Source of the DNA: Carcharhinus longimanus
Lineage: Eukaryota
Direction of reading: 5' to 3'
NCBI GenBank assembly: GCA_030264375.1
Contig: JASCQW010000099.1
Coordinates: 42,132,826-42,196,825 of the forward strand
Length of the DNA stretch: 64,000 nt
Shown: positions 1-64,000 of the stretch, one piece after another
How positions within the stretch are numbered: the stretch's first letter is position 1
How the letters are laid out: each line of letters starts with the position of its first letter
Translations under genes and position numbers: made by a program
The notes under the pieces: generated by a model
Database searches by the model: none
Seen by the model: the letters and a program-made list of their open reading frames with translations, nothing else
Told to the model about the DNA's origin: nothing

Positions 1-108
1 CATGTAGACAACATCCACTGCCCTACCCTCATCAATCATCTTCATCACTTCCTCAAAAAACTCGATCAAGTTAGTGAAACACGACCTCCCCTTTACAAAA
101 CCACGTTG
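1..108 (-). mobile_element. CR1 LINE RT fragment
   Basis: Minus strand encodes GFVKGRSCFTNLIEFFEEVMKMIDEGRAVDVVYM. Confidence 0.9.
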
Positions 109-785
109 CCTGGAAAACCAGAAGGCTGGTTTGTTTTTAGTATGGAAATTGGAGCCCAACAAAGAACATAAAGCCTCCGTTGCAATTTTGAGACAACTGG
201 ACAGCACATGCCAGCCAAAGAAACCAAAATTGGTAAGTTTAAATCGATTTTTATACGGCCAAGGACAGTAGAGTGCTCCATAAGAATAAAGTGTGCCAAA
301 ACCACATTACAGCGTCATCATATGACTCTAAACTTAGGTCCCTAAATATTGAAAAAAACTTAAATATTTCAATCAACCAAACATCTACAGCTATTTATGG
401 AGCAGGGTATCAGATTTTCACTATCCATTGTGTGAAAAAATTCATTCATTCTTAAATGGCCTATTTTTAAAATTATCCATCATTTTTCCTGCGTGGAATT
501 TGGGAGAGGTGCAGGATGAACCCAAGCTAGAAGTAATCTGTAGTACTGATGTATTTCCTCCTGGTTCTATGTAAGTTTATAATAGCTAATTAAACCACTG
601 CAGGTCCAGCATAAATGCTTAACAAAGCCAATACCCACAGTGGGGCAGGGAAAGTATCTGAATCCATCTCCTTGTTTGCTCTAAAAATCAATTCAATTTC
701 AAATTGAATCCAATTCACGGTACCCACAAGAGAGACATGCTACATCCAAGCTGACAAGGCAATACACCTGATCTTATGCTTGATC

Positions 786-821
786 CTACGCTTGATCTTA
801 GCCATAAAGCAGAGAAGCAAT
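786..821 (-). pseudogene. 5' fragment (nt 1-36) of U2 snRNA heading a short element that extends to about 620
   Basis: Minus strand ATTGCTTCTCTGCTTTATGGCTAAGATCAAGCGTAG versus U2 ATCGCTTCTCGGCCTTTTGGCTAAGATCAAGTGTAG (31/36). Followed by GATCAAGCATAA and GATCAGGTGTAT, then non-U2 sequence. Confidence 0.85.
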
Positions 822-864
822 TGCACCGGCAAAATAGGATCTATTGGAACTTTAATTCCCTGAT

Positions 865-1060
865 AAAAACAAAGTATTACGGATGCTGAAATCTGAAACA
901 AAAAAAGAAAATGTTGGAAAATGTCATCAGGAGAAAGAATAAAGCAAACATTTTAGTTTGGTCCTGATGAAGGGTAACCCAGACTCAAAACTTTAGTTCT
1001 ATTCTCTCTTCACAGATGCTATCAGACCTGCTGACATTTTCCAGCATTTTTAGTTTTTGA
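865..1060. mobile_element. Penelope-like terminal remnant (inverted-repeat mini element)
   Basis: GAAAATGTTGGAAAAT...CAGG arm and inverted CAGACCTGCTGACATTTTCCAGCATTTT arm; same family at 11325, 34440, 46300 and 58230. Confidence 0.6.
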
Positions 1061-1109
1061 TCTAATTCTCCAAATTGATCCACTATCTGGAAAGCACTCT
1101 GATCTGTCC

Positions 1110-1440
1110 TTTTTAGGCCCAAAATGAATAACCTCACACTTTCTTAGATTGAAATTGATCTGCCACAGTTTTGCCCATTCACCTATCAGTCCATCAATAT
1201 CCTTTTTTCATTTTATGCTATAACCTACACTGTTCACAATGCCGCCTAACATTGTGCCATCAACAAACTTAGATATATGACTTCTTATGCCATTATCCAA
1301 GTCGTGAATAAATAATGTGAACAATTGAGGCTCCACACTCGTCACATCCCGTTCATTTGAGTACCTATTCATTACCCTTACCTTCTGTCAGCAGCCACTC
1401 AACCAATTTTCCAGCCATGTCAGTAGGTTGCCCTCAACTT
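1110..1440 (-). mobile_element. Old CR1 LINE fragment
   Basis: Minus strand resembles the RT 'FINDLD...SKFVDGTMLGGIV' segment. Confidence 0.7.
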
Positions 1441-1689
1441 GATTTTCATTGAACTAAGTGATTGCAGAACAAACAACATTCACAAGCTTTCTTGTTGAAT
1501 GTGAATTTTTATCTTGAGTAAATAAGATGTTAACATAAACTCCAAAATACAAGTGAATTACATGAAGGAAGAACTTGTGCGGTTGATTTTCCCAGCCTGC
1601 TGCATTAGTCAAGCAGCTCAGCAGGCCAGGAAATGCAAGCAGGAAGGCTGAAGCAGGATTGGTGACTAGCATCCAGTCAATTGTGAATT

Positions 1690-2350
1690 CCCTAGGCTAT
1701 TTTTATGATGTAATCAGCCTTGCACCGGAAAACAGTGTGAGGCTGATTACAACATTTAAACCTTCATTTCCATGTCATTATCGAGCTCGGGACGTTACCG
1801 TCTGGGCTCGCTAATGTTTCCCACTCCTCCAAGGGAGGTTCCCATCAGCGGGGATTAAAGCTGGTTCTCATTAATGGGGTCCAGGCGTGATGGCCTCGCT
1901 GATAAGGGCAGAGGCAAATGAGGCCTTTGGGGGTACTCCTTGGGCTTTACCAGCCTGGGACTCCCAGCCCAGCACTGTAGTGCCCAGTGGGCACACTGGC
2001 ACTGCCCAAACGTCCTGGCCCTGCCAGATCAGGGGCAGGCTGACTGGTGGTGCTGGGTGGGGGTGGGGAGGAAGGGGACGGCTAGGACAGGACTGCTGCG
2101 CACTCTGCCACAGCGATCAGTGAAGCACGCAGGGAAGGGGTGATTGGGGATAGCCAAGGATAGGAATGGTCGGGCAAACCATCAGGAGGCCGGTGATCGG
2201 GAAGCTGGCGATGAGGGGCAGTCAGCGCACATGTGCTCATTTGGAGACTGGCGCATGCACAATGGCCTGCTTAGCAAGCCGATGCCAGGCTCTCGGGGGA
2301 ATTAGGCTCAGCCACCCTTTTACTGGCATGAATTCCTGGTAAATTCTGTG
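1690..2350. mobile_element. Non-autonomous DNA transposon (probably Harbinger-related)
   Basis: GC-rich, CpG-containing, non-coding; shares motifs (GCGCATG, ACTGGCACTGCC, GTAAATT end) with 36530-37520 and 44138-44857. Confidence 0.5.
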
Positions 2351-2509
2351 ATGCACAAAGTGCCAAAGTTGAACTGAGTAAGTGCACCCAAAAATCAGGC
2401 TGGAATATCTCCTGTTGGGCACTTAAGTTTTTGTTTTGGAAAATCGTCCCCATGGTTGCATTTGCAGGACATAGAAACCTAGGGTTGATAATGTTGGAGG
2501 TGATGGGTG

Positions 2510-2930
2510 CCAATAATGTTAGCTACAAAGCAGAGGAAGCCCCACTTACTGCTCTTTTGGGAAGACCCATCGCACCTGATGCCACTCAGTGGTGAGCCTC
2601 CTAGTGAAAGAGTCCACAAGTGATATGGGGTAGAAGGGAATCGATGTATTGGATCTCTGTTGTATTCTCTTCTCAGTTAATTATGTGAAAAAATCTAGGC
2701 CAACATGTCACTACCTGAAGAAGAGCAGAGAGTTCTCCAAATATCCTGTTTAAAACAACTGCCTCAATCATCAGTAACCAGAGTATCTCATTGTTTCTTT
2801 AATATTTGGGCAACCTTGCTGGGCACAAAGCATCTACTAGAAATTGCCTACTATGATTAAACTTAATAGTGATCAGTTGTTTTAAATTGCTTTGTAATGT
2901 ATTGAGATTTACTGCATTTTTTAAAAAGAC
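2510..2930 (+). mobile_element. Ancient Deu-domain SINE remnant
   Basis: CACTACCTGAAGAAGAGCAGAGAGTTCTCC ... ACCTTGCTGGGCACAAA resembles the Deu domain of SacSINE1/AmnSINE1. Confidence 0.55.
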
Positions 2931-4450
2931 ACTTATAACTACATCACAAAAGGACAAATGCACAGCACTTTAGCTATTACTTATTTACTTATCTAAAGGG
3001 ACGGACATGTTTATCAGAACATTCTGTATTGCCCCCACTGAAATGCATTTACTGAGTTATCCATGTAAAATTATCAACACACCAAACAAGTGGCCATGAA
3101 ATCTGAGTCCATAACAGTTGCCCAAAACTCTAAAAATTATAACTTCCAACCACAACAGAGAACGTACCCTAGCTATAAGGGAGTTAGTGAGGGCCTGCAG
3201 TTTTTCCACTGGAAGTGTGCAGAGTGGGCAAATTGTGATGTCAAACAGTGTCTAATGTTAATTTGTCTCTTACCTTACATCTGCAAATCAGGTTGAAGAA
3301 GATCACTGGTATTCTTTTGTTTTGCTCTTTCACATTGCTGGCTATGCCAGCATTTATTGCACATTCTTATTTAAGTGGTGGCAGTGAGATGCTAGGTACG
3401 ACCTTGCAACCTATTCCCGCTTAATCGGCAAGATGAGGTGGTATGATTGTGTGAGAGACAAAAAAAAATCAGAAACATGCCTGGTTGCTCATCTCCCCAG
3501 AATATACCAGCCCTGTTTTGCCAGTGAAATCAGCTTCATGCCCAAAAAGGCAGGAAGCCAATTTCAATATTAATGACATGTTTTGCATATCTTTAGTGAA
3601 CCCCAGACAGTATCTCCCAAATGCACTTGAACTTAACTGTTTGCCAGTCAAGCTTCTCAATGGCGAGAAACACAGCTGGGACTAGATGTGGTGGTGTGGA
3701 GTGGGGCGGGGAGGGGGGGGGATGGAACCCTGCAGTCAGGGGTGGTCAGAAAGGGAAGGTGGGGGAAGCTCTGCAGGGATGGAGATTGGTGGCGGAGGGA
3801 GAGTGGTGGTCCCGAGGTCCATTGAGGCAGGAGATCTCCCAGTACACTGGGAGATCAGGCCACCTGAGCAATGCCACCCAAGGAGCTCAGCAGGCAAGGA
3901 GGAAGGGGCCACAACTCAGGAACAGGGGAGAGGACTCTCTAAAATTGCACAAGTAGGTCTTACAGGAAATGCATTAACACAAATCTCACAAGGCGCAACA
4001 AGATTACAGGCCCTGTAAATTTCCCGACGTTAAAGTGAAACGACGTAAAATTGGGCAATGCTAAATGAGGATTAGTGCGTATCAAACACACAGATAAGAG
4101 TTGTAGTTTTGTCTTTGGTCTGCATCAACTAAGAGGTAAAGAGCATGAAGATAGAAATAGCTTGGCCTTAGGCAGTGAAAATACTGATTCTATTGTTTAC
4201 CATGCAGAATGCATGTGGGAGTTCATGCTCAGATTAAGATGTTAAGAGAGGCTGAAGGTTTACTTAGCTTGGAGATAGAAGAGGAAATCTACAGTGTAAT
4301 CCTCACAGTGAGAAATGTTCTGGGATTAGAAGTTACCCAGTAAGGAAGTAGAAAAGAAGCAACCCACTGGAAACTGAATTAGTTAATGTGTAACATAATT
4401 ACAATATTTTGGTTTAAGGATGACTGGCAAATAGATGCATTAAAATTCTA

Positions 4451-4786
<336 letters not shown>

Positions 4787-4903
4787 TCACAATTATTAAG
4801 ATGAATATGAGAAAGAAACAGTTACAGATTGAAAACAATAACTTGCTGAGATGTTTTGCGAGTGTTCAAAAGGTAATCAAGTCACATTCTAGAGCACATG
4901 TCA

Positions 4904-5071
<168 letters not shown>

Positions 5072-6409
5072 CTAGCAAGATTTAAAAAATTAAATTGAAT
5101 AGGCAATTTATGTAATTGATACTTTAAACTGGAATGTCACAGCACTTCACTGGACACTGGGGTAAATTCCTGCAATACTCTAAAAGAACACAGGTTGGAG
5201 ATTTGACCACATTAAAACATCAATCCTTTGCTATTCCCCACAAACTCTATAGTCCTAGACAAATTAGCTTATCCTACAAATTCATATAGTAAGTGATGAT
5301 TANNNNNNNNNNNNNNNNNNNNNNNNNNNNNNNNNNNNNNNNNNNNNNNNNNNNNNNNNNNNNNNNNNNNNNNNNNNNNNNNNNNNNNNNNNNNNNNNNN
5401 NNAGCAAAAACACTTAGAATTCAACCATTTAAAAGAATATTTTTGTAGTTGAAACTTAGATAATTTAAATTGCCATTCTCTGCTTTTACAGTATTAGATA
5501 ATCTTTAACAACAATAAAAACATGAATCTGTAAAATATTGAAATGATGAGAGGTATCAGAATTTCAAAGATGAGAAAGTGGCATGGTTAAAAACTGCAGA
5601 ATTATCAAAAATGAAATTCAATATGGACAGCTCCTAAAACAAGAGTAAAGAAAACAAAGGAGAATTAAGTGGAATAGGAATACAAAACGAGTCCTAAAGA
5701 AAAACCCAGAAAAAAATTAATGAAATAGTTCAGATTAAAAAAGTGCCTGATGTCAAATATACATGAAGATCAACAGTTGAAAGACATCAAGTCTAAGCAA
5801 GCAATTGTTGAAGCAATCAGATGCTGAAGCCCTGAAAAAAGTGAAATTGTCAGCCTTCCATTGAAATGAGTAACAAAGGAAATTCTTCATACAGTGGACA
5901 GAATTTCAGTAATCCAATGGAGGTCGACTTGAAGACAGGACTAGGTGGAAACTCTGATATGATAGAATGGATCAGCGCTCCACAAGTTCCCACCTCCTGG
6001 CAATCTTCCAGAGGTGGGTCATCAAAGATAGCAGTTACCCACTTAGCATGTGATGGGCAGCCGATTTGAATAATTAAGTGCCCCATTGCAGATAGATTGG
6101 AGACACCATCGGGATCTTTGCAACTGCAACCAGGCTACCCAGTGAGGACATAGCCCTGCTGCAGGTTGCAAGAGGGGTCTGCTGGCAGCAAGGTCTGTTT
6201 CAGAACAGTTGCACAGGATTAGCCTGATATCTGCAGCACAGTTTCATCTAAAGGAAGTTAACACCTTTCAAAAAGTGCCTCAAGATGGAGATCCCTCCTG
6301 GTTCCCCTCCTGCACCAGCAGTGCACCCCTCATTTCAAGTCTGCAGGCCTATGGATTAGGCCTCCAGTTTCAGCAAGAGCATGCCCTACACCCCGGAAGC
6401 CTCAGATGA

Positions 6410-7665
6410 ACCTGTATCTGAGGTCACTATTGCCGATGTCAGAGCAGCCTTCTCAAAGGTCAACCGATGGAAAATGACTGGCCCGGATGGGATACACAGA
6501 TGAGCACTCAGATCCTGCATGGATCAGCTGGCAGGGGTATTCGCAGACATCTTCAACTTCTCTTTACAACAATCTGAGATCCCTATCTGCTTCAAGAAGA
6601 TGACCATCATCCCGGTACCAACGAAAAGCCACGCAGCATGCCTTAATGACTATTGCTCAGTGGCTCTGACATCCACTATTATGAAGTGCTTCGAAAGGTT
6701 ATTCATGGCACAAATCAATTCCAGGCTCCCAGATTGTCTGGATCTACTACAGTTTGCCTACCGCTGCAACAGTCCATCTCCTTGACCCTGCATTCAATCC
6801 TGGAACACCAAGATAACAAAGACAGCTATGTCAGTTTCCTATTTCTTGACTGCAGCTGAGCCTTCAACACTATTATTCCTATGAAACTCATCTCCAAACT
6901 CCGTGGCTTGGGTCTCAGTTCCTCCCTCTGTGAATGGACCCTGAACTTCCTAACCACAGGCCACAATCGGCAACAACACCTCCTCCACAATCATCCTCAA
7001 CACCGGTGCCCCACAAAGTTGTGTCCTCAGCCCCCTACTATATTCCTTATACACCACTGTGTGGCCAAATCCCTCTCCAACTTGATTTTCAAGTTTGCTG
7101 ATGACACCACCATAGTGGGTCAGATCTCAAATAATGACAAGACAGAGTACAGAAACGAGATATAGAATCTGGTGAACTGGTGCAACACCAATGTCTTTCC
7201 CTCAATGTCAACAAAATGAAAAAGATTGTCATCGACTTCAGGAAGCGTAGTATAGAAAGTGCCCCTGTCTAAGTTAATGGGAATGAAGTAGAAATGGTCA
7301 AGAGCTTCACATTTTTAGGTGTCCAGATTACCAACAACCTGTCTTGGTCCCCACCATGCTGACACTATAGTTAAGAAAGCCCACTAATGCATCTACTTTC
7401 TCAGAAGACTAAGGAAATTTGGCAAGTCAACTACGACTCTCACCAACTTTAACAGATGCACCAGAGAAAGCATTCTTTCTGGTTGTATCACAGCTTGATA
7501 TGGCTCCTGCTCTGCCCAAGGCCACAAGAAATTACAAAAGGTTGTGAACGTAGCCCAATCCATCACGCAAACCAGCCTCCCATCCATTCACTCTGTTTAC
7601 GCTTCCAGCTGCGTCAGCAAAGCAGCCAGCATAATTAAGGACCACATGCACCCCGGATATACCCG
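6410..7665 (+). mobile_element. Rex1/Babar-clade LINE, truncated and frameshifted
   Basis: DQLAGVFADIFNFSLQQSEIPICFKKMTIIPVP...LNDY.SVALTSTIMKCFERL; GAPQSCVLSPLL; FKFADDTTIVGQISNND. Confidence 0.9.
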
Positions 7666-9074
7666 GGCAGAAATGGTTTCACCCCATGATACTTTTTTAA
7701 AGCGCATAAGAATCTGCCCATTGTTCATACTTCCCCAGACCACGACCTCTTCCCTGGCAGAGCAGAAAAAGTGGACATATCACTAACAGACAGTATGACT
7801 TGGTTAGATTCAGCTCTCCCATCACCGTATAAAAATTCTAGTCCGTTCACTGCTGACAGCATCTGCAACCCAGCTTTTAGTCACAGCCTGTAGTTCCACC
7901 TTCATCTCATTTCCTTTATATATTTCTCCCAACTGTAATTGCCAAGAAAAACAACTGATCTTCCCATTGCCTCATACTGACCTTTCACAATTGTTGATTA
8001 TCCAGTGGTTCAATGCCAGTCACCCCCCACCCTCCCCTTTGTGCCCCCTCCCCCATCTTACTGACTAGCACAAATNNNNNNNNNNGCTTCCTCAACTCTC
8101 TTATTGGTTGAATTTTCCAGTCGCTGGCACTTTGACCCCATCCTCACCCTCCTGTGCTCCCTTTTCATTCCGCCATTCATTTCCTCTTCTATTCTCACTT
8201 TTGCTTTCCCAAGCACCTTTCCATTTTGCCTTTCACCTCTCATAGTAAGTGTCAATTTATAACCTCTGTATACATAGTTATTTTGGACATGCAAAGTTTA
8301 CTAATGCAACAAAAGTAGCGCACCTAGGAACAAAAAAAAGGACTGTGAAATATTTCAAGCAGACATAGTTTAATGGAATGGCAGACAGGTGTCAATGCTG
8401 AGATGATATTTTTAGGATTTTATGAGCACTGAACCTTGGTCCTGTTGAAAAATGGTGGGTAATCTGTGATCAGGGGCATATAGGTCTCCAATAACACAAA
8501 GAAGGAGATTTTAGCCATGCAGTATTTCTGTGAGCAGAATTTAACAGCCTTGAAGATTAGGAGAATGAAAAGCAAAATGGCCATATTTGGTACTTGCCAG
8601 CTTTCATTTCTGATCAATTGGCAGCTCATAATGCACCCCAGATATATCTCCCTCAATTTATCACTATTAACAAATATTTTCACCTTCATGTTTTTCCTTG
8701 AAACAATTACCCATGATTTTGTTTGGGGCACAATTGCGCAGGTGCATCAGTGAACTGGGAGAAGTCCTGTCACCAACCCTCCACAATCCTCACATGCCAA
8801 CGAGCTTCGCCGCTGTGGCTATTCCACCAAATCATCAGTGCCATTGTGAATCCCCCATGGAAACACAAGTTGCTGACATCAGAACACTCCCAATGAGTCC
8901 CTCATCATGACCCCTTCTGCAGTCCACCCTGCACGACCTCCGTGCTGATCTCCCCCCACAAACCTCCTGCCAATNNNNNNNNNNNNNNNNNNNNNNNNNN
9001 NNNNNNNNNNNNNNNNNNNNNNNNNNNNNNNNNNNNNNNNNNNNNNNNNNNNNNNNNNNNNNNNNNNNNNNNNN

Positions 9075-9221
9075 CTACTTTTGCTACCTAAATGGATAAC
9101 CTTACATTTATCCACATTATACTGCATCTGCCCACACATTCGGCCTGTCCAAATCACACTGAAGCATCTCTGCATGTTCCCTCCCACCCAACTTTGCATC
9201 ATCTGAAAATTTGGAGATAAT
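9075..9221 (-). mobile_element. CR1 LINE, left part (continues at 14793)
   Basis: QMQYNVDKCKVIHLGSK; ends ...AAATTTGGAGATAAT, collinear with AATACATT at 14793. Confidence 0.85.
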
Positions 9222-9289
9222 GTCCAAAGTGCTCCAAAAAAATATTCTAAGTTCACAATTCATGTGAAAAAAGGAGTAACTCCCACCAA

Positions 9290-10085
9290 TTTTTTTTAAA
9301 ATCAGATTTCCAGAAAGAATCTCTAACTCAGGACAAAGTAAAAGGGCAGCTCTCCAAAAGGAAGGGCAACAGCCCGAACAAAATCAAAATGCAAAGGAAA
9401 CTTGAAAACAACAAATTAAGATGTGATTATTGGGGTCAATAATGCACCCCAGCCCCTGTGGAAGGCGTCAACTGCGCCTGTGGACACCGCATGCTCCCAC
9501 TCTAAGGGTAGCTGACCGCGAATGTAGCCGCAGTGGGAAGGCAGACAGTCAGGATGGATGGCCCCCTCAATCACCCGCTGCCTGGACCTGTAAATGGCGC
9601 TTTTTGCCAGGCCCAGAAGCAGGTTCACGAGAAGGTCGCCATCCCAACCCAGCCCTCTCCGCACCAGGTGTCTAGATCAGGAGCGTGGGACTGAAGTGAA
9701 AACAAAACATTAATAAAACGTTCTTCAGAAAAACGAAAAGGGAGTGTAACCTAAGACACGAAACATAGACATGGTCCACAGACTCCACAAGGCCATAGAA
9801 GAGGCAAGCTTCAGAGCCTGTGAACCAGTGAATTCTACGGTTGTGCGGAACTGCTGCATGCATCACCCTTCACCCCAGGTCCCCGAAGTAACTGGGGGAG
9901 ATCCCTCCATGAACAGACCTCCACCGGGGACCTCTGCCCCCCGACGGCAACAAGGCCCGCCAAGATGTATCCGGGCTACAGGCGAGGATGCGATAGTGGA
10001 AGGTGTGCAGCAGTAGCCCATACGGGAAACGCCTCCACGCGGTGGAAAAAGGCACGAAGGCGGCTCATGCTGTGGGGTTTTTTTC
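9290..10085 (-). mobile_element. Tx1/L1-clade LINE 3' fragment nested in the Harbinger
   Basis: GDLG.RVMHAAVPHNRRIHWFTGSEACLFYGLVESVDHVYVSCLRL (zf-RVT-like) and DLLVNLLLGLAKSAIYRSR; A-rich 3' end at about 9290. Confidence 0.85.
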
Positions 10086-12150
10086 TGCATCTGTAGGTGC
10101 CCATGCAGTGGCACATCGGACCGGCGACCAAGGCTGCAAAAAGATGAATGACCTTCTTTGGGCAGCAAGGGTGTACATATCTCATTCTGAAACCAGATAC
10201 ATGAACTGCGCTTATAATGCAAAATCATCCCCAGATACCCCAAGGATTTCCAATAATGCCCCCCCCACCTTGCACTCCTGCAGCACTGCCTTCAGCCCTT
10301 GTGGCACCTTCCCAATCAGCACCCCACATTGAGGAGACATTGCCCGGATACAGCCCACTTGAGCACCCCTACCTCCAACACATATTACACCCTGTGCCCT
10401 TCCATACATCATGCTTTCCATCCTCCCTATGTCACCATAGGAGAAAACCACACATAACTGCGCAGAAAGAAAACTGGTGGTGGTGTCCCCAAGCTGTGCC
10501 TGCTCATGCAGTTTGAGCAATGCACCCTGGAGCTGGCAGAAGAAGCAGAGCAGAGAATGGTCACTGACAACTGGGTCAACATCCAGCGTGCAAGCAAGCA
10601 TCAGCTGGACCCTATTCCTCGGGTCTTTTATGAAGGGCCATGTTGCATGGGCTGTTTTCCTCTCTTCCACTAATGTGTCCTTCCTTACAGGAGATGATTC
10701 TGATGCTCAAGGCTCTTCTGGTATAGCCCCCCCACCCACTCACCCCATGCTGAGACTCCCAGGCTACCTCAGATGACACTCAGAGGGAAGCCACTAGGAA
10801 TCCTTTGAGGACGGCAAAGGCAACAATGACACAAAACACCAACACATCGATCATCACAGCGGTGAGGCATGCTAATGATGAGGCTTCTGGGTCACTTACT
10901 GGTGAGCACTTCACAGTCGCTGATACACAGAGGTGGTGCGCAGGAACATCCGAGGGCTTGGGCATACGGAAGTCTGCTGGAGGCGAGGATTTAACAGGCC
11001 CTTGATCATCCCAAAGCTGGTGGAGATGCCAGGTGGTGGTGTTTGACCAGGACAATTGTGGATGGGCTGTCTGCAACCATGCTGCAACTGCAAGGCTTTT
11101 TTGAGAAATCAAATAGAGTGCTGTTGCAAGAGGTGGCACCAGCACAGCATGGTAACCAGGCCAATATTGCAAGGGTGGCACCAGCAGTAGAAAATCTAGG
11201 TCAGGGATTTGTCTTCATGAGTGACAGGTACAGGCCATTGTGGGGACACATCAGGCCATAGCCAAGGATGTCACTGGCATTCTGGAGGCATATTGGGCCA
11301 AGGCAATGGGTGTTGGAGACATCCAAAAGAGAAAATGCTGGAAAATCTCAGCAGGTCTGGCAGCATTTGTAAGGAAAAAAGAGCTGATGTTTTGAGTCCA
11401 GATGACCCTTTGTCAAAGCTCCTTACAGATGCTGTCAGGCCTACTAAGGTTTTCCAGCATTTCTCTTTTGGTTTCAGATTCCAGCATCCACGGTAATTTG
11501 CTTCTATCTGGTGTTGAAGGTATGTTGAAGACATAGCTGGCTATGGCTGGGTTTGCTTGTAGGGATTCTGGAGACACAGCAGACCCTCTCTGTGGGCCTC
11601 AATAACTTGGTCCACTCTCACAGAGCTAATGCTGAGGAGCTCCAGTGCTTGGCTCGCTCACAGAATGCTGTAGCGGAAGGGCTCCAGAGCTTAGTCCAGT
11701 CTCAGATAACCAGGGCTGAGGGATCACAGAGCATGGGGCAGCCACATTTCGGCCTCAAGGACCGGCAGAACCAGGTGATGCCGAGATTTGTAGAACTCAG
11801 TCCAGCTGCCCATGGAGTGTTCCCATGGCCCATGGGCACCCCGAGGGAGGAGGAAGGGTTAGAGCCCATACCAGGGCCTTCCACCCAGAAGACTCTGGAC
11901 ATCTTATGACTTTTCAAGTCCCCCCCTTCCTCACACCAGGGCATCTCAAGGCCAACTGGATGAACCGGGTGCTACAAAAACATCAGTGTCATCTGCAAGT
12001 CAGCTGGGGCCCTCCAAGTCTCAGCCACTAAGGGGACGCTTGCCAAGGGCAACAGGTGCAGATCACAGCTGGGCACTTCCACCTCTGATGTGCATCCTGG
12101 GGGAGCACCTAGGCATAGCAGTAGACCATATAAGATAAGAAAGTTCTAGG
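10086..12150 (+). pseudogene. Harbinger Myb/SANT-like (NAIF1-like) gene remnant with introns
   Basis: AHRTGDQGCKKMNDLLWAARV; acceptor CCATAG|GAGAAAACC (10441) gives EKTTHNCAERK..GGGVP; a further acceptor CCTTACAG|GAG at about 10690. Confidence 0.7.
11325..11510. mobile_element. Penelope-like palindromic mini element nested in the Harbinger
   Basis: CAAAAGAGAAAATGCTGGAAAATCTCAGCAGGTCTGGCAGCATTTGTAAGGA ... TCCTTACAGATGCTGTCAGGCCTACTAAGGTTTTCCAGCATTTCTCTTTTG, inverted arms of about 50 bp. Confidence 0.7.
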
Positions 12151-12939
12151 GTCACTAAGAGGGCACAGGTGAAGATCAGCAATAGTCAAGGTTAAGATTT
12201 CTGTTAAGATCACCATTAAATGTTTTGCTGTGACTAATCTATCTCTGATTCTTGTCCCACAGGACTGAGTGTACCCTGATGCCACGCATCAAGGCACAAA
12301 CTGCAGTGCTGCGAGATATCGGCCCCTCGGCCAGAAGTTACAGACCGCTTGCCTTATTTTCCCCAGCATCCATCGGACCCTTTGTCAAACACCACCACCT
12401 GGCATCTATACTACATCCTCCCCATCTAACCCACCCTAACCTTCCAACCCATTGGCCCACAAATATGTTCAAAACCCTTATCCTACGTGGGCCCAGGTGC
12501 CAGTGTGCAGTCAGAGAACAGGTAGGAGTAGGACTTGTGTGGCACCAGGGCAAGATCCCAGTGTGCCTTACAGCAAGTCATCATCACCCTCCAGTCTTTG
12601 ATTCAAGACTCGCTAGCACGGCCAGCCCAGTCCCATTACTCTGCTGTGATGTGACTTGGAACCAGATGGGGAGGGGATAGGTGGGGGAGATAGGTGGGGG
12701 AGGTTGGGGTGAAAGAGGGTGGGGTTGTGGGCTGAAGGGATGGGGAAGGCTCAAGGGGGATTGAGGGGGCAGCTTGGGATTGTGGGAGAGGGTTTGCTGT
12801 AGCATCTCCTGGGGTGTGGTGGTAGCAGCCGCCAAACTGCAAGGCAGCAACTAGGGGAACCCTGCTGCAATTAAGCATCCCCTGCTGCCCTGCCTTGCTG
12901 ATTCTTACTATCGCCGTCTATCTTCCATCCTCCTACTCC

Positions 12940-13800
12940 TCATAGGCCACCTCCTCCATATCCTGCAGTTGGCGATCCTCCTCTTTCTCCAGCTGGTCTC
13001 GTTTGCTGTGCTATATTGTGGAGCATGCAGCACATAATGATGATACGAGAAGCCCACATAGGTGCCCTCTCACATTGGAGGGCTCTTCCAGAATGGTCCA
13101 TGCAATGGGACCACATTTTAAGCAGGCCTATGCACCACTCCACTGCAGACCAGGTGGCAGCATGGGCCTCACTGTACAGGTCTCTGCCTCGGGTTTCCAC
13201 ACTGGTGTCATCAGCCATGACCTCAGTGGTTAGCTCTTGCCCCCACGAGCCATCCTGGCAGCCTGGGCTGGTCTTCAAATAGACTAAGGACGGCCAAATA
13301 CCTCAGATATAGCTATCATGGACACTCCAGGGTGCCATACACACATCTGCATAATAATTAATCTGTGGTCACAGACAACCTGTGTTTTTAGCAAGCAGAA
13401 GCCCTTCCGGTTTAAAAATGGTTGTCCCGCCCCTCGCAGGGACCAGAGGGTATTATGCCTCTCATCCANNNNNNNNNNNNNNNNNNNCCTCCAGCCCGGG
13501 CCTCCTGCTGCGCCTGGCCAACATCAAAGTTAATTTACTAGCCTACCTGGGAATACAAGGCATCCGTAACCTGGCACACACCTGTACACAAATGCTTGTG
13601 ATATGCTGCAGATGTCCCCACTGAGTGCCCGGAACAATCCAGTGGCATAGAAATTCAGGGCTGCCATTACCTTCACCTCCACTGCGAGCAGGTGCCCTCC
13701 CCTCCACTGAGATGCCAGGTCTGCGAGGACCTGACATAGTTGGAGCACCATCTCCTTACGCATGTGGAGCCGATGCCCACAAATGGCTTCAGACAGGCCC
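12940..13800 (-). pseudogene. Harbinger (HARBI1-like) DDE transposase remnant
   Basis: LAVEVKVMAALNFYATGLFRALSGDICSISQAFVYRCV and AHAATWSAVEWCIGLLKMWSHCMDHSGRALQ...IIIMCCMLHNIA. Confidence 0.9.
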
Positions 13801-14792
13801 GCAAAGGATCTCCCTGTCTATAGCCTCTGTCTCCACATCCTCCTTCCCCTGGCCCCCTAGTGGGAGATTGCACTGCCACTTCCTGGGCCTCACCAGCAGG
13901 CCCTTGCCCTTCTTCTGCAGGTCCTGGCACAGGCTGGCCTTGCAGTGGCTGTATGACTCCCTCCACCTCCTCAGCCACCTCCTCCTCAACAACTGCCACC
14001 ATGGTGGCCAACTCAATATCTATCGGTCTGAAATGCATCTTCACGATGGGGGTTACAGAGAAAGAGTGAGACAGATATAGATAGATACATATCTTCCTTC
14101 ATTGAGACCAATGTCCCCGCTTGTGGATGCTGGCAACATAACACAATCTGGAGTGCCATGCGAATATGTTGCCTGCCACTGGCATTGTGGCCATGCAGGC
14201 AGGGAGAGCTGTATAGATTGGTGTGCAGGCATGGCTATTGCACACCCTTGAGCCATTGTCATGGGTGCTACTCCTGGATTCCCTTCTAGGTATGTGTTGC
14301 AGATTAGGCACGCAGGGCATCTGATTATCACAATGTGGGTTCGCATTCACTGTAGAGTCCATGCAGTTTGAGTGTCTATTTTAACATAAGCTCCCCTGCT
14401 TGGAGAACCAGCTACCTGATTTGATAAGCCCTCATGCTCTTTTCTCCACCCTTCCTAAAACCCCAGCATTCAGTGAAATCTCCCATCTCACCCCACAGAC
14501 AGAACAATGGAACATCCCTGGGCTGGAAACAGCAGCCCCACCAGTACTCAGTAAAGTCTGCAACCCCAATCTACAGACAGAACAGAGGAACATTCCGGTG
14601 CTTGGAAACAGATTTCCAACACTTAATGAACACCTCCACCCCACCCAGCAACTTTGCAGGCCCTGCCTCCACCCTCCCCTGCACTCCAGGGGCTTAAGCT
14701 CCATAGCACTTATCTCCTTGCTCCTCTCCCGTGCTTCCGCGCCAAGTCCCAATTTTTATAGAGCAGCACAGTGATCTGGGAGAATCACACCC

Positions 14793-15965
14793 AATACATT
14801 CCTCTTCCAAATCATTAATATATACTTTGAACAGTTGGGGTCCTAGCACTGATTCCACTAGTCATTGCTTGCCAATCAGAAAAAGACCCATATATACCAA
14901 CTCTTTGCTTCCTATCTGCTAACCAGCTTTCTATTCATTTCAAGACATTACCTGCAATCCCACGTTCTTTAACTTTACATAATAGTCTGTTGTGTGAGAC
15001 CTTGTCAAAAACTTTCTGAAAGTCTACAAAACCACGTCAGCAGGTTCTCCTTGGTCAACTCTACTAGTTACGTTCTCAAAGAATTCTAATATATTCTTCA
15101 AGTATGATTTCCCCTCTATAAATCCATGTTGACTTTGTCTGATTATACCACTGTTTTCCAAATGCTATGAAATCCTTCATAATGGACTCTAGCAACTTCC
15201 CCATACTGATGTCAGGTTCACTGGTCTAAAGTTCCCCGTTTTCTCTCTATCGCCTTTCTGAATAGTGGACTTACGTTAGCTACTTTCCAATCTGTAGCAG
15301 CTAGTCCAAGGTCAAATGGCCACCAATAATCTATTATTTCCAGGGCCAGTTCCTTAAATACCCTAGGATACAGATTATCTGCTCTCAATCACATCAATTT
15401 CCCCAAAACCATTTCTGGACTAATACTGATTTTCTTCAGCTCCTCACTAAAACTTGTTTCTCTCAACTTGTTTCTCTCAGAACTTCTGGTACATTACTCA
15501 TGTCTTCCTTTGTGAAGACAGAAGCAAAATACGAACTTAGCACCTCGGCCATTTCTTTGTTCCCCATTATGAATTCTCCCCTTTCTGTAAGGGGCCTGCA
15601 TTTGTTTTTGTCAATTTTTTTTCTTTCCATATCTGTAAAACGTTTGCAGTCAGTTTTTGAATTTCCTGCTACCTCACGTTCATACTCTATTTTCCCCTTT
15701 TTAATCAATCCCTTGGTCCTTCTTTGCTTCCAATGCCAATTGCATTTTCTTCCCAATTTGTACGGTTCTTCTTTGAATCTAATATTATTTCTGATTTCCC
15801 TTGTAATCCATGGTTTGGCCACAGTTCCCTTACTACTCATGCACCAAACAAAAATAAATAACTTCTGGAGTTCATCTATTTGTTCCTTAAAAGCCTGCCA
15901 TTATCCTGCCTTTCAGTAATGTTTCCCAGTCCATCATAGCTAATTCTATGATTCTATAATTCTAT
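14793..15965 (-). mobile_element. CR1 LINE, right part
   Basis: KPWITREIRNNIRFKEEPYK...MAEVLSSYFASVFTKED. Confidence 0.9.
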
Positions 15966-15974
15966 GATTCACTG

Positions 15975-16499
15975 AACTTGGCAATATCGGAGGAATTCCA
16001 GTGCTTCTGGAATAACTTGTTCTGTTTGTATTGTGTTAGTTTCTCTCTTTCGTGTGTGGTATATATGACTCCTTATTTTTCTTTGAGGTCAATCAGATAG
16101 GACACTGAGTCTGTTTTTGTTATGATCTTCTTGGAGATTCAGACTGAATGAAATTTAAAGTTCCTGACAAATACTAAGTCATTTACCTCAAATTCCTTAT
16201 CATCCCCACATAATTGTGTATACCTTGTTTCACTTCCACCTTTTCCACTAAATTTGGAATCATCAGGTTAAGTCCTGTCTTGAGGCATCTCCCCATTAGT
16301 GACCTGTGAGCAATACTTCCCTAGAAATATGTGGTGTTGTTCTGTAAGTGAGAAGGGATCTAGCAAGCTTCAATTGTAATGGTGAGACCGGCTGCTTCTT
16401 CGTTGCTGACTTGAACATCTGGGCAAGTCTTCTTGTTGAGCCATCAAGGCTGGGTGATAGGCTGCCATACACGTGATTTATTGCATTATTTTGCATAAT
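15975..16499 (-). mobile_element. Gypsy LTR retrotransposon, integrase 3' part
   Basis: MQNNAINHV..SLSPSLDGSTRRLAQMFKSATKK...KLARSLLTYRTTPH. Confidence 0.85.
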
Positions 16500-17265
16500 G
16501 TTGTTGCTCGTCCATCATCGATGAGGACCTCGACACCATAAGTCATTTTGAGGCTGGTTGCGGTGTGTCCGAAGATGACTGATCAGGCCAATTTGGGCAG
16601 GGAATGTCCTGGCACATATTGGACAGACTTGTGTAGACACTGTATTGTGGCACTGGTGGCTCTGCACTTGTGCAGCTCGCGCTTAAGTTGTGCTTCAGCA
16701 ATACACCTTGCTTCGTGAGCATGACAGCCTTTGTGGATGAGGCAGCGCCAGGTAGGGCAGTTTTGTGCCGGCGTTTCCCAGGTGGTCGTGTCAATGTCAA
16801 GCAACTTCAGGGAGACTCTGTACTTGAGGCTGATTCCAGTAACACTGTCCTGGAAGGCATCATTCAGCATGTCAGTAAACATCATGCTGAACAGCATGGG
16901 TGCGAGCACATTGCCCTGTTTGACACCATTGGTGACCGGGAATGCCTCAGAGGATTCTCCACCATCCAGTACTCTGGCCATCATGGAACTGTCATACCAT
17001 CTGAATGAATTTGGGGGGGCAGCCGAACTTTGACATGATCCTCCACAGGCCTTGTCGGCTTACTGTATTGAAGGCTTTCGCGAGGTCAACAAAGGTTGTG
17101 TAGAGCTCGCGGTTCTGCTCCTGGCACTTCTCCTGAAGTTGGCGCGCAGCAAAAATCATGTCAGTAGTCCCATGACCTTTGCAGAAGCCACACTGTGACT
17201 CTGGAAGCAGGCCCAGCTCCAGATTCCTCTGTGGTTGTCGCATACTTGTCGATTGCCCTTCCTCT
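16500..17265 (-). mobile_element. RTE-clade (BovB/Expander-like) LINE 3' part with internal deletions
   Basis: LLPESQCGF.KGHGTTDMIFAARQLQEKCQEQNRELYTTFVDLAKAFNTVSR; NGVKQGNVLAPMLF; 3' end ...GATGATGGACGAGCAACAAC. Confidence 0.92.
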
Positions 17266-17519
17266 TGAAGCCGTCCTCAACCTACCGTCATCTATTAACG
17301 ATGAGGCAATAGACAGGATTCCCCAGGTTGATATCAACAGCGCCATGGATGACCCACAGTAGTAGCCAAAGTCACGAAAGCTGTCAGCCAGCTATCCAGT
17401 GGCAAAGCCCCAGGGGCAGATGCCATACCCGCAGAGAACTATAAAGCTGCTGGTCCTGCAGTTATCGAAAAGCTCACCGAGTTGTTCCAGTCCTTTTGGA
17501 AGCAAGGATCCATTCCTCA
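17265..17519 (+). mobile_element. Inverted RTE 5' fragment (copy A)
   Basis: EAVLNLPSSINDEAIDRIPQVDIN...KAVSQLSSGKAPGADAIPAENYK...FWKQGSIP. Confidence 0.9.
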
Positions 17520-17704
17520 TTTGCGCATAAAATTAAGTAGTGAAAACATGATAGTTCGCAAGAAACAAAAACTGACCACAAAATGGAAGCATGCTAATGC
17601 ATACTGGTGATATTAACAAAAAAGTGGGGAGAAAACAAGCCAACACAAAGTACTCCACTCTGACAACAGGGAAAGAAACAATCTGCATATATGGACTCTA
17701 TTCA

Positions 17705-18260
17705 AGGTCCCACAGTGCTTTATAATCAGGGAGCACTTTTATAACAAATTTGCTGTCTTGATTTGGGAAACATGGGTAAATTTGCAGACAGCAAGATCCC
17801 ACACATAGCAATGAAATAAACAGTAAGAATTCACTTTGGATGTTTGTGAGGAATAAACGTTAGCCAGGACAGGAGGAAGCCTTGGCTGCAATTTTACAGC
17901 CATTCACGCCAGCAGGATCTTTCAGTCCTGCCAACACACTCATGCCACAAGTCTCCCAGCGGCATGGGGGACATTCAGTGGGAAACCTCATTGAAAACGG
18001 TGAGACTAGAAGATGCCAGCGGCAGGCCACCTTCCACTGCCGCAAAGCGTGCGGTGTGCGGTAAATCCCATCCCTTGCTGGCTCTTCTTCAAACAGTGCC
18101 AGAAGGTACTGTGTGTCCACCTGAGGGGGCAGGCAGACCTTAATTAAATGCCTCAATCAAAAGAAACCACCTCTGACAATGCAGCAGTCCCTCAGTACTG
18201 TGCTGAAGTGTCAATCTAGATTGCGCACAAAATCTCTGGAGTGGGATGAGAACTTGGAAT
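17705..18260 (-). mobile_element. SacSINE1-like DeuSINE, interrupted by a MITE
   Basis: Minus strand CAGTACTGAGGGACTGCTGCATTGTCAGAGGTGG...CTCAGGTGGAC...GGCACTGTTTGAAGAAGAGC...GGGATCTTGCTGTCTGCAAATT. Confidence 0.85.
17884..18073. mobile_element. Harbinger-type (Tourist-like) MITE
   Basis: GGCTGCAATTTTAC ... GTAAATCCCATCC imperfect TIRs, flanked by CTT/CTT. Confidence 0.7.
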
Positions 18261-18399
18261 ATTTTCTGAATGTACAGTCAAACTCACAGGGGTGACAAGT
18301 AGAAAATTCAAAAGGTAAAATAAACTTCAATTCACTGACAAGCTGAGGTATTCTGTGCCTCTTTCACAGTCCATTTTGTTTCACTAGTCAGGAAGATGT

Positions 18400-19045
18400 A
18401 CTGGTGGAATTCTCCGATTTTGAGACAAAGTCCTGTGATGGAGGAAGAACCTGGAGTGTTTCCTGCTGCGGAAACCAGCGGGAAAACACTCCAAATCTTC
18501 TGGCCCCAATCTCATTAATTATGCACCTGGATGTTTTACATCATAATCAGTGGCAGGGCAGGTCTGGATAACGCGTAGATCACCATCATGTCCGGGTGCC
18601 GTATTGAAAAGGCGCCCAACGTCACTGACTCATTATTGAAGAAACAAGGTGGACCACCTGAAAATGAAGATGGATCTCTAGGAGCATTCTGCGACCAGAA
18701 GACGTACCTCCTGACAATAAAGATAGATTTCCAGGAACATTCAGGGGCTGGAAGAAGGACCTGATTGGACCCCTGACCCATTAATGTGGTATTCCAGGCA
18801 GCCCCCATTCTGAACTCTGGAGGAAGCCCTTGGCATTGTTCAGGCAAATCCCAACATCTGCATGAAATATTGTCCTAAAGATGTTTTGCACCGACATGTT
18901 TTCTCACTGGCATCATAGAGAATCTGGTGTGAAGGATAGGGTCGGCCCTTCACCTGCATCCCATTAACAGAATGCACGAAGTTCACGGCAGCCTCTGGAG
19001 GGTTTTCCGACCAGCCATGGTGGGCACCAAACAGAAAATCCTACT
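18400..19045. mobile_element. Non-autonomous DNA transposon
   Basis: GGTGGAATTCTCC start and GAAAATCC end; CpG-containing, non-coding interior. Confidence 0.45.
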
Positions 19046-20018
19046 GTATATTCACACCAACGTTAAACCAATTTTTGGGCCTCCCACCATATCCTCCCCA
19101 CGTGCCTGTCATTGAACCCACCAGCAGGGGGGGCTTTGGGGAATTCCATCTGTAGTGTCTTTTCAGAAGAACAACAACTAAGTACATTCTGCTCAGAACT
19201 TGCTGTCTCAGTAATGGAGAGATTCCAAAGTATTAAGTTACGAAATTCTGGACAGTACAAAAGTTTGCAGCCAAATACTTGAATGCTCCACACAACTATA
19301 TCTTGGAGGTCAACATTCCTTCCCAGCAGAAGGGAAGTAGAATTACTGGCAATGAATAATTCATAACTCTCCTTCCCCAGTGATGCAAAGTATATTACTG
19401 TCAAAGATCACAATCTGTCTTATTACGCAAGTTTTATCCATCTCCTAAGCTTAAAATACATGTTACTCAACATCAAAAAACATGGAAACAATTTAATATT
19501 TTAGATATATATTCTTCACATTTTTAATGTTATCAAGTGTAGTTTGTACCTGACAGACAATCTTATATTTAGTACACTTATTAAACTGACATTGCGATCT
19601 AGAATTTCCTTGAAGTTAGTTAAAGATTTGCATGTTTCAGTGGTCTGCAGACAGAATTACATGCAGGATTCCTGGATCAGTTCATATACATCCCATTGGC
19701 ATAAAACCCCACAGAAAATAAGTGCAAACAGCTGAACCAAATCAAATTCCTGTGTAATTTAAAAGCAATAGTACAGCTTGCACTCTTCAGCAGCAGAGTG
19801 AGAACCAAACTGATGAGAGGAACAGTGCTTAGCATTCTCATTTCACTTTCTAGTAACATTACTGCTTGTCTCAGTAATGTTGTTATAGTTGTGCAGCAAT
19901 TGACCCAGTCCAATTTGNNNNNNNNNNNNNNNNNNNNNNNNNNNNNNNNNNNNNNNNNNNNNNNNNNNNNNNNNNNNNNNNNNNNNNNNNNNNNNNNNNN
20001 NNNNNNNNNNNNNNNNNA

Positions 20019-20429
20019 CTTGAAATGATTCTATGAAGCCCTCAACACTCTCTATGGATCTCAATCTCTTAGGAGTTCCCCGCTCCTGACTACAGATGGT
20101 ACAACTCTCATTACAGAGAGGATTCAGATCCTGCAGAGATGGGCTGAACACTTTGAAGCCGTCTTCAATCAACTGTCATTTATTAACGATGAGGCAATAG
20201 ACGGAATTCCGCAGGTTGATATCAACAGTGCCATGGATGACCCGCCGGTAGTGGCAGAAGTCACGAAAGCTGTCAGCCAGCTATCCAGTGGCAAAGCCCC
20301 AGGGGCAGATGCCATACCCACAAAGCTGCTGGTCCTGTACTTATCAAGAAGCTCACTGAGTTGTTCCAGTCCTTTTGGAAGCAAGGATCCATTCCTCAGG
20401 AACTTAAAGATGCTTCCATCATACACCCC
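20019..20429 (+). mobile_element. Inverted RTE 5' fragment (copy B)
   Basis: QILQRWAEHFEAVFNQLSFINDEAIDGIPQVDIN...KAPGADAIP...FWKQGSIPQELKDASIIH, followed directly by ATTTTGCATAAT. Confidence 0.9.
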
Positions 20430-22975
20430 ATTTTGCATAATATTCTGAAACTCTGCCCCCTTAAAGGCATTGCTAATATCAGAGACCAGAATTTATAGGA
20501 GGCCGTACGTAGCGAAGGCTTGTCATAGTTTTCCAATCATTGTGGATGACGATGTTGTTTTCATTTGACATGATATTGTTTTAATTTCATGACTATCAAA
20601 CCACTTGGAATCGCTATCAATAATAATTAGGAACATAATGCCCATAAAAGAACCAGCAAAATCCACATGTAACCGTCCCCAGGTCAATCCCATGGATGTA
20701 AATGAGCTGAAGTACGCAGTGCTTGTTGTGACTGGTATTGATTACGATACCTTACTAGATTTTCAATATCTTCATGAATGCCTGGCCACGAAATATAACT
20801 TTTTGTGAGCATCTTCAGATTAGTCTGAGTGGAGTGAGCATTTTGCAACTCCTGCTGTAACATTCTTCTTGCTGAGCCAGGAACCACCATTCTCGGCCCC
20901 AACAGTAACACTCCATCCTCACAGTTCAGTTTGTTTTTGCAGAGCTGGAATGGTTTGAATTGGTCCAACATACCAAAATGCCATCCATGGTAAACCATCC
21001 ACTTTACTCTGGACAAGTCCCTTTGAGCCCAATTCCAATTGTTTTGATGATACCAGTACTGTATCCAAGAAGTTGAGGGCTGACACTATTTCTTGTGGTG
21101 CTAATGGTGGTGATATTGTTCAAGGCAGTGGAAGGTGGCACAAGGGTATCTGTGTTCAATATTTTGGTACCTGGTTTGTATTGGAGCACTCTAGTAGTTG
21201 TATGCTGCTAGAGTGAAGCTCACCACTGGACTCTGACTGATGCAATAGGAGGAATAGACTTCATGAAATAACCATAAAAATAGTTTGTGATTGGTAACGA
21301 TTACGAAATGACACCCATAAACATACTTGTGGAATTTAATTCCATAAATGATGGCAAGCCTGTCTTTCTCAATTTAGGAGTATTTTCTCTCAGCATCAGT
21401 TAAGGCAGTTGATGCAAAAGCAATGGCTGTTCTATGCCATTTTCTATCATATGGGACAAAACTGCCCCTATGCCAACTGGCAAATCATCATGTTAGGGTT
21501 AAATGGACCGGCAAGACTGAAGATTTAACTTTCCCAAAAGCTTCATTTCGTGATTTGCTCCAATACCTACACTGTTTTTTTTATAAAAGTAGGTGAAATG
21601 ATGCCAGCAATGTTGATTGATTTGGTGTAAACCGACCTTAATAATTTACCATGCCCAAAAAGGATTTCAGTTCTGACACATTTCTAGGTGCTAATGCTTC
21701 CTTTATAGCTCTTACTTTTACTTCCAGAGAGTGTAGCCCCTTGGCATTGACTTTAAATCCAAGATAAGAGACCTGGTGCACCTGAAAGGTACACTTCTCC
21801 CTTTTAAGTTGTACCCCCACCTCTTTGAATCTTCAAGGTTTGCCAAACGCTCGTCTGGGGATACTCCTGTTATTACAACATCATCTAGGTATACACCTCT
21901 AGTGTGGAAATGTCTTGCAATAAACTTTCCACGGTGTGATGAAAAATAATGCATGCTGAAGACATACCAAAAGGCTGTATTGAAACAAATGCTTTTGGAT
22001 ATTAATTGTTACAAATTTTCTTAACTTCTCATCGAATTTTAAATGTTAATAAGCCCATGGGTCATGTCTAGTTTTGTATACACTAGCTCCTGCTAGCTTC
22101 ACATAAAGATCCTTAATTTTTGGAAATGGATATCTGTACAGCTTGGCTGCTTGATTGATAGTTAATTTGTAGTCCCCATAATATGGGCAGTCATGTCCAA
22201 TTTTAGTATGGGTACAAAGAAGGCAGCTCATTCAGAAAACTATTGACTTAACGCTTCCTAATTCTTTCAAACACTTAAGTCTGTCTTGATTTTTTTGATG
22301 CAAGGCATAGGGCGTTGGGTAAGTTCAAAAGGTTTTGGGATAGCATCCAAATTAATGTAAATTTTAGTCTTGACTCTGTCCAACTTATTTTGAAAAACCT
22401 TGAGGTTTTTTTAAAAACTTTTCGTAAACTACCATCAGACATACTGAAGATATCTAGCCAGTTTAGCTTTTTTTAATGTAACCAGTCTCATACAATGAGA
22501 CTAGGACCCTGGCCTTTTGTGACAAGGATCAGTAGTTGAGTGGACTGGTGGTGATAAGTCATTGGCTCAGATATAGTTTCCAAAATGTTTAGGGTTTCCC
22601 CTGTATATATGGCCATCTAACTTGTATTATTTAGCGTTAGGATTGAATTCCTCCTTGAAGTATTTAAATGTCTGCTCCCCTATGATGATACCTACTTCCA
22701 TACTTAGTGACCACCCATTTACCAAGGGTACTATTACAATAGGATTTAATATACCCCTTTTGACATTATTCATTGATTTATCACAGATTCCTCTTCAGAA
22801 TTATGTTCTAAATTGTGTACTGGAATCCAGGTCGTTTTTATTTGTTTAAGTTAGATGTATTATGTTTGGCCTGGCACTTAATTCAGATGCAGCCTCTCTT
22901 CATCCAAAATAGATAGAATCCCAGAATTTTCATTTTTCCTGGGGCAATCTCCCCACACCGATAATATTCATTAGA
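20430..22975 (-). mobile_element. Gypsy LTR retrotransposon pol (protease-RT-RNaseH-integrase), heavily decayed
   Basis: GDYKLTINQAAKLYRYPFPKIKDLY; VYLDDVVITG; LKREKCTFQVHQVSYLGF; PRNVSELKSFLGMVNY; DGVLLLGPRMVVP. Joins 16499 in frame across the TSD. Confidence 0.9.
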
Positions 22976-23174
22976 ATTTCTGGTTTGTTGATGCTTTCCT
23001 TTTTCCTCTGTCCCCTGCATTATTCACTGAACTTCTGCTCAGTCTATTCTGCGCACTCAACTCCACTTTCCTGNNNNNNNNNNNNNNNNNNNNNNNNNNN
23101 NNNNNNNNNNNNNNNNNNNNNNNNNNNNNNNNNNNNNNNNNNNNNNNNNNNNNNNNNNNNNNNNNNNNNNNNNC

Positions 23175-23370
23175 ACTTTCCTGCCTGTCTCCCATAACCC
23201 TCAATTCCCTTGCCAATCAAAGATCTGCTTAACTCAAATTTAAAAATATTCAATGACCCAGCCTCCACTGCTTGCTGGGGAAAGGTATTCCAAACCTTCT
23301 GAGATAAATTTCTCTTCACCTCTGCTAAATAGGAGACCCTTTATTTTTCTGTACCCCAGGATCTAGATTG
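23175..23370 (-). mobile_element. CR1 3' fragment
   Basis: SQKVWNTFPQQAVEAGSLNIFKFELSRSLIGKGIEGYG. Confidence 0.85.
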
Positions 23371-24059
23371 TAGGGGAAGGCCCACTACTGGCCTCCTTAC
23401 TGTCTGATTAACATGTAGTCTGGCAGGCCTTCCTAAAAAGCAGTATGGATCTCTGACCAGCTCAAACTAGTGAGGACATTATATCAGATAGGAATGATTC
23501 ACGGAGACCAACATGTTTTTATTGTACTAAGACAAATGTTACGGACAAGGGAGAGTTAGTGTCCCATTTGTCCACCTCTCAACTGACAAAAGATAGATGT
23601 GTTTTTAAAGAAGTGTTTAATCACCACCTCCAAGTACTGCAGATTTCTAAAACAGACAAATAACAGTTTCTCTAGCAAGTTTTTAAAAAGGATAAATACC
23701 CACTCAACACCCAAAATGTTTGTTGCAGTACATGCTCGTATACTGCTGCTATAATGTTATTATTGGAATTGATCGATCCGTGCTATTGCACTGGCCCTGT
23801 TCCAATGCCACAAGATCATATTGTAATCCTTCATTAAAATTATGTACATGGAATGTTGTCATCAAGTATAAAATAGTCTTTTCCATATTCCTAGTAGTGA
23901 GAAGCACAGAGTGCACAGTTTGTGATTTTCAGATCATTAACTTCCATTCGTGGAAAAATCACTGCAATTCTGTGTGCTTGTCCTCATTGAGTGCTATTTT
24001 CTGCCAGTATCTGCTAGCTGCTCTCAAAGTTGTTGGACGAGTGTGCTTGGGAATGTAAT

Positions 24060-25280
24060 CTAGCATTTCTAGACATCAAAGGAGTTTGGAGCATTGAGGG
24101 GGACGGTAATCTGAACAGAACCTTTCTGAGGTCAATTAGGTAAACTGCCCTTTGCTCCTTAAGAACCATCAGAGAGTAGGATAGGGAGAGAAGAAAAAGA
24201 AGAATGTGGCAGGGGATATAGAAATATGAGAGGGATGAAGGGGAGGAACTCATAGGAGAAGAGGGTAAAGGAAACAAAGGGAGACTGGGTCAGAAAGCAG
24301 AGGCTTGGAAGCGCAGGCAAGGGGAGCAGGGATGGATTGAGACAGTAAGGGAGGGAGAAGGGGCTGGTTGGCAGGCACTCTCAATGGGAAGAGGGAAAAA
24401 AAAGAAAACTGGACAGTCATCAAAATTTTGCTTGCTATAATGTCAATGAGGATTGCATTGCTACATTTATGCATTTTCTGTTTTTGATGTAGCAGATTTT
24501 GGGAGGGGGGTCAGAAGTGACACACTACAGGCATCTAAGTTTGGCAAATAGGAATATTGTAAGCACATAAAGAAAAATGCTTGAAACTAAGGTTTTCATC
24601 AAGGCTGGATAAAAATGATGAAGTCAACAGTCTACCTGGGTGACAGATAGTCAACATTTAGACAAATATGGTATTTTGTAGATACTTGCAATTATGAATG
24701 TCATCAGAAAAGGTATCAGCCCATTTTAATAGGGGAGAAGATCGTTGGCAAGCCAGTAATAATTTTAAATTGTTAACTTTGTCAAAGGCCAAAATGATCA
24801 TCTGTGGGTTCCCATTTAGCTGGATAGTTGACAGAGAGGAACTCAATAACATAAACATAGCAGATAGAACATCAACAAAGTTGTGGATGACAACAATATT
24901 GATCTCTTTGAATCTGATGAGGAGGAGGGCATTGCAGAAGCTAAGAGAATCAAGTCAAATTCAAAATGATGCTAAAAAAATCCAAGAAGCCAGCACTCAT
25001 TGTCACATTGTTGGTGTTATTGGGATAATTAAATTGACATTTCCGAAGTAGAAGAGTGCACAGTGATAGTGGATAATTTAGATTGGGGTTCCATCAGTCC
25101 GGTTCCTGGCATATTGAAGCTACAGATTCAGTGTATATAAAGATGACATGGTGGAACAAGCTGCCACTGCATTTGAAGATTACATACAGTTTGTTAATAC
25201 AGATGAAGTTTGAAACAGCAACTAATGAATACTTACAGAAAAAAATAAGTTTTTTCAAAGCTGCCTGCTACCCATAGTGC
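24060..25280 (-). mobile_element. Ancient L2-like LINE remnant
   Basis: Purine-rich 3'-UTR-like block plus heavily decayed RT-like stretch; no clean motif. Confidence 0.35.
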
Positions 25281-26876
25281 AACAGTGCAGGGAGACTCAC
25301 GTCATGCTTCACTGAAGGAAATTGTAGAATGGGGTTTTGAGACAAATAGCAAGATAAAAGATTGTTCTCTAAGTCGGAAGGATCCCATTAAAGCACACAT
25401 AAAAACTTGCAGCTATTACAAAAATAATTAACAGCAATTTTAAAGTAATGTTTACAGGTGACAGTGAATACTGATATTGGTACTATAATGGTCAGCAATC
25501 TGTTTTGTTGTATGCAGATTACCTACACCAAGGATAGTAAACATGCTTAAACATCAAGGGAATAATTGGACCCAGATGGAAAAGAAAAGAATGGGAAGGA
25601 CGAGGAAGAGGAGATAGATGGGAGGGGATAAGTGAAGAAGGGAGGGTGAATGAGAGGGACTACTCAGAAAAAGTGTGAGCACATAGTGGGAGAGAGGAAG
25701 GCTATTTAGTAATCTTTAAAGCTCCAGTTTCAGGTCAAATTTCAGCTCTCTGGAGAAAGTGTTTTTCAAACAGTTAATATCAAGAGGCTGGTTCAATTAT
25801 TTTAGTAGGCTTTTTTTCTCACTTTAATTACACATGATATAAAGTACATATTGTGTGAGGCTTAGTCTAAAGATGAAATGCCAATGTGTGCCTTTTCACT
25901 TAGTGTTATTTGACAGGAATTGATGTCTACTTACTGCAGGTAAATGTTGGCCTTTTGAAAGGAATTTTCCAACTGAAGTGCAATACAACTGTTCCATTTG
26001 TTTTGAATTGAAATATCGTGATTTAATTATTTTAATAGTAGTATTTGTAGAATCAGTGCTCCAGTATGTACAAACTAAGTGATTTCAAAAGTCACACTAC
26101 ACTAAAGAATTTGATTATAAGAAAGGAAGAGTGGATGGCTGCTGCCCCCATTGTATCGGCTGCTTTTGCATCATCTCAAAAACAAAGCGGATCCAAGACT
26201 TCCATGTAGCTTTACAGCTGCAGCGGATGACTGGTGGAGGATGTTTCTCTGTTTTACTCTTTGTTGCAGTCCACCAAGTATTGTGAATCTAGACACTATG
26301 TGGCAAGGTGAGAAGATAGGTTGCAAGAACTACCTCATCATGCTCACGGCATTATTCAACATCACACTCATGGCTGAGTTACTATTTTAATATACAACAG
26401 TTAACACAAGTCATTTTACATGGGGTAAACATAAGGGAAAAAAGACCTGTATAATGCACCAATAACATGAAGGAAAGCAATTTCAAATAAAGAACATTTC
26501 AAATCTTCCATTTCTAATTTTTAATATAAGCACATTTGCAGTTGTCAGAAAACATTTAGCGCACAGTATGCTATGACAACAAACGTAAATAGGATTCATT
26601 CTTGGTATTCAGCAATGCTATATTCATCTGTAACAGTTGTTCCATGCTACTACAATAATGTGTACACTTTGAAGATGACATTACTTCATGGAAGTAGGAT
26701 GAGAAGGTGGGGAGAAGTGGAAAAATGTAAACTTTTGACTCAAAGTAGAAACATTCATTAAAACTATTCACAGTGGTAGAAAACATCTTCTTGCCATTGA
26801 TTTTATGATTGAAACAGCAACCAAATCCATTGATAAATATATTAATTTCATACTGAAGAAAAAAAGCTATATACTA

Positions 26877-27146
<270 letters not shown>

Positions 27147-27427
27147 TCACTGAATGATTATTTTCAAAGCATTGGAAATGACAATTCAGTTCATCATGTG
27201 TGTTAATTTCTTAATTGCAGCTATGTACATTCTACTGTTATTTTCCATTTTCCAATATAAGCGATTGACAATTATCATAGAATATCTAAGGTGCAGAAGG
27301 AGGCCATTCAGCCCATCGGCTGGCACCAAACCACTGAAAGAGCATCTTATTTAAGCTGTGTGGTCAATTTCCTCAATTCCTTGGAGAAATTGGACTGTGG
27401 ACTGAAAAATTCCATAATCTGATTTAT

Positions 27428-27737
27428 GGCACAGTGACACAGTGGTTTGCCCTGTGTCTCACAGCACTGGGACTTCGTTTCAATTCTGGCCTTGGGTCAC
27501 TATCAGTGTTGAGTTTGCACATTCACCTGGTATGTTGCCTCCAGGTGCTCCAGTATTCTCCCACAGTCCAAAGATGTGCAGGTTAGGCTGATTGGCCATG
27601 TTAAATTGCCCCTTATTGTCAGGAAGATTAGCAGGGTAAATTTGTGGGGTTATGGGGATAGGGCCTGGGTGGGATTGTTTTCAGTGCAGGCTCAATGGGC
27701 CAAATGACTTCCTTTTGCACCATATAAATTCTACGAT
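27428..27737 (+). mobile_element. HE1-type tRNA-derived V-SINE
   Basis: GGCACAGTGACACAGTGG A-box-like head, CCCACAGTCCAAAGATGTGCAGGTTAGG V-domain, CR1-like tail. Confidence 0.88.
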
Positions 27738-28484
27738 ACCCAGACTTTCAAAAAGTACTTGACAAAGTTCTACATAAAAAGTTAACAGTTAAATTCAAAC
27801 CTGTGGAGTTTCAGGATAAATATTGTGAATGGATAAGCAATTAGTTAGAAAAAAATGTAGAAAACTGATGTGTATTGATTAGAGGGGCTAAAGCAAGGTT
27901 TTAGGAAACTAAGAATAGTGATTATGTTATGGTATTAGTAATCCAGAGGCCTGGACTAATGGTCTGGAAGCATGAGTTCAAATCCCACCATGGCAGCCAG
28001 GGAAACAAAATTTAATTAGCACTGTAGCTCTTGACACCAGCCAGCCAGATGTTAAAAACAATTGTGTATGTACACACAGTCTGCACTGTAGCCACCAGTG
28101 TTATGCACAGTTTCTGCTGTCTTTGATATGATTGGCATGTACCTGTCAGCTGGTGTCAGTATCGGTTTGCACCTGTGCTCTGTCCAGTGGCCTGAGGCAT
28201 TGCCACCTCTCATCACCACTCCCCTCCTTCCTCAGTCCATCCTGTGCATCACATTTTACTCACAACCCTTCTCCAAGTTCTCACCAGCCCTACCTGCAGT
28301 ACTGGTCAAATACAGAGGAAATTGTCCGGTACATTGACCATCATTCAATCCCAGAAAAGAAACATCAGGGGCTAGATAAAGAGCAAAGTGGCACACTGCC
28401 CATTTTTATTTTAAAAAGCCATCTATTAAAGAGAAGAGGATTTGATATTGTTTGTAGTTTCCGGTTCGAGATGTATTTCTTCCA

Positions 28485-29240
28485 GAACATAGAACATTAC
28501 AGCACAGTACAGGCCCTTTGGCCCTCAATGTTGTGCCAAGCTATGTCCAAACCCAAGGTCAAGCTATCGCAGTCCCTATAATTCTGGTACGCTCCATGTG
28601 CCTATCCAATAACTGCTTGAAAGTTCCTAAAGTCTCCGATTCCACTATCACAGCAGGCAGTCTATTCCGCACCCCAACCACTCTCTGAGTGAAGAATCTA
28701 CCTTGGACATCCTTCCTATATCTCCCACCATGAACCTTATAGTTATGCTCCCTAGTAACAGCTACATCCACCTGAGGAAATAGTCTCTGCATGTCCACTC
28801 TATCAATCCCCCTCATCATCTTAAGCCTCTATTAAGTTGCCTCTCATTCTCCTCTACTTTAAAGAGAAAAGCCCCAGCTCCCTCAACCTTTCCTCAAGAC
28901 TTGCCCTCCAAACCAGGCATCATCCTGGTAAATCTCCTCTGCACTCTCTCCAATGCTTCCACATCCTCCTCATAGTGAGGTGACCAGAACGGAACACAGT
29001 ATTCCAAATGTGGTCTCACCAACGTCCTATACAGTTGCAGCATAACCCCACGGCTGTTAAACTCAAAACGCCCTGTTAATAAACTCTAACACACTATAGG
29101 CCTTCTTCACAGCTCTATCCACTTGAGTGGGAACTTTCAAAGGTCTGTGGATATGAACCCCAAGATCTCTCTGTTCCTCCACATTCGTCAGAACCCTGCC
29201 GTTGACCCTGTATTCAGCATTCAAGTTTGTCCTACCAGAA
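28485..29240 (-). mobile_element. CR1 LINE 3' portion
   Basis: EEQRDLGVHIHRPLKVPTQVDRAVKKAY...MMRGIDRVD; AGAACAT repeat tail at 28485. Confidence 0.92.
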
Positions 29241-29274
29241 TTCACTTGACTCGTTCCTAGGATGAGGGACCCCT

Positions 29275-29868
29275 ATAGTCATAGAGGTTTACAGCATGGA
29301 AGCAAGCTCTTTGACCAAACTTGTCCATGCCACCCGTTTATTTGGCCACTAAGCTAGTTCCAATTGCCCGCGTTTGGCCCATATCGCTCTATACCCATCT
29401 TACCTATGTAATTGTCTAAATGCTTTTCAAAAGGCAATATTGTACCTGCCTCTACTGCCTCTGGCAGCTCGTTCCAGACACTCACCACCCTCTGTGAAAA
29501 AATTGCCCCTCTGGACCCGTTTGTGTTCTCCTCCTTCCCTTAAACCTGTGCCCTCTAGCTTTAGACTTCGCTACCTTTGGGAAAAGATATTGACTATCTA
29601 GCTGATCAATGCCTCTCATTTTATAGATCTCTATAAGATCATTCCTCAACATCCTACAGTCCAGAGGAAGAAAGTCCCAGTCTATCCAGCCTCTCCTCAT
29701 AACTCAAACCATCAACTCCTGGTAGCATCCTAGTAAATCTTTTCTGCACTTTTTCTACTTTAATAATATCCTTTCTACAATAGGGTGATCAGAACTGTAC
29801 ACAGTATTCCAAATGTGGCTGTACCAATGCCTTGTACAACTGCAATAAGACGTCCCAACTCCTGTATC
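29275..29868 (-). mobile_element. CR1 LINE 3' portion
   Basis: LRNDLIEIYKMRGIDQLDSQYLFPKV; TAGTCATAG tail. Confidence 0.9.
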
Positions 29869-30021
29869 TGGGTTTCTGGATTATTAGCCTAGTAAGATTA
29901 TACTACTATGCTACTGTCATTCTTTAAACAAGGTTTTCTTTTCTTGTACTTTGTAGAAATTGTATTTGATTTTGTTTGTTTGTGGTAAATTTTCTAGGCT
30001 AATGTTCTTTTTTAATCACAG

Positions 30022-30115
30022 GATGGTGATTCTTCATTGAGAAATGCTGCCTCCTTCCCTTTAAGATCTCCACAAGCAGTGTGTTCTCCTGCGAGCAGCG
30101 ATGGAACTCCAAAGG
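30022..30115 (+). CDS. NIPBL: Isolated NIPBL (Nipped-B-like cohesin loader) exon, 94 nt, phase 0-1, antisense within an EML6 intron; duplicated fragment or misplaced sequence
   Basis: TTTTTTAATCACAG|GAT GGT GAT ... CCA AAG G|GTAAAT encodes DGDSSLRNAASFPLRSPQAVCSPASSDGTPK(G); human NIPBL as recalled reads DGDSSTMRNAASFPLRSPQPVCSPAGSEGTPKG. No neighbouring NIPBL exons were found in the window. Confidence 0.88.
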
Positions 30116-30183
30116 GTAAATTTATAAAGTTGCATGTACTGAACCTATCCTTAATACTGTGTATAATATAATTAATATTTTAG

Positions 30184-30237
30184 ACTTTTTGCGAAGAAGC
30201 ATGCTAATTGAAGAACTGGACGATGTGGGCATGAAGG
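30184..30237 (+). other. Candidate 54-nt phase 1-1 cassette exon downstream of the NIPBL exon
   Basis: ATTTTAG|AC TTT TTG CGA ... ATG AAG G|GTAATT. In frame with the upstream exon, no stop, (D)FLRRSMLIEELDDVGMK(G), after a 68-nt GT-AG intron. Confidence 0.4.
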
Positions 30238-30347
30238 GTAATTGTTTCCTGGCTTTCAAGGCACTTGGTTTCCATAATTGGACAATGATATTGAGACCAG
30301 TTGAAAATTCCGTTTCGTGTTCTTTTCGGCACATGGCTGCAGTCCCT

Positions 30348-30475
30348 GGGCGAGATTTTACGGCTTTGTTCTTCCCAATACCATAAAATCCCACCTGAGG
30401 TCAACGCACCTTTCCATGGTCCGCTCCTCGCCCACTTCGATTCACGTGGCGGGTGGGGCGGTAAAATTCTGGCCC
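30348..30475. mobile_element. 128-bp Harbinger-type MITE
   Basis: TIRs GGGCGAGATTTTAC and GTAAAATTCTGGCCC. Confidence 0.75.
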
Positions 30476-31389
30476 CTTTCTTTGAGTGAAGCTTATAATA
30501 GTGACCCAATGTTTTTCTTGGCTTAGTTATGTCACAACTAGGACAGTTTCAAGAACTAGCTCTCACTGAAGTAAGACTTACATTGAGGGATGGGTGAACT
30601 AACTTATGACAGGGCATGGAAGAAGCTAAAGTAAAATTGAAGCATTTTCTATAGGTGGTGATATACATTTCTGAAATTATACTGATTGGGAATTAGAGTG
30701 ATGGCCCAATTACAGTGAAAGCTGTCCTTTTTATTTTGCTATCTTATTGCAGTATTATTGTTGGTATCTGGTTTGACTCTAAGGTTTGGATTTGTTTACT
30801 GTGTGTTAAAATTTAAGACAATTATATATGCAAAGATTTTAGATCATAGATCATTAGCATAATTTATTTGTGACTTTTTAATTTGCGATGATTTTATCTC
30901 AATTAAGTGTCAACAAAGAAACTAGTAGGCACTGTTTTTTGTTACAAACTTTTGTTTAATTAGAGTGATGAAAGTTATTTTGTATAAAGTAGATTGCTAG
31001 CTCAATTCTGATGTCCATCAGTTACATTGAGAGCTTCTGAATTAAACCATTGAACTGACCCGGAGAACAGTGTTTGCTCTAAGTTGCATGAGTACCCGAC
31101 CACGCAGTGGACCAGAAAGTGCTGCACAGCGGATAAACAGGCCATACATAAGAATGGCCTCTTTAACAAACATGTGTGACCTTGTGACAAGGACTGCATG
31201 ATGCACCAAACAACCCACGCACAGTGAGGGAAATTAGAGAAAGCATTTCCTCAGAATATGGACTAAACACTTTTCTGATGAATTCATAAAACTGCTGGCA
31301 TGTTCTGATTCAGGTTGTTTTCAATGCAGACATTTATGGGTTTAATTTTTACCTATTCAGCTGACTGGAAGATTGCACTGTGATGCATG

Positions 31390-32080
31390 ACTAGAATCAT
31401 AGAATGTCTGCAGCACAGGAGAAGGCTATTTTGGCTTATTGCATCTGTACTGATTTTCTGAAGGAGCAGTTCACCTAGTGCTCCCTTGCCTTCTCTCTGT
31501 AGCTGAGCATATTCTGTTTTCAAATATTAATCCAAATCCCCCAGGAATGTGTTGATTTGAACCTGGCTCTGCAGATTTGATGGGTTGAAGGACCTCTTCT
31601 GCACTGTAGGATTCTCTGTAGGACACACTAAGGCAGTGTATTCCAAGTGTAAGCAACTGCTACTTGTCCAAAAAAAAATCCTTATGTCACAGTTGCTGCT
31701 TTTGTCAGTCACCATAAATCTGTATCCTCTGGTTCTTAGTGCTTTCAGCAATGGTTTCTGTCCATCTGCACTGTGTAGATACCTCGTGGCCTCCACTCAA
31801 GCTTCTCTTCTCCAAGGGGAACAGTCAATTTCTCCAAGCTATCCACATAATTGAAGTTCCTCATCCATGCAACCATTCTGATGAAATTTTTCCCCATTCT
31901 TACCCCATTGAAGTTAGCCTTCCCCTATTAATTATTCCTCTAGATTGTTCCTTGCTCATTTCTATAGCCAAATTAAACCTAATAATGCAATGACCATGGT
32001 TCTGTAAATCATTTCCTACTGACCCTTGGTTGTTCATTCCCAAGAATCAGATTTAGCAGATTTTCCTTCCTTACTGGACT
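31390..32080 (-). mobile_element. CR1 3' fragments
   Basis: TAGAATCATAGAA tail; LRTRGYRFMV segment. Confidence 0.7.
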
Positions 32081-32099
32081 GAAAACATTCTGTTGTAGA

Positions 32100-33045
32100 A
32101 AATTCTGGTAGTACTCAGGTCTCGCTGTATTTATGGAGAGAGAAACAGTTAACATTTCGAGTGGAGTATGACTTTTCAGAAACGTAATGGGTTAGATGCT
32201 GTCAAAGGGTACAGTGCAGTAGGCTAGGGACAGAAATTAGTATGTGAGAGCAAGGTGGTGAATTACAATGACAAGGAACTAGAAGCTCAGTGGTGCATGA
32301 AGGTGTACCATCAAATAGTTACCCATCCTGCGTTTGGTCTGTGGTGTAGAGCAGTGAATACAGTATGTGAAACTGAAAGTAGTACCAGTAAATTGCTGCC
32401 TCCCTGGAATGAGCGTTTGGGGCCTAGGGTGGTGAGGAGGTGAAAGGGCAACTGTTACAGAAGAACATAAGAACTAGGAGCAGGAGTAGACCATCTGGCT
32501 CCTTGAACCTGCTCCACCATTCAGTAAGATCATGGCTGATCTTTTTCATGGACTCAGCTCCACTTACCTGCCTGCTTACCATAACTCAATTCGTTTACTG
32601 TTCAAAATTTATCTATCCTTGTCTTTAAAACATTCAATGAGTTGGCCTCAGTTGCTTCACTGGGCAGGGAATTCCACAGATCTACAACCCTGTGTAGATC
32701 AGTATGGCGTGGAGAAACTGGACAGGAGACGAAGGGAAGATATGTTCGGTAGTGAAGTCATGCTGAAGGTGCCAGAAATGATCGAGGATGATCCCTTGAA
32801 TGTGAAGGCTGGTGAAGTGGAAAATGAGGAAAAGGGAAACCCTATTGCAGCTCAGGGAAGAGAGGGGGATGCATGAGAATAGAAATGCAGGAAATAGGTC
32901 AGACAGGGTTGAGGATCCAGTCCACCACAGTGGAGGGTAACTAGAAACACAGTTATGGAAGTGCTTCATCAGAGCAGATGTGACAGACGCTGAGAAACTG
33001 GAAGAATGGAATAGAATTATTACAGGAAGCAAGGTGTGAAGAAGT
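32100..33045 (-). mobile_element. Penelope-like element remnant interrupted by a CR1 3' end (about 32460-32695)
   Basis: RVSLFLIFHFTSLHIQGIILDHFWHLQHDFTTEHIFPS, typical of the PLE RT-GIY-YIG linker; AAGAACATAAGA CR1 tail. Confidence 0.7.
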
Positions 33046-34220
33046 AGGTTACTATACCTACTTGTGACTAATAAATAAACTTAACTTTAAACTTATGAGC
33101 AGAAAAAGGCAGAGTTGGATGGAAGAAGGAATATTCCGCATATCATACAAAAAGACAGGCACCTTATGGATACCTGTAACCACACCTTGAACATGGGGGA
33201 AGTGAAATGAATTAAAGGGGAAATTCTTCAATTTTCTAATTCCTTTTTTCACAGGCCAACAATGAGGCAACGAAGCGTAGGAGGGTGCTGGTGGATGGGG
33301 GCTAGTTGGACTGCAGGGGAGAAATGAAGAGCCCTCAAATCATCCAGGGATTTTGCGGGGGGGCAGGGGGCGTGAATGAATGGAGGCGCAGAAACTGAAA
33401 ACTGCATCAACGTTGCTTGCAATTTCCACCTTTCACCACCACATGACCCGACTTTGACAGTTCCCTTCCTTGACTACTTTAATTTCCATACACATTTGTT
33501 CCTCAATATTTTGCCCACTAGTTGGTAACCTGTAGACTATACTGAGTAAAGGTTGTTTCTTAGATGTAGCCTAATAAATTCTATCCATCACCCCGGCTAT
33601 GTTCTTTTAGTCAGTATGCCATTCCTTCTCCTTTTCTCTTTTCCAATCTTTGCTGAACTCCCTGTATCCAGAAATATTTAATTCTCGGGCCTAATCTTCA
33701 TTGAAACAGCTCTGTAGCCACAGCATCATATTTCTATGTGGCTAACAGAACCTGCAGCTAAGCAATCTTATTTAGTGTATGCTGCACGTTCACATACATA
33801 CATCTCATCATGTTACAAACAGGGTAAATAAATGGGAACCAGTGAATGTAGTGTATTTGGATTTTCAGAAGACGTTCGATAAGGTGCCACATAAAATTAA
33901 CCTATGTTACAAAAAAACATGCATGCTGGTCACAATCATAAAATGGAATTTGGCTGAACAAGAATTTTTAATGAAAAAAGCAACAGGCAATCTACTAAAG
34001 TTGGGGAGTTGTCATTTCACTACACAGTTTTGTAATAAACCTTGTCAGGAAGGCGAATGGGATGCTGGCCTTCATAGCGAGGGGGATTGAATATAAAAGT
34101 AGGGAGGTCTTGCTGCAGCTNNNNNNNNNNNNNNNNNNNNNNNNNNNNNNNNNNNNNNNNNNNNNNNNNNNNNNNNNNNNNNNNNNNNNNNNNNNNNNNN
34201 NNNNNNNNNNNNNNNNNNNN

Positions 34221-34590
34221 CCCCCTGTTTATCCTTTTCTACATTCTACCTCTGTTCCATTCTGCCCTGCCCCAACAGCTCCATCCGTCACAGCTTACAG
34301 TTTCTCTGCTGTTTGGCCATTCACACCCTTTATTCTCTCTGAGATAGCTATTAGCAATCTTCTCCCCTGGTTTCTATCGCTAAGACTCATCTTTCATTCC
34401 CTCCCCTGTAGTATAAATATCTCCCACTTTCTATGTCTTTTAGCTTTGACAAAGGGTTATCCGGACTCAAAATATCTGCTCTTTTCTCTCTTTACAGATA
34501 CTGTCAGACCTGCTGAGATTTTCCAGCATTTTCTCTTTTCGTTTCTCTCTTTTGGTTTCAGATTCCAGCATCCACAGTAATTTGCTTTTA
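34221..34590 (+). mobile_element. Penelope-like element 3' terminal repeat
   Basis: TTTGACAAAGGGTTATCCGGACTCAAAA...AGACCTGCTGAGATTTTCCAGCATTTTCTC...CAGATTCCAGCATCCACAG. Confidence 0.7.
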
Positions 34591-34689
34591 TTTAGTAAGC
34601 AGGTCAACATGCTCTGCATGTACACTTGGTGGCAAGTGCCCTGCACATATTGCATTTGCCATGAAATCACTTGGAGGCAAGACAAGAGG

Positions 34690-36030
34690 GCTATGGACGT
34701 GGATCGTTTCGTGACAAGGGAGAGATGGCCAGAAGCACTAATAAGCAGTGTAGCTGCTGGCCAGAATCTCTCATTGGAATCTGCGGGAGGGAGCTCCTCC
34801 AAAAAATCCATGATAGGNNNNNNNNNNCACTACTGTTAACTCTGTACAGAGTGCCAGAGCCTCCGGTGAACAGCCTACAAAGAAACTAAAATCTGGAACA
34901 AAGTAGTATAAAGATGATTTCTTAAGGTATGGTTTTGTGAACTGTACCAATGCAAATCAGGATGCAAAGCCCATGTGTGTCACATGCAGGAAAATACTGG
35001 CAAATCAAGAATCTAAACCTCTAAACTGCAAAGACATCTGAAAACTAAGCAAGGCGATCTTGAGAACAAACCTTTAGATTTTTTTCAAAGGATGCAGCAA
35101 GAACGAAATCATCAGCTTACACTTCTGAGCAGAAATGTATCATTGAATGACAAAGCACAATTAGCCTCTAACATGGTAGATTACCACATAGCTAAAGAGA
35201 AAATGACCCACACTGTTGCAGAGATTAATTCTCCTTGCAGCATTAAACATGTTTGCATGATTTTAGATGAGAAGTCAGCTGTAAAACTGAAATGTATCCC
35301 ACTTGCTGATAACATAGTGGCTCGCAAAATTAATGATATTGCTGAGAATCTGGAAATATAGCTTATTTCTCGTTTAAACTTAATGGAGGAATTCTCAATG
35401 CAACTGGATGAAAGTACAGACATTACATGTTGTGTAACCTTGCTAGTTTACATTAGCTACGTTTCGCATGATGAATTTTTGGGGATATGCTGCTTGACGT
35501 TATCCAACTGGTGCACAGATTTTTGAAGCATTGAAGTTATGTAGTTGAAAAGTGCAGGCTTGACTGGGTTAGTTGCAGAGGAATCACAACCAAAAGGCAG
35601 CCAACTTAACTGGGAAAAACAGTGGAATTATAAGAATGACTAAAAAGGCAACTAGTCAAGACATTGTCTGAAAACATTGTTTCATTCACGCAAGGCACTG
35701 GCATTGAAAGGAATTCCATCCAACCTTAAAGAGGTGCTGAAAGTTGTAAATTTCATTAAATGCAGCGCGCTCAATATCAGGTTTTTCGAGTCTCTTGTGT
35801 TCCGGCACGGGGGCCAAGCACACACATTTATTGTTCCATACTTACGTACATTGGTTGTAAAGAGGTCGGATACTTGATAGTGTTTAAGGTATGAAATCCA
35901 CGCTTTTCTCCAAGAAACTGTCCCCTGGCTGATTTGTTTGATGATGAAAGTTGGTTGCTAACTCTGTCTTACCTTCCAGGCATTTTTTCAATTCTAAGTG
36001 AACTGAACCTAAAACTGCAAGGAAAGCTTC
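34690..36030 (+). mobile_element. hAT (Buster/Charlie, ZBED5/SCAND3-like) transposase pseudogene
   Basis: YKDDFLRYGF..PMCVTC (BED finger), KPLDFFQR, HIAKEKMTHTVAE, IPLADNIVARKINDIAEN, FSMQLDESTD, HCFIH, KVVNFIK; frameshifted. Confidence 0.9.
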
Positions 36031-36529
36031 CAGCAAATTAATGGGTGAGCCTAGGAATCTTCTTTTTGGCCTAATGTTCCATTTCTCAGCTTATTTCGTA
36101 CTCTTCCAGACACTTCCAGCCCCTGCTTGCAACCAGAATGCACCTTCCCATTAAGGGGTGCAAGTTAGCTATTATTGCTGTTAGCTTCATCCAGACTTGG
36201 CCTCCCTGATGAATGTTTAGCCCTCCAGCAGTGTGGTTAGCAGTGGGCTGCACATAACATTAATGGAGATGAGCATGCAGCAATAAGTACAGAGTGATTG
36301 TACATTGCAAATTGCTATTGGGCCTGATCCAATCTTTATTTCCTAACTTCTTCACCTCAATGATAGACCTCATAACTTTTCCTGTAATTAAAAATAAGCT
36401 ACCTGCAGTGCCTTGCTATTTCAATATTCACTTGGTCAGGAACTTAGGTCTGAACCTTGAAAGGCTTCTTTGCTCCTATCAAAGGTGGCAAGTTCTGCCA
36501 AATGGCTGACCATAATTTTTAAACTCCCA

Positions 36530-37520
36530 TACAATGGGAGCTAAAGCAGCACAGAAGACCAGGAGATTCAAGCGGAGGCCATTTAGTGGGCTTCCTGCTG
36601 GGCACCACAGCCAATGCGAGCCGGATTTCCGGCACCATTAGCTGCATGCCAGAAACCAGCATAGAGCTGTGTACATTATGTTAATTCTAATTTTATTATT
36701 TACGTATGATTAGCAAGCCCAGGACTGAAGTCTCCGGGTCACTAGCCTCTGTCTGCACATTCTCCCTACCCCTCCCCACCCACCAGCAGCATTTCACTTG
36801 TGGGCAACTGGCAACCAGACCCCACTGGAGCGAAGTTTGGGGGGGGGGAAGAGTGTGTTGAGACCCCTAAGGACATCAGGGGTGAGGGGGGTGACTCTTG
36901 GCATTGCCAGCTTTGTGTTGCCTAAGAGGCAGCGTGGCAATGCCCAGAGGGCATCTTGCCATTGCCCACTGAGTCTTGGGCAGTGCCAAATGGGACAGGG
37001 GCCACTTGGGGGGGGGGGGGGGGGACNNNNNNNNNNNNNNNNNNNNNNNNNNNNNNNNNNNNNNNNNNNNNNNNNNNNNNNNNNNNNNNNNNNNNNNNNN
37101 NNNNNNNNNNNNNNNNNNNNNNNNNNGGGGGGCTGCTGCTGCCATTCAACACTGAGATCAGTGACAGAGGGAGGCCAGCGATTGGGGAGGGGGGTGGTCA
37201 CATGCCAGCGATTGGGGAGGGGCAGGGAGGTCATGGGGCTGACCAGTGCTCGGGAAACCAGCAATGCGAGGCTACTGCGGATGCGTCAATCTCAGTTCTG
37301 ACAGATTGGCACATGTGCAGTGGCCCGCTCAGCACCATGCTGCTGGTCTTTCCAGCGGAATAGGCCCAGCCTGCTGATCTTTCACATAAATCACACCAGT
37401 GCATTCAGCAGTGCAGAGTGTAGGTGATCCATTTTGAAACTCCCACTGAAAAAAAACAGCAGATTTCCTCCAATTTTTGCTCAAATTCGACACTTAGAAT
37501 TCTTTGGGAAGAATCATCCC
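36530..37520. mobile_element. Non-autonomous Harbinger-related element
   Basis: End reads GGGGATGATTCTTCCCAAAGAATTCTAAGTG on the minus strand, similar to the termini of the 9222-14792 Harbinger. Confidence 0.6.
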
Positions 37521-37714
37521 CAATATTTTTCGTGTACACTTGTATCAAATTCAATACTTTTTTGTAAAGACAATTTTTTGCAACAGCCACTTAAAAGTGA
37601 TCCCTAATAGGTGCAATTACAAGAAGACTGTGTGTGTGCGTGTGAGAAAAATCTTATGTCAAATATTAGCGCAATTAAACTCTTCTCTCCCTATTTCAGT
37701 CATTTTAAAATGTG

Positions 37715-38085
37715 TTTTTTTTAAATTCATTCATGGACATGGGCGTTGCTGATCGGTCAGCATTTATTGCCCATCCATATTTGCCCTTGATATGAGTAGC
37801 TTGTATTTCAGAGGGCAGTTGAGAATCAACCACACTGCTGTGGCTCTGGAGTCACGTGTAGGCCAGAGCAGGTAAGGACAGCAGATTTCCTTTCCTAAAG
37901 GACATTAGTAAACCAGGTGGGTTTTTCTGACAATGGTTTCCTGGTCATCAATAAATTCTTAATTCCATATTTTTATTGAATTCAAGTTCCACTGTCTGCC
38001 GTGACGGGATTCGATCCCAAGTCCCCAGGACATTAGCTGAGGTTCTGGATTAATAGTCTGGTGACAATAGCACTAGGTCATTCTT
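37715..38085 (-). mobile_element. tRNA-derived SINE sharing its 3' tail with the LINE at 44945-46205
   Basis: GGGATCGAATCCC B-box; tail GATGGGCAATAAATGCTG...CATGAATGAATTTAAAAAAAA. Related heads at about 27925-28015 (+) and 29870-29920 (-). Confidence 0.85.
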
Positions 38086-38359
38086 CCTCTTATATAAAGC
38101 ATAAATAGAAGATATCACTGGTGATCCAATGAATTACACTAAATATTGCCACCAATATTGGTTTCATTAATTAAATCCTAACCTGCTCACAAAGTCTCTT
38201 TTTCTTTTGATATACAAATTATTTCAAGTTTCTAGTAAATTACCCAGTCATTAAAACAGAAACTTTTTGCATATGAATACATTTAAAAGATCCAAGCCTA
38301 AGGAAGAGGTAAAAAGAAAGATTCTATTTCAAGGAAAGTAACTGTTTTTAAACATATTA

Positions 38360-38605
<246 letters not shown>

Positions 38606-39339
38606 TTAAATATGCAGAATTGTAACCATCAATTGGTCTATTAAAAATCAAAAAAGGAAACTAAATTTAGTCACCTTCCATCAGCAACAGGAGTGTTAAT
38701 GCAAAATTGATAAAACAAAATTGCTAAGACACGACCAAAGCAAAACAAGCCTCTAAGAACAATTCACCACATGCTGGAGTAAGATGCCTTAGCTTTAGTG
38801 ATCCTTTTATGGACCTCCATGGTTGAGCATTGCATAATGTTAACAGTACTTTCATATCACATCCAGCTACGGTAATCAATACTCAGTCTTTAGAGTTCCC
38901 AATCTTTACTGGAATGGCTGGCTGATGGATTTCTCAAGTGTGCCAATGGCGACTCAGGCGTAACAGAGCCTATTCATACGGTTCACCCATGTGTACTATT
39001 TGGCTGCTGTGGCTTGCAACAAAACACACTGTTTGGGCCCTGCTGGTTTCCCCATCATTCAGAATTCAATGCTTCAAAGGTGGTGAGAATGACAGCATTA
39101 TGACAAATATCTGGAAATTCCTGAGTACTGAGAGAACAATTGGAGGAGTGAAAACAAAAGAGCAACATAAACTGGTGGCAAGGTGAAAGGAAGAAATGCA
39201 AAGTAGACAGGAACACACAAGAGAAAGTGAAATGAACTGGGAAGGAAATAAAGCAAAAGGAAAGAGAGACAAGTACAAACTGGGAGAAGGGGAGGGAAGA
39301 GAGAAACTCAAATTTGAAAGACAGCAAGAGATACGCAAA

Positions 39340-39400
39340 TCGCATGGTGGGAGAGAGAGAGAGAGAGACAGAGAGAGAGAGCAAAATAGGAAGAGAGAAA
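39340..39400. repeat. (GA)n microsatellite in a purine-rich tract
   Basis: GAGAGAGAGA...CAGAGAGAGAGA. Confidence 0.8.
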
Positions 39401-40451
39401 AATACTTGGAAGGAATGAGAAATACATACTGGGAATGGAGAAAGAGAAAAACACAAAATGGGGGAAGGGGAAAGAAACTCGAGCAAGGGAAAATTCAGGG
39501 CAGCATATGTCGTACTCTGTATATTATGTGCTTTTCCTGGTGCTTCTCTCAGAGTACTGAAGCTGGGCTCGAGTATGTGGTGTGGCAGTCAGTACACTGA
39601 ATTAATTTGGTCTGACAAACAGTCACTGAACTGAATTTTACCAAATCAGGCAGACAACCTGGCATTGGGTGAAATACAGGCATGGACAGGCAGTGGGATT
39701 TCCTGTGAGGTTTTACCAGCAAGAGTCAAATAAGAATCGACATGTAGGGGAGCCAGCCAATTAGTGGTGATAGGTGGGACCTGATACAGTTACAACAATG
39801 TGCTGGGCCTCGATATGGCTCAACATTCCAGCTATCTAATACGCTGGAGCAAGAAACAGCAGCAGCCTGTGCTCACCTCAACTCCAGGACCAGGAGGAGC
39901 ATCCCACAGAAGTAACCACAAGCATGCAGGCAAATGCATGGACTATCACTTGGGTATCAATGGGTGATACTAATTCGTGAACTGCAGAAGCATTTAATAT
40001 TTAATGAAAGTGAAGTCTTGATATTCTCGGCAGAATCTAATCCATGGTACTCCATTCATAACAACAGAACTAGAAATGGGCAGTGGTCCTTTCAGGTCAG
40101 GTCATATGAAAATTTAAAGGGCCAACAGTAGGCATGTGAAGCATGCAAGTACATGACAGCGCTGAGCTTCCATTGGATGAACCCACCATCAGATGACAAT
40201 TCAGCAGATCTAGATGAGTTATAAAAGAGCTGAGGATCTGCATAAAGGCCCTAACTTTCTTGTCCACTTTCTATTTGTCAGAAGTCTGAGCCATTTCTTC
40301 TGCACACCCCTTCAGCCCCTGAAGATTCCTCAAACTTATCTCCCATCACTCCTCCTCTTAATTTTTAATGTCTTGGGAATTCCTCCCCTCCCCCCAGTCA
40401 CATTCAAACCACTTCCACATCACTTTGGAGGCGTCAGAGCCATAACATAGA

Positions 40452-42850
40452 ATGGCCCCATGAATCAGTGATGCCTCTCTACAGATTCTCTTCCAGGCTA
40501 ATAGGGGACAGTGGGAGGTGCTCTTCCTGAGTACTGGCAACAGGAGACCCTCCCACCTGGATGGAGATCATAGGGAAGATTAGCAACCAAAGATTCAGGA
40601 TCCAGGGCAGGAAAAAGGTCGATGATTTCACTCGATCGTTGGCATAAACGTCACAACGCAATCAGATTTTCTCTCATGTGGGTATTTGGCTATATGTTGT
40701 ACTAGTGTGCAGCTAGGTTAGTTGGATGAGTGTGTGTTGAACCTCCGAAGCACAGAGCACCTGGTGCTAAATTTGAGAGACAATTTAGCTTGAGTGAGTA
40801 CTTGGATGCAATCTAAAATATTAACAGAGCAGAATGGGTGACAGAGATGCATGCACACAAGGGGGTCAAGTTGGCAGTTAAGTCACTAAATTTCCACTTT
40901 CTCCTGCAGGACAAACAGACCCACAACCTGAAGGAAAGAACGAAAACAAGGGGTGCGATTTGACCACCTTGACTCATCAGTCGATCAGCATGGCAAGCTG
41001 GGAGTTCTGCAAGGAGGTGTGGTCATGCGGGGGGAATGGGGAAACATGCAGTAACGAGATGCAGTGGGGGGGGGGGGGGGGGAGGGGAAATGGCAATGNN
41101 NNNNNNNNNNNNNNNNNNNNNNNNNNNNNNNNNNNNNNNNNNNNNNNNNNNNNNNNNNNNNNNNNNNNNNNNNNNNNNNNNNNNNNNNNNNNNNNNNNCC
41201 CCGGGAAATGGCACTGATGGGATGTGGATTGTGTCGAGATGGGGTAACATTTTGGGAGCTCTGCCAGGGGAATCATAGGGAAGGTCCTGGTGCCCTGATG
41301 CCAGTGGTCCATATTAGTATAGAATAGCAATGCCACCAATGATTGTGTTGTGGCATGGGGGGGGCGGTCTGGGTCAATGATGCGGATGGGAGGAAGTCTC
41401 CTGGTTCACTATCAGATTGGGGCACCATGCGCAATGCCACCGAAGCACTCTGAAGCCAACTTCACTGACGCAAAGCTGCCAGCTGTCAGAAAAACTGACA
41501 GAATGTCAGAAGATTGTAGTGTCGAGCTCACCTAAAAAAGACCGGCATGGAGGACTCCCATTTTCACGCTGTTATGACACTTCGAACCTTTTTTGGGAAA
41601 ATTCCACTGAAGCAGAGGGCTTGATCTCAAAGTCAATTTGTGGGATAACAAGGTGGTCAAGTATGAACTGACAGCAATGCTGATTGACAAGGCATCAGAG
41701 TAACTATGCACCAAATCTGGGATGCTGCCATGAGCACAGACTACACAAGGAATTGTGCTGTGCTCATACATAAGCAAACAAGGGTCCACAGACCTCTTTC
41801 TCCATTGTAGATAGATTGTAGACCCAATTAAATGGCCTAGTAAATCATTCAGTTCAAGGGAATTAAGGATTGCCAGTGATGCCCACATCCTATGAGAAAA
41901 AAGACAATTGTGAAACATTAATGTGTTTCTTTCTGTTCTTTTTCACAGTTCCACTGAATATGCATCTATCCTCAGGCATTCCAGGAGACCAAAACTCCCA
42001 CCTTTGGGAATGATGATACCAGTCACCCAGAGGATATACCGTTACCTGCTCCTCCCACAATTGCCATCAGCAATTGATTCGCAGAGGGGTTGGGATTAGA
42101 ATCAGGTTCATATGCTTGTGAACGTCACACAGGCATGTCTCAGCAGCCAAGGGAAGCCATAACAGATAAGGTATCAGGCTGTTGGAGAATAGGTCCCAGC
42201 TAATGCCAATGATGGGCCACTGGTCATGAATGCAAGAAGCTTGCTGAAATTGCAGCAGAGATTAGGAGAAAATATGGCAGAAGTGCCAGGATTATGCATA
42301 GCATTTTGCAGAATATGCAGGAGTCCTTGCATAACGAAGTTATTCCAAGTCAAAGGCATATGAGCACCTGGCTTCCTCCGTGGAGGTGTTGGCAACCAGA
42401 TAGAGAATCATGTTGAGCAATTGACCCATAAGCCCTTTGACTTGCATTCCATCTAGTCATGTGACCTATATAGCAGTGGCTAGCTGAGTGGTCGACAAGG
42501 AAGCTGGACCTTCTCATGGAGACAGAGATGCTACTGTGCACCAAGGTGGAGGAGTGCATGCTGTAACAGCTTCATGTCAGGACATTTCAGAATGAGAGGC
42601 CTCTCCATATCCTCTCATTGGTTCTATAGCCTACAGTAGGCATGGCTGAGAAGTTTGTCCCTGCACCCAAGAAGGATACTTCCAGGAAACGTTTAAGGTC
42701 CCACATCTCCTGAGGATGCCCACAAGAGCAAACATAAACAATGAAGCATCGCACCCAGCAGCCTGACTCCACCTTGGCAGCTGATCCTAGAGGATATTCA
42801 TTAAGTGGAGTCAATAACGTCACAGATTGTTCAATTCTGTGCAAGGAGTG
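40452..42850 (+). pseudogene. Second Harbinger Myb/SANT-like gene remnant (interrupted by a MITE and a gap)
   Basis: SDASLQILFQANRGQWEVLFLSTGNRRPSHL..WMEI..GRKKVDDFTRS; CTGCAG|GAC AAA CAG ACC CAC AAC (DKQTHNLKERTKT) at 40910. Confidence 0.65.
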
Positions 42851-43639
42851 GGCTTAATAAGCAAATCATCATTTCTGGCGCCACGCTTTCTTGTGTTATA
42901 TGCAAACACGTAGCTATAATTCAAGGACAGGATTAAGCTTGATTGTGATGCCCCTCAAGATCAAGCAGTCTTTAAACTAGTGCTTGGGCTCACTCATGTA
43001 AATTGATAGTTCATACAAGGTTCCTGTGAATCACATACCGACATGACTTAGCATCTTTGATGGAGGACCAGAAAAATTCTGGGGAAGAGGAGGAAAATAT
43101 CAAAAAAAATGCATTTATGGAAGGAAAAAATACTAACAGACTACAAGATACTACTGATGTATCAAGTACCAAGAAATATGCAGAGAGATTATAATAAATG
43201 GAAAACAATAAACTGATTGTTATGAGGATACCACCTACTGCAATTTTCATTCTGCAAATATTTTAAATTGTCCATGTATATGTCAGGACTTGGATGATCA
43301 ATCAGAAAATAGCAATCAAGTTTGTATTATTTAATTAATAACATTACAAAATAGGGATTCAATATCACAATTCTTGAGTACAGCCCAAAATATTCTTAAC
43401 TTTTCAGATAGCTTGGTCCCATTGGCTATAACTAATATGCTGGATTTACTGCATCCCAGCTTAACGGGAGTGATTCTTTGGAGTATGCAACTTTGATCCT
43501 GACAGATAACTTCATTTTGGTTCATATTACTTCAAATTAAAGATTCAAGGTAAATTCGTTTGCTGAGAAAACAGCTACTCTCGAAAGCACCTTGTGCAAC
43601 TTCAAGTCATTAAATACTGACATTTAGCCTCTTTGTGAC

Positions 43640-43839
43640 ATATGGGAGTCTTTTAAGGAGCAGTTGATGAGAGTGCAGGACTGATCGAAAAAGGAAGGAC
43701 AGGAAAGGGAGGATTCAGGAACCGAGGATGACCAGGGAAATTGTGAGTCTAGTCAAAAAGAAAAAGGATGCATACATGAGGTCTAGGCAACTAAAAACGT
43801 ATGAAGCATTTGAAAAATATGGGGAAAGTAGAAAAGACT
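43640..43839 (+). mobile_element. CR1 LINE 5' piece (continues at 47152)
   Basis: EPRMTREIVSLVKKKKDAYMRSRQLK; ends AGAAAAGACT. Confidence 0.85.
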
Positions 43840-44037
43840 GGGCGGCACGGTAGCACAGTGGTTAGCACTGCTGCTTCACAACTCCAGGGACCTGGGTTCG
43901 AATCCTGGCTCGGGTCACTATCTGTGTGGAATTTGCACATTCTCCTCGTGTCTGCATGAGTTTCCTCCAAGTGCTCCAATTTCCTCCCACAGTCCAAAAA
44001 TGTGCGGGTTAGGTTGATTGGCCATGCTAAAATTGCC
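43840..44037 (+). mobile_element. HE1-type SINE, truncated by an assembly gap
   Basis: GGGCGGCACGGTAGCACAGTGGTTAGCACTGCTGC...GGGTTCGAATCC. Confidence 0.92.
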
Positions 44038-44137
44038 NNNNNNNNNNNNNNNNNNNNNNNNNNNNNNNNNNNNNNNNNNNNNNNNNNNNNNNNNNNNNNN
44101 NNNNNNNNNNNNNNNNNNNNNNNNNNNNNNNNNNNNN

Positions 44138-44520
44138 CACTGATCTCAGGCGAAGTGGAAGTGTACCGTCCCCACCCACTTTCCTCCTCACTGATCTCAG
44201 GCAGAGTGGAAGTGTACCGTCCCCACCCACTTTCCTCCTCACTGATCTCAGGCAGAGTGGCAGCGGACCCCACATCCCCCTCACTGATCAGAGTGGCAGC
44301 AGACCCTACATTCCCCCTCACTGATCAGAGTGGCAATGAACGCTCCTTCCCCCTCACTGATCTCAGACAGATTGGCAGCAGACCCCCCCTTCCCCCTCAC
44401 TGATCTCAGGCAGAGTGGCAATGGACCCTGGTCTCCCCCAACCAATCTCAAGCAGAGATTGGACCCACCTTTCTCTGCCCCACCCCCCCACCCCAACCGA
44501 TCTCAAGCAGAGAGGCATCA
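44138..44520 (+). repeat. Degenerate minisatellite (units of about 37-51 bp) inside a non-autonomous DNA element ending at about 44857
   Basis: Repeated CACTGATC(TCAGGC)AGAGTGGCAGC...CCCCT units. Confidence 0.85.
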
Positions 44521-44944
44521 GAGGCTCGGCACTTACTTCCTCACTAACTGGTGCGCCCAAATCAGACTTTTGTGGAGCATATCTGTTTCGCGCCAATTCT
44601 GGATGGGCGAATGCGGTGGTAAAGGGGGAAGTGCCAGTAAGGTTGCAGCCCATTAAGTCAACTTAAATGCATGCAAATGCATTTAAATGGCCATTGTGCC
44701 TGTTTCAGGCATGGTCCAGATCGTGGCCATTTTTGGGCCTTGGTAAAGGGGGAACCGACACGGAGGCGAACGCGGATCATGCTCCTTGCCTCACACCTGA
44801 CTTTACCAGGTTTTTGTGCCTGAAAACGGGCACAACTTGGTGATAAAATCGGGGCCTGAGTCTTCAAAAAATCATCTTACCCAGGCATACCCTCTGCACT
44901 TTCCCTATAACCCCGTGCATTTACCATGGCCAGTTTTTCTTTAT

Positions 44945-45775
44945 TCAGTCATAAGACATGGGCATCACTGGCCAACCAGCATTTGTTGCCCATCCCTAAT
45001 TGCCTTTGAGAAGGTGATGATGAGTTGCCTTCTTGAATCACTGCTGTCCATGTGCTGTAGGTTGACCCATCCACAGTGTTGTTAGGAAGGGAAGTCCAGG
45101 ATTTTGACCCAGTGATTGTGAAGGAATGGCAATGTATTTCCAAGTCAGGACAGTGAGTGGCTTGGAGAGGAACTTTCAGGTGGTGATATTCCCATATATC
45201 TGTTGCCTTGTCCTTCTAGATGGTAGTGGTCATAGGTTTGGAAGGTGCTGTCTAAGGAAACTTGGAGAGTTCCTGCAGTGCATCTTGTATATGGTACACA
45301 CTGCTGCTACTGTACTTTGGTGCTGGAAAGAGTGGATATTTGTAAGTGTGTTGCCAAACAAGTGGGCTGTTTTGTCTTGAATGGTGTCAAGCTTCTTGAG
45401 TGTTGTTGGGGTTGCACCCGTCCAGGCAAGTGGACAGTATTCCATCACACTCCTGACTTGTGCCTTGTAGACGGTGGACAAGCTTTAGGGAGTCAGGAGG
45501 TGAGTTACTCGCCACAGTATTCCTGGCCTCTGATCTGCTCATATAGCCAGTGTGTTTATGTGGCAAGTCCCTTTGAGTTTCTGGTCAATTGTAATCCCAA
45601 GGATGTTGACAGTGACACTAACACAAAAGTACATCAAGAGGCAGTGGTTAGGTTATTTCTTATTGGTGAAGGTCATTGCCTAGTATTTGTGTGGCACAAA
45701 TGTTACTTGCCACTTCGCAGTCCAAGCTTGGATATTGTCTGGATCTTGTTGCATTTGAATATGGACTTCCATGCC
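44945..45775 (-). mobile_element. CR1/L2-group LINE 3' portion
   Basis: STVYKAQVRSVMEYCPLAWTGATPTTLKKLDTIQDK...AAVCTIYKMHC. Confidence 0.88.
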
Positions 45776-45789
45776 CTTTCATCCATGAC

Positions 45790-46210
45790 AAAGCAGCCGC
45801 TTAATTGATAGCTCATCCACAAACATTTACACCCTCCGCCATCAAAGTGCAGTGGCAGCAGTGTGCACCATCTACAAGATGCACTGCAGAAATTCACTGA
45901 GGCTCCTTAGACAGCACCTTCCAAAAATCACAACCACTACCTTCTAGACGGACCGGAGCAGCAGATACATGGGAACACTGCCACTTGGAAGTCCCCCTCC
46001 AAGCCACTCACCATCCTGACTTGGAAATATATTACCGTTCCTTCACTGTCACTGGGTCAAAATCCTGGAACTCCCTCCCTAAAAGCACAATGGCTGCAGC
46101 GGTTCAAGAAAACAGTTCACCACCATCTCCTCAAGGGCAACTAGGGATCGGGATGGGCAATAAATGTTTGCCAAGTAAGCAACACCCACATCCCATGAAT
46201 AAATTTTAAA
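45790..46210 (+). mobile_element. Same LINE family, 3' portion in the opposite orientation
   Basis: GCAGCAGTGTGCACCATCTACAAGATGCACTGC...GATGGGCAATAAATG...CATGAATAAATTTTAAAAAAA. Confidence 0.88.
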
Positions 46211-46818
46211 AAAACACTCTCAATATGTTCTGCTAGCTACAGGAATCTATATTCATGAACCCAAGAGTCACTCTTGCAAACTATGCAATTAAATCAATAA
46301 TAAAAGCGGAGAATGCCATAAATACTCAGCAAGTCTGGCAGCATCTGTGGGAGAAAAGCGGAGTTAACATTTCGATTTAATTATTGTTCTTCTTTAGAAA
46401 ATTAATTCTGTTTTGTCTCCTTTATTCCTTTCTGCCAAATGAATGGCCTCACACATCTCTGTACATAATAAACAATATATTTTACAATAATATACCCAGA
46501 AACGTGCTTTAGAATGAGTGAAAAACACTTATTAGAAATAACCATATAAAATACATCTTTTTATTTTTGCAACTTCAATTCGCGTTATGCTGTAATATTA
46601 GTCATATAACAAGCGAGTACAAAAGTAAAATTAGTATAACTAGAATTAGTATTCTGTACAAGAAAAATGAGTCAGCATCAAGACACTTCTGCAGAATCTC
46701 CAAGCAAATGGGATTAAACAAGGCTGGGAAATCCCACCTTACTTTACAGGCATAAACTTACTTTAGTAAACTTACTTTACTTTAAAGTAAACTTACTTTA
46801 CTTGCTTTACACCTTACG

Positions 46819-47151
46819 TGTGGCACAGTAGCACAGCGGTTAGCACTGCTGCTTCACACTCCAGGGACCTGGGTTCGATTCCCGGCTCGGGTGACTGTCT
46901 GTGTGGAGTTTGCATGTTCTCCTCGTGTCTGTGTGGTTTCAGCCAGGTGCTCCGGTTTTCTCCCACAGTCCAAAGATGTGCGGGTTAGGTTGATTGGCCA
47001 TACTAAAATTGCCCCTTAGTGTCCTGGGATGTGTAGGTTAGAGGGATTAGCGGGTAAATGTGTAGGGATATGGGAATAGGGCCTGGGTGGGATTGTGATC
47101 AGTGCAGAATCGATGGGCCGAAGGGCCTGTAGGGTTCTATGATTCTATGAT
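46819..47151 (+). mobile_element. Full-length HE1-type SINE
   Basis: A/B boxes, V-domain, TTCTATGATTCTATGA tail. Confidence 0.93.
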
Positions 47152-49172
47152 GACTCAAACAGGGAGTTAAAGGAGTCACGAATTATCCTTGGCAGACAGG
47201 ATTAAGGTGAATCCCAAGGCATTTTACACGTATATTAGAAACAAGACGGTAGCTAGAGAAAGAGTTGGTCCACTTAGGGACAAAGAAGGGAAATTATGTG
47301 TAGAACCAAAGGAAGTAGGTGAGATCCTTAATGATTAATTTGCATTGGTATTCACAAAGGAGAGGAACACATCGATTGATGATGTCTTGGAGGGGTGTGA
47401 AAACCCTTTAAGATAAGTCATCATTACGAGGGAGGAAATGTTAGGCGAATTAAAAAGTATTGATAGACAAATCCCCAGGGCCAGATGGCATCTAACCCAT
47501 AATACCGAGGGAATCAAGAGATGAAATTGCTGGGCCTCTAACAGAAATCTTTGTTTCCTCATTGGCCACTGGTGAGGTCCTGGAGGATTGGAGGATAGCC
47601 AATCTTGTCCTGTTATTTAAGAAGGATAGCAAATATAATAATATCCCTCATAATAACCCCTCATAATTTTATAAACTTCTATCAGGTCGCCCCTCAGCCT
47701 GTCTTTCCAGGGAAAACAATCCCAGTTTTTTCAATCTCTCTGCATTATTCAATCTCCCTTCCATACCAGGCAACACCCTGGTAAACTTTTTCTGTACTCT
47801 CTCCAAAGTTTCCATGTCCTTCTAGTAGCGTGGTAATAGTACACCAGTGAGTTTCATATCACTAATAGTGAAATTGTTGGAGAAGATTCTTAGAGATAGG
47901 ATCTATATACATTCAGAACTGAATGGTCTTGTTAGTGACATGGTTTTGTATGAGGGAGGTCATGTCTCACTAATTTAACTGAGTTTTTTGAAGAGGAGAT
48001 AACAAAAATGATTGACAAAGGAAGGGCTGTGGATGTTGTCTACATGGACTTTAGTTAAGGCATTTGACAAGGTCCCTCATGGCAGGCTGGTGCAAAAGAT
48101 TAAATCTTATGGGATTAGAGTACATTACATGGATTCAGAACTGGCTTGGCCATAGAAGACAGAGGGTAGTAGTGGAAAGGTGTTTTTCTGAATAGAGGTT
48201 TGTAACTAGTGGTGTTCTGCGAGGATCAGTGCTGGGATCTCTGCAGTTTGTAATATATGACTTGGAAGAAAACGTAGTTGGTATGATTAGCAAGTTTGTG
48301 AATGATACTAAGATTGGCAGAGTTGTGGATAGTGATGAAGATTGTCAGAGAACATAGCAGGATATAGATGGGCTGGAAAATTGGGCCGAGAAATGGCAAA
48401 CGGAATTTAATCTGGACAAATGCAAGGTGCTGTATTTTGGTAGATCCAATTCACGTGGGAACTATAAAGTAAATGGCAGAACCATCAGGACCATAGACAC
48501 AGAGATCTGGGAGTACAGGTCCACAAATCCTTAAAAGTGACAGCAAAGGTCAAAAAGGTGGTGAAGAAAGCATATGGCATGCCTGCCTTCATCAGCCAGG
48601 CATCGAGTACAAAAGTTATGTTACAGTTATATAAAATGCTGATTAGGCCACATTTGGAATACTGTGTCCAGTTCCGGTCACCTCACTACCAGAAGGACGT
48701 GGAAGCTTTGGAGAGAATACAGAAAAGGTCTACCAGGATGTTGCCTGGTAAGGAGGGTATTAGCCATGATGAGAGATTGAATAAACTGGGATTGTTTTCC
48801 CTGGAAAGGAGGAGGCTAACGTTTATAAAATTATGAGGGGTATGGATACGGTGAACAGTTGGAAGCTTTTACCCCAGGGCAAAATGACAATTCAAGAGGG
48901 CACAAGTTCAAGATAAAGGGGAAAAAGGTTCAGTGAAGATGTGTGGGGGAAAATATTTTTTTGTTTTTACACAGAAGGTGGTGAGGGCCTGAAATGCACT
49001 GCCAAGTGAGGTGGTTGAGGTAAGTAAGTTAGCGACATTTAAGATTATCTGGATAGACACATGAACAGACAGGGAATAGAGGGATATAAGCGGTTGGTCC
49101 AGATAGGACAATGTGATCATCTCAGGCTCGGAGGGCCGAAGGGCCTGTTCCTGTGCTAGACTGTTCTTTGTT
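47152..49172 (+). mobile_element. CR1 LINE ORF2 remnant to the 3' end, with an inverted CR1 fragment at about 47643-47835
   Basis: GRAVDVVYMDF, SKFVNDTKIG, LYKMLIRPHLEYCVQF; tail GGCCGAAGGGCCTGTTCCTGTGCT. Confidence 0.92.
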
Positions 49173-49334
49173 AACAGGATAATCAGCAATATTTTGCACT
49201 TGCATTTTCAAATCTATGAATGTAATTTCAAACCGTTTCCCATTTCACAGTATTGTTCAATATTAATATATAAAAGAAAATGACATATGCAGGAGTGTAT
49301 GCACTCCCATTGACTTGTGGCATTTTACATGCTA

Positions 49335-49556
<222 letters not shown>

Positions 49557-49829
49557 TTATACTTCAATTATTCTATACATCCAGAATGTTGCAGCCTCTA
49601 GAACCTTACAAAATCATATTCAAGGGTTTACTCTGCATTTCAGATACATTTACAGAATGACATTTTTTCATTCATTCATGGGATATGGGTGTCACTGGCA
49701 AGGTCAGCATTCACTGTCCATCTATAACTGTCTTCAAGAAGGTGCCAGTGACCTATCTTCTTCCATGTGGTGTAGGTACACCCATAAGTATTGTTAGGGA
49801 AGGAGTTCTAATCTTAAACAAAAAGTTTC

Positions 49830-50095
49830 TATTGTGCAAAGATGATTGACTAGGCTAGGGCTTTATTCCTTGGAACATAGGAAAATATGGGGTGACCTTA
49901 TTGAGGTGTATAAAATCATGAAAAACACAGATAGGATGGGCACATAGTTTTGTCCCTCAGGGAGCAGGGATTGAAAACCAGAGAGTTTAAGGTGAGAGGG
50001 GAAAGATTTAAAAGGGACCTGAGGGGCAACTTCCTCACGCAGAGGGTGGTGATCGCCACAGGCTTGGACGGCCGAAGGGCCTGTTCCTGTGCTAG
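49830..50095 (+). mobile_element. CR1 3' fragment
   Basis: GDLIEVYKIM; GGCCGAAGGGCCTGTTCCTGTGCT tail. Confidence 0.85.
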
Positions 50096-50149
50096 AGTTA
50101 ACAAAACGAGCATTGGAGAATAGAAAGTGGAGAATTGATAATGGAAAGT

Positions 50150-51775
50150 AGGGCTTGTGTCTTCACTATAGAGGACACAAGTAATGTAAGGGAGGGAGAA
50201 ACTAAAGAAAATTACAATCAGCAGGGAAGTGCCATTGAGCAAATTGTTGGGGCTGCACTGTGGACTGACAAATCCCATGTCCGAATGGACTTCACCCTGT
50301 TGTGTTGAAAGTGGTGGCTAATGAGATGGTTGCTGTATTGGTTTTAATTTTCCAAAATTCCCTTAATTTGAGGAAGGTTTCATTAGATTGGAAGATAACA
50401 AATGTAATTGTTTTATTCAAAAAGAGGAGACAGAAAACAGGGAGCAACATGCCAGTTAGCCTAACATCTGTCATTGGGAAAATGGTAGAAGCCATTATTA
50501 AATATATTATAGCAGGCACTTGGAAAAAATCAAGGCAATCAAGTAGTCAACATGGTTTTGTAAAAGGGAAATCACGTTTAACAATTTATTGGAATTCTTT
50601 GAGGGTCACTAGTGCAATGGATAAAAGGAAACCAGTGGATATGTTTTACTGACATTTCCAGAAGGCATTTGATAAGGTGCCACAGCAGAAGTTATCGTGG
50701 AAAATAAAAACTCATGGTGTAGAGGGTAACATATTGGCATGGACTGAAGATTGGCTAGCTAACAGAAAACAGAGTTTGCATAAATGGGTCTTTTTCCATT
50801 TGGCAAGATGTGACGATGGTGTGCCACAGGGATCAGGACTGGGCCACCAACTTTTACAATTTAAATGAATGATCTGAATTCAGGACCTGAAGGTATGGTT
50901 GCCACATCTGCTGACAACATAAATACGTAGGAAGGTGAATTGTGAAGAAGATGCAATAAGAGTACAAAGGGACACAGATGGGTTAAGTGAATGGGGTGAA
51001 ATTTGACAACTGGAGTATAATGTGGGTATATATGAAATTGTCCATTTTGGCAGGAAGAATAAAAAAATCTAAAAGATGAGTGATTACAGAGCTCCCAGTG
51101 CAACAGGGATCTGGGTATTCTCGTGTATGACTCACAAAAACTAATAGAACCTAATTTTTTATTGCAATGGGAATTGATTATGCTTCAGTTGTGCAGGACA
51201 TTGGTGAGACCAAATCTGAAGTATTGTTTACACTATTTGGTCTTTTTGTTTAAAGAAAAGATGTAAATGTGTCAGATGCTGTTCAGAGGAAGTTTACTAG
51301 ACTAATAGCAAATTATCAAGAATGGACAGCTTGCCTTAGAGGAAAGGTTGAAGAGGTCAGATTTGTATCCACCAGACTTTGGAAGAATAAGAGGCGACTG
51401 AATCAAAACCTTCAAGATCCTGAGGGATATTGACAGGGTAGATGGCAAGAGAAGTTTCCTCTTGTCGGAGAATCTAGAACTAAGGCTTACCATTTAAAAA
51501 TAAGGGGTAACTCATTTAAGGTTGAGATGAGGAGAAATATTTTCTTCCAAAGGATCTGCATCTCTAGAACTTACTTTTTCAAAAGGCTGTGGAAGCAGAA
51601 TCTTTGAATGTTTTAAAGGCAGAGGTAGATAGATTCTTGATTAACCTTTCACCCCCTTGTTTTTGGGGATAGACAGAAATGTAGGGTTACAATCAGAGCA
51701 GCCATTATCTTATTGAATGGATGAGCAGATTTGAGGGGTTGAGGGCCTACCCCTGTTCCTAATTTATTTGTATAT
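50150..51775 (+). mobile_element. CR1 LINE ORF2 remnant
   Basis: LIFQNSL..DWKITNVIVLFKK..PVSLTSVIGKMVEAII; HGFVKGKS; GVPQGSGLG. Confidence 0.92.
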
Positions 51776-51815
51776 ACGCATGTTCCAAGTTTAGACCCAA
51801 CAACAGCAAAGGAAT

Positions 51816-52156
51816 TCATAGAATCATAGAAACTCTATACTGCATAAAGAGGCCATCTGGCCCATCGAGTCTGCACCGATCACAATCCCACTTAGGCCCT
51901 ACCCGCATATCCCTACACATTTACCCACTAATCCCTCTGACCTACACATCTTGGAACACTAAGGGGCAATTTTAGCATGGCTAATCAACCTAACCTGCAA
52001 ATCTTTGGTCTGAGGAAAGAAACCCAAGCACCCGGAGGAAACCCACGCAGACACGACAATAACGTGCAAACTCCACACAGACAGTGACTCAAGCCGGGAA
52101 TCGAACCCAGGTCGCTGGACTGTGAAGCAACAGTGCTGACCACTGTGCTACCATGC
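51816..52156 (-). mobile_element. Full-length HE1-type SINE (minus)
   Basis: Reverse complement of the 46819 copy; TCATAGAATCATAGAA tail. Confidence 0.93.
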
Positions 52157-52569
52157 TAACTATAATTGGAAAACTTATTGTATGTACCGCTGATTGCTAT
52201 CCTTTCATCACAATGGATAGCAACTAATCAGATTTAGTTCTGATAACTGTTGGCAGGGATGGAGAAGGGAGTGGGAAGGAGAGTTAAAGGATTACAAACA
52301 TTTAACACTGAGGCTCAAAAATAAAAAGGCATCCTGGGCAAAATTTCTGTGGATTACTGGTCCCAGTTGGAAATAAACTATACAAATAAATAACATAAAT
52401 GAATCAGTGGTAGAAAAGAAAGAGGTGAAAACTTAATGTGAAATAAATATATATTTTCTTCTTTCTTTTAAATTTGCCTCCCTTTACTCTAACTTCTATT
52501 GTTCAATGCTGCTCTTTATTATTTCAGTTATTTTCAATCGCTCTGGTTTTCTGTTTATTATCCTTATCA

Positions 52570-54935
52570 GCCAGAGCATGCTGGATGACAAGAGAGAAAG
52601 AGGTGAAAACGAAAAGGAAGAGCAAGTATGATAGATGTCTGGTAGAAAATACAATGGAGAATCAGGCTGAATATAGAAGAACCAGAGAGGAGGTGAAAAT
52701 AACTAATAGGAAAAGGAAGGGGCATAAAAGCAACTAGCAGCTCACATAAAAGTGAATCCCAACGTCCATTAGCATGTAAATAATAAAAGGTTGGTAAAAG
52801 AATAGTGCCAAGTAGGGACAAATATAGATATTTGCTTCTGGTGGCAGGAGAAATAGCGCAGGTGTTAAATAACTACTTTGCATCTGTCTTTACAAAAGGA
52901 AAATGCTACCCAGGTTGAGGTGGGAGAGGAGGTAACTGGTACATTCGAAGGAGGTGTTGAAAAGGCTTAGGGTGATCTTACCAGGTCGTCACACCAGCTG
53001 ATCAGCATAGAGAGCCAGTAAGATCATGAGAGAAGTGACAAACCAGATTCGCTCCCGATTTCTCACCTCTCGTCATCTTATCGACCTTGGATTGCTATCA
53101 GCCTCGCACCTGGGAAGAGCATGAGGCTGATTTAACTATTTAATTTGAATTTCAATATGATCAGTGAGCCCAGGACACAATCATCCAGATTCACTTATCT
53201 TCATGGCATCACCAGCAATGATCACGTACGGTCCCCAGCAACAGGAACCTGACGTGGTGGCCTCAACGGTGGGACTGGAGGCTATTGAGGCCCCTGGATA
53301 GTCAGTGGAAGGAGGCAGTGCCCCTTGGGCCCTATTCACTGGACAGTCTGCACTGCCCCCTTCATGGCCCTGTTGGGCAATGCCAAAGTGTGGGGCCTTA
53401 GATTAGGGGCAGTCAAGGACCATCAAGAGGGCCAGTTCTAAGGAGAGGTAGCTGTGCACTCTGCAGTCAGGGATCGGCCAGGCAGAGAGTGGGGCCATCA
53501 GTTGGGAAGGTCAGCGATCGGGGAGGGGTGGGGAGATGGTGATATCCAGGCGGAGTAGAGGGGAAATGATAGATTTCTCTGTTCTGTTGCACAGAACACA
53601 GATCTGTGCATGCATGATAACATGATGTGTAAGCAAGCAGGTCTTCTGGCAAGAATAAACTCCACACAATCTCCCTACTGGCATGAATCACACTTGCTTC
53701 TTCTTTTGCACTAAGTACCATAAGATTGTGTCTGAAAGCTTGCTGGAAAAAATGCAACGATTCTCTCCTGATGCTTGTTTGTCACTTCGAGTTCTTTTGG
53801 TAACATTGCCCCTGTATCTTTATTTTAAGAAGCAAAGCTATCAGGTCAAAATTAGATACATCCAAAGGCACTCAGGGAAATGAGAGTGAAAATTACTGAG
53901 GCAATAGTAATGATCTTTCCGTCTTACTTAGACATGGGGTGGTGATGCCAGAGGACTAGAGAATTAAAATGTTACATCCTTGATCAAAAAGGCACACAAG
54001 GATAAAAGGTGGCAACTATAGTGATAGAGTAATCTCTGGAAACTATAGTTCAGGACAAAATTGATAGTCACTTAGACAAGTGCAGGATAATTAAAGAAAA
54101 CCAGCATGGATTCATTAAGAGAAAATCATGTCTAACCTGTTCATGTTTTGTGAGCAGGTAAGAGAGAAGGTTGATAAGAGCAATGTTGTTGATGTGTTGA
54201 ATATAGATTTTCAAAAGACATTTGATACAGTACCACACAACAGGCTTGCAAGCAAAGTTATAGATTATGGAATAAAAGGGAAAGTAGGCATTTTGATATG
54301 GAATTGTCCAAGTGACAAACAGAATAGTGATAATTGGCTCTCTTTCAAATTGGAAGGTCTGTAGTGAAGTTCAGCTGGGGGCAGTGTTGGGACCCTTGCT
54401 CTTCCTGAAATATATTAATGACCCAGGCTGTGGTGTTCAGGGCATAATTTCAAAATTTGCAGATTATACAAAAATTGGAAATGTTGTCAACTGTGATGAG
54501 GATAGTCTTGAACTTCAAAAGGACATAGACATACTGGTGGATTGAGTAGACAAGTGACAGATGAAGTTCAGTGTGGAAATGTGTGGCGGGATTCATTTTA
54601 ATGGCAAGAACATGGAGAGTCAATACACTACAAAGAGGTGCAGGAACAGAAGGTCCTTGAGGTGTACATGAATGTAAATCACTGAGTAGTTAATAAAGCA
54701 TATACTATCTTAGACTTTATTAATAGTGATTATTGGCAAAAGGTGTAAAAGTTATATGAGGAAATGTTTTTTCATCCCTGAGTAATTCGGGTCTGAAAGA
54801 ATGTGCGAGAGATTCAAAAGAAAATGGGAGTGCTATCTGAAAAAAAATGTTGAAGAATACTGGAATAAGGCTGGAAAGTGGTACTATATAGAATGCTCTT
54901 TCAGACAGCTAGTTCAGGCTCAAAGACTTAAATGA
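52570..54935 (+). mobile_element. CR1 LINE remnant interrupted by a non-autonomous DNA element (about 52970-53730)
   Basis: VDVLNIDFQKTFDTVPHNRL; LGPLLFLKYIND..ISKFADYTKIG. The insert begins GGGTGATCTTACC, matching the 61087 terminus. Confidence 0.82.
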
Positions 54936-55085
54936 TGATACCTGACATTTGACAAGATCATCAGTTGCAACTTCTCGGCTGGTTGGCCTCAAATTTATAC
55001 ACATCAGTAAATAAAGTACAATATTATTCTAATAACTAGATGCAGAATCCAGGTTACAAACCACTCACATATGCTGTAATTTTTA

Positions 55086-55292
<207 letters not shown>

Positions 55293-57559
55293 TCATTATA
55301 TTTGAAAGTTGTTTTTCTTTTAAGCCAAGACCTAAAGAATTAATTAACCTAGATTGCCTAAAACAGCAAGTTGTATTGTCTTTTCCTCATGAGAAGTTTA
55401 TTTGCTACAATGAAATGGTATTATAACAGTATTATTTTAATTGTGATCAGATTTCATAAAATGATTGTGTTTTGGGCTACCTCTTTATTTTAAAATAAAA
55501 TAGAATTGTGAAGGTCATCTGATATGTTAAGAGTTCTGCCAAATAAGCCAGTATGGCATGGTTACCATGGAGATCAAGTTGAGAGTTGCTGAGATGTTCA
55601 CACCAGAAAACAAAGGCAGGAGTAGCTTGGTTGCAGTGTTGAGGCTTAGGGTGGAATTTTCCCATCCCACCCATGGCAGGCAGTAGAGAATCCAACTGGA
55701 CATAAAAAGTTGGAAACGAATCAGTGTAAAAGCAGATTGCAATTCTCCCATTGGCAGATTAATGCCAGGCTGGTTGTCCTGCTGCCTGGTGTCATTTTCA
55801 TTTCATGACTGTTCATTAAAATTGATTGCCTAAATCTCATCAGGCCTTCCAATCTTATTGTGCCAGCAGGAAGTCAGGTTGATATCAAAGTTGTTTGAAA
55901 AACAGTGACGTGGATAAGCTGGACCACAGTACACTTGAGATTTCAAGGTGAATGCAATGAAACCAATATTTTGGTGACAAAATGCACGCATGCATGAGCG
56001 CACATTCCACATACAGAAACCAGTGCAACAAAACCTCACTAGTGGCGCCACCTATCATTTTTGACAACTAGAACCAAGCTTCTTCATCTCAGGACATTAT
56101 CCCTTTAAGCCCCCTCAACAGCATTTACGACACTGAACTAAATCAAACCAACTGCCTGAATCCTCCTCCTCTCTCTCTCTCTCTCTCTCTGTTTTCTCTT
56201 CACCCTCTCTCCCTTTCTCTTTTTCCTCATCCACTCCTCCATATCTCTTTCTTTTACTCCCAATCCCTTTAACCCTCCTCATTATTCTTCCCCTATTCTT
56301 ATCCTCCTCAGCACACCCCACATGCCCCAACCTTCTTCATATGTTTCAATTGAGCCACATAATCCAAACACACTTGACCTGATTGCTACATTTTTCCAGG
56401 GCTTGTATTAGAACAAAAAAAAATTGATATTTATTAAAAATGAAGAAACTGTACTTCTGGGGCTTTACTATCATTCCCCATCAGACATTTGAGAGTACTG
56501 TTTATCCTGATCATTCTCACAAACTATTCTATAAATGACCTCTGAGATTCACTCTACAACTTCAATTTAACTGGCAACATATTAAAATCAATAAGATGCC
56601 CTAAAGCAAATTTTAAGCTGAACCTTGAAGCAACAGCGTAAGGACCTATCCACAAGGGATGGATAAACTCTTAAGAGGTAATGTATGCCAACTGATTATC
56701 AGCCAAGTTGAAAGGAAGCTTCTTCAACAACAGTATTTTGAACAATGTATAATTTTTATATATATTAATATATATAGTGTGTTAAGAAAGATTTAAAGTT
56801 TCCGTTTTTTTAGGGTTTGAGCCTGAAAAGTTTCAGGTGTTTTGGATTTTTTTTGCATAATTACATTTTAGTGAGGTTTTACATCCCCTGAAGGAAATAG
56901 ATAGATTAAAAGGAGTTTGAAATTCAGGGAACAAAAAGAAAAGAAAAATCTTTACTGTTGCCTAACACCAGCGATCCAGAGACAGAAAAATATAGGAGAG
57001 GATAGAGACTTGTGTGCCTGTATCAGAGAGGGAAGACAGGGTTTAAGCTGTTTAAAAAGTAAGGCTACAAGACTATTAGGAAAGTAGTTAACAGAATAAA
57101 CAGTTAAAAAACTCAGTGAAGTGATCTGTTTAGTAGAGATGCTACCGGAAGAGGGAACAAATTTGTTTGCTCTGCAATTGAAGAAACATTGAGTTTAGAG
57201 TCTTACAGAACAATCCCCCCAAAAACATACTTGGTCAAAAGTACACAATTAAACTATCTTTTAGTCAACAACCTGCTATAGATTCTTAACCATAAAAATC
57301 CAGTAAGTATTAACCAAGTCAAGGAATTAATAAAGGCACATCTCATGATTTCTCATATCCTTCCACTCTGACGTGGAATTCCAAAAGGAGGTTTAGAATC
57401 AATCTATTTCCTTAAACACCAACTCTTCTAATGTAATATTAGGTGCATGCCGCAAATTTCAAACTTTACATATTCTCAGCATCCCCCACGAAGGAACTGG
57501 TCTTCAGGTCTTTCCTTCACTCCAACTCAACTCAGTTAAACGTCCCTTTTCTTAAATAT

Positions 57560-58150
57560 CTTTTTCCTCTTTCATCTAGAGTTCCTTGTCCTTAAGCACA
57601 TCTTTCACCTCAATTTCTCCAAATATAAGAATATATGTTTTCTGATTTTTCTCTACATTCAGGTCAATAAAATTTATCAAGCGGATCCTGCATGCTTTTT
57701 CAAAAATCTTGTCAACTTGCCCTGCCATCTCCAAAAAATTATGTGGAAACCCTTAGGTTTCACTGTTTATACACCACTAAAAATCATACCATTTACTTTG
57801 TATTGCTACATTTCATTTTTCTTTCCACCAAATACTTTTCAGCAATATATTTAATCTGGCATGTCTGCCCACTTCATTATCTATTTATACACCAAACCAT
57901 TTTTTACATTTTCAAACTTTGGGACATCTTAAAAACCTTGAATTTACGCCACTTTCTTGAAGTCTAGGTCATCAAAATATATCAAAAAGAGCAATAATCT
58001 AAATACCATCCTCTCTGGAATACCAGTGTACACTTTCCTCCAGCGTGATATATAAAAATATACCACTTTCAGTCTCTTAGCCAACTGCCTACCACACTGC
58101 AACTTCTCTTTTAATCCCATGAGCCTCATTGCACAATGAGTTTATTCAAG
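57560..58150 (-). mobile_element. Old CR1 fragment
   Basis: WRKVYTGIPERMVFRLLLFLIYFDDLD. Confidence 0.75.
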
Positions 58151-58440
58151 AAAACATGGGAACAGAAAGGCCAATTCAACCTTTTTAAACGATCAGCTTC
58201 TTGTTGACGTAAGAAAGATACATTAAATACAAAAGCAAAATACTGCAGATGTTGGAAATTTGAAATAAATGCTAAAAATACACAGCAGAGCTAACGACAT
58301 TTGTGGAGAGGCGCAAAGAAAATACCTCCTCATTGACTTCAGCAGTTTCATTTAATAAAGTATATCGAAAAATGTCAAAGATTTCTAAATAACCTAAGAA
58401 ATTCACAGCACTAATTGACATATAACTGATTTCAAGAGAT

Positions 58441-58533
58441 GGCATGGTGACTCAGTGGTTAGCGCTGCTGCCTCAGCACCAGGGACCCAGATTCGATTCC
58501 CAGCCTCAGGTGACTGTCTGTGTGAAGTGTGCA
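58441..58533 (+). mobile_element. HE1-type SINE 5' head only
   Basis: GGCATGGTGACTCAGTGGTTAGCGCTGCTGCC...GATTCGATTCCC...CTGTCTGTGTGAAGTGTGCAT. Confidence 0.85.
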
Positions 58534-58603
58534 TAAAGCACTGAGGACGAATGGTTTATATCTGAATGAAATACTTCACTATTGAACTTGCTGTCAGGGT
58601 GGG

Positions 58604-58914
58604 ATGTCTGGTAGAAGTAAAGGTGGGAAAGGTCTTGGGAAGAGCAGTGCTAAATGACACCGGAAGTTCTTTGCAAAAATATCCAGGGAATAACTAAACC
58701 TGCTATCCGTCGGCTCGCTCGGCGTGGGGGTGTTAAGTGCATTTCAGGCCTCATCTACAAAGAAACCCGCGGAGTCCTGAAGGTTCTCTTTGTGAACATC
58801 ATTCAGGACTCGGTCACCTACGCCGAACACACCAAACTCAAGACTGTTACTGCCATGGATGTTGTGTACACCCTGAAACGCCAAGGAGGAATCCCCTATG
58901 GTTTTGGTGGTTGA
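58604..58914 (+). pseudogene. Histone H4 pseudogene (orphon)
   Basis: [20 protein letters not shown], then a 1-nt deletion, then [39 protein letters not shown]...[26 protein letters not shown] at 58655-58657; 311 nt versus 312 for an intact H4 CDS; no histone 3' stem-loop seen. Confidence 0.95.
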
Positions 58915-60303
58915 AAACTTCAGGGAAAATATTTCAAGGATGCAAAGGAAACATCCCTTTTACCACTAAAGGCACCAATAAATTTTATGTTGTTAAATAG
59001 TTTATCCCTAACACATCATGGGAAACAATGCAAGGGATTGTATGGTATATTATAAACAAAGGAATTAAAGAGTTATATTGCTGTATATGTAACAGTGATG
59101 CTGAGATAAAGCTAAATTGTATCAGATTTCATTCAATTTTTTGAACAACCAAAAATTGAAAACTGACCATAAAGCTGTAAGATATCTAAAGTCAGTGCAA
59201 AAAATTTTAGTAGATAGTGATTGGATCCTAATGTGCAATTAAATTATAATGGTAAGCTCAATGCAAAGTATGAGATGCAGAGTATAGCTTCATTATGCAT
59301 TTGCAACAGATGGCTGCTTAACTAAAAAACAATTCTTTCCTTTTTTGTTCTAAAGCATTAATTTCACAACAGCAGATAATCTGGGTCGTAACCAGCTGCC
59401 ATAGGATTGGTTTTCCTAATCCTCCTTTGGTAATACATAACAGCAACAAAGTATTCATTTTCCAGTTACAATTTCAAGCACAACACAAAAGACAACTGCA
59501 TATAGGCCAGCATGGCAGAAAATACATTTTAGGGATTGTTGTTGTTTTCTGACAATGTGCACTTAGAAATTAAACTAAAATCATAGATCAAGCATGCCAG
59601 TCCTCATACCTACATTAAAGACATTGCCAAATGACAATATACACTTTTTTACACTGATGTTTAAAGATGTGGATTTAAGTCTTGAACCCAGAATTCAGAA
59701 GAATCCAAATGCTGAGGTAATGCATGATGTGGCTCCAGCCGTAGATGCCAGGACAAAGGAGCTTCAGACTGGATCACTCATTACATCCTAAATCCAGATA
59801 GCATGAGTTCCCCGCGAGATTTCTTAAATTCCACCTCAAGAAAGTTCACCATGGAAATGCCACAACATCCAACATACTCTTTCCAGACTAACCTACATGT
59901 TTGCAATCTCTGGAAGGAAAAAGGTTGCAGGTTTTTGACATGAACAAGCCTACATGCATGGCCTCATCAAAGCCACACACCTTGGATTTGGAACAAGGTC
60001 ACACATGACTGAGACAACAATTTCCAAGGGACAAAGTAAAATCTACTGGCTTACCAATGAGGTTTCAATCCCCCAACCTAACAAAGGTTGACATACATAG
60101 ATATCACCAGATGGCAAGCAGCTCCAATATGCCACTACTTCCAAGTTTCCACAATAAATGGTGCATCAATAACCCCTCATGTTTCAACAAAGTATCAAGC
60201 CTCTTTAAAGGCTTCATCTGGCCACAGAAGTGCAAACTACATAACCATTTAACACATGGAAATAAAGTGATAAAAACTATATATTTACACAAAAATACGG
60301 GGG

Positions 60304-61087
60304 TGGGACAATCTTAGCAAAACAATTCTAAGTGCTAAACAAGCTTGAAAATGGGAGAGTTTCGAACCCATTTTTTCAGCGAGAGAAAAAATGAAATCTT
60401 ATGATGTTTGAAAAGAAAAGAGACAAAATGTGATTTGCACAAGTAGCAGGCATGGACAAGGTCTGTTCAGGTTGGGAAGCCAGCTGCTGACTGCTTCAGG
60501 GCATTCTCACTCATGCGCCTAATCTCCCAGTGCACAATGTACAAGAGTGCATAGGGAGATCATAACTTCCCCCCACAATCCTGGGCATTGCCTTCTCCAC
60601 CAATTGCCCTCCTGATCACAGCTGATTGCTGGCCTGACTTCATTCCCNNNNNNNNNNNNNNNNNNNNNNNNNNNNNNNNNNNNNNNNNNNNNNNNNNNNN
60701 NNNNNNNNNNNNNNNNNNNNNNNNNNNNNNNNNNNNNNNNNNNNNNNNNNNNNNNNNNNNNNNNNCCAGGAGGCCTCAATGGCTCTGGTCCCACTAGTGA
60801 GGCCATCACATTTGGTCCCTGTTAGTGGGGGGGCCTTATGGCCATACATTATTTTCGCTGGTGGGGGCTGTTAAGGCAAGTGAGCCTACACACTGCAGGC
60901 TCACTAATAATATTTAAATTAGAAAATGAATATTAAAATCAACTTTGCACAATTATGCTGGCAATTCAATGCCAATGGCATCGCAAGAGGCAAGAAACTG
61001 GGCTCGAACTTTTTTTTGCCTCACTCACGATCTTACCAGCTTGCCATGCCAATTGACCAGCGTGACAAGCCAGTAAGGTCGTCCCCC
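60304..61087. mobile_element. Non-autonomous Harbinger-related element
   Basis: GGGACAATCTTA...TTCTAAGTG left end and TAAGGTCGTCCCCC right end. Confidence 0.6.
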
Positions 61088-61139
61088 AGTGTCACAGAAT
61101 CTCTTGACAACAGTTCATCTTGTGTTATAAAAAGATATT

Positions 61140-62760
61140 GCACTTACATTTTCTTCCACTTTGTCTTGGTGTGATCCCAACACCACAGCTGCGATGATGA
61201 AGGCCTAATTGTGTGTTATGCCCCTTTGCCTAGGTGGCTGCCCTCAGGTGGTCCAATTTTTAGGAGGCTCCAAATTGCTGAGGCCTCTTGCATTGGTGCA
61301 AGTCCACCCTATCAGACCTCGACTGCAAGAGGAATCACTGTCAGAGGTAAGGAAGAGCGGCAATTCACCCTTGGAGCGCCTGTAAGGCAAACCTGCTGGT
61401 GTTCCTCTCCCCTACTATGCATGATGACACTTCCCCAATTTCAGGGGAGGGAATACATGAATAAGGTCAAGTGCCTCATTATCCCTCTTACCTAATAAGC
61501 CATGACTGGAGTGACAGAATGCAGGTCTGAGTCTCTTTTCACAAGTACCTGGATTTACACCACAAGTGCTGTAAGCTACAGGGCTATGGGCCGGATGCAG
61601 GAAGGTGGGATTAGCAAGGGCACCTGGGTATCCTTGGGCTGCCGTGGACAAGATGGGCCAGTGGCCTCTTTCTGTGCTGCAACTTTTCTATGGTTATAGG
61701 GTTCTTTGTCCAGCAGCCGCAAGTGTTCTGTTGGACCTAGTTTTTCATGATAGTCACCAACCTCTCCAAGGAAGTTGCCATGCACTCACATGCCAGAGCC
61801 ATGACAGGATTCATCGCTTGGATGGATGCCTCCACCCATCGTGCATAGCCTCTGGCACCTCTGTCAGACGTGCCCCTGCCTGCGTCTCTAAGTCTAGGTT
61901 TCATGTAATCATTCCCAGAGGGTCATATTTAGCACTGGGCTCAGAATGGGCCCAGCCATCAGCATTCTTCTGCCAAGAACCTTGTTGTCATGTTTTGATG
62001 AGCTGCTGCACCACTTCAGTGTTGTATTCCCTAGATTGTGACTTCAAGCCTAATCATGAACACATTCTACTGCCCCACCCCACCTGAGGTGACTGTCTCT
62101 GTGCTGGCTGTCTAGAGGAATTATGTGATGATGCATCCTCTCAGTATTTCATGTCATCAACCTCAAGGCGTGGAGTTCTGACTTGCTGCAGACTCAGTGC
62201 AATGTGTCATTTGACTGCAGAGACCTCAAGTGGTGAATACAAAGAATTATCTGGCAGTTATGCACAATCCCTTTACAAAATGCTATGTCATGCATGTCTC
62301 CTGTATACCGAGTTCTCAACCCCAGGTTGGATACATCCTCATTTTGTTGTGTTGACACTCTGGCCTTGCCATCCATAACTGAGTCTGCCTGCTCCCCAGC
62401 CACTTTGACCACCTTCTCCTTTCAAAGGTCAACGTGCAGAAGTCAGGGACACCACCTGGTCTTTCAGCACTCTCCAACATTATGTATTCTTTTGTCCCTG
62501 CGGATAGACAAAAGGATTGAATGTCATCTCAATGGACAGCAAATTCCATTAAGAGCTTGCAAGCCTATGACAGCAAATATCACATCCCTAGTAAATGTTC
62601 CACACACACTCCCTGTGACTGGTACAACTTTCACAGCATGAACTGGTTCCCAGAAATTCAGTCCCCTTGTTTCATCTGGTGCTGAGGCCTGAAACACACA
62701 CTCCTTCCTGGTAGACACTTGCACATTTATATTTCTTGACATCATCGTAAGTGCCATTTG
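61140..62760 (-). pseudogene. Third Harbinger Myb/SANT-like gene remnant
   Basis: Minus strand CCGCAG|G GAC AAA AGA ATA CAT AAT (DKRIHNVGEC*KT) at about 62497, paralleling the exon starts at 10441 and 40910. Confidence 0.5.
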
Positions 62761-64000
62761 TTAGGAAACCAAAGGTCAAATATAAACTCTTTAAAATGTA
62801 TTGGTAAATATTAGAAATAAGGTATAATTTTAGGTAGGTTTAATGTTGTGCCTGGAAGGGATCTAGAGTTAGGTTCATGCTGGAGAAAGGTGTGTGGGGG
62901 TTATTTTTCAAGCCTAATCATAAAGACAGCAACAAAGTGAAGACACCAGCAAAGTCTGATGGTTAAAAGGGCTAACTCTATCAGGTTAAGGATTGTGGGA
63001 GTAGCAAAGGATGTACAACTATGGAATAAACATGGGAATTAACTGGATAGTGCCTGTTGTTATGCCTTGAACAGACACTGATTGAATATAGATCCCCGTG
63101 TGTTGTGTTCCTGAGATAATTACAACCTCCTGACACAGGCATGACGCTCAGTACTTGTGACCAAACAGACAGAGATTGATTAGTGTCTGTCCTCGAAGTA
63201 CACAACTGGAAACTTGGTCAGTGCCAACAGGATCACTATAAGGAGGAAAGACAGAAACATCGGCATTAGTAAACCAGGATCAACTACTGCAGAAGCACGA
63301 CCCTGAGTCCGGGACTCAGAAACATCAAAACAAAAACCATCAGTAGGCAATCTGATCAGTCTGCCTCGCCAAATAGTATCTCTATGTTCAATTCGTGAGT
63401 TTGGATATTTTGTAAAGTTCTGATATCTTTGAATATTTGTGTGTATAGGGGAGTAGGTCAAAGGTCTAACTTTGTGTCTAACGATGCAAGTCAGAGGTTA
63501 ATACTTTGCAAATAACAAAACTTGATGATTGATGTAATTTTGTGGTAAAATGGTACAACACAATAAAGGAGATTTGTTGTACAATAACTTGAGTGTCTTC
63601 GACTATGATGTCCGTTGACGCAAGTCAGAGAGCAACAGTTTCAATTGCATGTGCGATTCTATTGCAATAGGAGGAGTTTTGGCATATTAAAAAAATCAAT
63701 ACGCCAGCAGAGGCATGCAGGCATTGCTTGAAAACTAGAGGTCCTTGTAAGGTGAAGCAAAAGCTTTTCTTTATTCTTAGTTTAGCCAGAACAGTTAGGA
63801 GGAAGATCATGGAGCAGTGAGCAGTTTTCAGCTCTACCCAAAGCAGAAAAGGCTACACAATAGAGTGAGATGCAAGAAAGCAAGTTCCAGAGGAACTAAA
63901 GGATGGTTTGCTTTTGGAAACAGAACAAAATACTGTGCATGAGCATCCCCACAAAGCTGAGAAGGGTTCGATTGGTGAAAATGCCAGAGAAAGATTTCTA

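Follow-up and report, generated by a model that had tools for sequence, protein, structure and literature searches.

In this work we analysed a window of 64 kb of DNA (C99:42132826-42196825), taken from an assembly of 2.68 Gb in 68,774 contigs. Exons of EML6, identified by tblastn, lie on the minus strand of the window in order. Between two of them, at approximately 38387-38458 (tblastn limits) and at 26895-27080, the plus strand carries an exon of another gene, NIPBL, at 30022-30115. As assembled, this exon is thus antisense within an EML6 intron, as proposed by an earlier sequence-only reading, and the contig free of Ns that holds it (23174-34120) also holds the EML6 exon at 26895-27080. That reading had also noted no further NIPBL exon in the 64 kb, and tblastn with four NIPBL proteins agreed (next best E 0.55). 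A literature search, judged by titles and the beginnings of abstracts, found no report of an overlap between NIPBL and EML6. Across the assembly EML6 gave 25 matches, 18 in order on C99 and seven on C112 (C112:24041745-24163685, plus strand); the latter, which are 63-88% identical, likely represent the paralogue EML5. The window contains 12 gaps (957 N), for the most part 100 or 10 N long. CR1-like repeats abut several of them, a picture resembling a short-read scaffolded assembly.

The NIPBL exon is open over its 94 nucleotides, is preceded by AG with a T-rich pyrimidine tract on its 5' side and is followed by GT. Its translation is free of stops, with phase 0 at entry and phase 1 at exit. 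Of 28 candidates, 14 proteins matched a 41-residue query with the exon, at 85-94% identity and with a best E of 1.7e-9. Five carry the name NIPBL (elephant shark, skate twice, camel and colugo), one is hypothetical and eight are unnamed; the nearest proteins suggest a cartilaginous fish as the source. All 14 share the NIPBL residues upstream of the exon, and 11 share those downstream. The 31-residue exon peptide alone had no match in the PDB at E 10. Peptide homology, together with splice sites and phases that fit the neighbouring NIPBL exons on scaffold C43 described below, upheld the assignment to NIPBL and the description of an intact exon with acceptor, donor and phases 0 and 1. By human NIPBL numbering we take it to be exon 8. 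Its genomic rather than retrocopy nature, also proposed earlier, was likewise upheld. The T-richness of the flanks mentioned in the sequence-only reading was strong upstream alone (T-A skew +0.35 at 29870-30020, against +0.07 at 30116-31390 and -0.10 at 32700-34040). Strand skew was rejected as a marker of the block around the exon, being inconsistent along it. In the annotated skate NIPBL isoform X5 the exon studied here is kept and the next one is skipped, which fits an exon end in phase 1.

A search of the assembly with skate NIPBL resulted in 27 matches, of which 25 lie in order on C43, one is the window exon on C99 and one is on C148. Pfam PF12830 (Nipped-B_C), the sole search used for the C-terminal part of NIPBL, gave four matches, all on C43. 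The window exon with its flanks, searched as DNA, returned a single candidate, namely itself, and the peptide search one match among two candidates. The downstream sequence (30470-32450) gave one full match, the other 39 hits being short repeat pieces of 69-87% identity. Copy counts from these genome searches are a floor, the first look having been loose for the exon searches and stricter for skate NIPBL.

On C43 the NIPBL exon upstream of the expected position completes a codon with its last base, 512540 (phase 0), and the downstream exon begins at 519177 in phase 1, with one base needed. The 6636 bases between them include two gaps of 100 N (513242-513341 and 515697-515796). No match to the exon was found between these flanking exons, the best being 13 nt long and outside the interval. 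When the upstream C43 exon, the window exon and the downstream C43 exon are joined, the frame is open and the junction residues are as in relatives, whereas joining the two C43 exons directly leads to a stop after five residues. A NIPBL locus without the exon, or gapped at its place, had been named in advance as the finding that would tell against a genuine insertion, and this is the state of C43, where the slot is empty and interrupted by the two gaps. The two copies expected from a duplication were not seen, since the DNA, peptide and downstream 2-kb searches each gave a single one.

The match on C148 (33583698-33583781) is a second NIPBL exon outside the main locus, so that two of the 27 matches are displaced. 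It is a whole exon of 28 codons with intact AG and GT, 100% identical to skate NIPBL, and sits in a 3.6-kb piece bounded by gaps. It is missing from the corresponding slot on C43 (588299-611361), in which 10424 of 23063 positions are N.

Of the 22 public runs indexed, all available as contigs and none recorded as RNA, we compared contigs of four DNA runs (X1, X2, X6 and X7) with window positions 23174-34120 and with C43:512300-516500; X6 and X7 are labelled as organisms other than the source. The exon block was present in all four runs with 0 to about 2% differences, and in each of them one record covers the exon together with the sequence in front of it (29865-30021, plus strand), which contains a SINE-like head and the polypyrimidine tract and represents the end of the upstream NIPBL intron. 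The stretch downstream of the exon (30116-32486, plus strand), which would be the following NIPBL intron, is single-copy and tiled by overlapping records. It is followed by a high-copy repeat piece (32455-32694), within which 32487-32651 is unbridged among the records listed, and by a plus-strand intron stretch (32861-34043) that continues directly into C43:513455-513942 in an X7 record, with support from an X6 record. The contig closes at 34044-34120 with the start of a young CR1-like repeat on the plus strand, absent from the X7 contig, before a 100-N scaffold gap (34121-34220). The foreign block had been thought to end at 31390; it reaches the contig end at ~34120.

The X7 record (1689 letters, depth 9.31, minus strand) aligns with letters 502-1689 to window 32861-34043 and with letters 1-504 to C43:513455-513942. 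It thereby connects the right part of the block with NIPBL intron sequence shortly beyond the first C43 gap, and it skips 34044-34120 of the window and 513342-513454 of C43. These two skipped pieces are likely the two ends of one young insertion without counterpart in X7, the repeat start at the end of the window contig and the 3' end opening the C43 contig at 513342 likely belonging to the same element. Its absence from the X7 contig (organism C) would make this CR1-like insertion in the NIPBL intron lineage-specific or polymorphic. The X6 record (964 letters, depth 2, plus strand) aligns with letters 54-738 to window 33193-33885 and with letters 687-964 to C43:513950-514227. This link is weaker, as depth 2 is common in X6 and the two aligned parts share 52 letters within a repeat pair of 80% similarity. 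Both links agree with NIPBL in strand and order; to pair the records of the two comparisons we used their length, depth and strand and the way their coordinates complement each other, not ids. In X2, a 241-letter record with 70 letters left unplaced in front of C43:513455 would be compatible with the same link. No link was seen in X1, which has no differences from the window: a 1199-letter record departs from the window at 33999, and its remaining 261 letters do not appear among those listed on C43:512300-516500. Given this deviation, the last 120 bases of the window contig (33999-34120) may be wrong or allelic.

The links to C43 thus come from two of the four runs and concern the right part of the block. 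No single record extends from the exon to C43 among those listed in the four runs, and the chain from one to the other depends on records that overlap by 15-30 letters at 30380-30414 and, over 32487-32651, on the sequence of the window itself. No listed record crosses 28509-29790 or 32487-32651, which carries no weight in either direction.

On the left, no listed record bridges the way from the upstream NIPBL exon to the block. The records on C43 stop at 512585-512596, having entered the repeat next to that exon by 45-56 bases, and those on the block begin at 29791-29827, 38-74 bases inside the window repeat at 29279-29864. The latter belongs to a run of CR1-like repeats (28484-29864) and aligns with C43:512567-513133, a CR1-like repeat of the same type and strand, with 77% similarity and an alignment end at the same base. 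Identity along the pair slides between 0.57 and 0.88, with two exact stretches of 26 nt, no long identical stretch and no step to 100%. The simplest reading would be that the two represent one true copy, the middle of which may have been filled from other copies, differently at the two places. A search for exact overlaps of the window contig with the C43 gap edges yielded four matches of 19-26 nt, all in repeats, and no crossover point. The earlier description of a CR1-bounded block with a SINE head was correct in that repeats flank the exon at 28484-29864 and that their repeat status is shown by alignments; the names CR1 and SINE are used here as presumed labels. No continuation of the SINE-like head was found in the window or in C43:505001-535000; the hits were weak, the best of them, at another place in the window, covering 36 nt with 75% identity (E 0.004).

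A single copy, an empty and gapped slot on C43, a fit of phases and a contig link between the right part of the block and C43 were all observed. Because the window exon is the sole copy found and exactly the piece missing from NIPBL on C43, we conclude, with a probability of about 0.96, that it was misplaced by the assembly into the EML6 intron together with ~4.3 kb of its own flanking intron, and that its position is an artefact rather than a real feature. The chimeric contig carrying the true NIPBL exon, one of the explanations offered previously, is therefore the one that prevails. An assembly error of the fragmented-gene kind is recognised by just what was found: an exon absent from its gapped main locus, one copy in the assembly, and an independent link, here for the right part and in two of four runs. 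The block most likely corresponds to NIPBL intron-exon-intron sequence at about 29790-34120, with its home at the C43 gap 513242-513341. Shared CR1-like repeats would have led the scaffolding to place a contig with this content in the EML6 intron. Since the NIPBL and EML6 exons share an N-free contig, a false join within that contig must be assumed; it likely lies hidden in the similar repeats at 28484-29864 and would have been closed without Ns. The gap starting at 34121 is likely the false right join back to the EML6 intron, and the 100-N gap at C43 513242-513341 would have been left at the true place. The animal itself would splice this exon in the usual way between its NIPBL neighbours and would carry an unremarkable intron in EML6; NIPBL and EML6 are most likely both ordinary genes there.

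A real recent duplication or CR1-mediated transduction, favoured earlier, would place a second copy in EML6, with the source hidden in the C43 gap or collapsed. The slot on C43 being a gap, a hidden source is compatible with the assembly, and the block is bounded by repeats and lies in an N-free contig with an EML6 exon. Nevertheless, a duplicated gene fragment should be present twice with its source retained, a pair not seen in the assembly, as one copy was obtained in all three genome searches. No record listed joins the block to EML6, which is no proof of absence, and an orphan exon of the same type recurs on C148. At 30297-30317 each run has one record of at least 90%, with a depth near that of the records on the EML6 side (X1, 5.4 vs 6.2-7.6; X2, 11.6 vs 12.2; X6, 2.02 vs 2.0; X7, 8.25 vs 6.7-7.2), a weak argument, contig depth being no copy number. 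In LINE 3' transduction the carried DNA lies downstream of the 3' end of the element on the same strand, an arrangement not found here: the microsatellite tail of the left repeat, at ~29270-29285, marks the end away from the block. The general picture of LINE 3' transduction and retrotransposon-mediated exon shuffling, a gene fragment beside LINE-like repeats in a foreign locus, does resemble the window, but no second (source) copy was found, intron sequence is preserved over kilobases to either side, and in independent contigs the block runs on into the source gene. The true boundaries of the block, where a target-site duplication and a terminal tail would be expected, fall in repeats and a gap. 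With a gapped C43 lacking the exon, one copy, and the right part of the block linked to NIPBL, duplication or transduction was not borne out and appears highly improbable.

Even less probable is a private rearrangement in the sequenced animal, in which one haplotype would have a piece of NIPBL moved into EML6. In its favour, the two runs that provide the C43 links (X6 and X7) bear the labels of other organisms, and the X1 record, identical to the window, departs at 33999 with its 261 unplaced letters; this departure, however, also speaks against the window's own sequence there. A normal haplotype should have filled the slot on C43, and the orphan exon on C148 would need a second event. Loss of the exon also shifts the NIPBL frame, an argument that is supporting rather than absolute because early NIPBL truncations may be partly rescued by a downstream start. 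In humans, NIPBL frameshifts cause disease by haploinsufficiency, according to the available text of PMC8353280, in which the passage on lethality refers to Brd2/Brd4 and not to Nipbl. Finally, the exon could truly reside in the EML6 intron in this lineage and be trans-spliced to the NIPBL message, in keeping with its being intact and single-copy at the assembled place. Given that contigs of two other runs place the right part of the block in a NIPBL intron and that the C43 slot is gapped, we regard this as the most far-fetched of the explanations considered, with hardly any probability.

Misplacement by the assembly has known counterparts. The available part of one study describes, as a 'fragmented gene' form of false gene loss, exons of one gene split over scaffolds of an older assembly (bioRxiv 10.1101/2021.04.09.438906). 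NIPBL falls within this class, with one exon on C99, one on C148 and 25 matches on C43. It differs from what that text describes in that the proof there was a same-species long-read assembly and here consists of contigs of other runs, and in that the piece is embedded in an intron of another gene within an N-free contig. In bird assemblies made before long reads, misplaced contigs and erroneous sequence flanking gaps were described, for example at DUSP1 and SLIT1 (PMC5632298, available part). Exons missing at gaps, wrong sequence on the gap side and repeat-driven misplacement of contigs are common to these cases and ours, although the misplacements described there were local or haplotype-related and the present one is across scaffolds.

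The result is a warning on this assembly, in which two of 27 NIPBL matches lie off-scaffold and one false join is not flagged by any Ns. Orphan exons, apparent frameshifts and gene losses should therefore first be compared with the home locus; NIPBL would be called broken in an annotation restricted to C43. Should the window exon, improbably, be a true duplicate after all, with its source copy hidden in the C43 gap, an intact NIPBL exon with 4 kb of intron, antisense in EML6, would be a fresh substrate for exon shuffling from a dosage-sensitive cohesin-loader gene. A further difference was observed on C43 at ~519765, where the downstream NIPBL exon, close to its end, encodes a Cys in place of the Phe of elephant shark and skate, either a species variant or a base error.
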